Source: a virus | Taxonomy: Duplodnaviria > Heunggongvirae > Uroviricota > Caudoviricetes | Length of the DNA stretch: 6,997 nt | Reading direction: 5' to 3' (one strand) | IMG/VR virus record: IMGVR_UViG_2547132274_000005 | Span: 1-6,997 of that record | In this document: piece by piece, positions 1 to 6,997 of the stretch | How positions within the stretch are numbered: the stretch's first letter is position 1 | How the letters are laid out: the number at the start of each line of letters is the position of its first letter | The notes under the pieces: model-generated | What the model was told of the DNA's origin: nothing | The model's input: only the letters and a program-made list of their open reading frames with translations | Database searches by the model: none | Program-made: the position numbers and the translations under genes

Positions 1-297
1 CCCGCCAGCAGTGCGATGCGCCAGCATTGCCGCGAATACGGAGGCCGGGGAGTCGTAATACGCCAGCAGTGATTCGCCGTGTGGTGTCAGGCAGTGCAAC
101 GCCAGCCCGTGTGGTGTGAAGTCCACGCGGTAGCAGTCGTCTACTGTGAAATAAAGGGTGTCCGCATTCTCCGGTTTTGTGGTGCGTGCTCTGTTGTCAC
201 GACCACGGATGTAGAGATCAAATAATCCCTGAAGAATGGGAGCCAGACGGGTGTCCTGTGTGCGCACCCATCTTGTGAAGTCATGAGCGTCAATCAT
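1..297 (-). CDS. Hypothetical protein, N-terminal 99 aa only (MIDAHDFTRWVRTQDTRLAPILQGLFDLYIRGRDNRARTTKPENADTLYF...); CDS continues beyond window start
   Basis: Minus-strand frame is open from the ATG at 297 to position 1 (99 codons, no stop). It is absent from the ORF track because no stop lies in the window. Weak SD-like AAGAGA sits about 9 nt upstream. Same frame and orientation as the upstream 76-aa gene. No family recognised. Confidence 0.5.
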   Translation of the reverse strand, partial: MIDAHDFTRWVRTQDTRLAPILQGLFDLYIRGRDNRARTTKPENADTLYFTVDDCYRVDFTPHGLALHCLTPHGESLLAYYDSPASVFAAMLAHRTAGG

Positions 298-369
298 GCT
301 GCAATTCTCTTTACTACAGATGTGCGAAGGCCTCCCGCCGCAAGGTGCAGGAAAGGCCCGGAACAGGAA

Positions 370-600
370 TTAATGGAGTTTGTTTTGCTGCTGGATGAGC
401 TGCTGAAGCTCGCGCAGATCATCCGCCAGATAGCTGAAAACAGAGGCGGAATAGCTGTTCGATAGTGCGTGACTGCGTTCATGCAGCATATTGATGTGCA
501 TGATTTGCGCGACACGGAATGCGCGGAAAAGTCTGCGGTTGATTTCAGTCTGGATGTGACGACGCTCCGCGATAGCGCGGTGCTGTTTGCGGTTTGCCAT
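370..600 (-). CDS. Small basic protein, 76 aa (MANRKQHRAIAERRHIQTEINRRL...), function unknown; possible nucleic-acid-binding regulator
   Basis: ATG at 600 is preceded by GAGG at about 7 nt spacing. The N-terminus is arginine/lysine-rich and the C-terminus looks heptad-like. Track ORF 370..600. Confidence 0.55.
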   Translation of the reverse strand: MANRKQHRAIAERRHIQTEINRRLFRAFRVAQIMHINMLHERSHALSNSYSASVFSYLADDLRELQQLIQQQNKLH

Positions 601-632
601 GGTGTGGCCTCTGTAGTTGCAAGTTTTGAAAA

Positions 633-667
633 CTCACCATCCAGAGGTTGCAATTCTGGGTGGTGAG
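633..667 (+). other. Stem-loop: 13-bp stem (one G.U pair on the + strand transcript) with 9-nt loop GGTTGCAAT
   Basis: 633-645 ctcaccatccaga pairs with 655-667 tctgggtggtgag. The single non-Watson-Crick position is a G.U pair on the + strand and an A/C mismatch on the minus strand, a weak hint that the + strand RNA is the one that folds. The loop carries the repeated motif. Confidence 0.45.
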
Positions 668-830
668 ACGTACGGGGTTGCAACCACCGGCAACTACAGA
701 AACCGGCCCGACCGAAGTCGGCCCCGTACGCCCCACCATAATTCGTGTGCGAAAAAGACGTGGCGATACGGTACGCACAAAAAAACCGCTGGCGCGGTTG
801 TGCGCTGTAGTTGTCAGCGGGGGTTGCAAT
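646..830. repeat. Three copies of motif GGTTGCAA(C/T)(C) with palindromic core TTGCAA: 646-654, 676-685 (perfect 10-bp palindrome GGTTGCAACC), 822-830; a fourth TTGCAA at 617-622
   Basis: Direct reading of the sequence. TTGCAA is not clustered like this anywhere else in the window. Copies 1 and 3 sit in 9-nt loops of local hairpins (the stem for copy 3 is only 4 bp, 818-821 with 831-834). Confidence 0.6.
779..798 (-). terminator. Putative rho-independent terminator for the leftward operon
   Basis: On the minus strand: ACCGC-GCCA-GCGGU hairpin (5-bp GC-rich stem) followed directly by UUUUUUU (+ strand A-run 779-785). It lies about 150 nt downstream of the stop of the last operon gene at 939. 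Confidence 0.45.
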
Positions 831-938
831 CCCGGCACTCGTTTTATGAGGTGCAGCGGAAATGTAACCTGACTGATTGCGGCATGGCAAGCGGTTTTTT
901 TGTGTATACATGGGTTAACCTTCTGGCAGTGACACGGA

Positions 939-1085
939 TTACACGGCGTACAGGCCGCGAGCGTGACACCACACTTCAAACATTCGTTTCACAATTTCGC
1001 GGCAGTAGTAGCCATCAACATCCCTTGTCAGGTCATAGCGATTGCCGTAACGCTGGCGCATCCATCGTTCAAAGGCTTTGTGCAT
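939..1085 (-). CDS. Small protein, 48 aa (MHKAFERWMRQRYGNRYDLTRDVDGYYCREIVKRMFEVWCHARGLYAV), function unknown
   Basis: ATG at 1085 is preceded by GAGGA at about 6 nt spacing. The track ORF 939..1139 begins at an upstream non-ATG codon; I prefer the ATG with the strong SD. Confidence 0.5.
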   Translation of the reverse strand: MHKAFERWMRQRYGNRYDLTRDVDGYYCREIVKRMFEVWCHARGLYAV

Positions 1086-1122
1086 GTTCTGTCCTCTGGC
1101 TTTTTGTTTATTCGTTATATTT

Positions 1123-1146
1123 CCGGCCAGCGGTTTCACTGGCCGG
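1123..1146. other. Intergenic GC-rich stem-loop (8-bp stem CCGGCCAG/CTGGCCGG, 8-nt loop) between the SPFH gene stop and the 48-aa gene
   Basis: Perfect inverted repeat read directly. No U-run follows on the minus-strand transcript, so it is probably not a terminator; it may be an RNA processing or stability element. Confidence 0.35.
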
Positions 1147-1152
1147 GTTGAA

Positions 1153-1977
1153 TCACTTCACCGGAACAAACGGAACAGCGGTATTACTGGTCATGTATTG
1201 CGGCAGCGTGCCGTTCCATTTGTTGATTGCTTCCAGCTCCATAACACCGGGGTTCTGGCGCAGAGCTTCACCGCGTAAACGAATAGCATCGGCTTCAGCC
1301 TGGGCTTTTGTGCGAATGGCATCAGCCTGTCCGGCTGCTTCTGCGCGTAGCATGTTGGCTTCTGCTTCGCGTTGCTTGACTTCCTGCTCGCGTTGCAGGG
1401 TTTTCTGGTTTGCCGTGACTTTGGCGTTAATGCTGTCGATAACGGTTGGCGGATATTCCGGTTTACCCACATAAGAGAGGCTCATGACCTGAATACCGAT
1501 GGGGGTCATCTCTTCCTGAATATCTTTAAGTGCTGAATCCAGCAGTTCAGACTTACCACCGTCGATAAACTTATCGGTGGTCATTTTGCTGGCCAGTCGG
1601 TTGAGTGCATCGGCGATCTTCTGGCGCAGGTCAGTGTCGGTAATGTCATCCACGCCTTTGCGGTAGGTCTGAAACACTGTGGTAACTTTGGATGGATCAA
1701 CCTTGTAAGCCACGCCGATGTGATAGCCGATGGTTGTGCCGTCACTCATCTGGAAGCTGAACGGCTCATCGTAGGTCTTCATTTGCTTGAAGGTGGGGAA
1801 GATGTAAACCTCTGTATTCCAGCCAGTCCAGTAGCGGCCAACGCCAACCACTTCGCCGACGCCTTTGTCGTCGCCCAGTTTGTTGACTTTGATGCCTACA
1901 TTGCCCGGCTCCACGCGGTCACAGCCAACCAGAAGTGTGGTCATCAGGAGAGGGATGAGTGGTAATAGTTTTTTCAT
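1153..1977 (-). CDS. SPFH/band-7 (stomatin-prohibitin-flotillin-HflK/C) domain lipoprotein, 274 aa; predicted inner-membrane lipoprotein
   Basis: N-terminal signal MKKLLPLIPLLMTTLLVGC with lipobox LVGC; the +2 residue after Cys is Asp, the E. coli inner-membrane retention signal. The body is a globular beta-rich domain followed by an Ala/Glu/Gln/Arg-rich coiled coil (QREQEVKQREAEANMLRAEAAGQADAIRTKAQAEADAIRLRGEAL), typical of SPFH proteins. The start ATG overlaps the stop of the upstream 70-aa gene (ATGA). Confidence 0.85.
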   Translation of the reverse strand: MKKLLPLIPLLMTTLLVGCDRVEPGNVGIKVNKLGDDKGVGEVVGVGRYWTGWNTEVYIFPTFKQMKTYDEPFSFQMSDGTTIGYHIGVAYKVDPSKVTTVFQTYRKGVDDITDTDLRQKIADALNRLASKMTTDKFIDGGKSELLDSALKDIQEEMTPIGIQVMSLSYVGKPEYPPTVIDSINAKVTANQKTLQREQEVKQREAEANMLRAEAAGQADAIRTKAQAEADAIRLRGEALRQNPGVMELEAINKWNGTLPQYMTSNTAVPFVPVK

Positions 1978-2186
1978 TGTTTGGTTTCCATAATTGCTTT
2001 GATGTAGTTACTGAAAAAGCGGACAACGCCCGCCGGGTACAGCAAGGCGACAAAAATGCCCAGCAATACCAGGAAGGAGCTGTCTGATGAAATCATTCTG
2101 GGAAGTAGCCCCACATACAGAATGAGAGAAACGAGGACGCATACCAGCGCCCACATGTATGCGCGAAACCAGGTCTTTTTGTTCAT
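1974..2186 (-). CDS. Small integral membrane protein, 70 aa, two predicted TM helices; partner of the SPFH lipoprotein (NfeD-like role possible)
   Basis: Two hydrophobic segments (WALVCVLVSLILYVGLL and FLVLLGIFVALLYPAGVV). Its stop overlaps the start of the SPFH gene. The SD upstream of the ATG at 2186 is weak. Confidence 0.65.
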   Translation of the reverse strand: MNKKTWFRAYMWALVCVLVSLILYVGLLPRMISSDSSFLVLLGIFVALLYPAGVVRFFSNYIKAIMETKQ

Positions 2187-2197
2187 ATCGCGGTTCT

Positions 2198-2497
2198 TTA
2201 CTGGTTAAGGAAAAAATCAAAAACCTTGTCGATGCGTTGCAGTAGCTCTCGTTGCATTGCTTCCGGCGTTTCTGGTTCACCAGGCGAACCCAGTGGTGCG
2301 CAGAAATCAGCGATTTCATGATGGAGCGTCAGGCGAATGGCTGGAGCCATGGTTCTGGCGTGCTCCAGCTCATCCAGCAGTGCCAGCACAGCGGACGGCG
2401 AGAGCATTGCGTGAAACGCTAGTAATTTTTGATGCGTTGCCATTCGTTGCGAGTCTGTCGCCAGTTCGCGTAGTTCCTGGTGGTTGATGGTGCTCAT
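2198..2497 (-). CDS. Hypothetical acidic protein, 99 aa
   Basis: Track ORF. The ATG at 2497 overlaps the stop of the upstream gene (ATGA coupling). No recognisable motif. Confidence 0.6.
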   Translation of the reverse strand: MSTINHQELRELATDSQRMATHQKLLAFHAMLSPSAVLALLDELEHARTMAPAIRLTLHHEIADFCAPLGSPGEPETPEAMQRELLQRIDKVFDFFLNQ

Positions 2498-2739
2498 GCT
2501 CTGGCTTCCTTCAGTAGTTGGTTAAACATGTTGGTAAGTGGATTGCCGCACCCGAACGGCATCGGGTTTATCTGGTAAGAAAAGCGACCGCCTGTTTTGC
2601 GCTCTTTTCTTATGACTGAACCGCTGCGCCAGAGTCGGCGTAACTCCGCATTAATGGCTGTGGTTGGGGTATTTAGCGCGGCAGCGATTTCTCCACCGCT
2701 ACAACCCGGATTGGCGGCGATGTAGTCCAGAATGGTCAT
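2494..2739 (-). CDS. Small winged-helix-like DNA-binding protein, 81 aa (putative transcriptional regulator)
   Basis: Pattern SGGEIAAALNTPTTAINAELRRLWRSGSVIRKERKTGGRFSYQI resembles helix-turn-helix plus beta-hairpin wing. The ATG at 2739 overlaps the stop of the upstream gene. Confidence 0.6.
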   Translation of the reverse strand: MTILDYIAANPGCSGGEIAAALNTPTTAINAELRRLWRSGSVIRKERKTGGRFSYQINPMPFGCGNPLTNMFNQLLKEARA

Positions 2740-2966
2740 CTTCGTGGCTCCTGTACCCTGGTCGTTAGTTGCCTGCTTTTTTTGCGCAGAACCTGTACAT
2801 ACATCACGTTAGTAGCCGTGTAATGCTTCCCGTTCTTAAGCCAGATGTGATGAATACCGGGCTCGCTGCGGGAGGGGGCTGTTCTGTCGTGATCGATCAG
2901 GCTGTCTTCCACGTCGTATTCAATGCCGCCCGATGTGAAATGTACGGTTAAGAATGATTTGATCAT
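2736..2966 (-). CDS. Hypothetical protein, 77 aa (MIKSFLTVHFTSGGIEYDVEDSLIDHDR...)
   Basis: ATG at 2966 is preceded by a strong SD AAGGAG at about 7 nt. The track ORF extends to 3068 in a frame that overlaps the 137-aa gene, so I trimmed it to the SD-supported ATG. Confidence 0.6.
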   Translation of the reverse strand: MIKSFLTVHFTSGGIEYDVEDSLIDHDRTAPSRSEPGIHHIWLKNGKHYTATNVMYVQVLRKKSRQLTTRVQEPRR

Positions 2967-2994
2967 CGCTGTGCTCCTTTGGTTTTTCATGGGG

Positions 2995-3408
2995 TTATGC
3001 GTTAAATGGGGAAGAGGTTGCCATGTCGATGAACGCAATCCGGTCGCGTCTGATGATGTGTACATCACTCAGCGGTTCGCTCTCATTTGCCGGAACCGCA
3101 GCAATCATGTAGCTCCCCTGCAGGTCTGCCAGGATGATGTATTCCTGTTGTGGGTTGTTGATGATAAAGACCCGTTTCCCAATGCTGGGGGAAGAAGTGT
3201 TGGTGCCGGCTAATTGAGCTTTGAGAGTGCTGATTTCGTTGTTCAGGCTTTCAATAAGTCCAGCAGCACTTGCGGTGACTTCTGCTATAGCCATTGAACG
3301 AACATAAAAGGGAATAAGCCCTTCTCTCAATGCCTGCCTGGCTAATGCATCTTCCATTTCTGATATTTTTTTCAGTTTGGTGATGGTGACTGTATCTTTA
3401 GCGTTCAT
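2995..3408 (-). CDS. Hypothetical protein, 137 aa; N-terminal helical/coiled-coil region and C-terminal beta-rich region
   Basis: ATG at 3408 is preceded by GAGGA at about 7 nt. Track ORF. Confidence 0.7.
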   Translation of the reverse strand: MNAKDTVTITKLKKISEMEDALARQALREGLIPFYVRSMAIAEVTASAAGLIESLNNEISTLKAQLAGTNTSSPSIGKRVFIINNPQQEYIILADLQGSYMIAAVPANESEPLSDVHIIRRDRIAFIDMATSSPFNA

Positions 3409-3499
3409 TTTGTATCCTCGTTATTTGTGTGTGCGAATACCTCCGCGAGTGCGGATTGTTTTCACGTTTTCTTATTTAATCTGGTGTTTAGTTGTGCTG

Positions 3500-3613
3500 T
3501 TATTCGTCGGGGAAATAACGTTCAATCTTTTTCACTGAATGAATAATTCGCACAATCCCAATGGCGCAGACCACCGAAATAATCAGAACAAGCCAGGACA
3601 TAAATATACTCAT
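3500..3613 (-). CDS. Small hydrophobic peptide, 37 aa (MSIFMSWLVLIISVVCAIGIVRIIHSVKKIERYFPDE), single predicted TM helix
   Basis: Not in the ORF track (under 60 aa). The ATG at 3613 overlaps the stop of the upstream 80-aa gene (ATGA) and is preceded by GGAGA at about 7 nt. The hydrophobic core is followed by a charged tail. Confidence 0.45.
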   Translation of the reverse strand: MSIFMSWLVLIISVVCAIGIVRIIHSVKKIERYFPDE

Positions 3614-3852
3614 GCGGCGTTCTCCAGTTCGTATGGTTCAATAATGCACCCTTTACACAAAAGCCCCACCACAGTTTCGAGTTCTTTATATGCGTAAAAA
3701 TCCCTTCGAATTTTGGCGTATTCCCGAAGGTGGCGAACCGATTCTGTCAGCGAGTTATGAGCTAGGGGAACAGCAGAATGACCGTACTCCGCTACATCAA
3801 AATGATATTGCTCAAGTGCTTTGTTAATGAGAGTTTTATATTCTTTGTCCAT
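3610..3852 (-). CDS. Hypothetical protein, 80 aa
   Basis: ATG at 3852 is preceded by AAAGGA at about 7 nt. It lies 11 nt downstream of the previous gene's stop. Confidence 0.65.
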   Translation of the reverse strand: MDKEYKTLINKALEQYHFDVAEYGHSAVPLAHNSLTESVRHLREYAKIRRDFYAYKELETVVGLLCKGCIIEPYELENAA

Positions 3853-3863
3853 CGCAATATCCT

Positions 3864-4142
3864 TTAATCTGCTTTCTGAATTTCAGCTTCTGAATCCATG
3901 CAGATAATTTCGATGTATGGTTCATCGCTATTAATCTGACGTGCCTTTTCAGCTTTGCTAATGATTTCTCGTACGGTCTGGTACGGAAGCTCCACAGTCA
4001 GGCGCGTACCGTTCAGATAAACGTAAGTAGCTGCGTTTTTTTCGGATGGAACAACTCCGTCAATGGCTGATGCGCGTAATAACAGTTCACCGCGAAAATC
4101 AATAAAACGGATAAATACACCTTGTGCATGCTCTTTGGTCAT
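3864..4142 (-). CDS. Hypothetical protein, 92 aa (MTKEHAQGVFIRFIDFRGELLLRASAIDG...)
   Basis: Internal ATG at 4142 is preceded by AGGTG at about 5 nt. The longer track ORF (to 4202) would overlap the upstream gene. Confidence 0.55.
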   Translation of the reverse strand: MTKEHAQGVFIRFIDFRGELLLRASAIDGVVPSEKNAATYVYLNGTRLTVELPYQTVREIISKAEKARQINSDEPYIEIICMDSEAEIQKAD

Positions 4143-4152
4143 AAAGCACCTG

Positions 4153-4503
4153 TTATAAATCAGTCTGTTTAATAAAACTTTGTCCGCGAAGCAGACGATC
4201 AACCGTGCGTAGTGCTTCGTATAATGTGAAATCCTGCCCGAACTGATTGTCGCCGCTGCTTAGTGCAAAAATGCGATTTCCGGTAAACGGATTGCGTGGG
4301 CATTTATGGACCACGATTCCAGCTTTCTCAATCAGCCAGGCATGCTCGCCGATTTGTTTTACTGGGTGGCCATCCGGCGTTGCGTGTGTTTCGCTCAGGC
4401 TGTAACGAGAGCTGCTGCGTGATGCACTGGTAGCGAAACGGTTAGCATGGCGTTCTGCCCCGTTGCGGAAGCGTTGCTGTGAAGAATTACGTCGTTGCTT
4501 CAT
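4153..4503 (-). CDS. Hypothetical basic protein, 116 aa; first gene of a promoter-proximal sub-operon (alternative start at 4551 would give 132 aa)
   Basis: ATG at 4503 is preceded by AGGA at about 9 nt; the ATG at 4551 has no SD. The N-terminus is Arg/Ser-rich. Confidence 0.5.
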   Translation of the reverse strand: MKQRRNSSQQRFRNGAERHANRFATSASRSSSRYSLSETHATPDGHPVKQIGEHAWLIEKAGIVVHKCPRNPFTGNRIFALSSGDNQFGQDFTLYEALRTVDRLLRGQSFIKQTDL

Positions 4504-4645
4504 ACAAAAATATCCTGCTGCTGTTGCGAATTTGTGCCGGGTTTTAGCCATGTCCGGCGCATGGTTTTGTGGTATTTTTCCGGCGCCCGCAGTCTTGAAG
4601 GGGCTGTAAAGGGCGCGTGTTTAACCAACCACAAATGAGGTTTAT

Positions 4646-4882
4646 ATGACTCAAAAATCAGTACCTGTTTATACGCCCAGTGAACTTGAGTGTCTGAGTG
4701 TTAATAATCATGCCTGCCTACGTTTCCATTATGATTTAGGTAACGATACTGAGTTACCTAAAGCTGGAGAGTTGTTTACGGCCTTAACTCTTGAGCAAGC
4801 AAAAGACCTTGTTGTTTTTCTTCAGCAATACATCTCAAAGGCTGAGATTACAGAATCCTTAAGCTCTAAATCACGTCATTGA
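4646..4882 (+). CDS. Hypothetical protein, 78 aa, encoded opposite to the surrounding operon (moron-like)
   Basis: ATG at 4646 is preceded by GAGG at 5 nt. The ORF is visibly AT-richer than its neighbours (by eye, not computed). Its 3' end overlaps the 3' end of the convergent 163-aa gene by 7 nt. Confidence 0.5.
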   Translation: MTQKSVPVYTPSELECLSVNNHACLRFHYDLGNDTELPKAGELFTALTLEQAKDLVVFLQQYISKAEITESLSSKSRH

Positions 4883-5367
4883 TTTATGAATCCGAGGAAC
4901 TTCCCTTTTTTGAGGTACCGCCGGTTCATTTTTACTGAGTCAACTTGAAGGTCTTGACTTTCTTTTATATCGGGGGTACAAGCCCCCGATATATTTCGTG
5001 GCTCAATTAGCATTGATTTGTTATTCAGAATCTGCCCGTAAAGTTCCAGTGCTTCTTCAGCAGGAAAACGGAGCATGACGCCGTATATTGGTTCTAAAAT
5101 CATTCCAATCGTCTCTTTGACGTCATCTCGACAAAAATGACCGTATTCATCGTCAGGATGCAGGGTGACACTTTTCAAATCTTCGCCATTCTGAAGCTTT
5201 GATTTAAATGCCATCAGGTCAGCGAACGTTCTGTGTAATTCGTGGTAGTCAACGCTGATTTCAATCTGCGGTTTGCCCGGAAAAACCAGCAAAAGCTTCT
5301 GGTGTGGTTTTTCGTTTTTCAGGGCTTCCAGTCGTTCCAGTAGTGCTTTATCTTCGTGGTTTGTCAT
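4876..5367 (-). CDS. Hypothetical acidic protein, 163 aa (181 aa if the TTG at 5421 is used)
   Basis: Track ORF 4876..5421 begins at TTG. The first in-frame ATG is at 5367, with only a weak GGGA SD. Second gene of the leftward operon after the Cox-like gene. Confidence 0.55.
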   Translation of the reverse strand: MTNHEDKALLERLEALKNEKPHQKLLLVFPGKPQIEISVDYHELHRTFADLMAFKSKLQNGEDLKSVTLHPDDEYGHFCRDDVKETIGMILEPIYGVMLRFPAEEALELYGQILNNKSMLIEPRNISGACTPDIKESQDLQVDSVKMNRRYLKKGKFLGFINQ

Positions 5368-5448
5368 TTCAAAGTCCCAGCCACAGCAACCATGCGTCTC
5401 GTTGTTCTTTCGGGCGTGCAAAGAATGCGTCGACGCTCTTGATGTTGC

Positions 5449-5976
5449 TCATGATAAATCGCTCTCGTGATCTCTGCGTCTTTCCAGTTTTGAGCTTCTA
5501 CCCATATAAACCCGTTTTCCGTTAACGGTCTGGCAGTCTTCTTTGTCGGCTGGAGAGAACTTTCTTTTCTGGCGGTCATACGTCCAGTAGCTTTTCCAGT
5601 TGTGCCATTCTGGTGGCTCAAGCTCTGGTAACTCGTCAGCAAGTGCGTCCCATTCTTTGGTGTTAAACCACCATACGCCGTCTGAATCTTCATCTTCCGG
5701 GTTTGTGCGCGTTTTGTGTCCCGGCATTTGACCGCGATTAAGGGCCATGCGCAGTGCGGCTTTTGTTAGCCCAATATATGCCGCGCCTCTTTCCAGAGAG
5801 CAAAGCCCGGCGATCGGACCATCCAGCCGTAAATTTGCTCCTTTTTTGTAAGAGCGCTTTTTCTTGTTTTCTTCGTGTTCGTCGTTGTTGGCGGCATCAA
5901 TGGATCCGCTGAGTGTGTCACTTTCCTGAAGTGGTTGGTGGTCAGATAACTCTTTATCGGCAATGAAGTCCCGCAT
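5449..5976 (-). CDS. Cox/excisionase-like DNA-binding protein, 175 aa, with N- and C-terminal extensions relative to a typical ~90-aa Cox
   Basis: ATG at 5976 is preceded by AAGAGGA at about 6 nt. The central segment LERGAAYIGLTKAALRMALNRGQMPGH...GVWWFNTKEW resembles the HTH and following aromatic motif of P2 Cox as I remember it. The gene is divergent from the C-like repressor, as in the P2 switch. The N-terminal ~55 aa are acidic and low-complexity. Confidence 0.5.
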   Translation of the reverse strand: MRDFIADKELSDHQPLQESDTLSGSIDAANNDEHEENKKKRSYKKGANLRLDGPIAGLCSLERGAAYIGLTKAALRMALNRGQMPGHKTRTNPEDEDSDGVWWFNTKEWDALADELPELEPPEWHNWKSYWTYDRQKRKFSPADKEDCQTVNGKRVYMGRSSKLERRRDHESDLS

Positions 5977-6079
5977 TTGTTATCCTCTTGTGTTGGTGCG
6001 CTTGTCGCGCCTTGTGATGGTTTGTTTTGGTTTGTTTACTTCACCTTGTGGTGAAGAATGAAGAGAGGATACTCATCGT
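5977..6079. promoter_or_regulatory. Divergent lysis/lysogeny switch region between the Cox-like and C-like genes, with direct repeats and one inverted repeat
   Basis: CTTGTG(N)TGG direct repeats at 5987, 6011 and 6045. Tandem GGTTTGTTT(T/A) at 6019-6038. Inverted repeat CTTCACC-ttgt-GGTGAAG at 6039-6056. Candidate rightward sigma70 promoter TTGTGA (6012-6017), 17-nt spacer, TTTACT (6035-6040). Confidence 0.45.
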
Positions 6080-6421
6080 ATGGTGAACATGTCAAGAGAT
6101 TATGCCAAAAAACTAAAGGCGATCAGAAATGCGGAAAAACTTACCCAATCTCAGTTTTCGCAAGTAACGGGGGTTTCTGTAGGGACTATAGGAAATTATG
6201 AGTCTGGATATAAACCTGCGCGAATTGAGGTTGTAGAAAAAGTAATCCAAGTCGAGCGATTCGAAAAATACACTATGTGGATACTTCACGACAAAACATT
6301 TCCCGCTGCCGGGCAGGTTGCTCCGGCTCTCTCTCTTGATGGCTCCATTCAGTCGGAGGACGATCAGGCTTCAATCGGCATTACCCAAAAATCACCCCGA
6401 TCAGGCCGCAATGTTGGCTGA
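6080..6421 (+). CDS. P2 C-type immunity repressor-like HTH (XRE family) protein, 113 aa
   Basis: HTH signature LTQSQFSQVTGVSVGTIGNYESG. Remembered similarity to P2 C (YESG, F.KYT.W, GQ.APAL). SD GAGAGGA lies upstream of the ATG at 6080. Positioned immediately upstream of int in the same orientation, as in P2. Confidence 0.75.
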   Translation: MVNMSRDYAKKLKAIRNAEKLTQSQFSQVTGVSVGTIGNYESGYKPARIEVVEKVIQVERFEKYTMWILHDKTFPAAGQVAPALSLDGSIQSEDDQASIGITQKSPRSGRNVG

Positions 6422-6490
6422 CTTTACACATTGAGCGAATTACATCTCGCAAGGAGTGTTTAGTTAATTTATCCGTTGGAGGGGCTAATC

Positions 6491-6997
6491 ATGTCGATTA
6501 AGCAACTCAAAGACGGACGTTATCGGGTTGATGTCAGACCTCAGGGGGCGGAAGGAAAGCGGATTCGGAAAACCTTTACCCTGAAATCAAAGGCTCAGGA
6601 GTTTGAGAAGTATGTGTTACAGAACTTCCATGACAAGCCATGGCAGGCTAAGCCAGCTGATCAGCGGCGATTATCAGAGCTGCTTGATGCGTGGTGGATG
6701 CTTGACGGGCGTAATCAGGCTTACGGGGATAGCTACAGGGTCAGGCTAGGGAAGGTTATTCGTGAAATGGGAGATCCTCGCGCCAGTCAGATGACGCGAA
6801 AATTTATGCTTGAATATCGGTCAGAGAAATTACAGGCCGGATTAATGCCGTCCAGTATTAATCGTGATTTATGCGTTCTGTCTACCATGTTCACGGTGCT
6901 GATTGAAGCTGAGGTCTTTCACAACGCGAACCCTGTACGCGGTATACGTAAACTGAAAGTTCAGAACACAGAGATGGCCTTTCTTTCTGATGATGAG
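6491..6997 (+). CDS. int: Tyrosine recombinase/integrase, P2 Int family, N-terminal 169 aa; CDS continues beyond window end
   Basis: ATG at 6491 is preceded by GGAGG at 8 nt. The frame is open to the window end. The N-terminus MSIKQLKDGRYRVDVRPQG...GKRIRKTF...PSSINRDL...MFTVLIEAE closely parallels P2 integrase as remembered. It is absent from the ORF track because no stop lies in the window. Confidence 0.9.
   Translation, partial: MSIKQLKDGRYRVDVRPQGAEGKRIRKTFTLKSKAQEFEKYVLQNFHDKPWQAKPADQRRLSELLDAWWMLDGRNQAYGDSYRVRLGKVIREMGDPRASQMTRKFMLEYRSEKLQAGLMPSSINRDLCVLSTMFTVLIEAEVFHNANPVRGIRKLKVQNTEMAFLSDDE

Follow-up and report, generated by a model that had tools for sequence, protein, structure and literature searches.

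The ORF-poor gap between the start of a 76-aa ORF (position 600) and the next minus-strand ORF (939) in the 6,997-nt stretch of DNA analyzed here (the window) harbors, with a probability of about 90%, a minus-strand antisense-RNA immunity cassette of the P1 c4/P4 CI/N15 CA/Gifsy-1 IsrK family. The cassette is an ordinary, so far unannotated member of the known c4/CI system with an isrK-like leader, and its host is the early region of a P88-like (P2-like, Xuanwuvirus) prophage. An earlier note on this DNA had described the gap as noncoding, with copies of a palindromic motif, some of them in hairpins, next to a putative terminator, and had proposed antisense immunity of the P4 CI or P1 c4 type. 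The gap, the motif copies (including an extra TTGCAA), the palindrome, and the hairpins were all found where they had been placed, and the kind of system was recognized correctly; the details, such as the strand and the pairing logic, turned out to be different.

Searching the window against Rfam, we obtained a match to the complete C4 antisense RNA model (RF01695, positions 1-87 of 87) at 743→656 of the minus strand, with 82.1 bits against the gathering threshold of 45 (E = 1.6e-15), and a match to the complete isrK model (RF01394, positions 1-77 of 77) at 854→779 of the same strand, with 53.2 bits against the threshold of 50 (E = 1.5e-9). The margin of the isrK score is small, 3 bits over the cutoff. 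The C4 search had been proposed as a check in the earlier note, and the CI region of P4 yields the same pair of matches. Indeed, the isrK→C4 tandem is present in all 15 related phage loci and in P4, on the strand of the downstream gene; in the window, the flanking genes are all on the minus strand. The c4-a1b1 model (RF03163) has no match in the window at E ≤ 10, a 311-nt search included, despite the presence of the a1 and b1 sites (Table 1); in N15, PhiR12_1, yong2, Kp4865-1, and P4, this model scores 39.5-46.2 bits, below its cutoff of 46.7, and overlaps the isrK matches.

Table 1 Features of the cassette and ORFs considered in the same region. The a and b labels are assigned by analogy with P1, whose numbering may differ.
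Feature	Positions	Strand	Description
Cassette promoter (P4 P_LE/P_isrK equivalent)	861-890	-	-35 TTGCCA (890-885), 18-nt spacer, -10 TACATT (866-861)
isrK-like leader RNA (P4 seqA RNA/c4 a1b1 leader)	779-854	-	Rfam RF01394
Upstream target of the junction element (b1, seqA part)	818-834	-	CGGG-AUUGCAAC-CCCCG
Upstream target of the loop element (a1)	805-813	-	CAACUACAG, exact complement of the c4 hairpin-2 loop
Rho-independent terminator of the leader	777-799	-	AACCGCGCCAGCGGUU + U7; terminator scan, 3' hairpin of the isrK model
c4/CI-type antisense RNA	656-743	-	88 nt; Rfam RF01695; MFE fold
Recognition element 1 (a2-type)	691-702	-	12-nt hairpin-2 loop UUUCUGUAGUUG
Recognition element 2 (b2-type)	674-685	-	Unpaired junction GGUUGCAACCCC; copy 2 of the earlier note, 10-nt palindrome
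Conserved hairpin of the unprocessed mRNA	633-667	-	13-bp inverted repeat 633-645/655-667, 9-nt loop
Downstream target of element 1 (a')	608-620	-	GCAACUACAGAGG, includes the Shine-Dalgarno sequence AGAGG (612-608)
Putative regulated gene	370-600	-	76-aa P4-epsilon-like "derepression" (anti-repressor type) protein; Pfam PF25738, BLASTP
Candidate ORF, 205 aa	294-911	-	Protein-coding reading
Candidate ORF, 144 aa	545-979	-	Protein-coding reading; weak "Ash family" match
Candidate ORF, 74 aa		+	Protein-coding reading

The c4-type RNA consists of a 17-bp outer stem around two hairpins and an unpaired 3' junction, and the minimum free energy (MFE) fold of 743-656 alone (-49.0 kcal/mol) is the consensus structure of the family; hairpin 1 shows compensatory changes in relatives (alignment columns 140-144/149-153). 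The hairpin-2 loop exposes CUGUAGUUG for pairing, and the junction, which is unpaired in both the Rfam consensus and the MFE fold, reads GGUUGCAACC in the window and GUGGAAACC in the P88 allele, whereas the loop element of P88 is identical to that of the window. These segments belong to two families of repeats. The motif GGTTGCAA has four matches in the region (646-653, 676-683, 678-685 on the other strand, and 822-829) against 0.38 expected, a number reached in none of 200 shuffles; its overlapping copies on both strands produce the 10-nt palindrome GGTTGCAACC at 676-685, and TTGCAA occurs also at 617-622. The second repeat, CTGTAGTTG, which the earlier note missed, has three matches (611-619 and 805-813 on the plus strand, 691-699 on the minus strand) against 0.07 expected, again with no equal in 200 shuffles. 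Together, GGTTGCAA and CTGTAGTTG are the two recognition elements of the antisense RNA and their targets, each element being complementary to one leader site and one downstream site. The proposal that all copies of the palindromic motif pair with one another does not hold: the antisense element is copy 2, and it has two targets of the same sense, copies 1 and 3. In relatives, the two targets share a single sequence, which is complementary to the RNA yet not palindromic. The TTGCAA palindrome is peculiar to the window allele (GUGGAAA/UUUCCAC in P88), and its self-complementary junction might allow the RNA to dimerize and the two target loops to kiss each other.

The promoter at 890-861 is the only sigma-70-like site that the promoter scan finds within 280-1200, and the transcript start predicted from it, approximately 854, is the first base of the isrK match. 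The -35/-10 pair lies at an equal distance upstream of the isrK match in 16 of the 16 loci compared, including P4, where we take the site at the matching position to be the known P_LE promoter. The leader itself contains, in this order, a first hairpin, a second hairpin that presents the first target, the single-stranded second target, and the Rho-independent terminator. Copy 3 of the earlier note is, as described there, the loop of a 4-bp CGGG/CCCG hairpin, which lies within 818-834; this segment forms a 17-nt inverted repeat (88%) with 673-689, and its duplex with the c4 junction has a predicted energy of -25.1 kcal/mol. The a1 site is imperfectly matched in 6 of the 16 loci (4-5 nt perfect), such that the leader interaction is not uniformly strong. 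The terminator suspected in the earlier note was recovered as well, as a hairpin at 784-799 with the U-run on the minus strand only, and it is functional only on that strand. Thus the arrangement typical of isrK, an upstream promoter (890-861) with a 3' terminator (799-777), is in place, and read-through would connect the leader with the downstream part of the cassette. Upstream of the promoter, a 23-nt stretch (909-887) is complementary to the leader terminator and could let transcripts of the early operon bypass it.

Past the c4 RNA, the 13-bp hairpin with a 9-nt loop that the earlier note had detected around copy 1 has as its 5' arm the strand that closes the c4 outer stem on the 3' side, and its loop (654-646, AUUGCAACC) provides element 2 with its downstream target (b', seqC part); this hairpin is predicted in the alignment consensus and shows compensatory changes (columns 195-200/226-231). 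The downstream target of element 1 forms an 11-nt perfect inverted repeat with 690-700 and a 13-bp duplex with the loop element (-18.6 kcal/mol), and the AGAGG that it includes lies 7 nt ahead of the ATG of the 76-aa gene at 600. The product of this gene is an epsilon-like, predicted anti-repressor, a borderline assignment: it scores 27.9 bits against the cutoff of 27 for the Pfam family Derepression (PF25738) and shows 27% identity to P4 epsilon over 66 aa (BLASTP, E = 6e-7, residues 1-62). Proteins of this type are named "derepression protein" by PGAP/GenBank, and a search of NCBIfam yielded no matches for the 76-aa, 99-aa (partial), and 66-aa proteins. On the 3' side of the 76-aa gene lies a hypothetical ORF (start at 297) that extends beyond the window edge; in P88, the gene for the replication endonuclease gpA comes next. 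Elsewhere, the genes downstream of the tandem encode anti-repressors (Rha/Ant in lambdoid phages and N15) or epsilon (P4).

The elements and their targets co-vary between heteroimmune relatives: the sequences change and the complementarity stays. In a MAFFT alignment of the 15 related phage loci that was not fitted to the structure, the positions predicted to pair between the leader and the c4 RNA are paired in 97.9% of cases, with both-side changes in 15 of the 16 pairs (compensatory changes in 6/7 of the leader/junction pairs and 9/9 of the a1/loop pairs); the covariation score is 0.900 versus 0.208 in shuffles, none of 500 shuffles is as good, and slid registers are only 25-55% paired. The downstream targets are out of register in this alignment and were examined by a register-free search for perfect complements over 16 loci, which contain 13 different loop sequences and 13 different junction sequences. 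Each junction is matched by a perfect complement (≥7 nt) that lies at a constant offset in its own leader and by another past its own c4, the latter a 7-8-nt complement located 2-7 nt beyond the c4 RNA in all 16 loci; non-cognate pairs reach such a complement in only 3-4% of cases. Likewise, a cognate 6-10-nt perfect complement of the loop lies beside the Shine-Dalgarno sequence in 16 of 16 loci, adjoining or overlapping it. At closer range, the same allele occurs in Escherichia coli, for example, in ECCNB12-2 (97% identity), where the differences in the c4 stem keep the pairing (two changes create wobble pairs, and one is a compensatory replacement of U-A by C-G).

By homology with the characterized systems, the cassette would be expected to work as follows. 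The promoter, which looks constitutive, would start a transcript the first 76 nt of which form the leader with its two target sites and terminal terminator, and read-through transcripts would run on into the 88-nt c4/CI-type RNA. By analogy with P1, P4, and Gifsy-1, this RNA would be excised from the transcript and act in trans, with its loop and junction elements pairing with the downstream sites 620-608 and 654-646. Such pairing would hide the ribosome-binding site, switching off the anti-repressor-like 76-aa protein, and the genes behind it (the hypothetical ORF and replication gene A) would be silenced through polarity or premature termination; an immunity phenotype would presumably result. 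The terminated leader, with its decoy copies of the targets, may act against the RNA, an effect demonstrated for IsrK of Gifsy-1.

Within the same cassette, the RNA might act mainly by causing premature transcription termination, as in P4 and N15, rather than by blocking the ribosome-binding site, a mode that we regard as possible albeit somewhat unlikely; the two modes are compatible with each other. The colinearity with P4 (promoter, isrK/c4-a1b1 leader, CI RNA, downstream target, intervening ORF, epsilon, primase alpha) and the location of the leader targets directly upstream of an intrinsic terminator point in this direction, as does the summary of P4 CI as a termination factor acting via seqA and seqC (PMC4825925). 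However, the downstream loop target overlaps the Shine-Dalgarno sequence in 16 of 16 loci, as predicted by ribosome-binding site occlusion (the P1 mode), and the terminator scan detects no intrinsic terminator on the minus strand past the downstream targets. The earlier note had also considered the palindromes of the GGTTGCAA motif as operators for a dimeric DNA-binding protein, such as the basic 76-aa protein or the 81-aa winged-helix protein, given that one copy is a perfect 10-bp palindrome and every copy contains the 6-bp palindrome TTGCAA; a winged-helix/MarR-like protein is indeed encoded nearby (2494-2739). In close relatives with the same flanks, however, the same three positions are not palindromic (GTGGAAA/TTTCCAC in P88, CTGCGAA/TTCGCAG in 4B11, GTTCCAA/TTGGAAC in Shae), and the conserved feature is the RNA-type complementarity of copy 2 with copies 1 and 3, at sites within two RNA genes that score strongly against covariance models. 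With the complementarity conserved and the palindrome not, the operator reading is effectively excluded, and we consider it extremely improbable. The alignment of homologs called for in the earlier note accordingly revealed compensatory changes and no retention of the palindrome itself; loss of TTGCAA, which had been named as counter-evidence, did occur, but since the changes are compensatory, it supports the RNA reading.

Given that ORFs annotated as "transcriptional regulator" or "hypothetical protein" (P88_4B11, 569R5, P88) or "Ash family protein" (Hafnia phage yong2) overlie the same RNA, a protein-coding function of the region has to be weighed too. The Phage_ASH family (PF10554) matches the frame through c4 with 48.6 bits in yong2 and 59.7 bits in the legacy P4 "cI" ORF, but with only 21.4 bits here, below the cutoff of 26, and the 205-aa and 74-aa ORFs belong to no family. 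A short ORF of Gifsy-1, orf45, which starts from an AUG inside the RNA, is reported to be translated (PMC4825925). Yet the ORF from the conserved c4 AUG ends after 14, 15, 37, 64, or 100-148 aa in 11 loci, is open throughout the examined sequence in the other 5, and shifts its frame with respect to the downstream gene; indels of 1 nt and 11 nt distinguish relatives, the substitutions are pairwise compensatory rather than codon-patterned, and the nucleotide sequence is conserved whereas the amino acid sequence is not (PMC4825925), so that coding is very unlikely. We give even less credence to a functional RNA from the plus strand, the orientation implied in the earlier note by a G.U pair and a promoter. 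The single non-canonical pair of the 633-667 hairpin is, as stated there, G.U on the plus strand and C.A on the minus strand, and folding of both strands shows that the plus strand also folds well (z = -5.5), as the complement of any structured RNA does, with the minus-strand MFE fold being the c4 consensus. But several conserved G.U pairs of the minus-strand RNA become C.A mismatches on the plus strand, the lambdoid relatives have the equivalent hairpin without a mismatch on either strand, the Rfam search of the window gave no plus-strand family above noise, and the U-run of the terminator and all flanking genes belong to the minus strand. The letters of the proposed plus-strand promoter (TTGAAA-17-TGCAAT) are present but fail a standard sigma-70 scan, the conserved promoter being on the minus strand, where the RNAs of the cassette are encoded.

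The antisense-RNA cassette is widespread: its RNA is present in approximately one fifth of the complete E. coli genomes (1163/5426 at ≥80% identity) and carries no annotation in the records examined from RefSeq, P88, and Shae_phiSM. An exact match of the 20-mer CCGGTGGTTGCAACCCCGTA in a MAG contig labeled "Cytophagia" (L018) is due to chance: the matching segment is unrelated coding DNA, a megablast search of this contig with the whole window returned nothing, and about one chance match is expected in 596 Gb. The main value of the present analysis is the correct annotation of a structured-RNA switch, which joins three literatures that have mostly been kept apart (isrK, c4, and P4 CI/seqA) and offers a clean natural case of the evolution of antisense specificity (heteroimmunity), in which two elements and four targets change together and reassort independently. 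It is mildly notable that a P2-like (helper-type) phage has a P4-style cassette ahead of its replication gene A; P2 and 186 lack such a cassette, and P88-type P2-like phages belong to the class exploited as helpers by P4 satellites. For work on phage-satellite evolution, the occurrence of a P4-like cassette and an epsilon-like gene in a phage of the helper type offers a modest lead; tentatively, and with the odds against it, the complete cassette of P88-type phages could represent a satellite module shared with, or captured from, helper-type phages. If so, the epsilon-like protein might derepress heterologous P2-type prophages. Our literature search found no paper that joins P2-like phages with c4 antisense RNA.

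In P1 and P7, c4 is a same-strand, operon-internal antisense RNA that acts through two short elements in the immI operon (c4-icd-ant), and heteroimmunity results from a few base changes in the recognition elements. The mature RNAs of the c4 family are approximately 77-80 nt long, are processed by RNase P from the operon transcript, repress downstream expression, and confer immunity. According to Citron and Schuster (1990), c4 is said to pair around the ribosome-binding site of a gene that is located upstream of, or encodes, the anti-repressor. The c4 mechanism has been summarized recently (PMC12197685). The likeness to P1 is drawn here through the Rfam model and the published description; the downstream gene is icd/ant in P1 and P7 but encodes the epsilon-like 76-aa protein in the window. 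In the N15 cassette (cA RNA, gp31, antirepressor), the anti-repressor is preceded by the tandem of isrK (62.4 bits) and C4 (78.8 bits), with element/target complementarity, but N15 is a phage-plasmid and differs from the window in the downstream genes and in the element sequences.

The IsrK-orf45/STnc1160-AnrP locus of Gifsy-1 (Salmonella) has the order of promoter, terminator-ended short RNA, read-through, processed RNA of approximately 80 nt, and anti-repressor that is predicted for the window, and the experimentally supported helix between isrK G28/G31 and orf45 C162/C159 corresponds to the leader/junction pairing of the window at isrK offset 25-31 (PMC4825925). The emphasis in Gifsy-1 is different, with IsrK as a trans-activator and orf45 translation coupled to anrP; Hfq binding and the trans-activation of downstream translation by IsrK are known only from the Gifsy-1 experiments (PMC4825925). 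In the window, the ORF from the equivalent AUG uses another frame and extends across the start of the 76-aa gene to stop 55 nt within that gene; hence translational coupling of the Gifsy-1 type is not conserved.

The closest parallel in gene order is P4, for which the CI/seqA/seqC mechanism has been described and of which the seqA RNA has IsrK as a structural homolog, with a processed RNA of approximately 80 nt downstream (PMC4825925). P4 has the same Rfam order and strand (isrK, 60.8 bits; C4, 74.9 bits), and its c4-a1b1 score, 44.1 bits, falls just under the cutoff of 46.7, in overlap with the isrK match. As in the window, the promoter lies at the same distance, two elements are matched both upstream and downstream, the last target covers a Shine-Dalgarno sequence, and the cassette precedes an epsilon-family gene followed by a replication gene. 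In contrast to the window, where the epsilon-like gene comes directly next, P4 has a 64-aa ORF between the targets and epsilon, with the loop target overlapping the Shine-Dalgarno sequence of that ORF. The 121-aa ORF after the epsilon-like gene is unrelated to P4 orf151, and a comparison of P88 gp15 with orf151 found no similarity. The mode of action in P4 is termination, which is one of two candidate modes for the window. P4 is a satellite, whereas the window belongs to a full P2-like phage with Cox/C, gpA, and structural genes; the element sequences differ between the two, and therefore a different immunity specificity is expected.

The Rfam scan of the window detected two full-length RNA matches on the minus strand, namely, isrK (RF01394) at 854->779, with 53.2 bits against a threshold of 50, and C4 antisense RNA (RF01695) at 743->656, with 82.1 bits against a threshold of 45. 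The latter, well over the curated cutoff, is the outcome of the covariance-model search for C4 that the earlier note had proposed; when the scan was repeated on 590-900, the plus strand yielded noise only. Folded alone, 743-656 adopts the family structure as its minimum free energy (MFE) fold, with a 17-bp outer stem, two hairpins, the second of which bears an open 12-nt loop, and a 3' junction left unpaired. RNAs of this kind are well known and detectable by existing Rfam models, and the window adds another member, distinct in its specificity.

All ORFs surrounding the cassette are on the minus strand as well. The transcript start predicted from the promoter position, ~854, coincides with the first base of the isrK match, and the promoter is found at the same distance in all 16 loci compared, including that of P4, where we take the site to be P_LE. 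The c4-type RNA carries two recognition elements, a loop and a junction, each of which is matched by a leader target and a downstream target. The predicted duplex of the junction element has -25.1 kcal/mol with the leader target and -15.8 kcal/mol with the downstream one; the loop element has -12.5 and -18.6 kcal/mol, respectively. The 5' arm of the 667-633 hairpin also forms the 3' side of the outer stem of c4, and the AGAGG within GCAACUACAGAGG lies 7 nt ahead of the ATG (600) of the 76-aa ORF.

Features of the cassette in the window; copies 1-3 are the palindrome-cored motifs of the earlier note (646-654, 676-685, 822-830)
Feature	Position and sequence	Strand	Remark
Promoter	-35 TTGCCA 890-885; -10 TACATT 866-861	minus	sole sigma-70-like site in 280-1200
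Leader hairpin 1	ahead of hairpin 2	minus	
Leader hairpin 2	CGGG-AUUGCAAC-CCCCG, 834-818	minus	copy 3
Leader loop-element target	CAACUACAG, 813-805	minus	single-stranded
Leader terminator, U7 run	799-777	minus	
c4-type RNA hairpin-2 loop	UUUCUGUAGUUG, 702-691	minus	recognition element
c4-type RNA junction	GGUUGCAACCCC, 685-674	minus	recognition element; copy 2
Downstream hairpin	667-633, loop AUUGCAACC 654-646	minus	copy 1
Downstream loop-element target	GCAACUACAGAGG, 620-608	minus	includes Shine-Dalgarno AGAGG
13-bp hairpin	arms 633-645/655-667 (the downstream hairpin above)		present
Short hairpin	around 822-830 (leader hairpin 2 above)		present
Terminator-like hairpin	784-799 (within the leader terminator above)		present

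The motif copies and hairpins described in the earlier note were all recovered at the stated positions. In the window, GGTTGCAA starts at 646, 676 and 822 and, on the other strand, at 678 (4 matches vs 0.38 expected; none of 200 shuffles reached 4), the palindrome GGTTGCAACC being formed by the matches at 676 and 678 together. The earlier note overlooked a second repeated 9-mer, CTGTAGTTG, at 611-619(+), 805-813(+) and 691-699(-) (3 matches vs 0.07 expected), and the additional TTGCAA at 617, although present, is merely a portion of the downstream loop target.

We compared 15 related loci, from P88, P88_4B11, 569R5, Citrobacter Shae_phiSM, eight lambdoid phages (six Stx-converting or close relatives, Salmonella 118970_sal3 and E. 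coli PhiR12_1), Klebsiella Kp4865-1, N15 and Hafnia yong2. In all 15, isrK and then C4 are encoded on the same strand as the downstream gene, which in the annotated lambdoid and N15 loci encodes a Rha/Ant anti-repressor. The recognition elements are hypervariable, with 13 loop sequences and 13 junction sequences in 15 combinations. Nevertheless, perfect complements of 7 nt or more to each junction occur both in the cognate leader, at offset 25, and 2-7 nt past the cognate c4, and each loop has a 6-10-nt perfect complement adjoining the downstream Shine-Dalgarno sequence; among non-cognate pairs with different elements, the cognate minimum for the junction is reached in only 3-4%. The junction element and the sequence of its targets are GGUUGCAACC and AUUGCAACC in the window, GUGGAAACC and UUUCCACC in P88, CUGCGAACC and UUCGCAG in 4B11, and GUUCCAACC and UUGGAACC in Shae. 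For covariation, the window and 14 related loci (569R5, whose c4 and leader elements duplicate those of P88_4B11, was omitted for that reason) were aligned with MAFFT without reference to structure, and RNAalifold paired the leader with c4 unprompted. In this alignment of 15 sequences, 97.9% of the cells are paired, with both-side changes in 15 of the 16 pairs and a covariation score of 0.900 vs 0.208 in shuffles (0/500); slid registers are paired in only 25-55%.

The loop and junction elements have reassorted independently of each other among phages (L001-L015, the related loci): the window has the loop element of P88 with a different junction, and Stx2a_131990 and P13374 have a common junction with different loops. 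In six loci (1720a-02, P13374, ArgO145, Salmonella sal3, Stx2c and yong2), the leader loop-target is degenerate and the downstream copy perfect. Two unrelated Rfam matches were encountered, an ALIL pseudoknot (120.9 bits; L003 2042-2158) in the flank of Stx2a_131990, an IS3-family frameshift element, and sRNA-Xcc1 (79.6 bits; L008 279-362) near the P13374 anti-repressor genes.

Because the junctions and targets of the relatives differ yet stay complementary, the palindrome is an accident of the window's allele, and RNA-RNA complementarity is the selected property. This excludes the alternative put forward earlier, that the repeats are operators for a dimeric DNA-binding protein; likewise, the expectation that homologues losing TTGCAA would argue against both readings was ill-posed, given that complementarity persists while the sequence changes. 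A self-complementary junction is seen only in the window's allele, which is also found in E. coli ECCNB12-2 (L016); none of the 12 other junction alleles seen is palindromic. An 18-nt junction oligonucleotide (689-672) has a predicted self-duplex of -27.9 kcal/mol, cofolding of two c4 RNAs is predicted to gain -9.8 kcal/mol relative to the monomers, and the two target loops (646-654 and 822-830) can pair mutually (-9.3 kcal/mol, predicted). An RNA on the plus strand was rejected, with no model match and no acceptable promoter (including the one suggested in the earlier note), a terminator U-run confined to the minus strand, and G.U pairs that favour minus. Protein coding was rejected too: the ORF from the conserved c4 AUG comprises 14-148 aa in eleven loci and, in the remaining five, is open through the examined sequence; its frame is not constant with respect to that of the downstream gene; indels of 1 nt and 11 nt separate the relatives; and the Pfam Phage_ASH match in the window is under threshold.

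This family (PF10554, 'Phage_ASH / Ash protein family') matches translations through isrK/c4 (CI) RNA genes: in the window, with 21.4 bits at 656-802, in the frame of a 144-aa ORF (545-979, minus); in Hafnia yong2, with 48.6 bits (L015 808-1491); and in the legacy 'cI gene product' ORF of P4, with 59.7 bits (L017 8168-8584). PF10554 is probably, for the most part, a translated conserved RNA locus, that is, a spurious or, at best, leader-peptide family, and the 'Ash family protein' and 'transcriptional regulator' annotations across the isrK/c4 region are suspect.

The sequence comparisons establish the RNA family, the strand and fold, where promoter and terminator lie, and the two-by-two complementarity with its covariation. 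By analogy with P1, P4, N15 and Gifsy-1, the c4-type RNA would be excised from read-through transcripts and act in trans on the downstream sites. Because the loop target covers the Shine-Dalgarno sequence, we prefer the P1 mode, in which translation of the epsilon-like gene would be blocked and the genes behind it affected by polarity; P4-type induced transcription termination is a live, if less likely, alternative. The terminated leader, which holds the strongest predicted partner of the junction element, would probably serve as a decoy or anti-antisense RNA, like IsrK in Gifsy-1. A 23-nt inverted repeat (887-909 vs 771-793; 87%, with a 12-nt perfect core AAAAAAACCGCT/AGCGGTTTTTTT) makes 909->887 of the minus-strand RNA complementary to the leader terminator in its 3' half and U-tract. 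This segment is upstream of the cassette's own start site and, therefore, occurs only in transcripts from the upstream early operon; in the MFE fold of 915->765, its pairing replaces the terminator (-53.7 kcal/mol, z -5.6), and it may be a promoter-specific anti-terminator. Its promoter-proximal half (904 to the promoter, with the 12-nt core) is shared without change by P88, P88_4B11 and Shae_phiSM; the lambdoid phages, N15 and P4 lack it.

P88-like P2-type phages (Peduoviridae, Xuanwuvirus) match the region with 83-96% identity; in them, it lies between early-region genes and the genes for a 'derepression protein', a hypothetical protein and the replication endonuclease gpA. Of 5426 complete E. 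coli genomes, 1163 have the cassette at 80% identity or more; the RefSeq record examined has no RNA annotation on it. The gene upstream (1153-1977, minus) encodes a 274-aa SPFH/Band-7 lipoprotein (PF01145, E 5.5e-31), whose P88 counterpart is a 'lipoprotein / serine protease' in GenBank, and precedes an uncharacterized 66-aa ORF (939-1139, minus; phrog_3871); the cargo at the lipoprotein position is variable, with other genes in 4B11, 569R5 and Shae.

The literature search found no paper linking c4 RNAs to P2-like phages, and a 2025 review handles IsrK and c4 as unrelated systems (PMC12197685). The Rfam families isrK (RF01394, outside any clan) and c4-a1b1 (RF03163, clan CL00128) describe the same leader element; their matches overlap in N15, PhiR12_1, yong2, Kp4865-1 and P4. 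IsrK has been described as a structural homologue of the P4 seqA RNA, with an ~80-nt processed RNA (STnc1160/orf45') downstream, and the helix between isrK G28/G31 and orf45 C162/C159 is supported by mutation (PMC4825925); this Gifsy-1 helix matches the leader/junction pairing of the window. P2 and 186 lack the cassette; P88-type helper-class phages thus have a P4-like immunity/epsilon module situated immediately ahead of gene A. In P4 (NC_001609), whose system is the nearest known counterpart, the C4 match is the CI RNA (8507-8420, 74.9 bits), isrK matches 8692-8615 (60.8 bits), and the overlapping c4-a1b1 match, with 44.1 bits, is slightly below the 46.7 cutoff; past the CI RNA follow a target site at a Shine-Dalgarno sequence, a 64-aa ORF, epsilon ('helper derepression protein'), orf151, orf106 and primase alpha. 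The alignment of the 76-aa protein with P4 epsilon starts at residue 1 (27% identity, E 6e-7), and the protein narrowly passes the cutoff of Pfam PF25738 'Derepression' (27.9 vs 27). The window cassette is thus colinear with the P4 immunity/left operon.

Follow-up and report, generated by a model that had tools for sequence, protein, structure and literature searches.

An accessory, mobile gene pair encoding a predicted SPFH lipoprotein and a two-helix membrane protein in the early region of a P88-like phage element

Two neighbouring genes in a P2-family phage element encode an SPFH/Band-7 protein that carries a lipobox and a two-helix membrane protein that is its conserved partner, and the pair is accessory cargo that is mobile among phages unrelated to one another. 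SPFH proteins (HflK/C, prohibitins, stomatins and flotillins) are universal membrane scaffolds whose functions in bacteria are poorly defined, and SPFH genes in phage genomes have been noted repeatedly without explanation. We tentatively favor the explanation that the two genes form one accessory envelope module, an early-expressed membrane scaffold that would serve host takeover. In the window, by which we mean the whole stretch of 6,997 nucleotides analyzed, the pair comprised the following features.

1974..2186, minus strand: 70-aa two-helix membrane protein (phrog_1130 'membrane protein', 2e-21)
1153..1977, minus strand: SPFH/Band-7 (prohibitin/HflK-like) lipoprotein precursor, 274 aa (PF01145, phrog_200)
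1921..1977, minus strand: lipoprotein signal peptide, residues 1-19, lipobox LVGC (by sequence pattern)
1357..1917, minus strand: SPFH/Band_7 domain, residues 21-207 (Pfam envelope; pLDDT 80-94)
1255..1449, minus strand: long C-terminal alpha-helix, residues 177-241, Ala/Glu/Gln-rich (DSSP on the model)

The initial annotation had called the 274-aa product an SPFH protein from its sequence alone, and this call was borne out by Pfam Band_7 (PF01145, E 5.5e-31, 108.4 bits against a cut-off of 23.6, residues 21-207). The protein also matched phrog_200, 'lipoprotein' (1.5e-111), and it was the single SPFH ORF in the window, where no second one was found. The closest solved structures by sequence were HflK (E 1e-4) and prohibitin-2. 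The AlphaFold model showed an SPFH beta/alpha domain followed by a 65-residue helix (mean pLDDT 74.5, core >85), and Foldseek analysis of this model returned HflK/C (7vhq), prohibitin (8rrh) and erlin (9o9u) at E ~1e-13 over nearly the full length. Stomatin and flotillin were matched as well, with E values ranging overall from 1e-13 to 1e-8, and QmcA was also among the fold matches. The helix of residues 177-241 aligned to the coiled-coil parts of HflK and prohibitin-2; its counterpart in solved SPFH assemblies is the wall of the ring or cage. Comparison of 28 homologues showed that 92 of the 274 columns were invariant, and distant members of the family are named 'prohibitin family protein' by NCBI. 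The homologues in Stx2 phages and phiP27 bear the label 'serine protease', which we rejected because no protease family was detected with Pfam or NCBIfam; this wording probably goes back to the name 'protease modulator' given to HflK/C.

The N-terminus of the SPFH protein is MKKLLPLIPLLMTTLLVGC followed by DR, that is, Cys19 and then Asp-Arg. As a pattern, MKK...LLVGC fits the lipobox [LVI][ASTVI][GAS]C with a charged n-region and a hydrophobic core, in agreement with the lipoprotein signal proposed earlier, and Cys19 was invariant among distant homologues. Nucleotide similarity to Stx2 phages begins at position 1926, i.e., at the signal peptide/lipobox. The proposal that Asp at +2 retains the protein in the inner membrane held only in part: the Asp is present, but retention is not secure, as the residue is Glu in PVP-SE1 (C-E-R) and Tyr in Erwinia phage S6 (C-Y-E). 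C-D-R was found here and in all 82 close copies surveyed, and Asp+2 was conserved only in the E. coli-type copies.

That several homologues have a residue other than Asp at +2 would suit a different role, that of a surface or virulence lipoprotein of lysogenic conversion, whose site would be the outer membrane or vesicles and whose target would be the animal host, with no part in the phage cycle. Carriage of the gene by Stx2 phages points in the same direction, as do the data on Pasteurella multocida PM0222 (Pmorf0222), a prophage-island HflK/C-like protein of similar size whose kinship to the present family is a candidate link only. PM0222 (25-35 kDa) occurs in outer-membrane vesicles and activates TLR1/2, and its deletion attenuates virulence in mice (PMC9872710). 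It was the only phage-associated SPFH protein with experimental data that we found (PMC9872710); no partner gene has been described for it, and its phenotype bears on virulence and TLR1/2 signalling and not on the biology of phages. However, the family is common among large myoviruses, N4-like podoviruses and phages whose hosts are environmental bacteria, for which conversion would be senseless, and the early operon in which the gene lies is under repression. A tie to the inner membrane is also provided by the conserved partner there and by the fusions described below, and we judged a role in conversion to be quite improbable.

Two transmembrane segments had been claimed for the 70-aa protein, and we located its hydrophobic segments at about residues 9-30 and 36-58, followed by a charged C-terminus. 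The predicted topology is N-in/C-in with a short periplasmic loop, LLPRMISSDSS, and the loop motif P-x-[LMF]-[IVL]-S was kept in divergent partners. The only family to which the protein belonged was phrog_1130. NfeD (PF01957) gave no match at E values up to 0.1, and no other Pfam family scored above its cut-off; homology of the partner to NfeD was rejected, the sole Pfam match being a sub-threshold chance match to a cytochrome oxidase subunit. Because a word-seeded homologue search with the 70-aa protein reached only close relatives (15 matches), divergent partners were identified by position and topology.

The pairing of the SPFH gene with the two-helix (2-TM) gene is real. The ATGA stop/start overlap reported between the two genes was confirmed at 1974..1977 on the minus strand, but as a distinguishing mark it fell away: ATGA overlaps are the norm in this operon, and since neighboring genes also overlap by 4 nt (2494-2497 and 2736-2739), the overlap alone does not single out the pair. 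An overlapping upstream 2-TM ORF was present in 82 of 84 close loci, with overlaps of 4, 16 or 20 nt. These loci consisted of P88, phiP27, S6, RCS47 and 80 viral contigs, and because the contigs were at least 93% identical, the 84 loci are not independent. In a survey of 80 distant, taxonomically diverse bacterial genome loci, a 2-TM ORF bearing the loop motif lay upstream of the SPFH gene in 54, and five had fusions (59/80). As a control, windows at other positions of these loci were scanned, and such an ORF appeared in 0 of the 768, compared with 41 of 64 at the true position.

Natural fusions joining the 2-TM protein, the lipobox segment and the SPFH domain occurred in at least 15 of 150 representatives (50% identity) and in ten further homologues. 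The model of a fusion protein showed three N-terminal helices and then the SPFH domain, which fits a topology with the N-terminus in and the SPFH domain out, and the fusions argue for an inner-membrane tether of the SPFH protein. The mature SPFH region was 97-100% identical among the P88, P1-like and phiP27 copies, whereas the values for the partner were 91%, 49% and 23%. Since the SPFH protein is near-identical where the partner is only 23-49% identical, a specific interface must rest on the short conserved loop; alternatively, the partner may serve biogenesis and not function. Some phage homologues had a different small membrane protein upstream (TL gp11 and phiCbK gp181). The 'band 7' of a phiCbK paper was rejected as evidence of SPFH because it means a gel band.

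The phage nearest to the element was P88 (Peduoviridae, Xuanwuvirus), and P88 carries the same pair as gp11 'membrane protein' and gp12 'lipoprotein'. As a test of whether the pair is a core gene of this group, close P88-like relatives were compared, and the pair was not at the same position in all of them. The idea that this position holds variable cargo was thus upheld, as P88_4B11 and vB_EcoM-705R2 had a different 618-nt gene in the slot and phage 520873 had nothing. Outside this group, phiP27 and Stx2 lambdoid phages carried the pair beside xis/int, with an unannotated 62-aa 2-TM ORF, again in ATGA overlap, as the partner. In the N4-like Erwinia phage S6 the pair corresponded to gp044/gp045, and it was also present in PVP-SE1 and phiE125. 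SPFH homologues were detected in 385 of 50,697 phage records; among the matches listed, most were large myoviruses or N4-like or LUZ24-like podoviruses, which are virulent groups. They were also detected in 535 of 5,426 complete E. coli genomes (~10%), including Stx2 phages and P1-like phage-plasmids.

Relatives without the pair show that it is dispensable, as would be true of a passenger under no selection or of two genes in decay in this prophage. Against this stand the intactness of both ORFs here and in 82 of 84 related loci, the 97-100% conservation of the mature SPFH region across unrelated phages and the 92 of 274 columns invariant in 28 homologues, and we gave neutrality or decay the lowest probability of all the explanations weighed.

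In the P1-like phage RCS47, the pair replaces tciABC. In P1, tciA-tciB-tciC (TerB-like) occupy the same slot, upl to the tRNA/ban genes, as the pair does in RCS47-type phages; both are small envelope-related accessory cassettes, although their protein families are unrelated. The P1 record describes tciABC, by homology to TerB, as 'tellurite or colicin resistance or inhibition of cell division'.

The surroundings of the pair in the window included the following features.

6491-6997, plus strand: Int_N (profile match)
6080-6421, plus strand: HTH repressor (C-type), divergent from cox
6066..6095, minus strand: Pe-like promoter, TTGACA-18-TATCCT, upstream of cox and the region's best sigma-70-like site
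5449-5976, minus strand: Phage_Cox (27.2 bits, just below the 27.5-bit cut-off)
1123..1146, minus strand: 10-bp G+C-rich hairpin with no U tract, a few bases past the SPFH stop codon

The genes int, a C-like HTH repressor and cox, with the Pe-like promoter, were arranged in P2 order, in accord with the P2-family context recognized at the outset. The initial annotation had also put the pair last in the early operon, in the place expected for replication genes, and in this it was mistaken on both counts: the pair sits mid-operon on the Cox side, and P88 has its replication genes downstream of the pair. By annotation, the order after the pair in P88 is a derepression gene, a 366-nt ORF and a gpA-type replication endonuclease. 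Downstream of the pair in the window were a small ORF, the isrK and C4 RNAs and a derepression gene, and no tRNA genes were found in the window.

The gap between the upstream gene and the pair was only 11 nt, and the site at 6066..6095 (minus strand) is likely the early promoter (Pe) of the operon that contains the pair. Between this site and the pair, a consensus promoter scan showed no promoter-like site except one 9/12 match at 3330-3301, the scan being a crude consensus search that leaves room for an internal promoter. In canonical P1, the slot equivalent to that of the pair lies inside the C1-controlled ban operon. To judge from the sequence, the pair appears to be transcribed from a repressor-controlled early promoter. 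Because of this promoter, because no other was seen before the pair and because the P1-like slot belongs to the C1-controlled ban operon, expression in the lysogen, as is the case for classic prophage defense or exclusion genes, is unlikely.

The probable silence of the pair in the lysogen of this phage bears on superinfection exclusion or abortive infection, in which the periplasmic scaffold and its partner would change the site in the inner membrane through which the DNA of later-arriving phages enters, or would trigger membrane failure on infection. In favor of such a function, the pair is an accessory two-gene cassette of the envelope that is highly mobile and sits in variable slots, and in P1-like phages the pair replaces genes annotated for resistance or division inhibition. 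Early expression and the many carriers of non-temperate type would also fit a block to secondary infection during lytic growth. The virulent phage T4 offers a precedent: its early genes imm and sp, which encode a small 2-TM protein of the inner membrane and a protein located in the periplasm, act in superinfection exclusion. However, we found no sequence or fold relation of the pair to Imm or Sp, which are not adjacent and neither of which has an SPFH domain, and a functional analogy to them is purely speculative.

Further evidence against exclusion came from the searches of databases and the literature. When the eight operon proteins were compared with PADLOC-DB v2, both proteins of the pair matched 0 families at E values up to 0.1, and neither showed a sequence relation to known exclusion proteins in PHROGs or Pfam. 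Having neither an NfeD nor a PADLOC match, the pair is not a catalogued system, which is consistent with the earlier statement that no characterized defense system has this architecture. The Gifsy defense protein GiPD474 was considered as a relative and rejected as an unrelated ATPase. Our literature search found no functional study of any phage SPFH protein and no link between SPFH proteins and phage resistance; in a paper on an N4-like phage, the reason for the presence of the SPFH gene was described as unclear. The wide distribution of SPFH homologues (385 phage records, the listed examples being mostly of virulent groups) also weighs against exclusion.

Bacterial chromosomes provided another argument. 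In Dyella, the pair forms a chromosomal locus that is syntenic across species and has non-phage neighbors, being flanked by a BlaR1-type peptidase, hemerythrins and ribonucleotide reductase, and one fused copy was found elsewhere in a non-phage context. Because the syntenic Dyella locus has housekeeping neighbors, it suggests a general membrane function that phages have borrowed, and not a device dedicated to defense. We considered exclusion or abortive infection unlikely, although it was the nearest competitor of the explanation we favor. A broader form of the idea, in which the pair would act as an inner-membrane gatekeeper with an SPFH cage over DNA-entry or other vulnerable sites, giving early superinfection exclusion or protection from lysis from without across temperate and N4-, rV5- and LUZ24-like phages, was judged less likely again. 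The temperate phages meant here are P2-like, lambdoid/Stx and P1-like.

We also considered control of lysis timing, in which the 2-TM protein would be holin- or antiholin-like and the SPFH scaffold would restrain premature permeabilization of the membrane. Class II holins resemble the partner in having about 70 aa, two helices and a charged C-terminus, and SPFH scaffolds stabilize membranes. But in every context inspected the pair lay in early or middle regions and never in lysis cassettes, the 2-TM family accompanies SPFH proteins in bacterial chromosomes without lysis genes, and no holin family was matched in Pfam or PHROGs. Because of the genomic position, the holin idea was given low weight and ranks as very improbable, below even lysogenic conversion.

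According to the host-takeover scaffold that we favor, the 274-aa product would be tethered in the periplasm after export and lipidation at Cys19, with the SPFH domain resting on the membrane and the long helix building a homo-oligomeric ring or cage like those of HflK/C, prohibitins and erlins. The 70-aa hairpin protein would lie in the inner membrane with its conserved loop in the periplasm, where it could act as adaptor or anchor of the SPFH scaffold, and so be a functional analogue of NfeD, not a homologue. Transcribed with the Cox-side early operon, the module would be made when a cell is infected or a prophage induced but not in the lysogen, and during lytic growth it may fence off or stabilize either a patch of the inner membrane or a membrane complex of the host. 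The leading candidate for its target would be the FtsH protease, by analogy with HflK/C and prohibitin. The module itself would derive from a bacterial chromosomal module of the same architecture. HflK/C, prohibitins and erlins, its closest structural relatives, are all situated on the non-cytoplasmic face of their membranes.

Among known systems, HflK/HflC-FtsH of E. coli (SPFH3) gave the best match among solved structures in both sequence and fold; it has, as is predicted for the phage protein, an SPFH domain with a long helix on the periplasmic side, and a historic link to phages through the turnover of lambda CII. Nevertheless, the protein scored far below the NCBIfam equivalog cut-offs (hflC, 25.7 against 134.4 bits; hflK, 23.5 against 159.4 bits) and is not an HflK/C ortholog. 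It also differs in that one SPFH gene stands in place of the K/C pair, a lipid anchor predicted from the lipoprotein signal replaces the N-terminal transmembrane helix, and a separate 2-TM partner is present.

SPFH-NfeD operons (E. coli QmcA-YbbJ, 8z5g) likewise combine an SPFH scaffold with a small membrane partner in adjacent, co-oriented genes, and fusions of partner and SPFH protein occur in both types. The phage-type partner has no NfeD domain, its 70 aa leave no room for an OB fold, and the two systems differ in motif and in the order of the genes. Unlike the phage-type SPFH protein, which is predicted to be exported, QmcA is oriented toward the cytoplasm. Prokaryotic prohibitins (SPFH4) are related in that prohibitin-2 was a top sequence and fold match, and membership of the family in SPFH4 is a candidate assignment. 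SPFH4 proteins were predicted to face the periplasm and to act in the quality control of membrane proteins, and no bacterial member had been studied at the time of writing (Hinderhofer et al. 2009, PMC2636767). No partner gene was reported for SPFH4 (PMC2636767), in contrast to the conserved 2-TM partner here.

Three points are new. The phage copies appear to constitute one exported, lipid-anchored, prohibitin/HflK-like family; this SPFH family is accompanied by a conserved partner of its own, a non-NfeD 2-TM hairpin to which it is sometimes fused; and the module travels as cargo between very different phages. As a compact, clonable two-gene system, it would allow the function of an SPFH scaffold to be read as a phage phenotype, e.g., exclusion, the timing of lysis, burst size or the stability of FtsH substrates. 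Should exclusion prove to be its function, it would represent a new mechanistic class; should it modulate FtsH or the integrity of the membrane, it would show clearly that phages take over membrane proteostasis.

The hairpin at 1123..1146 (minus strand) had a predicted RNA fold of -22.5 kcal/mol (z -6.0), and 0 of 200 shuffles were equally stable. It may be an mRNA-stabilizing element or mark the boundary of the cassette.

The pair of genes consists of two minus-strand ORFs:

Genes of the pair
1974..2186, minus strand, ORF for a 70-aa 2-TM membrane protein (phrog_1130 'membrane protein')
1153..1977, minus strand, ORF for a 274-aa SPFH/Band_7 lipoprotein precursor (PF01145; phrog_200 'lipoprotein')

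The 274-aa product matched Pfam PF01145 over residues 21-207 (E 5.5e-31; 108 bits, cut-off 23.6 bits) and phrog_200 at 1.5e-111. Its N-terminus, MKKLLPLIPLLMTTLLVGC-DR, contains the lipobox LVGC with Asp at position +2 and reads, by sequence, as a typical lipoprotein signal. An ATGA overlap joins the two ORFs. The initial annotation of an SPFH lipoprotein overlapped by a 2-TM gene was thus borne out by the ORFs, the PF01145 match, the lipobox and the overlap. Asp+2 was kept in the E. coli-type SPFH copies and was replaced by Glu in PVP-SE1 and by Tyr in S6; given this variation, the predicted membrane localisation of the lipoprotein is a weak point. The 70-aa protein contains a pair of hydrophobic segments flanked by basic residues, a pattern that suggests an N-in/C-in hairpin with a periplasmic loop of about 10 residues.

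Three independent lines (close relatives, distant relatives and fusions) indicated that the pairing is real. The close set comprised 84 loci, namely 80 IMG/VR contigs with a relative of at least 93% identity plus P88, phiP27, Erwinia phage S6 and the P1-like RCS47. An upstream 2-TM ORF overlapping by 4, 16 or 20 nt was found in 82 of them, including phiP27 and RCS47, where it is unannotated; one exception lay at a contig end and the other (L025) is possibly a frameshift. For the distant set, a scan of one genome per species yielded 371 loci, and the best 80, which included Enterobacterales, Dyella, other Rhodanobacteraceae, Sutterella, Leptospira, Bacteroidota and others, were examined. An upstream 2-TM ORF with the inter-helix loop motif P-x-[LMF]-[IVL]-S was present in 54 of these 80 loci, and 2-TM-SPFH fusions in 5. 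The same detector gave matches at the true position in 41/64 cases, versus 0/768 control windows of the same loci.

The third line was natural fusions (e.g., P0139, P0145, P0150, P0152, P0154, P0158, P0160, P0161, P0179 and P0184), which made up at least 15 of the top 150 representatives (50% identity) and numbered ten among other homologues. In these, the 2-TM hairpin, a third hydrophobic segment with a terminal lipobox-like Cys, and the SPFH domain form one polypeptide; some had no internal Met. The predicted fusion structure, with three N-terminal helices followed by the SPFH domain, fits an N-in, SPFH-out topology in which the SPFH domain would be tethered at the inner membrane. The fusions also raise the question of LspA cleavage at an internal lipobox. 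Two arrangements differed. In P0143 the SPFH lipoprotein precedes a C-terminal 2-TM segment; this order would turn the loop topology around, if it is not an artefact of gene calling. In PVP-SE1 (2091-3325), a 54-aa soluble ORF (gp116) lies between the motif-bearing 2-TM gp115 and the SPFH lipoprotein gp117, whose lipobox is followed by Glu-Arg rather than Asp, and two further small membrane proteins come after gp117.

The closest solved chains by sequence were HflK (E 1e-4) and prohibitin-2. A fold search with the predicted model was led by HflK/C, prohibitin and erlin at E ~1e-13, with alignments that covered almost the whole protein and took in the 65-residue helix. These proteins lie on the non-cytoplasmic membrane face and build cages. 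Identity as an HflK/C orthologue was rejected, since the phage protein scored far below the equivalog cut-offs and lacks both the TM anchor and the paralogue pair of HflK/C; the partner was likewise rejected as NfeD, with no such Pfam match. Distant members are named 'prohibitin family protein' by NCBI. A 2009 survey of prokaryotic SPFH proteins described bacterial prohibitin-type members as unstudied at that time and reported no partner gene for this type (PMC2636767), whereas the 2-TM partner is conserved here. The pair is an SPFH-plus-partner operon type. Phage SPFH genes have been noticed earlier, without explanation. The P88 annotation gives 'lipoprotein' and 'membrane protein', and other records 'SPFH domain-containing protein'. 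Many GenBank records of Stx2-converting phages and phiP27 (matches H13-H25) label the SPFH lipoprotein 'serine protease', some with 'putative'; this label was rejected, as no protease family was detected, and looks like a misannotation propagated from 'protease modulator HflK/C'. What appears to be undescribed is that the conserved 2-TM partner is not NfeD, that it occurs in fusions, and that the module moves like a cassette among phage families.

The window corresponds to the region for immunity and early functions in a P88-like phage (Peduoviridae, Xuanwuvirus).

Other features of the window
from 6491, plus strand, integrase
6080-6421, plus strand, HTH repressor
6095-6066, minus strand, best promoter-like site
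5449-5976, minus strand, Cox
4876-5421, minus strand, 181-aa ORF adjoining the 78-aa ORF, no Pfam family
4646-4882, plus strand, 78-aa ORF inside the early operon, on the opposite strand
1123-1146, minus strand, very stable 10-bp G+C hairpin (z -6), a few bases past the SPFH stop, no U run
939-1139, minus strand, small ORF after the SPFH gene (phrog_3871, 3.7e-31)
779-854, minus strand, isrK-like sRNA (53 bits)
656-743, minus strand, C4 antisense RNA (82 bits)
370-600, minus strand, 'Derepression' family gene (76 aa), directly downstream of the two RNAs

Closely spaced small genes (DUF4761, DUF4754, a MarR-type winged HTH and an Ead/Ea22-like gene) follow cox and are succeeded by the pair; on its 3' side lie the hairpin, the small ORF, the isrK-like and C4 RNAs, the derepression-protein gene and an ORF running off the window. 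The pair had been placed at the end of the early operon, in the position of replication genes. Neither placement held: it is mid-operon, with further genes downstream both in the window and in P88, where a gpA-type replication endonuclease follows the pair region. Because the gap to the preceding gene is only 11 nt and no promoter-like site was found directly in front of the pair, its transcription would most simply come from the repressor-controlled early promoter. Neighbouring genes are also joined by four-base overlaps, so the ATGA overlap alone is not diagnostic. The hairpin was rejected as a canonical intrinsic terminator for want of a U tract, and may be an RNA-stability or cassette-boundary element.

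The 939-1139 ORF probably starts at an internal ATG, giving a product of ~48 aa; the P88 record annotates an opposite-strand ORF there (gp13; window equivalent 963-1151, plus strand). A homologous stretch also adjoins xis in phiP27 and may travel with the cassette. The C4/isrK-like/derepression block represents, in a P2-like phage, an antisense-RNA immunity element of the P1 type that apparently controls an antirepressor; the close relatives P88_4B11 and 705R2 lack everything from the 2-TM gene through the derepression gene. Between cox and DUF4761, the region 4646-5421 is unlike P88 and possibly represents a second variable slot.

The SPFH family comprised 2,887 cluster representatives at E <=1e-3 and 216 at E <=1e-30, and the gene occurred in 385 of 50,697 phage records. 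Carriers included P88-like, lambdoid and Stx2 phages, P1-like phage-plasmids and Burkholderia phiE125, as well as ~100-110-kb contigs, possibly plasmids or phage-plasmids. The gene was also carried by N4-like phages (S6, KpCHEMY26, Moo19 and Piffle), rV5/PVP-SE1-like myoviruses, LUZ24-like Pseudomonas podoviruses, phiCbK, crAss-like phages and Lak megaphages, all of which we take to be virulent groups. In E. coli, 535 of 5,426 complete genomes had a match, and 199 of 617 places were on plasmids. The pair is accessory: P88_4B11 and vB_EcoM-705R2 have a different 618-nt gene in its slot, and in phage 520873 the slot is empty. In RCS47-type P1-like phages the pair (RCS47 3977-5021), between upl and the tRNA/ban genes, corresponds to 14234-14930 of canonical P1, where tciA-tciB-tciC (TerB-like) lie within the C1-controlled ban operon. 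Nor is it phage-specific. A chromosomal locus flanked by a BlaR1-type M56 peptidase, two hemerythrin genes and ribonucleotide reductase was syntenic across Dyella species (L104-L127; D. jiangningensis 2902-9146), and one fused copy sits among ordinary chromosomal genes. Some Dyella genomes have additional pair copies elsewhere (L136, L137, L148).

The pair thus encodes an exported lipoprotein with full SPFH architecture and a dedicated 2-TM partner, and is an accessory, mobile module inside early operons. We tentatively favour, at somewhat less than an even chance, a host-takeover membrane scaffold of early lytic development. The pair would be made early, and the mature SPFH protein would assemble into a ring or cage at the inner membrane, on its periplasmic side, and use the 2-TM hairpin as membrane adaptor. 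This scaffold may condition the membrane or one of the host's membrane complexes; the analogy with HflK/C and prohibitin makes FtsH the foremost candidate. The superinfection-exclusion or abortive-infection device proposed initially is a less likely alternative; early expression in virulent-type phages would fit the barring of secondary infection, but a PADLOC search of the pair gave no match, our literature search found no paper tying SPFH proteins to phage resistance, and the Dyella locus, being chromosomal, points to a membrane function of a general kind. A conversion or virulence factor (candidate parallel, PM0222 of P. multocida), control of lysis timing and a neutral passenger are minor possibilities. 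The module is tractable and widespread, and host takeover is its candidate function.

Identity of the mature SPFH protein between the window and P88, RCS47 and phiP27 was 100%, 98% and 97%, respectively, versus 91%, 49% and 23% for the partner, which thus evolves much faster than the scaffold. The signal peptide is also strongly divergent across P2-like, lambdoid and P1-like copies. Nucleotide similarity to Stx2 phages (window 1186-1926) begins precisely with the codon for the lipobox Cys. This start point suggests a boundary of recombination, and the mature-domain coding region therefore behaves as a recombining cassette.

Follow-up and report, generated by a model that had tools for sequence, protein, structure and literature searches.

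A DUF4754 protein and a small membrane peptide form a constant pair within the tightly packed early genes of P88-type phages

Four stop/start overlaps tie together a series of small genes in the DNA analyzed here, a stretch of 6,997 nucleotides from a Caudoviricetes record (IMGVR_UViG_2547132274_000005; hereafter ‘the window’). A first-pass annotation read this coupling as a sign of stoichiometric co-expression, as in toxin-antitoxin pairs or multi-subunit complexes, and proposed that a 37 amino acid hydrophobic peptide and its soluble partner could be a membrane-depolarising effector with its regulator. The locus thus raises the question of whether such overlaps mark a dedicated module or the everyday architecture of a phage operon. 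We find that the small early genes here make up an ordinary block, packed in the compact coupled arrangement usual for P2-family phages, and that this block includes one constant gene pair.

The locus resembles the early lytic operon of phage P88

Comparison with related phages indicates that the window very probably covers the leftward early lytic operon of a P88-type (Xuanwuvirus-like, Peduoviridae) P2-like Escherichia prophage, with positions 2198–3852 and their neighbors down to 1153 in all likelihood forming the middle of that operon. Genes for an integrase and a C repressor occupy one strand. On the opposite-facing side, cox is followed by an accessory slot, DUF4761, phrog_3800, DUF4754, the 37-aa peptide gene, a spacer of ~91 nt, orf137, orf76, a winged-helix (wHTH) gene, orf99, TM70, an SPFH gene, a 48-aa ORF, the isrK/C4 RNAs, and a derepression gene. 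The derepression gene is followed in relatives by gp15 and the replication endonuclease A; the latter gene, for a rolling-circle replication nuclease (Phage_GPA), lies outside the window and follows the same genes, closing the operon, in the syntenic loci L001, L002, L052, L053–L056, and L061. Coordinates given below refer to the window, and features lie on the minus strand unless stated otherwise.

The integrase fragment (Int_N, 99.6 bits) and the C repressor, in which an HTH_3 domain was detected, are 47% and 35% identical to their P2 counterparts. A Cox-like gene (5449–5976) gave a borderline Phage_Cox match (27.2 bits against a cut-off of 27.5). An early-promoter-like site (TTGACA-18-TATCCT, 6095–6066; 10/12 match to consensus) faces the C repressor gene and overlaps the C start as P2 Pe does, in a layout that mirrors P2 Pe/C. 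We split genes into core and accessory by their presence or absence across related loci. DUF4761 (4153–4503; PF15958, 231 bits) and the gene for a 92-aa phrog_3800 protein (3864–4142; E=1e-57) are upstream core genes of the operon, and the spacings around these genes are nearly fixed in relatives (10 nt in 47/47 and 11 nt in 47/49).

Phage P88 has this gene order too, as do many E. coli prophages. Nucleotide identity is ~92% to P88 and to E. coli prophages adjoining dmsA, in which the order of genes is identical, and 95.8% to an E. coli contig with the same rare DUF4754 allele. Genes gp04–gp12 of P88 (Xuanwuvirus P88, NC_026014) and the matching E. coli prophages (for example in strains A36 and UTI89) share order, families, and ATGA junctions with the window, at about 87–94% nucleotide identity across shared parts. 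The families common to P88 and the window comprise DUF4761, phrog_3800, DUF4754, the 37-aa membrane protein, phrog_3459, the wHTH protein, an Ead/Ea22-like protein, a small membrane protein, and the SPFH lipoprotein. Relative to P88, the window has a rare central allele of DUF4754 (44% protein identity) and a distinct phrog_3459 allele (43%) whose tail is frameshifted. Its cox is larger, and it carries an additional 137-aa gene and an additional insert between cox and DUF4761. Prophages of this type are very common in E. coli, and the locus adds another example.

P2 (cox-orf78-B, then orf80-83-A) and 186 (apl-cII-fil-dhr, then orfs-A) have the same switch layout, with int and C/CI facing cox/apl. 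Both also have small co-directional genes in series that end in the A replication nuclease, with an intergenic gap where the first group of genes ends. Judged by sequence comparison, this resemblance is organizational rather than homologous: tblastn found no match between the small proteins of the window and P2/186 early proteins, and when family alignments were compared to 18 P2/186 proteins by hhalign, every probability was <5%. This outcome argues against an alternative that the first-pass annotation had itself raised, in which the proteins would match P2/186-family early proteins of known function. By analogy with P2 and 186, the C-repressed early promoter would drive leftward transcription of the whole block, which would then stay silent in a lysogen and be switched on early upon infection or induction.

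Stop/start overlaps are the family norm

All four of the overlaps reported by the first-pass annotation are present, with the plus strand reading TCAT, and the coding minus strand thus ATGA, at 3610–3613, 2736–2739, 2494–2497, and 1974–1977, and the ORFs of 80, 37, 81, 99, and 70 aa and the SPFH ORF are all real, with matching coordinates. A gene that had been given as 77 aa is in fact 76 aa long, starting from the ATG at 2966, and its homologues begin at the same Met. orf137, in the middle of the range, takes part in no overlap.

These junctions are widely conserved in relatives. The DUF4754–peptide junction is −4 in 53/54 sequences, orf76–wHTH in 36/40, wHTH–orf99 in 24/24, and TM70–SPFH in 14/14 (window included). 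Each downstream start is preceded by a Shine-Dalgarno-like motif 7–8 nt upstream, within the preceding ORF. The placement of these motifs fits translational coupling, in which a ribosome terminating on UGA may restart on the overlapping AUG at each of the four junctions. Translational coupling into A is documented in 186, where the record notes that translation of A depends on complete translation of the upstream ORF.

Overlaps of 4 nt account for 4/10 junctions in the window, compared to 7/17 in the early operons of P2 and 186 (Fisher p=1.0) and 10/42 across the P88 genome (binomial p=0.20). P2 and 186 have many 4-nt and 1-nt overlaps (3/8 and 4/9 junctions). Within P88, overlaps are denser in the early small-gene block than elsewhere (5/9 vs. 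5/33, p=0.023), and ATGA junctions in P2, 186, and P88 operons also join lysis and baseplate genes. Overlap frequency is not unusual for this phage family, and ATGA junctions are its norm. The earlier coupling claim is supported as far as conserved overlaps and Shine-Dalgarno-like motifs are concerned, but not as a sign of toxin-antitoxin or defense function, the same junctions being standard in P2, 186, and P88. The overlap chain represents normal P2-family packing and co-expression of small early genes.

A more austere interpretation would be that the overlaps reflect genome compaction only, that neighboring genes are functionally unrelated, and that ATGA says nothing of complexes or stoichiometry. 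Several junctions look this way. Four-nucleotide overlaps link functionally varied genes across P88, P2, and 186; the wHTH gene can be lost or swapped between its two neighbors; and orf99 overlaps TM70 at just 3/14 loci. The orf76–wHTH overlap of the window exists because of one extra base in a homopolymer: a frameshift in a T7 run at 2777–2783 (A7 on the coding strand) lengthens the orf76 tail, while in A36 and L052, which are the closest relatives, the run is A6 and orf76 stops 25 nt before the wHTH start, without overlap. Other junctions are harder to reconcile with compaction alone, which we consider somewhat unlikely as a general account. DUF4754–peptide and TM70–SPFH keep both partner and ATGA in 53/54 and 14/14 cases, the peptide persists beside DUF4754 members that are only ~30% identical, in an Stx2 phage another small two-TM ORF stands before the SPFH gene, again with ATGA, and a single PHROG profile of 246 positions (phrog_19053) spans both orf76-like and wHTH parts.

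A 37-aa membrane peptide is paired with DUF4754

The DUF4754 gene (3610–3852) encodes an 80-aa protein that matches PF15946 along its whole length (residues 1–80 of 80; 58 bits against a cut-off of 27) and belongs to phrog_2549. In an AF2 model (pLDDT 81), helices span residues 3–23, 25–48, and 52–66, from which we predict a soluble three-helix protein. Foldseek comparison of the model to the PDB identified no fold match at E<=0.001 but only generic helical bundles; the best of the matches, a FliS-type chaperone (E=1.6), is not taken as informative. The central part of the gene (3643–3798) is a rare allelic cassette whose 156 nt have no match among 5426 complete E. coli genomes, while the ends of the gene are conserved. 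DUF4754 alleles are 30–75% identical, old, and recombination-shuffled. Positive selection was rejected: synonymous sites are saturated, omega is 0.1–0.5, and an arms-race signature is not detectable.

The adjoining gene (3500–3613), whose ATG overlaps the DUF4754 TGA, encodes the 37-aa peptide, with hydrophobic residues at 2–21 and a cationic tail. A GGAG lies 8 nt ahead of its ATG, within DUF4754 codons. In 53/54 sequences the peptide gene follows DUF4754 and overlaps it by ATGA, or in one case by GTGA. In its own frame pN/pS is 0.28, whereas the two alternative frames give 1.23 and 0.89; of 39 variable sites, 20 are third codon positions. Its best 19-aa Kyte-Doolittle window scores 2.79. Judged from these patterns, the peptide is a genuine gene under purifying selection, in agreement with the single-TM product described in the first-pass annotation. 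The same observations, together with retention of the start codon, Shine-Dalgarno motif, and reading frame in 53/54 sequences and the lack of an Rfam match, make it extremely improbable that the frame is untranslated and conserved as an RNA or DNA element, even though the peptide has no family in PHROGs or Pfam. Distant versions point in the same direction: the three ~30%-identical DUF4754 relatives with contigs checked also carry a peptide (41, 41, and 49 aa), and these – including one of very different sequence – retain a hydrophobic helix and charged tail.

The idea that automated annotation drops this peptide proved mostly wrong. RefSeq annotates it in P88 as gp07 ‘membrane protein’, and the exact sequence from the window is recorded on at least 1000 contigs in public records, though annotation does skip it now and then (NC_049344, L060). 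An exact peptide-word scan of genome contigs returned 2 loci only, one of them a probable contaminant labelled Vagococcus.

In all family members examined, DUF4754 comes with a small membrane peptide as a constant gene pair, and it is this constancy that is, modestly, new here. The pair is retained across operons with differing int, C, cox, and A genes. Its location within the C-repressed early lytic operon is always the same, 11 nt past the preceding gene in 47/49 sequences. The pair shows no mobile-cassette behavior. No natural DUF4754–peptide fusion was found by a profile search of 1.84 billion representatives (17 matches), and the longer matches that were read are frameshift or deletion artefacts. 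The center of DUF4754 is highly variable and the peptide nearly invariant, a pattern in which co-variation gives no support for direct binding of one to the other. The peptide may insert N-out/C-in. Its cationic tail would then lie on the cytoplasmic side, where it could come within reach of a cytoplasmic three-helix DUF4754 protein. That DUF4754 is only seen with an overlapping small membrane peptide makes this a concrete, testable pair among early phage genes.

Could the pair, perhaps with orf76-wHTH-orf99, be a toxin-antitoxin, abortive-infection, or defense module in which the peptide depolarises the membrane and its soluble partner restrains it? The peptide is built like a small membrane or type I toxin, with one hydrophobic helix and a charged tail as in hok/mok- and Fst/Ldr-type toxins, and across the family its pairing with a soluble partner is strict. 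Translation of hok is coupled to an overlapping upstream ORF. P88-type genomes contain a hok/gef-like gene elsewhere, and in L056 a protein with a ParE_like Pfam match occupies the wHTH slot.

Despite these parallels, we regard such a module as very unlikely. Among 10 operon proteins, none matched PADLOC-DB v2 at E<=0.01 or a toxin, antitoxin, or defense family in Pfam or NCBIfam. A consensus scan, a weak test that a weak internal promoter would escape, found no promoter-like site for the pair. Unlike hok/mok- and Fst/Ldr-type systems, the peptide showed no antisense RNA signal, promoter of its own, or family match in these searches: no Rfam antitoxin RNA or antisense promoter was found over its gene, the consensus scan – which is blind to unconventional RNA – showed no plus-strand promoter-like site in 3400–3700, and the only plus-strand terminator-like hairpin (3442–3455) is outside the gene. 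The pair also belongs to the core set and stays in one early-operon position, not in the variable accessory slots. The peptide barely varies while its supposed regulator has deeply diverged alleles, and the missing fusions likewise argue against a toxin with its antitoxin. A type II toxin-antitoxin module is likewise disfavored: DUF4754, the peptide, orf76, the wHTH protein, and orf99 matched no known toxin or antitoxin domain in Pfam, NCBIfam, or PADLOC, and the pair, 11 nt from its upstream gene and with no promoter-like site in the consensus scan, keeps one syntenic position rather than occurring as an autonomous operon in varied contexts.

Early proteins of the block may modify the host

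That none of these proteins has a recognizable function, as the first-pass annotation put it, is borne out by sequence, profile, and fold searches (two structure models), all of which were uninformative. DUF4754, DUF4761, and the peptide sequence are not mentioned in any paper found, and the P88 paper and a 2026 survey of P2-like diversity are silent on these genes.

Operon position offers a tentative answer. Genes of the DUF4754/peptide type might encode non-structural early host-modifying proteins, as positional counterparts of 186 fil/dhr or P2 orf78/B – a role that we consider possible, by analogy, though short of probable. 186 Fil and Dhr and lambda Kil are also small, non-essential early proteins encoded just downstream of switch genes, and the peptide-region genes hold the same relative position as fil/dhr in 186. 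However, Fil and Dhr are not membrane peptides and have no homology to the proteins here. A more specific proposal, and an improbable one, is that DUF4754 and the 37–49-aa peptide are an obligate two-protein early effector of P88-type phages, in which the peptide would affect a host process at the inner membrane (division, respiration, FtsH, or DNA entry), with its activity tuned or its target set by the variable three-helix partner. If true, the effector would represent a new kind of host-takeover or exclusion module, possibly toxin/immunity-like.

Variable genes separate the pair from a membrane cassette

A conserved intergenic spacer of ~91 nt (3409–3499) follows the peptide gene. It measures 91–94 nt in 15/15 loci carrying the orf137 family, and its fold (−14.5 kcal/mol, z=−2.95) includes a 5-bp GC hairpin at 3442–3455. 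The spacer matches the terminators after P2 B and 186 dhr in position, a positional analogy only; the hairpin is not a clear terminator, as its T-run is on the wrong strand and none follows it on the coding strand. P88 lacks the accessory gene orf137 (2995–3408; 137 aa, phrog_9338, E=3e-28), which a minority of relatives carry, L053 and L055 in divergent versions. orf76 (2736–2966), of the phrog_3459 family, encodes a small all-beta protein of 76 aa, and its stop overlaps the wHTH start.

The 81-aa wHTH protein (2494–2739) matches HTH_24 (25.9 bits, cut-off 21.9), MarR_2 (28.2 bits, cut-off 27), and phrog_1687/19053, and its nearest solved structures are FeoC/YhgG-type wHTH proteins (E=0.012). 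MarR family proteins, as defined here, are about 140–160 aa and flank the wHTH with N- and C-terminal dimerisation helices. The protein in the window has the wHTH core only, matches positions 9–60 of the MarR_2 profile, and scores 13.7 bits against PF01047 MarR, under the cut-off of 24.6. On sequence grounds, the most fitting label is a stand-alone winged helix similar in size to FeoC/YhgG. The wHTH gene is missing in L055, and the ParE_like protein that takes its place in L056 is a different protein of 79 aa.

orf99 (2198–2497; 99 aa) belongs to phrog_4144 (E=3e-59). Membership in the Ead/Ea22-like family (PF13935) was rejected, as the match scores 24.3 bits, below the cut-off of 27, and covers residues 21–48 only. 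The C-terminal half of orf99 is a conserved module, with residues 54–98 recurring in L055_76 and L056_70. By eye, L061_70 also resembles this module.

TM70 and an SPFH lipoprotein may form a portable membrane cassette

TM70 (1974–2186) encodes a membrane protein of 70 aa (phrog_1130 ‘membrane protein’, E=2e-21) in which two stretches are hydrophobic. The TM70 stop overlaps the start of the gene for a 274-aa SPFH/Band-7 lipoprotein (1153–1977; PF01145, 108.4 bits against a cut-off of 23.6; phrog_200 ‘lipoprotein’). The lipobox, LVGC, is followed by Asp, which suggests that the lipoprotein is retained in the inner membrane. The combination is like SPFH-NfeD operons in coupling an SPFH/Band-7 gene to a small membrane partner, and unlike them in that TM70 has no NfeD domain match and the SPFH protein is a phage-borne lipoprotein.

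We also considered whether the 37-aa peptide, TM70, and the SPFH protein are lysogenic-conversion or superinfection-exclusion factors that are made in the lysogen and block phage entry or alter the envelope. A lipobox Cys-Asp suggests a periplasmic-side inner-membrane lipoprotein, a typical location for an injection blocker, and the SPFH gene and its small membrane partner are accessory and move between P2-like and lambdoid Stx phages. Production in the lysogen is difficult to square with the arrangement of the genes, though. Both units run in the same direction as the repressed early operon, TM70 starts 11 nt after orf99, and no promoter-like site was found before it. The 37-aa peptide, moreover, is core and not accessory, and no PADLOC match was obtained. 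Exclusion or conversion accordingly strikes us as rather unlikely, and we favor membership in an ordinary block of early genes.

Within that block, TM70 and the SPFH lipoprotein are a separate accessory membrane cassette that is also found in lambdoid Stx phages. The SPFH gene is present in about a quarter of relatives, and a TM70 homologue was detected in 14/15 related loci that have it (the exception being L003). In Stx2 phages, which carry the SPFH gene at 92% identity, a non-homologous 62-aa two-TM ORF precedes it, again with an ATGA overlap. This association with a coupled small two-TM partner, even an unrelated one, points to a portable cassette shared by P2-like and Stx phages.

The overlapping genes lie within a P88-type early operon

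The window carries a long series of minus-strand genes (ORF list and sequence); at its right side, on the plus strand, are an HTH repressor gene (C; 6080-6421) and, from 6491 onward, the first part of a tyrosine integrase gene (int). By Megablast, it matched prophages in 1774 of 5426 complete Escherichia coli genomes at ~92% identity, and phage P88 and its relatives (Xuanwuvirus, Peduoviridae) at a similar ~92%. Gene order is identical in two annotated relatives, the P88 RefSeq genome and a prophage adjoining dmsA in E. coli A36: int and C on one side, then cox, DUF4761, a hypothetical gene, DUF4754, a 114-nt ‘membrane protein’ gene, a hypothetical gene, a winged-helix (wHTH) gene, an Ead/Ea22-like gene, a membrane protein gene, an SPFH lipoprotein gene, a derepression protein gene, a hypothetical gene, and replication endonuclease A. 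Compared with their P2 counterparts, the int fragment shows 47% identity and C 35%. A minus-strand promoter-like site (TTGACA-18-TATCCT; 6095-6066) extends over the C start, as Pe does in P2. This synteny, the P2-like int and C, and the Pe-like site place the overlapping genes midway along an early lytic operon of the P2 family, where they form the standard gene series of a P88-type prophage. By analogy with P2 and 186, the small-gene block would be transcribed from a C-repressed early promoter and be silent in lysogens. The same enterobacterial region occurs at ~90% identity on a contig labelled Vagococcus sp. (L003), probably through assembly contamination or mislabelling.

Stop/start overlaps are conserved yet typical of the phage family

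The four ATGA overlaps reported in the first-pass annotation are all present in the sequence (TCAT on the plus strand at 3610-3613, 2736-2739, 2494-2497, and 1974-1977). The ORF sizes it gave are also correct, apart from a ‘77-aa’ gene (orf76) that encodes 76 aa from an ATG at 2966, the start common to its homologues. Among related sequences, the 4-nt junction is retained in 53 of 54 for DUF4754 and the peptide gene that follows it (the sole exception has a disrupted DUF4754), 24 of 24 for wHTH and orf99, and 14 of 14 for the two-TM gene TM70 and the SPFH gene. The orf76 and wHTH genes overlap in 36 of 40, and the commoner, P88-type orf76 allele is an overlapping one. In the window this overlap is fragile: orf76 contains a T7 homopolymer (2777-2783; A7 on the coding strand) that is A6 in the closest relatives, A36 and contig L052, in which orf76 stops 25 nt ahead of the wHTH start. 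The extra base puts the final orf76 codons in another frame, so that the ORF runs on to the overlap; it may be genuine variation or an error of sequencing.

Overlaps of 4 nt occur at 4 of 10 junctions in the window, 3 of 8 in the P2 early operon, 4 of 9 in the 186 early operon, and 10 of 42 across the whole P88 genome, lysis and baseplate genes included. The window frequency differs neither from P2 and 186 combined (Fisher p=1.0) nor from the P88 genome-wide rate (binomial p=0.20), though within P88 itself the early small-gene block is richer in overlaps than the remaining genome (5/9 vs 5/33; p=0.023). The overlaps are thus conserved but ordinary for this phage family. An SD-like motif lies 7-8 nt 5′ of every downstream start at the four junctions, within the preceding ORF. 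Translational coupling has family precedent, since the 186 annotation records that translation of A requires the upstream ORF to be translated to its end; by extension from P2 and 186, the ATGA junctions would permit termination-reinitiation coupling.

A membrane peptide is a constant partner of DUF4754

The 37-aa peptide (3500-3613, minus strand) begins with a hydrophobic stretch of 20 residues (its best 19-aa Kyte-Doolittle window scores 2.79) and ends in a cationic tail. Charge sets membrane orientation under the positive-inside rule, and the predicted orientation is N-out/C-in. A peptide ORF directly follows DUF4754 with an ATGA (once GTGA) junction, both in 45 IMG/VR loci and in those retrieved via other DUF4754 alleles. 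Across 21 distinct peptide alleles, 20 of 39 variable sites are third codon positions, and pN/pS is 0.28 in the peptide’s own frame versus 1.23 and 0.89 in the alternative frames. When 1.84 billion representative proteins were searched by profile, 17 DUF4754 matches were returned; contigs fetched for three of the most distant (~30% identity) each encode an overlapping peptide, of 41, 41, and 49 aa, that shares the design of a helix with a charged tail. Consistent with the first-pass proposal, this purifying pattern, the retained junction, and the distant versions indicate that the 37-aa frame is a genuine protein-coding gene. Its constancy beside DUF4754, in 53 of 54 sequences and the three distant contigs, is a modest new point.

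The accompanying suggestion that annotation had missed the peptide does not hold generally: it is gp07 (‘membrane protein’) in P88 RefSeq, PGAP calls it in A36, records from at least 1000 contigs list its exact sequence under the name ‘hypothetical protein’, and siblings are named ‘Prophage membrane protein’. The gene is skipped at times, as in NC_049344 and contig L060. In three IMG/VR loci (L026, L041, and L043), an extra A in an AAAAAAG run cuts the peptide to 30 aa, leaving the hydrophobic helix and removing the tail.

The window’s DUF4754 allele (3610-3852, minus strand) is rare. Nucleotides 3643-3798 are unmatched in the set of 5426 complete E. coli genomes; the two ends of the gene, like the peptide gene, align with relatives at 84-94% identity. 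This sharply bounded allelic cassette is flanked by conserved sequence, comprising the first 18 and last 11 DUF4754 codons and the downstream peptide gene; the pattern reads as mosaic recombination within one gene. A 99% identical DUF4754 is encoded on one E. coli draft contig, which shares 95.8% identity with the window across 4.3 kb. Alleles are mutually 30 to 75% identical, with saturated synonymous sites and omega of 0.1-0.5, which points to old lineages swapped by recombination; no positive selection was detectable at these values. By eye, the peptide showed no co-variation matching the DUF4754 alleles. An AF2 model of DUF4754 (pLDDT 81) has three long helices and a loose tail, with no significant PDB neighbour. 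The longer family matches that were read were frameshift or deletion artefacts, and so provide no natural fusion of DUF4754 to the peptide.

The overlaps and genes of the first-pass annotation thus stand, and coupling is precedented, but its reading of DUF4754 and the peptide as a toxin-antitoxin or defence module lacks the features looked for. The operon proteins have no family match to such systems (PADLOC, 0/10 proteins), consensus scans showed neither a separate promoter for the pair nor a sign of antisense RNA, and the pair shows no mobility. We retain this reading as very improbable because the peptide’s design is compatible with a small membrane toxin. Resemblance to P2 or 186 early proteins, which the first-pass annotation had set against it, was not found by tblastn or hhalign, and no literature on these families was found. 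Judged solely from position, the leading gene group (DUF4761, phrog_3800, DUF4754, and the peptide) and the conserved ~91-nt hairpin-containing spacer that follows it (3409-3499) would correspond to cII-fil-dhr and tR1 of 186, and to orf78-B and its terminator in P2. On this positional match we lean, tentatively, towards early host-modifying or replication-accessory roles. The spacer hairpin (3442-3455; 5-bp GC, fold z-score -2.95) has its T-run on the plus-strand side, and so resembles a terminator of antisense rather than sense transcription.

TM70 and the SPFH gene form a constant pair

A TM70 homologue (1974-2186 in the window, minus strand) was detected in 14 of 15 related loci holding the SPFH gene (1153-1977), making the two a constant pair. 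An SPFH gene of 92% identity also lies near int-xis in Stx2 phages. In Stx2a phage LC567829, where it is annotated ‘serine protease’, an unannotated 62-aa two-TM ORF (3292-3480, minus strand) overlaps its start by ATGA and has no sequence-level similarity to the 70-aa TM70. An SPFH gene with a small membrane partner thus looks like a portable cassette, and its coupling to a small two-TM protein in both P88-type loci and an Stx2 phage is a second modest new point. Downstream of the window’s SPFH gene is a conserved 48-aa ORF (MHKAFERWMRQRYGNRY...; 939-1085, minus strand), called in contigs L052 and L053; in P88 RefSeq, the annotation for this interval is instead gp13, an ORF on the opposite strand.

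Remaining small genes, RNA elements, and accessory genes

The orf76 product (2736-2966; phrog_3459) is modelled with very high confidence (pLDDT 91.5) as a small all-beta protein, with only marginal, generic fold matches. The 81-aa protein (2494-2739) is a bare winged helix rather than a full MarR, with HTH_24 above threshold and FeoC/YhgG-type proteins as nearest solved relatives. The orf99 product (2198-2497; phrog_4144) has a below-threshold Ead_Ea22 match and a C-terminal half that is seen again in other variants of the operon; orf137 (2995-3408) is an accessory gene. In some related loci, wHTH is missing or replaced between orf76-like and orf99-like genes. Its slot in one of them (L056, 4782-5021) is taken by a 79-aa protein for which there is a precomputed Pfam match to ParE_like (PF24732); an ORF like orf76 by eye only and an orf99-like gene (BLASTP E=2e-9) flank it, each joined to it by an ATGA overlap.

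Immediately ahead of the replication genes, C4 antisense RNA and isrK lie in tandem on the operon strand (656-743 and 779-854; Rfam 82 bits vs a gathering score of 45, and 53 vs 50), directly upstream of a 76-aa minus-strand ORF (370-600) matching Pfam ‘Derepression’ (PF25738; 27.9 bits vs 27). The arrangement looks like a P1 immI-like or Gifsy-1 isrK/anrP-like RNA switch in a P2-like early operon. Between cox and DUF4761, a variable insert (4615-5360), with a 78-aa plus-strand ORF (4646-4882) and a minus-strand ORF (4876-5421), resembles a slot for accessory genes whose expression may be separate from that of the early operon; relatives hold different genes there, such as a 68-aa ORF reading as a two-TM protein (L056) or a 155-aa plus-strand gene (A36). 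In P88, ParM/partition-like genes (8856-10131) follow gene A, and an annotated type I toxin-like gene of the hok/gef family (‘MokW-like host killing’; 34928-35068) lies elsewhere in the genome, near the tail genes.

Follow-up and report, generated by a model that had tools for sequence, protein, structure and literature searches.

A P2-type prophage end from Escherichia coli without a replication gene: contig edge, lineage-specific early operon and a P4/P1-type RNA module

The window, by which we mean the whole stretch of 6,997 bp analysed here, opens at its right end as a P2-family prophage would, with an integrase gene and a divergent C/cox switch. The first-pass annotation, made from the sequence alone, described this switch as being followed by eleven genes of 37 to 274 aa without a replication domain, up to a terminator near position 780, and that description is confirmed, although the span given for it, 3864-5976, lies within the region but covers only its first five genes. 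Among all window proteins, no match to a replication, primase or helicase family is found in Pfam, PHROGs, NCBIfam or PADLOC. The question is thus whether the element has exchanged its replication functions for cargo, or whether these functions lie beyond the window.

The P2-type character of the right end is determined by the following features.
6491-6997, plus strand: integrase, truncated at the contig end after its N-terminal 169 aa (Pfam Int_N, 1.9e-28; phmmer against P2 Int, 3e-50)
6080-6421, plus strand: P2 C-type immunity repressor, 113 aa, HTH_3 (phmmer against P2 C, 1.7e-18; Pfam HTH_3, 5.5e-10)
5449-5976, minus strand: Cox-like regulator/excisionase of 175 aa, whose gene opens the early operon (phrog_23196, 4e-106; P88 cox, 1.3e-11)
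TTGACA at 6095-6090 and TATCCT at 6071-6066, minus strand: Pe-like early promoter TTGACA-18-TATCCT (promoter scan, 10/12 matches)
6087-6073 and 6055-6041, minus strand: two 15-nt direct repeats, putative O1/O2 half-sites (repeat search, family D1)

The C and Cox-like genes diverge, the switch spanning 5449-6421, and the P2-type tyrosine integrase gene adjoins C; in relatives the integrase is a full-length gene of 330 aa that adjoins dmsA. The assignment of Cox, judged from sequence, is weaker than those of C and Int: the score of the 175-aa protein against Pfam Phage_Cox is borderline (27.2 bits, just below the gathering score of 27.5), and P2 Cox, which has only 91 aa, is matched by BLASTP with E=0.004 over 47 residues. 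A homologue in UTI89, 89% identical, is annotated in RefSeq as a Cox family DNA-binding protein. The two direct repeats are 80% identical, lie 32 nt apart on either side of the -10 hexamer, and may represent operator half-sites. Their geometry resembles that of the P2 and Wphi operators and fits the Wphi-like three-turn spacing (PMC2995052).

The origin of the window bears directly on the missing gene. The window is identical to an entire 6,997-bp contig of an E. coli draft assembly (GCA_000208525.2, AEJZ01000202.1), and both of its ends are assembly breaks. Since the window is a whole draft contig, the absence of gpA is to be ascribed to the assembly edge. What stands at that edge is a small gene.
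1-297, minus strand: 5' part (99 codons) of a gene for 129 aa, phrog_3237, truncated at the contig end (99% identical to the 129-aa proteins of PhiR44_2 and APEC37)

Parts of the window are matched by megablast in 1,774 of 5,426 complete E. coli genomes, with up to seven matching places per related genome, and the best matches are annotated as P2-family prophages. In all loci reaching that far (22/22), a Phage_GPA replication endonuclease of 931-946 aa is encoded directly after the 121/129-aa gene, and the 129-aa variant, the window's type, overlaps the gpA start by 4 nt. For the cut gene in particular, P0034 is a protein with 97% identity to its product; the P0034 gene overlaps gpA in 5/5 places shown, which represent 17 contigs, and Phage_GPA follows the homologue of the cut gene in L021 and L022 as well. 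Past gpA, the relatives carry ParM and then P2-type portal and terminase genes, and P2-type capsid and tail genes are present in relatives too. The gpA gene of the window's own genome therefore probably starts on another contig, some 90 nt leftward of position 1, and the replication gene would be missing only because the contig stops just short of it. The suggestion that replication genes lie beyond the window agrees with every relative that reaches there, and an initiator in the usual position at once to the left, which the first-pass annotation had named as evidence against its own reading, is present in all of them. The cut gene itself had been put forward as a candidate initiator; this has to be abandoned, as it is the small gene that in relatives overlaps the gpA start, and no replication fold was found in its protein.

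On these grounds we consider, with a probability of nearly nine in ten, that the window comes from an ordinary P88-type temperate prophage of the P2 family (Xuanwuvirus), of which it is the end with the immunity and early lytic genes, and that it stands as a separate 7-kb contig in a fragmented draft assembly of E. coli. P88 (KP063541; Xuanwuvirus, Peduoviridae), the dmsA prophage of UTI89 and at least 20 prophage loci share the gene order of the window: int, C, cox, DUF4761, 92-aa, DUF4754, 37-aa, 66/67-aa (76-aa in the window), MarR, Ead, 70-aa and SPFH genes, followed by the IsrK/C4 RNAs, the derepression protein, the 121/129-aa gene and gpA. The core of this order, which begins with DUF4761, includes SPFH and the derepression protein and ends with the 121/129-aa gene, is recovered in the window by tblastn synteny over 23 loci and from the annotation of P88, and the shared segments have 90-95% nucleotide identity. 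P88 is of another immunity type (C 33%, Cox 31% identical) and has the 121-aa variant before gpA, where the window has the 129-aa variant. The window contains in addition a 163-aa/78-aa gene pair, a 137-aa gene and a 217-bp segment with a 48-aa ORF.

It could also be imagined that the window derives from a P4-like satellite or a degenerate prophage, which has lost its initiator, carries cargo in its place and depends on a P2-like helper prophage. The lack of a replication gene in the window would suit such an element, as would two hallmarks of P4, an epsilon-like gene and an IsrK/C4 RNA pair, both treated below. Given the up to seven matching places mentioned above, it is common for one genome to hold several P2-like prophages, and a helper prophage could be present. 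However, the integrase and C, and with a weaker match Cox, are P2-type and not P4-type, and alpha primase, sid, delta and psu are absent from the window, in which only the epsilon-like protein matches any P4 protein. The window is simply a contig, and in all 22 relatives the homologue of the cut gene is directly followed by gpA and P2 structural genes. P88, moreover, forms plaques and was obtained by mitomycin C treatment of a lysogen. Altogether, a replication-deficient element of this kind is very improbable.

The break itself could also stem from an IS element or a deletion, so that a damaged copy is conceivable: a P88-type prophage interrupted or rearranged at its left end, in or before gpA, where the assembler would have stopped. 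IS elements are often found at contig ends, in the relative L004 an IS66 transposase lies within the prophage, some kb beyond this point, and two more draft assemblies (L027 and L028) break inside gpA. Against this, the 129-aa frame runs without a stop right up to the contig end, with 99% identity to intact relatives, and breaks in gpA and int are to be expected where several P2-like prophages share conserved genes. We regard interruption of this copy as unlikely, and retain the intact P88-type prophage cut by assembly as the preferred reading.

The early operon may now be considered. Exactly eleven minus-strand genes follow cox, encoding 163, 116, 92, 80, 37, 137, 76, 81, 99, 70 and 274 aa, and they end at a terminator-like hairpin (799-784); besides these there are one opposite-strand gene of 78 aa and one ORF of 48 aa. 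Eight of the eleven are as follows.
4153-4503, minus strand: DUF4761 protein, 116 aa, lineage backbone (Pfam DUF4761, 1.6e-69)
3864-4142, minus strand: 92-aa protein, phrog_3800, lineage backbone (phrog_3800, 2e-57; synteny)
3610-3852, minus strand: DUF4754 protein, 80 aa, divergent allele (Pfam DUF4754, 1.1e-15)
3500-3613, minus strand: 37-aa hydrophobic peptide, lineage backbone (gene calls in relatives, 81-100% identity)
2995-3408, minus strand: 137-aa protein, phrog_9338 (3.4e-28)
2736-2966, minus strand: 76-aa protein, phrog_3459 (6.6e-17; gene call in L023)
2494-2739, minus strand: MarR-type winged-helix protein, 81 aa (Pfam MarR_2, 2.1e-06, and HTH_24; phrog_1687)
2198-2497, minus strand: Ead/Ea22-like protein, 99 aa (phrog_4144, 3.4e-59)

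The DUF4761 gene is kept in nearly all P88-type loci. Other members vary: the DUF4754 allele of the window is only 44% identical to that of most relatives, and the alleles of the 137-aa protein range from 35 to 100% identity across relatives. The 99-aa protein scores 24.3 bits against Pfam Ead_Ea22, under the cut-off. The remaining genes belong to two real cassettes, one being the 163-aa/78-aa pair and the other a unit of a 70-aa membrane protein, an SPFH lipoprotein and the 48-aa ORF.
4876-5367, minus strand: 163-aa protein, AT-rich variable cassette directly after cox (GC 0.41)
4646-4882, plus strand: 78-aa gene, convergent with the 163-aa gene, 7-nt overlap (ORF; GAGG Shine-Dalgarno 7 nt upstream)
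1974-2186, minus strand: 70-aa membrane protein (phrog_1130, membrane protein of the moron category, 2e-21)
1153-1977, minus strand: SPFH/Band-7 lipoprotein, 274 aa (Pfam Band_7, 5.5e-31; phrog_200 lipoprotein, 1.5e-111)
939-1085, minus strand: 48-aa ORF, phrog_3871 (3.7e-31)

The 163-aa protein, which had been singled out for comparison with replication families, matches none of these, nor anything else in Pfam, PHROGs, NCBIfam, PADLOC or PDB. Its homologues form only 33 clusters, all from Enterobacterales (Escherichia, Citrobacter, Salmonella, Yersinia), it was not found in 50,697 phage records, and its AlphaFold model is unreliable (pLDDT 54). The 78-aa gene is also called in L004, L006, L008 and L023; its product has no family match in Pfam, PHROGs, NCBIfam or PADLOC, and it is possibly a moron expressed in the lysogen. 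In the second cassette, the 70-aa and SPFH genes overlap by 4 nt. This cassette is common to Stx and phiP27 lambdoid phages, with 91-92% nucleotide identity to Stx2 phages and phiP27, and the SPFH gene is missing from L004, L006 and PhiR44_2. The 48-aa ORF travels with it, being contiguous with SPFH in phiP27, and lies inside the 217-bp segment at 905-1121, which appears as a megablast gap in that most relatives are without it.

The early operon had been seen as heavily loaded with unknown cargo. This holds for the two cassettes, but the majority of the small genes form a backbone that is conserved in the lineage and into which exchangeable AT-rich cassettes are set. The operon owes its length to this conserved series of small genes, whose function is unknown, and such long early operons are normal for P88-type phages: the distance from cox to A is 4.3-6.2 kb in the lineage and would be about 6.1 kb here. 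In P2 the two gene starts are 2.0 kb apart with six small genes between them, rather than within the 1.5 kb or so assumed at first. Protein comparison does not bear out a further possibility, that the small proteins are homologues of P2 or 186 early proteins in conserved order; none was found among them, P2 B included, and the small early genes are conserved only within the P88 lineage. The window has in common with P2 a divergent switch, in which C faces a Cox-like gene, int beside C, and direct repeats around the -10 hexamer of Pe as putative half-sites. The A protein of P2 is 32% identical to the gpA-type initiator that ends the early operon in the window's relatives; the P2 early genes orf78, B and orf80-83 have no homologue in the window. 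Phage 186 has likewise a 3.6-kb series of small, non-essential ORFs ahead of A, terminators internal to the early operon and, per the annotation of its record, a small ORF translationally coupled to A. However, protein homology between 186 (apl, cII, fil, dhr, orf79-84, A) and the P88 type is limited to Int and A. Because no small early protein is shared, P2 and 186 are poor templates for the P88-type early region.

Between the SPFH cassette and the contig edge lies a P1/P4-type RNA immunity module, recognized from sequence, whose 129-aa gene is followed by gpA in relatives. It consists, in order, of a promoter-like site, an IsrK-like RNA with terminator, a C4/CI-type RNA, an epsilon-like gene and the 129-aa gene.
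861-890, minus strand: promoter-like site TTGCCA-18-TACATT, 9/12 match (promoter scan)
779-854, minus strand: IsrK-like RNA with intrinsic terminator at 799-784 (Rfam RF01394, 53.2 bits, gathering score 50; terminator scan)
656-743, minus strand: antisense RNA of the C4/CI type; its loops are a' (UCUGUAGUUGC) and b' (GGUUGCAACCCC) (Rfam RF01695, 82.1 bits, gathering score 45)
608-655, minus strand: downstream target sites b2 (655-641) and a2 (623-608) (sequence; duplex prediction)
370-600, minus strand: P4-epsilon-like protein of the Derepression family, 76 aa, putative antirepressor (Pfam PF25738, 27.9 bits, cut-off 27)

The terminator noted earlier at about 780 is the intrinsic terminator of the IsrK-like RNA. 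The promoter-like site ends 7 nt before the start of this RNA, and both the site and the leader with its terminator, upstream of C4, are invariant in 13 loci. The IsrK-like RNA is the equivalent of the seqA leader of P4, and carries the putative decoy/target sites b1 and a1; IsrK has been equated with the P4 seqA leader and C4 with the P4 CI RNA (PMC3632133; PMC10111431). The RF01695 match has E=1.6e-15 and covers the full-length model (1-87), and a2 covers the AGAGG Shine-Dalgarno of the epsilon-like gene. The product of that gene matches P4 epsilon by BLASTP (E=6e-07, 27% identity), and its homologue in P88, 95% identical, is annotated as a derepression protein.

Pairing between the C4 loops and their targets is supported by several lines of evidence. 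The loop/target duplexes have energies of -40 and -41 kcal/mol, which are reached by 0/300 shuffles. Variation among the 13 loci is confined to six patches, and these covary, with compensatory changes in 10/19 loop/target pairs for the downstream sites b2/a2 and in 10/17 for the other set. The covariation scores are 0.52 and 0.60 as compared with 0.12-0.14 for shuffles (0/500 reach them) and at most 0.12 for slid controls. Loops and targets covary perfectly and three ways, with 12 loop combinations in 23 loci; loop b', for instance, is of the TTGCAA type in the window and of the TTTCCA type in P88.

The left operon of P4 (PLE, seqA leader, CI RNA, epsilon, orf151, alpha) has the same order: a promoter is followed by a terminated IsrK-like leader, the C4/CI RNA, a gene of the epsilon family, a small ORF and the replication gene. 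The Rfam isrK and C4 models both match P4 itself upstream of epsilon, at places equivalent to those in the window, and the P4 promoter (TTGCCT-18-TATAGT, 8728-8699) precedes the isrK match, which begins at 8692, by the same distance. The systems differ in that the replication gene is a gpA nickase in the window's relatives and the alpha primase-helicase in P4, that the epsilon-like gene starts 56 nt after C4 rather than about 245 nt, and that the 129-aa protein is unrelated to P4 orf151. Furthermore, the P88-type module, unlike that of P4, resides inside a helper-type phage that has a protein repressor as well. Neither IsrK/C4 nor an epsilon-like gene was found in the whole early operon of P2, and the IsrK/C4 Rfam models have no match in the early region of 186. 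The latter has a CI/Apl/CII switch, and its antirepressor is Tum, LexA-controlled and encoded after A, whereas the P88 type has a putatively RNA-controlled epsilon-like gene before A. The immI region of P1/P7 (c4, icd, ant) and isrK-orf45-anrP of Gifsy-1 are comparable: a two-loop antisense RNA is complementary to upstream sites and to sites at a ribosome-binding site, the gene under the antisense site leads to an antirepressor, and specificity differs among related phages. IsrK is terminated, yet partly read through into the antirepressor operon (PMC4825925; PMC7313666). Here the putative antirepressor belongs to the P4 epsilon family instead of the Ant/AnrP family, and in the window's relatives, unlike P1/P7 and Gifsy-1, the module stands in line with a phage replication gene.

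By analogy with P1, P4 and Gifsy-1, we infer the following regulatory logic for the RNA module in a P2-type phage. In the lysogen, Pe would be repressed by C, and C4 RNA would come from the promoter of the module itself. Pairing of C4 with b2 and a2 would block translation of the epsilon-like antirepressor and, by polarity, limit read-through into the 129-aa gene and gpA. Upon infection or derepression, transcripts from Pe would pass the IsrK terminator and outrun C4, or titrate it via b1/a1, and antirepressor and gpA would be made.

The apparent replication-less prophage is an artefact of a contig edge in a prophage type that is very common, already known and sequenced. What it brings into view is a P4/P1-type antisense-RNA checkpoint with a putative epsilon-like antirepressor, directly upstream of gpA in a helper-type lineage and with combinatorial specificities. 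Tentatively, and with more doubt than confidence, it is possible to speculate that IsrK-C4-epsilon constitutes a second, RNA-based immunity and anti-immunity determinant of P88-type helper-class phages, in line with the replication gene, in which C4 gates both an antirepressor of the P2-type C and transcription into gpA, and in which the diversification and re-assortment of the two loops, into at least 12 combinations in 23 loci, would fit conflict between co-resident P2-like prophages and P4-like satellites. In the literature searched, no paper was found that describes an RNA-based second immunity in P2-family phages; for IsrK-C4 in lambdoid prophages, a possible defence against satellites has already been proposed (PMC3632133). 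P2-like prophages share C-type repressors, and P4-like satellites use the same families of RNA and antirepressor. If the idea is correct, a satellite or superinfecting phage of matching type could be silenced by the C4 of a resident phage, and the epsilon of a mismatched invader could derepress the resident phage. The antisense-RNA checkpoint could bear on the mutual sensing and induction of co-resident P2-like prophages and P4-like satellites.

The map of the window was built from a six-frame ORF listing, family scans and gene calls on an identical public contig. Its principal landmarks, read from the integrase towards the left end, are the following.

6491-6997 (+), tyrosine integrase, first 169 codons, cut by the window end
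6080-6421 (+), HTH repressor of 113 aa
6095-6066 (-), promoter-like site reading leftward into the early operon
5449-5976 (-), Cox-like gene of 175 aa
4646-4882 (+), 78-aa gene, convergent with the 163-aa gene
601-1152 (-), mostly non-coding stretch with one 48-aa ORF
370-600 (-), 76-aa gene
1-297 (-), left gene, first 99 codons, cut by the window end

The cox gene is followed by eleven minus-strand genes, encoding in order proteins of 163, 116 (DUF4761), 92, 80 (DUF4754), 37, 137, 76, 81 (MarR-type winged helix), 99 (Ead/Ea22-like), 70 (membrane) and 274 aa (SPFH/Band-7 lipoprotein), the last of which ends at 1153. The first-pass annotation had counted exactly these eleven genes of 37 to 274 aa, with a terminator near 780, and had recognised no replication gene among them. 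The family scans agree, as none of the window proteins matches a replication, primase or helicase family. Furthermore, PADLOC found nothing among the ten proteins scanned, from Cox through the Ead-like protein; NCBIfam gave only weak matches, far under cut-off, for all unknown proteins, and a PDB sequence search returned nothing significant for the 175-aa Cox-like protein, the 163-aa protein, the DUF4761 protein and the product of the 76-aa gene at 370-600.

Two explanations had been offered for this gene content: either the element is a satellite or degenerate prophage, or its replication genes lie just beyond the window. It is the second that is borne out. The 99-aa Ead-like protein is found on one public contig only, AEJZ01000202.1 of assembly GCA_000208525.2, whose full length of 6,997 bp has the same sequence as the window. 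Because the window is a whole contig, both of its ends are assembly breaks, one in the integrase and one in the left gene. The nearest longer contigs cover it partly: the related locus L008 is 99.97% identical over 3331-6997, L004 99.4% over 2495-6997 and APEC37 94.8% over 1-904. The product of the left gene is 99% identical to proteins of PhiR44_2 and APEC37 and 97% identical to protein cluster P0034 (1,279 member sequences), and by this likeness the gene is the 129-aa variant of a small protein. In PhiR44_2, APEC37 and five out of five P0034 places (17 contigs), the stop of the 129-aa gene overlaps by 4 nt the start of gpA, which encodes a Phage_GPA replication endonuclease of 941-946 aa. 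The gpA gene comes directly after the 121- or 129-aa gene in 22/22 related loci (L001-L006, L009-L016, L020-L022 and L024-L028), these being all fetched relatives that reach that far. From this synteny, gpA should start some 90 nt beyond the left end of the window. A directly adjoining initiator on that side, in the usual position, is what the first-pass annotation had itself set against its picture of a cargo-laden early region, and it is present in all these relatives. With the window being a contig and gpA following in every relative, the satellite or degenerate prophage finds no support.

The gpA gene also holds the break in two other draft assemblies (L027 and L028), and related genomes contain up to seven matching places each. 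Repeats common to co-resident P2-like prophages would therefore be the likeliest cause of the breaks. In the relatives, gpA is followed by ParM, a ParR-like gene and then P2-type portal, terminase and capsid genes. The pair directly 3' of gpA, a ParM-type actin-like segregation ATPase and a Plasmid_stab_B (ParR-like) gene, is found in L001-L016, L020-L022 and L024-L026. For a P2-like phage that integrates, such a pair is unexpected, and it may point to a plasmid-like stage or to a role in stabilisation.

The truncated left gene had also been proposed as a replication gene. Its product matches no replication family, and a Foldseek search of the AlphaFold model of the 129-aa protein, a moderate one (pLDDT 65), against PDB and viral models gave no match at E <= 0.001; as far as this model can tell, there is no evidence for a replication factor. 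Members of the 129-aa family have no Pfam domain and always stand in front of gpA. Many of them carry the NCBI name "inositol monophosphatase". Given the length of 129 aa, the lack of a Pfam domain and the constant position, this name is almost certainly a propagated legacy mis-annotation. In its position and its overlap with gpA, the gene resembles orf84 in the orf84-A arrangement of phage 186, for which the 186 record notes that translation of orf84 is needed for A.

The element is a member of a known and very common phage type, and matches to segments of the window occur in 1,774 of 5,426 complete E. coli genomes. Among named phages, P88 (Xuanwuvirus, Peduoviridae) is the nearest, and its gene order from int to gpA is the same as in the window lineage. 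P88 is viable and has been recovered from its lysogen after mitomycin C (PMC5285337). From the start of cox to that of A, P88 has 4.3 kb, the relatives have up to 6.2 kb and the phage of the window would have about 6.1 kb; the corresponding distances are 3.6 kb for 186 and 2.0 kb for P2. Only Int, C, Cox (weakly) and epsilon among the window proteins match proteins of P2, 186 or P4. The lineage shares with P2 only Int, C and gpA, and with 186 only Int and gpA; the gpA proteins are 32-35% identical to those of P2 and 186. The idea that the small proteins might be early proteins of these phages in conserved order did not hold, since none matches P2 orf78, B or orf80-83, or 186 cII, fil, dhr or orf79-84. 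The P2 record annotates B as required for lagging-strand synthesis, and neither the window nor the corresponding region of the relatives yielded a B homologue. In L004 and L006, the Rfam sRNA STnc130 (136 bits, 8285-8419) lies between dmsA and the prophage integrase, and this integrase type may have its attachment site at or near the STnc130 gene.

On protein comparison, the switch is of the P2 type, the repressor matching P2 C at 1.7e-18 and the integrase P2 Int at 3e-50. The Cox assignment is weaker than those of C and Int. Pfam Phage_Cox scores 27.2 bits for a cut-off of 27.5, and BLASTP aligns 47 residues with P2 Cox at E=0.004; the protein matches phrog_23196 at 4e-106, and a homologue in E. 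coli UTI89, 89% identical, is named Cox family DNA-binding protein in RefSeq. With 175 aa the protein is about twice as long as P2 Cox (91 aa): it is extended at both ends, at the N-terminus by about 55 residues of acidic character, and the Cox model covers residues 59-129 only. The best promoter match of the window, TTGACA-18-TATCCT (10/12), reads into cox, and the -10 hexamer of this promoter, which resembles the early promoter Pe, is flanked by two 15-nt direct repeats, 32 nt apart. P2-family C repressors bind non-palindromic direct repeats spanning the -10 of Pe, with a spacing of two helical turns in P2 and three in Wphi (PMC2995052).

According to a tblastn table, the lineage has a backbone consisting of the DUF4761, 92-aa, DUF4754, 37-aa, 76-aa, MarR, Ead, epsilon-like (370-600) and 121/129-aa genes and gpA. 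It is interrupted by three variable slots (after cox, at the 137-aa gene, and at the 70-aa/SPFH/48-aa cassette), which are AT-rich, with a GC content of 0.40-0.44 compared with about 0.52 elsewhere. In the window, the slot after cox (4646-5367, GC 0.41) is filled by the 163-aa gene and the 78-aa gene, which lies on the lysogenic strand and overlaps its convergent neighbour by 7 nt. In relatives the fillers are unrelated (203+155, 91+155, 117+155, 140+63 or 68 aa, or others). This slot could be a moron or defence hotspot; no PADLOC match was obtained within 4646-5367. The 163-aa protein belongs to a shallow family of 33 clusters, all from Enterobacterales, is absent from the phage collection, and gave an unreliable AlphaFold model (mean pLDDT 53.9). 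The cassette at 905-2186, with the 70-aa membrane protein, the SPFH lipoprotein and the 48-aa ORF, has 91-92% nucleotide identity to a segment of Stx2-converting phages and phiP27, which are lambdoid and in which the SPFH gene is often annotated "serine protease". It is missing in L004, L006 and PhiR44_2, and a 217-bp piece of it (905-1121) is lacking in most relatives that have SPFH. Finally, the DUF4754 gene (3610-3852) is a divergent allele, 44% identical to that of most P88-type loci, with flanking genes 80-100% identical to relatives, which suggests an allele replacement within the backbone.

Between the SPFH gene and the 76-aa gene, three elements were recognised.

890-861 (-), IsrK promoter-like site TTGCCA-18-TACATT, invariant in 13 loci
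854-779 (-), isrK RNA, Rfam 53.2 bits (gathering score 50)
743-656 (-), C4 antisense RNA, Rfam 82.1 bits (gathering score 45)

The IsrK-like RNA starts 7 nt after the end of the promoter-like site, near which no LexA box was seen by eye, and the terminator at about 780 (799-784) can be identified as its 3' end. The product of the 76-aa gene matches PF25738 at 27.9 (cut-off 27) and P4 epsilon at 6e-07 in BLASTP, which places it in the P4 epsilon (Derepression) family. IsrK corresponds to the P4 seqA leader and C4 to the P4 CI immunity RNA, and P1, P7, N15 and Gifsy-1 have been placed in the same class (PMC3632133; PMC10111431; PMC4825925). Judged from these matches, the IsrK-like RNA, the C4/CI-type RNA and their target sites, at 608-890 (-), form an immunity module of the P1/P4 type. 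P4 has the same Rfam pair upstream of epsilon and a promoter-like site of the same geometry, and its left operon has the same order of promoter, IsrK leader, C4 RNA, epsilon-like gene, small ORF and replication gene, differing in the last, which is gpA in the window lineage. The early regions of P2 and 186 contain neither an isrK nor a C4 Rfam match. Some gene callers place a 205-aa ORF here (294-911, -), with a weak Phage_ASH assignment (L006, L016, L025-L028). As a call over an RNA locus this ORF is probably spurious, because it overlaps both RNAs and, in another frame, the epsilon-like gene, because variation there tracks RNA pairing and not codons, and because the analogous "cI" ORF of the P4 record lies over its C4/CI RNA match.

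Sequences complementary to the loops a' (UCUGUAGUUGC) and b' (GGUUGCAACCCC) of C4 occur in the IsrK sites b1 and a1, and again in two sites downstream of C4, b2 (655-641) and a2 (623-608), the latter covering the AGAGG Shine-Dalgarno sequence of the 76-aa gene. The duplex energies of C4 are reached by none of 300 shuffles. When 13 loci are aligned, their overall identity is 92%, and they vary only in the six pairing patches, which covary. Between C4 and the downstream sites, 89% of cells pair and compensatory changes occur in 10 of 19 pairs. The covariation score is 0.515; shuffles give 0.12, none of 500 equalling the observed value, and slid controls do not exceed 0.12. For the upstream sites these values are 95% and 10 of 17 pairs, with a score of 0.599 versus 0.14. 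Covariation of this kind indicates selection for RNA-RNA pairing in the module. The 23 loci show 12 distinct (a', b') combinations, in which about 8-10 types of a' and 5 of b' assort independently of each other; the same pattern of pairing and specificity is known from immI, the hetero-immunity determinant of P1 and P7.

By analogy, the proposed mechanism is that C4, transcribed from the promoter of the module itself, would keep the epsilon-like antirepressor from being translated, and that polarity from C4 would also hold down the 129-aa gene and gpA in lysogens. During lytic growth, transcripts driven by Pe would override the C4 control. The class and the mechanism of the RNA module are already well known, and the searchable literature yielded no description of a P4/P1-type RNA module in P2-family phages. 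The only part with some novelty is the arrangement itself, an RNA immunity module and an epsilon-like antirepressor placed in line with gpA and endowed with combinatorial specificities.

Follow-up and report, generated by a model that had tools for sequence, protein, structure and literature searches.

A probable moron cassette in a fixed expression slot, facing against the early operon of a P2-like prophage

Comparison with related prophages indicates that p78, a 78-aa plus-strand gene in IMGVR_UViG_2547132274_000005 (6,997 nt, analysed here at full length and called the window), is a horizontally swapped accessory (moron) gene lying within the early operon of a P2-like prophage but oriented against it. 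We consider it probable that the region is a moron cassette residing in a fixed expression slot of P88-type prophages. The evidence consists of the cassette boundaries, coding selection on p78, conservation of a hairpin stem together with turnover of its loop, asymmetry between the strands, and conservation of a promoter-like core. The features discussed below are as follows, with the basis for each call in parentheses where one applies.

4153-4503, minus strand: DUF4761 gene (annotated relatives and family scans).
4532-4566, plus strand: element of about 35-40 nt with two overlapping inverted repeats (invariance and covariation).
4536-4541 and 4553-4558, plus strand: IR-A, GCCGGG / TCCGGC.
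4546-4552 and 4560-4566, plus strand: IR-B, the inner repeat, AGCCATG / CATGGTT.
4570-4578, plus strand: extended -10-like element TGG-TATTTT, with the pattern TGn + TAnnnT (conservation at a fixed offset).
4579-4645, plus strand: leader of the slot gene and Shine-Dalgarno sequence, GAGG at 4637-4640 (kept among P88-type relatives to 4639).
4646-4882, plus strand: p78, 78-aa accessory (moron) gene (ORF, coding selection, and homologues).
4883-4965, plus strand: structured 3' UTR of p78; on the minus strand, p163 codons 135-163 (folding and divergence).
4966-5001, plus strand: terminator-like hairpin TATATCGGGGG-tacaag-CCCCCGATATA, followed by TTTCGTGG at 4994-5001 (fold and stem conservation).
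4876-5367, minus strand: p163 ORF, 163 aa from the ATG at 5367 or 181 aa from an upstream TTG (ORF).
4876-5001, minus strand: putatively cassette-derived tail of p163, residues ~123-163 and stop, running through the hairpin and the p78 3' UTR.
5002-5367, minus strand: conserved core of the p135/p163 family, residues 1 to ~122, the second early-operon gene after cox.
5449-5976, minus strand: Cox-family protein (annotated relatives and family scans).
6080-6421, plus strand: C repressor, helix-turn-helix (annotated relatives and family scans).

Family scans and annotated relatives show the window to be the reverse-oriented early region of a P2-like prophage of the P88 type. Counting from cox, the gene order is the 163-aa gene (p163), p78, and DUF4761; beyond these lie DUF4754 and other minus-strand genes, which in relatives lead to the replication endonuclease gpA. 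The initial annotation of this DNA, made from the letters alone, took p78 to be the sole plus-strand gene within the leftward operon, and this holds from cox to the operon's left end in both the window and its annotated relatives.

The gene itself is much as first described. It has a strong Shine-Dalgarno sequence (GAGG, 5 nt ahead of the ATG), and its 3' end overlaps p163 by 7 nt (4876-4882, with the p163 stop codon at 4876-4878). Its AT-richness, proposed at the outset along with a check of GC content and codon usage, is borne out by both measures: the GC content of p78 is 38.8%, compared with 48.7% for the window and 43-50% for its neighbors, and its GC3 of 29.1% is the lowest in the window (neighbors, 45-50%). 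A base composition different from that of the neighboring phage genes is one of the marks by which morons are recognized. Relative to a Citrobacter copy with 92% amino acid identity, the 25 substitutions are distributed 4/4/17 over the three codon positions, giving a dN/dS of 0.06, so the ORF is conserved as coding sequence in related elements. The protein is still 66% identical to a Serratia copy even though synonymous sites are saturated. These substitution patterns mark p78 as a genuine gene whose protein product is under strong purifying selection.

A profile run against 1.8 billion representatives returned seven further small homologues of p78 (72-82 aa), which share the motifs AC(L/I)RFHY and LP..G.LFT.LT.EQA.D..FLQ.YI and a C-terminal His. 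The family is present in at least four backbones, with or without a p135 gene. One backbone, represented by the window, L020, L046, L022, and L005, contains a p135/p163 gene, while the Serratia homologue stands alone between cox and a P2 B-type gene, the E. coli JP538 homologue adjoins a different small membrane protein, and in E. coli 81009 (L105) the homologue immediately precedes C and int, reading in their direction. Neither p78 nor p163 has an above-threshold match in Pfam, NCBIfam, PADLOC, or PHROGs, and the PADLOC protein models of known anti-phage defence likewise gave no match for either. The structural model of p78, of medium confidence, suggests a small soluble protein with three strands and a long C-terminal helix. 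We also observed a second perfect 10-bp inverted repeat within p78 (4735-4744 / 4753-4762), which is not kept in Citrobacter and was treated as chance.

One lead to function comes from BssS/YceP (PF13991). Against the Pfam BssS model p78 scores 14.9 bits, below the gathering threshold of 27. Four of ten p78-family members match the model, all below threshold (best member E-value, 0.0025), and hhalign against BssS gives a probability of 13% with an E of 0.002. The two proteins are alike in size (BssS 84 aa, p78 78 aa) and are co-linear over about 55 residues that include LR(F/L)HY and LT..A+..(I/V)..L, and both end in ...R-H; unlike prophage-encoded p78, BssS is chromosomal and not phage-borne. 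The resemblance is thus best treated as a weak lead rather than as membership, and it is only as a low-confidence guess that we suggest p78 acts on host physiology, possibly in a BssS-like manner.

That p78 was an acquired moron had been proposed from the arrangement, with its presence or absence in otherwise identical elements as the suggested check. L001 and L002, which are E. coli prophages located at dmsA, permit this comparison, as they match the window at 89-97% on both flanks. On the left, 94-97% identity continues up to 4638-4639, inside the Shine-Dalgarno sequence, and then there is none; on the right, homology restarts at 5005 in L001, at 5024 in L023, and at 5039 in L002. At the start position occupied by p78 in the window, L001 contains a 155-aa ORF of the ECs1072 family and L002 an unrelated 60-aa ORF, both on the plus strand. 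In phage P88 the site is empty: cox is next to DUF4761 without an insert, and homology to the window ends at 4512. The check is therefore positive, and it supports the view of p78 as a swappable moron. Throughout the cassette (4646-4993) the window is matched at 100% identity by L020, an E. coli draft genome with different flanks, its p163 core being 3.7% divergent and its nucleotide homology stopping before cox. An expression entry for ECs1072 was set aside as too indirect to serve as evidence.

The initial annotation also assigned p78 a promoter of its own. A conserved promoter-like element is indeed found upstream, but it belongs to the slot, as the same leader occurs before unrelated ORFs. 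Because the exchange boundary among P88-type relatives falls at the Shine-Dalgarno sequence, the putative promoter would be a part of the slot and not of the moving gene. In the element, a dyad block, GTGCCGGGTTTTAGCCATG(C/T)CCGGCGCATGG at 4534-4564, precedes TTTTGTGG and the -10 hexamer TATTTT (4573-4578). In 14 aligned loci from about 8 genera the dyad element has 30 invariant columns, while its flanks diverge. Among species-representative genomes the motif occurs in 13, and among viral contigs in 76-106; these are P2-like save for a few chance matches (one genome hit and three in the relaxed viral scan), and also in phages SEN4/5, vB_YenM_42.18, and vB_YpM_115/117.

The inner repeat, IR-B, is complementary in all 69 true instances of the motif, with AT/AT in 50, AC/GT in 17, and CT/AG in 2, which amounts to two kinds of compensatory double change. 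No covariance model in Rfam 15 matches within 4400-5100 at an E of 1 or better. We considered a minus-strand leader peptide (MAKTR...) starting within the motif and rejected it: its length varies from 6 to 24 codons, with a stop after 6 in Citrobacter, which argues that the constraint on the motif acts at the nucleotide level. Candidate roles for the dyad are an operator, an RNA switch in the early transcript, or a recombination anchor.

Of 68 unique sequences, 65 have TGnTAnnnT at a constant distance past the dyad motif, and the non-critical positions vary. There is no -35 match, and a generic -35/-10 promoter scan did not flag the extended -10-like element; transcription is predicted to start near 4584-4587. 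A possible 5' leader hairpin at ~4583-4616 probably straddles this predicted start. At 94 of 98 dyad loci, a small plus-strand ORF begins 19-184 nt downstream, and these ORFs fall into about 19 families. The slot occupants are single small ORFs of 56-159 aa, none of them annotated with a function. We found no account of the motif or the slot in the searchable literature, including that on P2 cox-region hotspots, P2-like regulatory regions, and phage HQ103.

On the other side of p78, the initial annotation reported a perfect palindrome. The palindrome is real, but its arms are 11 nt rather than 10 and it extends over 4966-4993 rather than 4967-4992, with TATATCGGGGG at 4966-4976 and CCCCCGATATA at 4983-4993 separated by a 6-nt spacer. 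As RNA, it is predicted to form a 12-bp stem, including one G.U pair, with a 4-nt loop. Its location was described correctly: it begins 84 nt past the p78 stop (initially about 85 bp) and is within p163, where it codes for I126-S-G-A-C-T-P-D-I134. The prediction of a stable hairpin on either transcript also agrees with our folding, which gives the plus strand -21.8 kcal/mol (z -4.7) and the minus strand -18.8 kcal/mol (z -4.2); for the plus strand, none of 200 shuffles folds as well. With an 11-12-bp stem containing 6 G-C pairs, a loop of 4-6 nt, and a position downstream of a co-directional stop codon, it has the stem expected of an intrinsic terminator.

Termination of the plus-strand transcript was among the roles first suggested for this hairpin, and it is the one that the comparisons favor. 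The 10-nt stem arms show no changes in 2 x 10 nt across four cassette variants, while the loop (TACAAG, TACAGG, TGGCAG, or CAATGC) has 3-5 of 6 nt changed. The sole stem-adjacent change, C to T at 4983 in L022 and L005, leaves the innermost pair as G.U on the plus strand and as A.C on the minus strand. The plus-strand tail UUUCGUGGCU has 5 U in 10 nt, 3 of them contiguous (the corresponding tail in Citrobacter L005 is UUUUCUGG), compared with a single U in the 10 nt of the minus-strand tail AAAGAAAG. The plus-strand U-tract is imperfect, reading UUUCGUGG past the full stem or AUAUAUUU past the GC core, and a generic terminator scan made no call at 4966-4993. The RNA leading into the hairpin is itself structured, as plus-strand 4883-5010 folds at -45.6 kcal/mol (z -5.1).

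Other cassettes have hairpins of their own. Those downstream of the Serratia and E. coli JP538 p78 homologues are unrelated to that of the window and have clear T-tracts, and the hairpin of the L002 cassette is significant on the plus strand only (z -3.7 vs -1.4). None of the 8 independent hairpin types is less stable on the plus strand than on the minus strand, and their plus-strand tails hold 48 U, vs 24 for the minus strand. A first survey by free energy alone was discarded as not significant, since 52% of random 130-nt windows reach -13 kcal/mol. Using a strict test, an uninterrupted stem of at least 9 bp, which occurs in 2.3% of 130-nt windows of related loci, we found such a stem within 115 nt of the ORF stop in 5 of 12 independent cassette types, and not in the other 7. 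Based on the invariant stem, the equal or higher plus-strand stability, the U-rich tail found only on that strand, and the hairpins carried by other cassettes, the GC-rich hairpin is most likely the intrinsic terminator of p78.

The stability of the hairpin on the minus strand means that an effect on the early mRNA is possible. There it could serve as a processing site, stabilize the 3' end of a cox-p163 message, or act as a pause or roadblock that tunes expression from DUF4761 to gpA, and its position would suit such a role, being within a translated ORF, at the start of the ~380-nt untranslated antisense stretch that the operon crosses before DUF4761. We nevertheless regard action on the minus strand as unlikely, given the lack of a U-tract in the minus-strand tail, the A.C mismatch that L022 and L005 would have there, the restriction of the significant L002 hairpin to the plus strand, and the plus-strand bias in stability of the 8 independent types. 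Moreover, p78 homologues without a p163 neighbor keep a downstream hairpin.

The placement of the hairpin inside a gene, which was part of the original description, needs qualification. The hairpin is within the p163 ORF, but the conserved protein of this family ends at about residue 121. The p135/p163 family comprises 33 clusters, its alignment is conserved to that point, its commonest form is 135 aa, and the tails beyond differ by cassette type, with 14, 42, and 80 residues in the 135-, 163-, and 203-aa forms, respectively. In the 135-aa form, which lacks the tail seen in the window, the final residues VPEKISGTGVK are encoded by that cassette's own hairpin. For the window type, dN/dS is 0.18-0.28 in the p163 core; in the tail it is ~1.0-1.7 (1.66) relative to L005 and 0.51 relative to L022, at a dS of just 0.12, and the tail substitutions are distributed 6/2/3 over the codon positions. 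In the AF2 model, pLDDT is ~30 from residue 124 on. The simplest reading of these patterns is that cassette DNA, neutral at the protein level, supplies the last ~40 codons of p163, and that the hairpin is found within p163 because its ORF reads on into the cassette. The odd hairpin inside a gene would then be a by-product of cassette exchange, and annotators should be aware that the C-terminal stretch of the 163-aa protein specified by these ~40 codons is probably non-functional.

Several observations hint that the tail may not be free of constraint. Its nucleotide divergence from L005, shared with the p78 3' UTR, is 13%, well under the synonymous pS of ~0.4 in neighboring genes, and in three cassette types the minus-strand p135-family ORF stays open until it reaches or enters the end of the plus-strand gene. 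Open tails of 14, 42, and 80 codons exceed random read-through in AT-rich DNA, with a rough joint probability of the order of 1e-4. Together with the structured RNA, the low divergence and the open frames make nucleotide-level constraint or selected translation possible, and the p135-family tails, or translation across them, may be selected.

A related possibility is that the variable p135/p163 tail and the convergent small gene form a co-evolving pair, for example as cognate partners, with the hairpin tolerated or doubly constrained. Consistent with this, plus-strand gene and tail change together from one cassette type to the next (the 135-, 163-, and 203-aa forms), the minus-strand ORF always remains open as far as the plus-strand gene's end or into it, the 80-aa tail of the L001 type resembles genuine coiled-coil protein sequence, and tail nucleotides are better conserved than synonymous sites elsewhere. 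The window-type tail, however, combines the high dN/dS relative to L005 and the 6/2/3 codon-position pattern with low pLDDT, the loop-encoded residues vary freely (ACT / TAT / SIA), and the p78 family occurs in at least three backbones without any p135-family gene. A co-evolving pair therefore seems improbable to us.

The initial annotation also raised the option of a recombination site. Here the palindrome, at the right end of the module, would promote cassette exchange as a cruciform, a recombinase target, or a site of template switching. It is 11 nt from the L001 homology breakpoint, and its loop turns over faster than its surroundings (5 of 6 positions, vs 13% locally). Nevertheless, because the right-hand breakpoints vary (5005, 5024, and 5039, as above), we reject this role. 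Other cassette types have unrelated hairpins or none, a conserved leader of ordinary type marks the left boundary, there is no associated recombinase, and the loop turnover fits the neutral synonymous rate (pS ~0.4), which together make an exchange-site function highly unlikely. Least credible is a palindrome that is chance or purely coding-driven and without function of its own, for although it sits within an ORF and hairpins of -13 kcal/mol or better are commonplace, neither the shuffles nor the rarity of stems of at least 9 bp favors it, and the stem is invariant, including six third-codon positions, while loop residues change.

Taking the hairpin as the probable terminator of p78, we propose the following mechanism. 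A sigma-70 extended -10 promoter (~4570-4578) behind the invariant dyad would fire against the early lytic operon and express p78. As the motif is identical in phages with different repressor types, this promoter is probably independent of the phage repressor, and expression in the lysogen is to be expected. The plus-strand transcript would end at the hairpin (4966-4993) and its A/U-rich tail, and termination at this point would spare p163, cox, and the switch region from antisense transcription of the plus strand. Early-operon transcripts should pass the hairpin, since it has no U-tract on the minus strand. On induction, about 350 nt would be transcribed convergently by the two units, and the distal early genes could be expressed less strongly as a result. 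The antisense interference with the operon that was first suggested is plausible from the topology.

The ORF, 3' UTR, and terminator would be swapped as a unit by recombination whose left end lies in the conserved leader and whose right end lies in the 3' part of the p135-family gene. One consequence of such exchange would be that the p135-family reading frame runs for about 40 extra codons through the cassette and its hairpin to a stop within the end of p78.

The p78 arrangement taken alone is a fairly ordinary, textbook-style moron; the slot is conserved and apparently undescribed, and its element is a more novel by-product of this analysis than the p78 cassette. The slot element and promoter core are common to about 100 P2-like prophages from about 10 enterobacterial genera. 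This distribution leads us to a wider reading, which we put forward tentatively and, taken whole, consider doubtful: the slot may be a conserved accessory-gene expression site of Enterobacterales P2-like phages, set in the early lytic operon and equipped with a regulatory switch. The site would consist of the invariant ~40-nt double dyad and the extended -10, driving any resident small ORF convergently. The dyad, as either an operator or an alternative RNA hairpin, would couple moron expression to early read-through towards the replication genes, and it is for this coupling that translation of the p135-family frame across the cassette would be maintained. The dyad element is in any case a candidate regulatory device. 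If the slot proteins prove to be lysogenic-conversion, exclusion, or anti-defence factors, the slot would be a compact, easily searchable source of them.

Four known systems can be compared with the slot. In coliphage 186, pE is a CII-activated establishment promoter located within the early lytic operon and directed backwards to cox/apl, the repressor, and int. The promoter-like element of the slot is also backward-facing and likewise has a dyad centred near -38, a resemblance in topology only; in E. coli 81009, the p78 homologue precedes C and int directly and in their orientation. Unlike the transcript from pE, the one predicted for the window ends at the hairpin, 1 kb short of C, and would serve an accessory ORF. 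The window also lacks a CII homologue, and the half-site spacing of the dyad is 17 bp vs ~20.

Accessory and defence hotspots of P2-like phages have been described between gpA and gpQ, with old/tin, and among the tail genes, with Z/fun (PMC9122126, PMC13586616); 8% of P2 defence systems are somewhere between integrase and primase, an interval that includes the slot (PMC13586616). The p78 slot is similarly a small, high-turnover locus between conserved P2-like genes. It differs from these hotspots in its position, from cox to B/DUF4761, and p78 and p163 match no PADLOC model. Neither cox nor the p78 slot is mentioned in PMC9122126 or PMC13586616, and the slot is not among the described P2 defence hotspots.

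As with the integron promoter Pc, a single fixed promoter would express the resident ORF, and many unrelated small ORFs are found at the p78 slot. In contrast to an integron, the slot has no integrase and no attC/attI and holds a single cassette, and exchange apparently occurs by ordinary flanking-homology recombination.

The final comparison is with the morons of the lambdoid phages HK97 and HK022, which Juhala, Hendrix and colleagues reportedly described in 2000 as extra genes between genes that are adjacent in relatives. These morons are said to have a sigma-70-type promoter, a stem-loop terminator, and an AT-rich, deviant composition, and to be expressible from a repressed prophage. By the same signs, p78 appears to be an inserted, AT-rich gene with a promoter-like element in front and a terminator-like hairpin behind. 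It differs in that its putative promoter and leader are fixed in the backbone, so that only the ORF, 3' UTR, and hairpin are swapped; in that the unit is convergent with, and embedded in, an early lytic operon; and in that its probable terminator is overprinted by the reading frame of the neighboring gene. By analogy with these phages, the p78 cassette fits the classical moron pattern, with the twist that the promoter appears to be fixed and only the ORF and terminator are exchanged.

The cassette of p78, a 78-aa plus-strand accessory gene with its 3' UTR and terminator-like hairpin (window 4646-4993), is 100% identical to that of L020, an E. coli draft genome, whereas the adjoining core of p163, the converging minus-strand 163-aa gene, shows 3.7% divergence between the two, with homology at the nucleotide level stopping near 5353, short of cox. 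Identity of the cassette against a diverged p163 core, together with the end of homology before cox, indicates recent lateral exchange of the p78 cassette. The interior of p78 also contains a second perfect 10-bp inverted repeat (4735-4744 / 4753-4762; TTTAGGTAAC / GTTACCTAAA). The Citrobacter p78 does not preserve this repeat, so it is probably due to chance.

Upstream of p78, a ~40-nt invariant element (window 4532-4580) contains two overlapping inverted repeats, and an extended -10 core comes after the element. The inner inverted repeat is maintained by compensatory changes in 69/69 instances. This element is also found in the numbered related loci L001-L017, L024-L026, and L028-L124, and it flags a slot for small ORFs in ~100 Enterobacterales prophages of the P2-like type. 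No Rfam family matches the element, and a literature search found no description of it.

The slot motif copy of L023 (3810-3960; Logan SRR25035168) is degenerate, with TGGTATTTT still kept. The plus-strand ORF of this slot is just 6 codons long, and 3' of it a strong hairpin (CCGTGCGGGA...TCCCGCACGG followed by TTTCC) is still present; the slot is instead occupied by a gene for 117 aa that is encoded on the strand of the operon.

Another part of the window looks like a further variable cargo site of the early operon (1153-2186), containing two overlapping genes:

within 1153-2186, minus strand: SPFH/Band-7 lipoprotein, 274 aa (PHROG 200)
within 1153-2186, minus strand: 70-aa membrane protein (PHROG 1130, category 'moron')

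Both genes are present in phage P88 and in L020; the E. coli relatives L001 and L002 lack both and encode other genes at that site. Towards its left end, where ORFs are sparse, the window contains two RNA matches above the Rfam gathering score, adjoining a short ORF:

370-600, minus strand: 76-aa ORF, annotated in relatives as 'derepression protein'
656-743, minus strand: C4 antisense RNA (82 bits)
779-854, minus strand: isrK Hfq-binding RNA (53 bits)

Only one canonical -35/-10 match occurs in 4300-6200:

6066-6095, minus strand: TTGACA-18-TATCCT (10/12), overlapping the C gene start

This match is a plausible candidate for the early promoter Pe, which would lie face-to-face with the repressor gene, the same layout as in P2 and 186.

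In L105 (E. coli 81009, NZ_CP021179; 2410-2950), the p78 homologue is immediately flanked by a Cox-family gene on one side and the C repressor and integrase genes on the other, in the same orientation as C and int and with only a weak hairpin 3' of it. The predicted slot promoter of this locus could be a source of repressor/int transcription, as is pE in phage 186.
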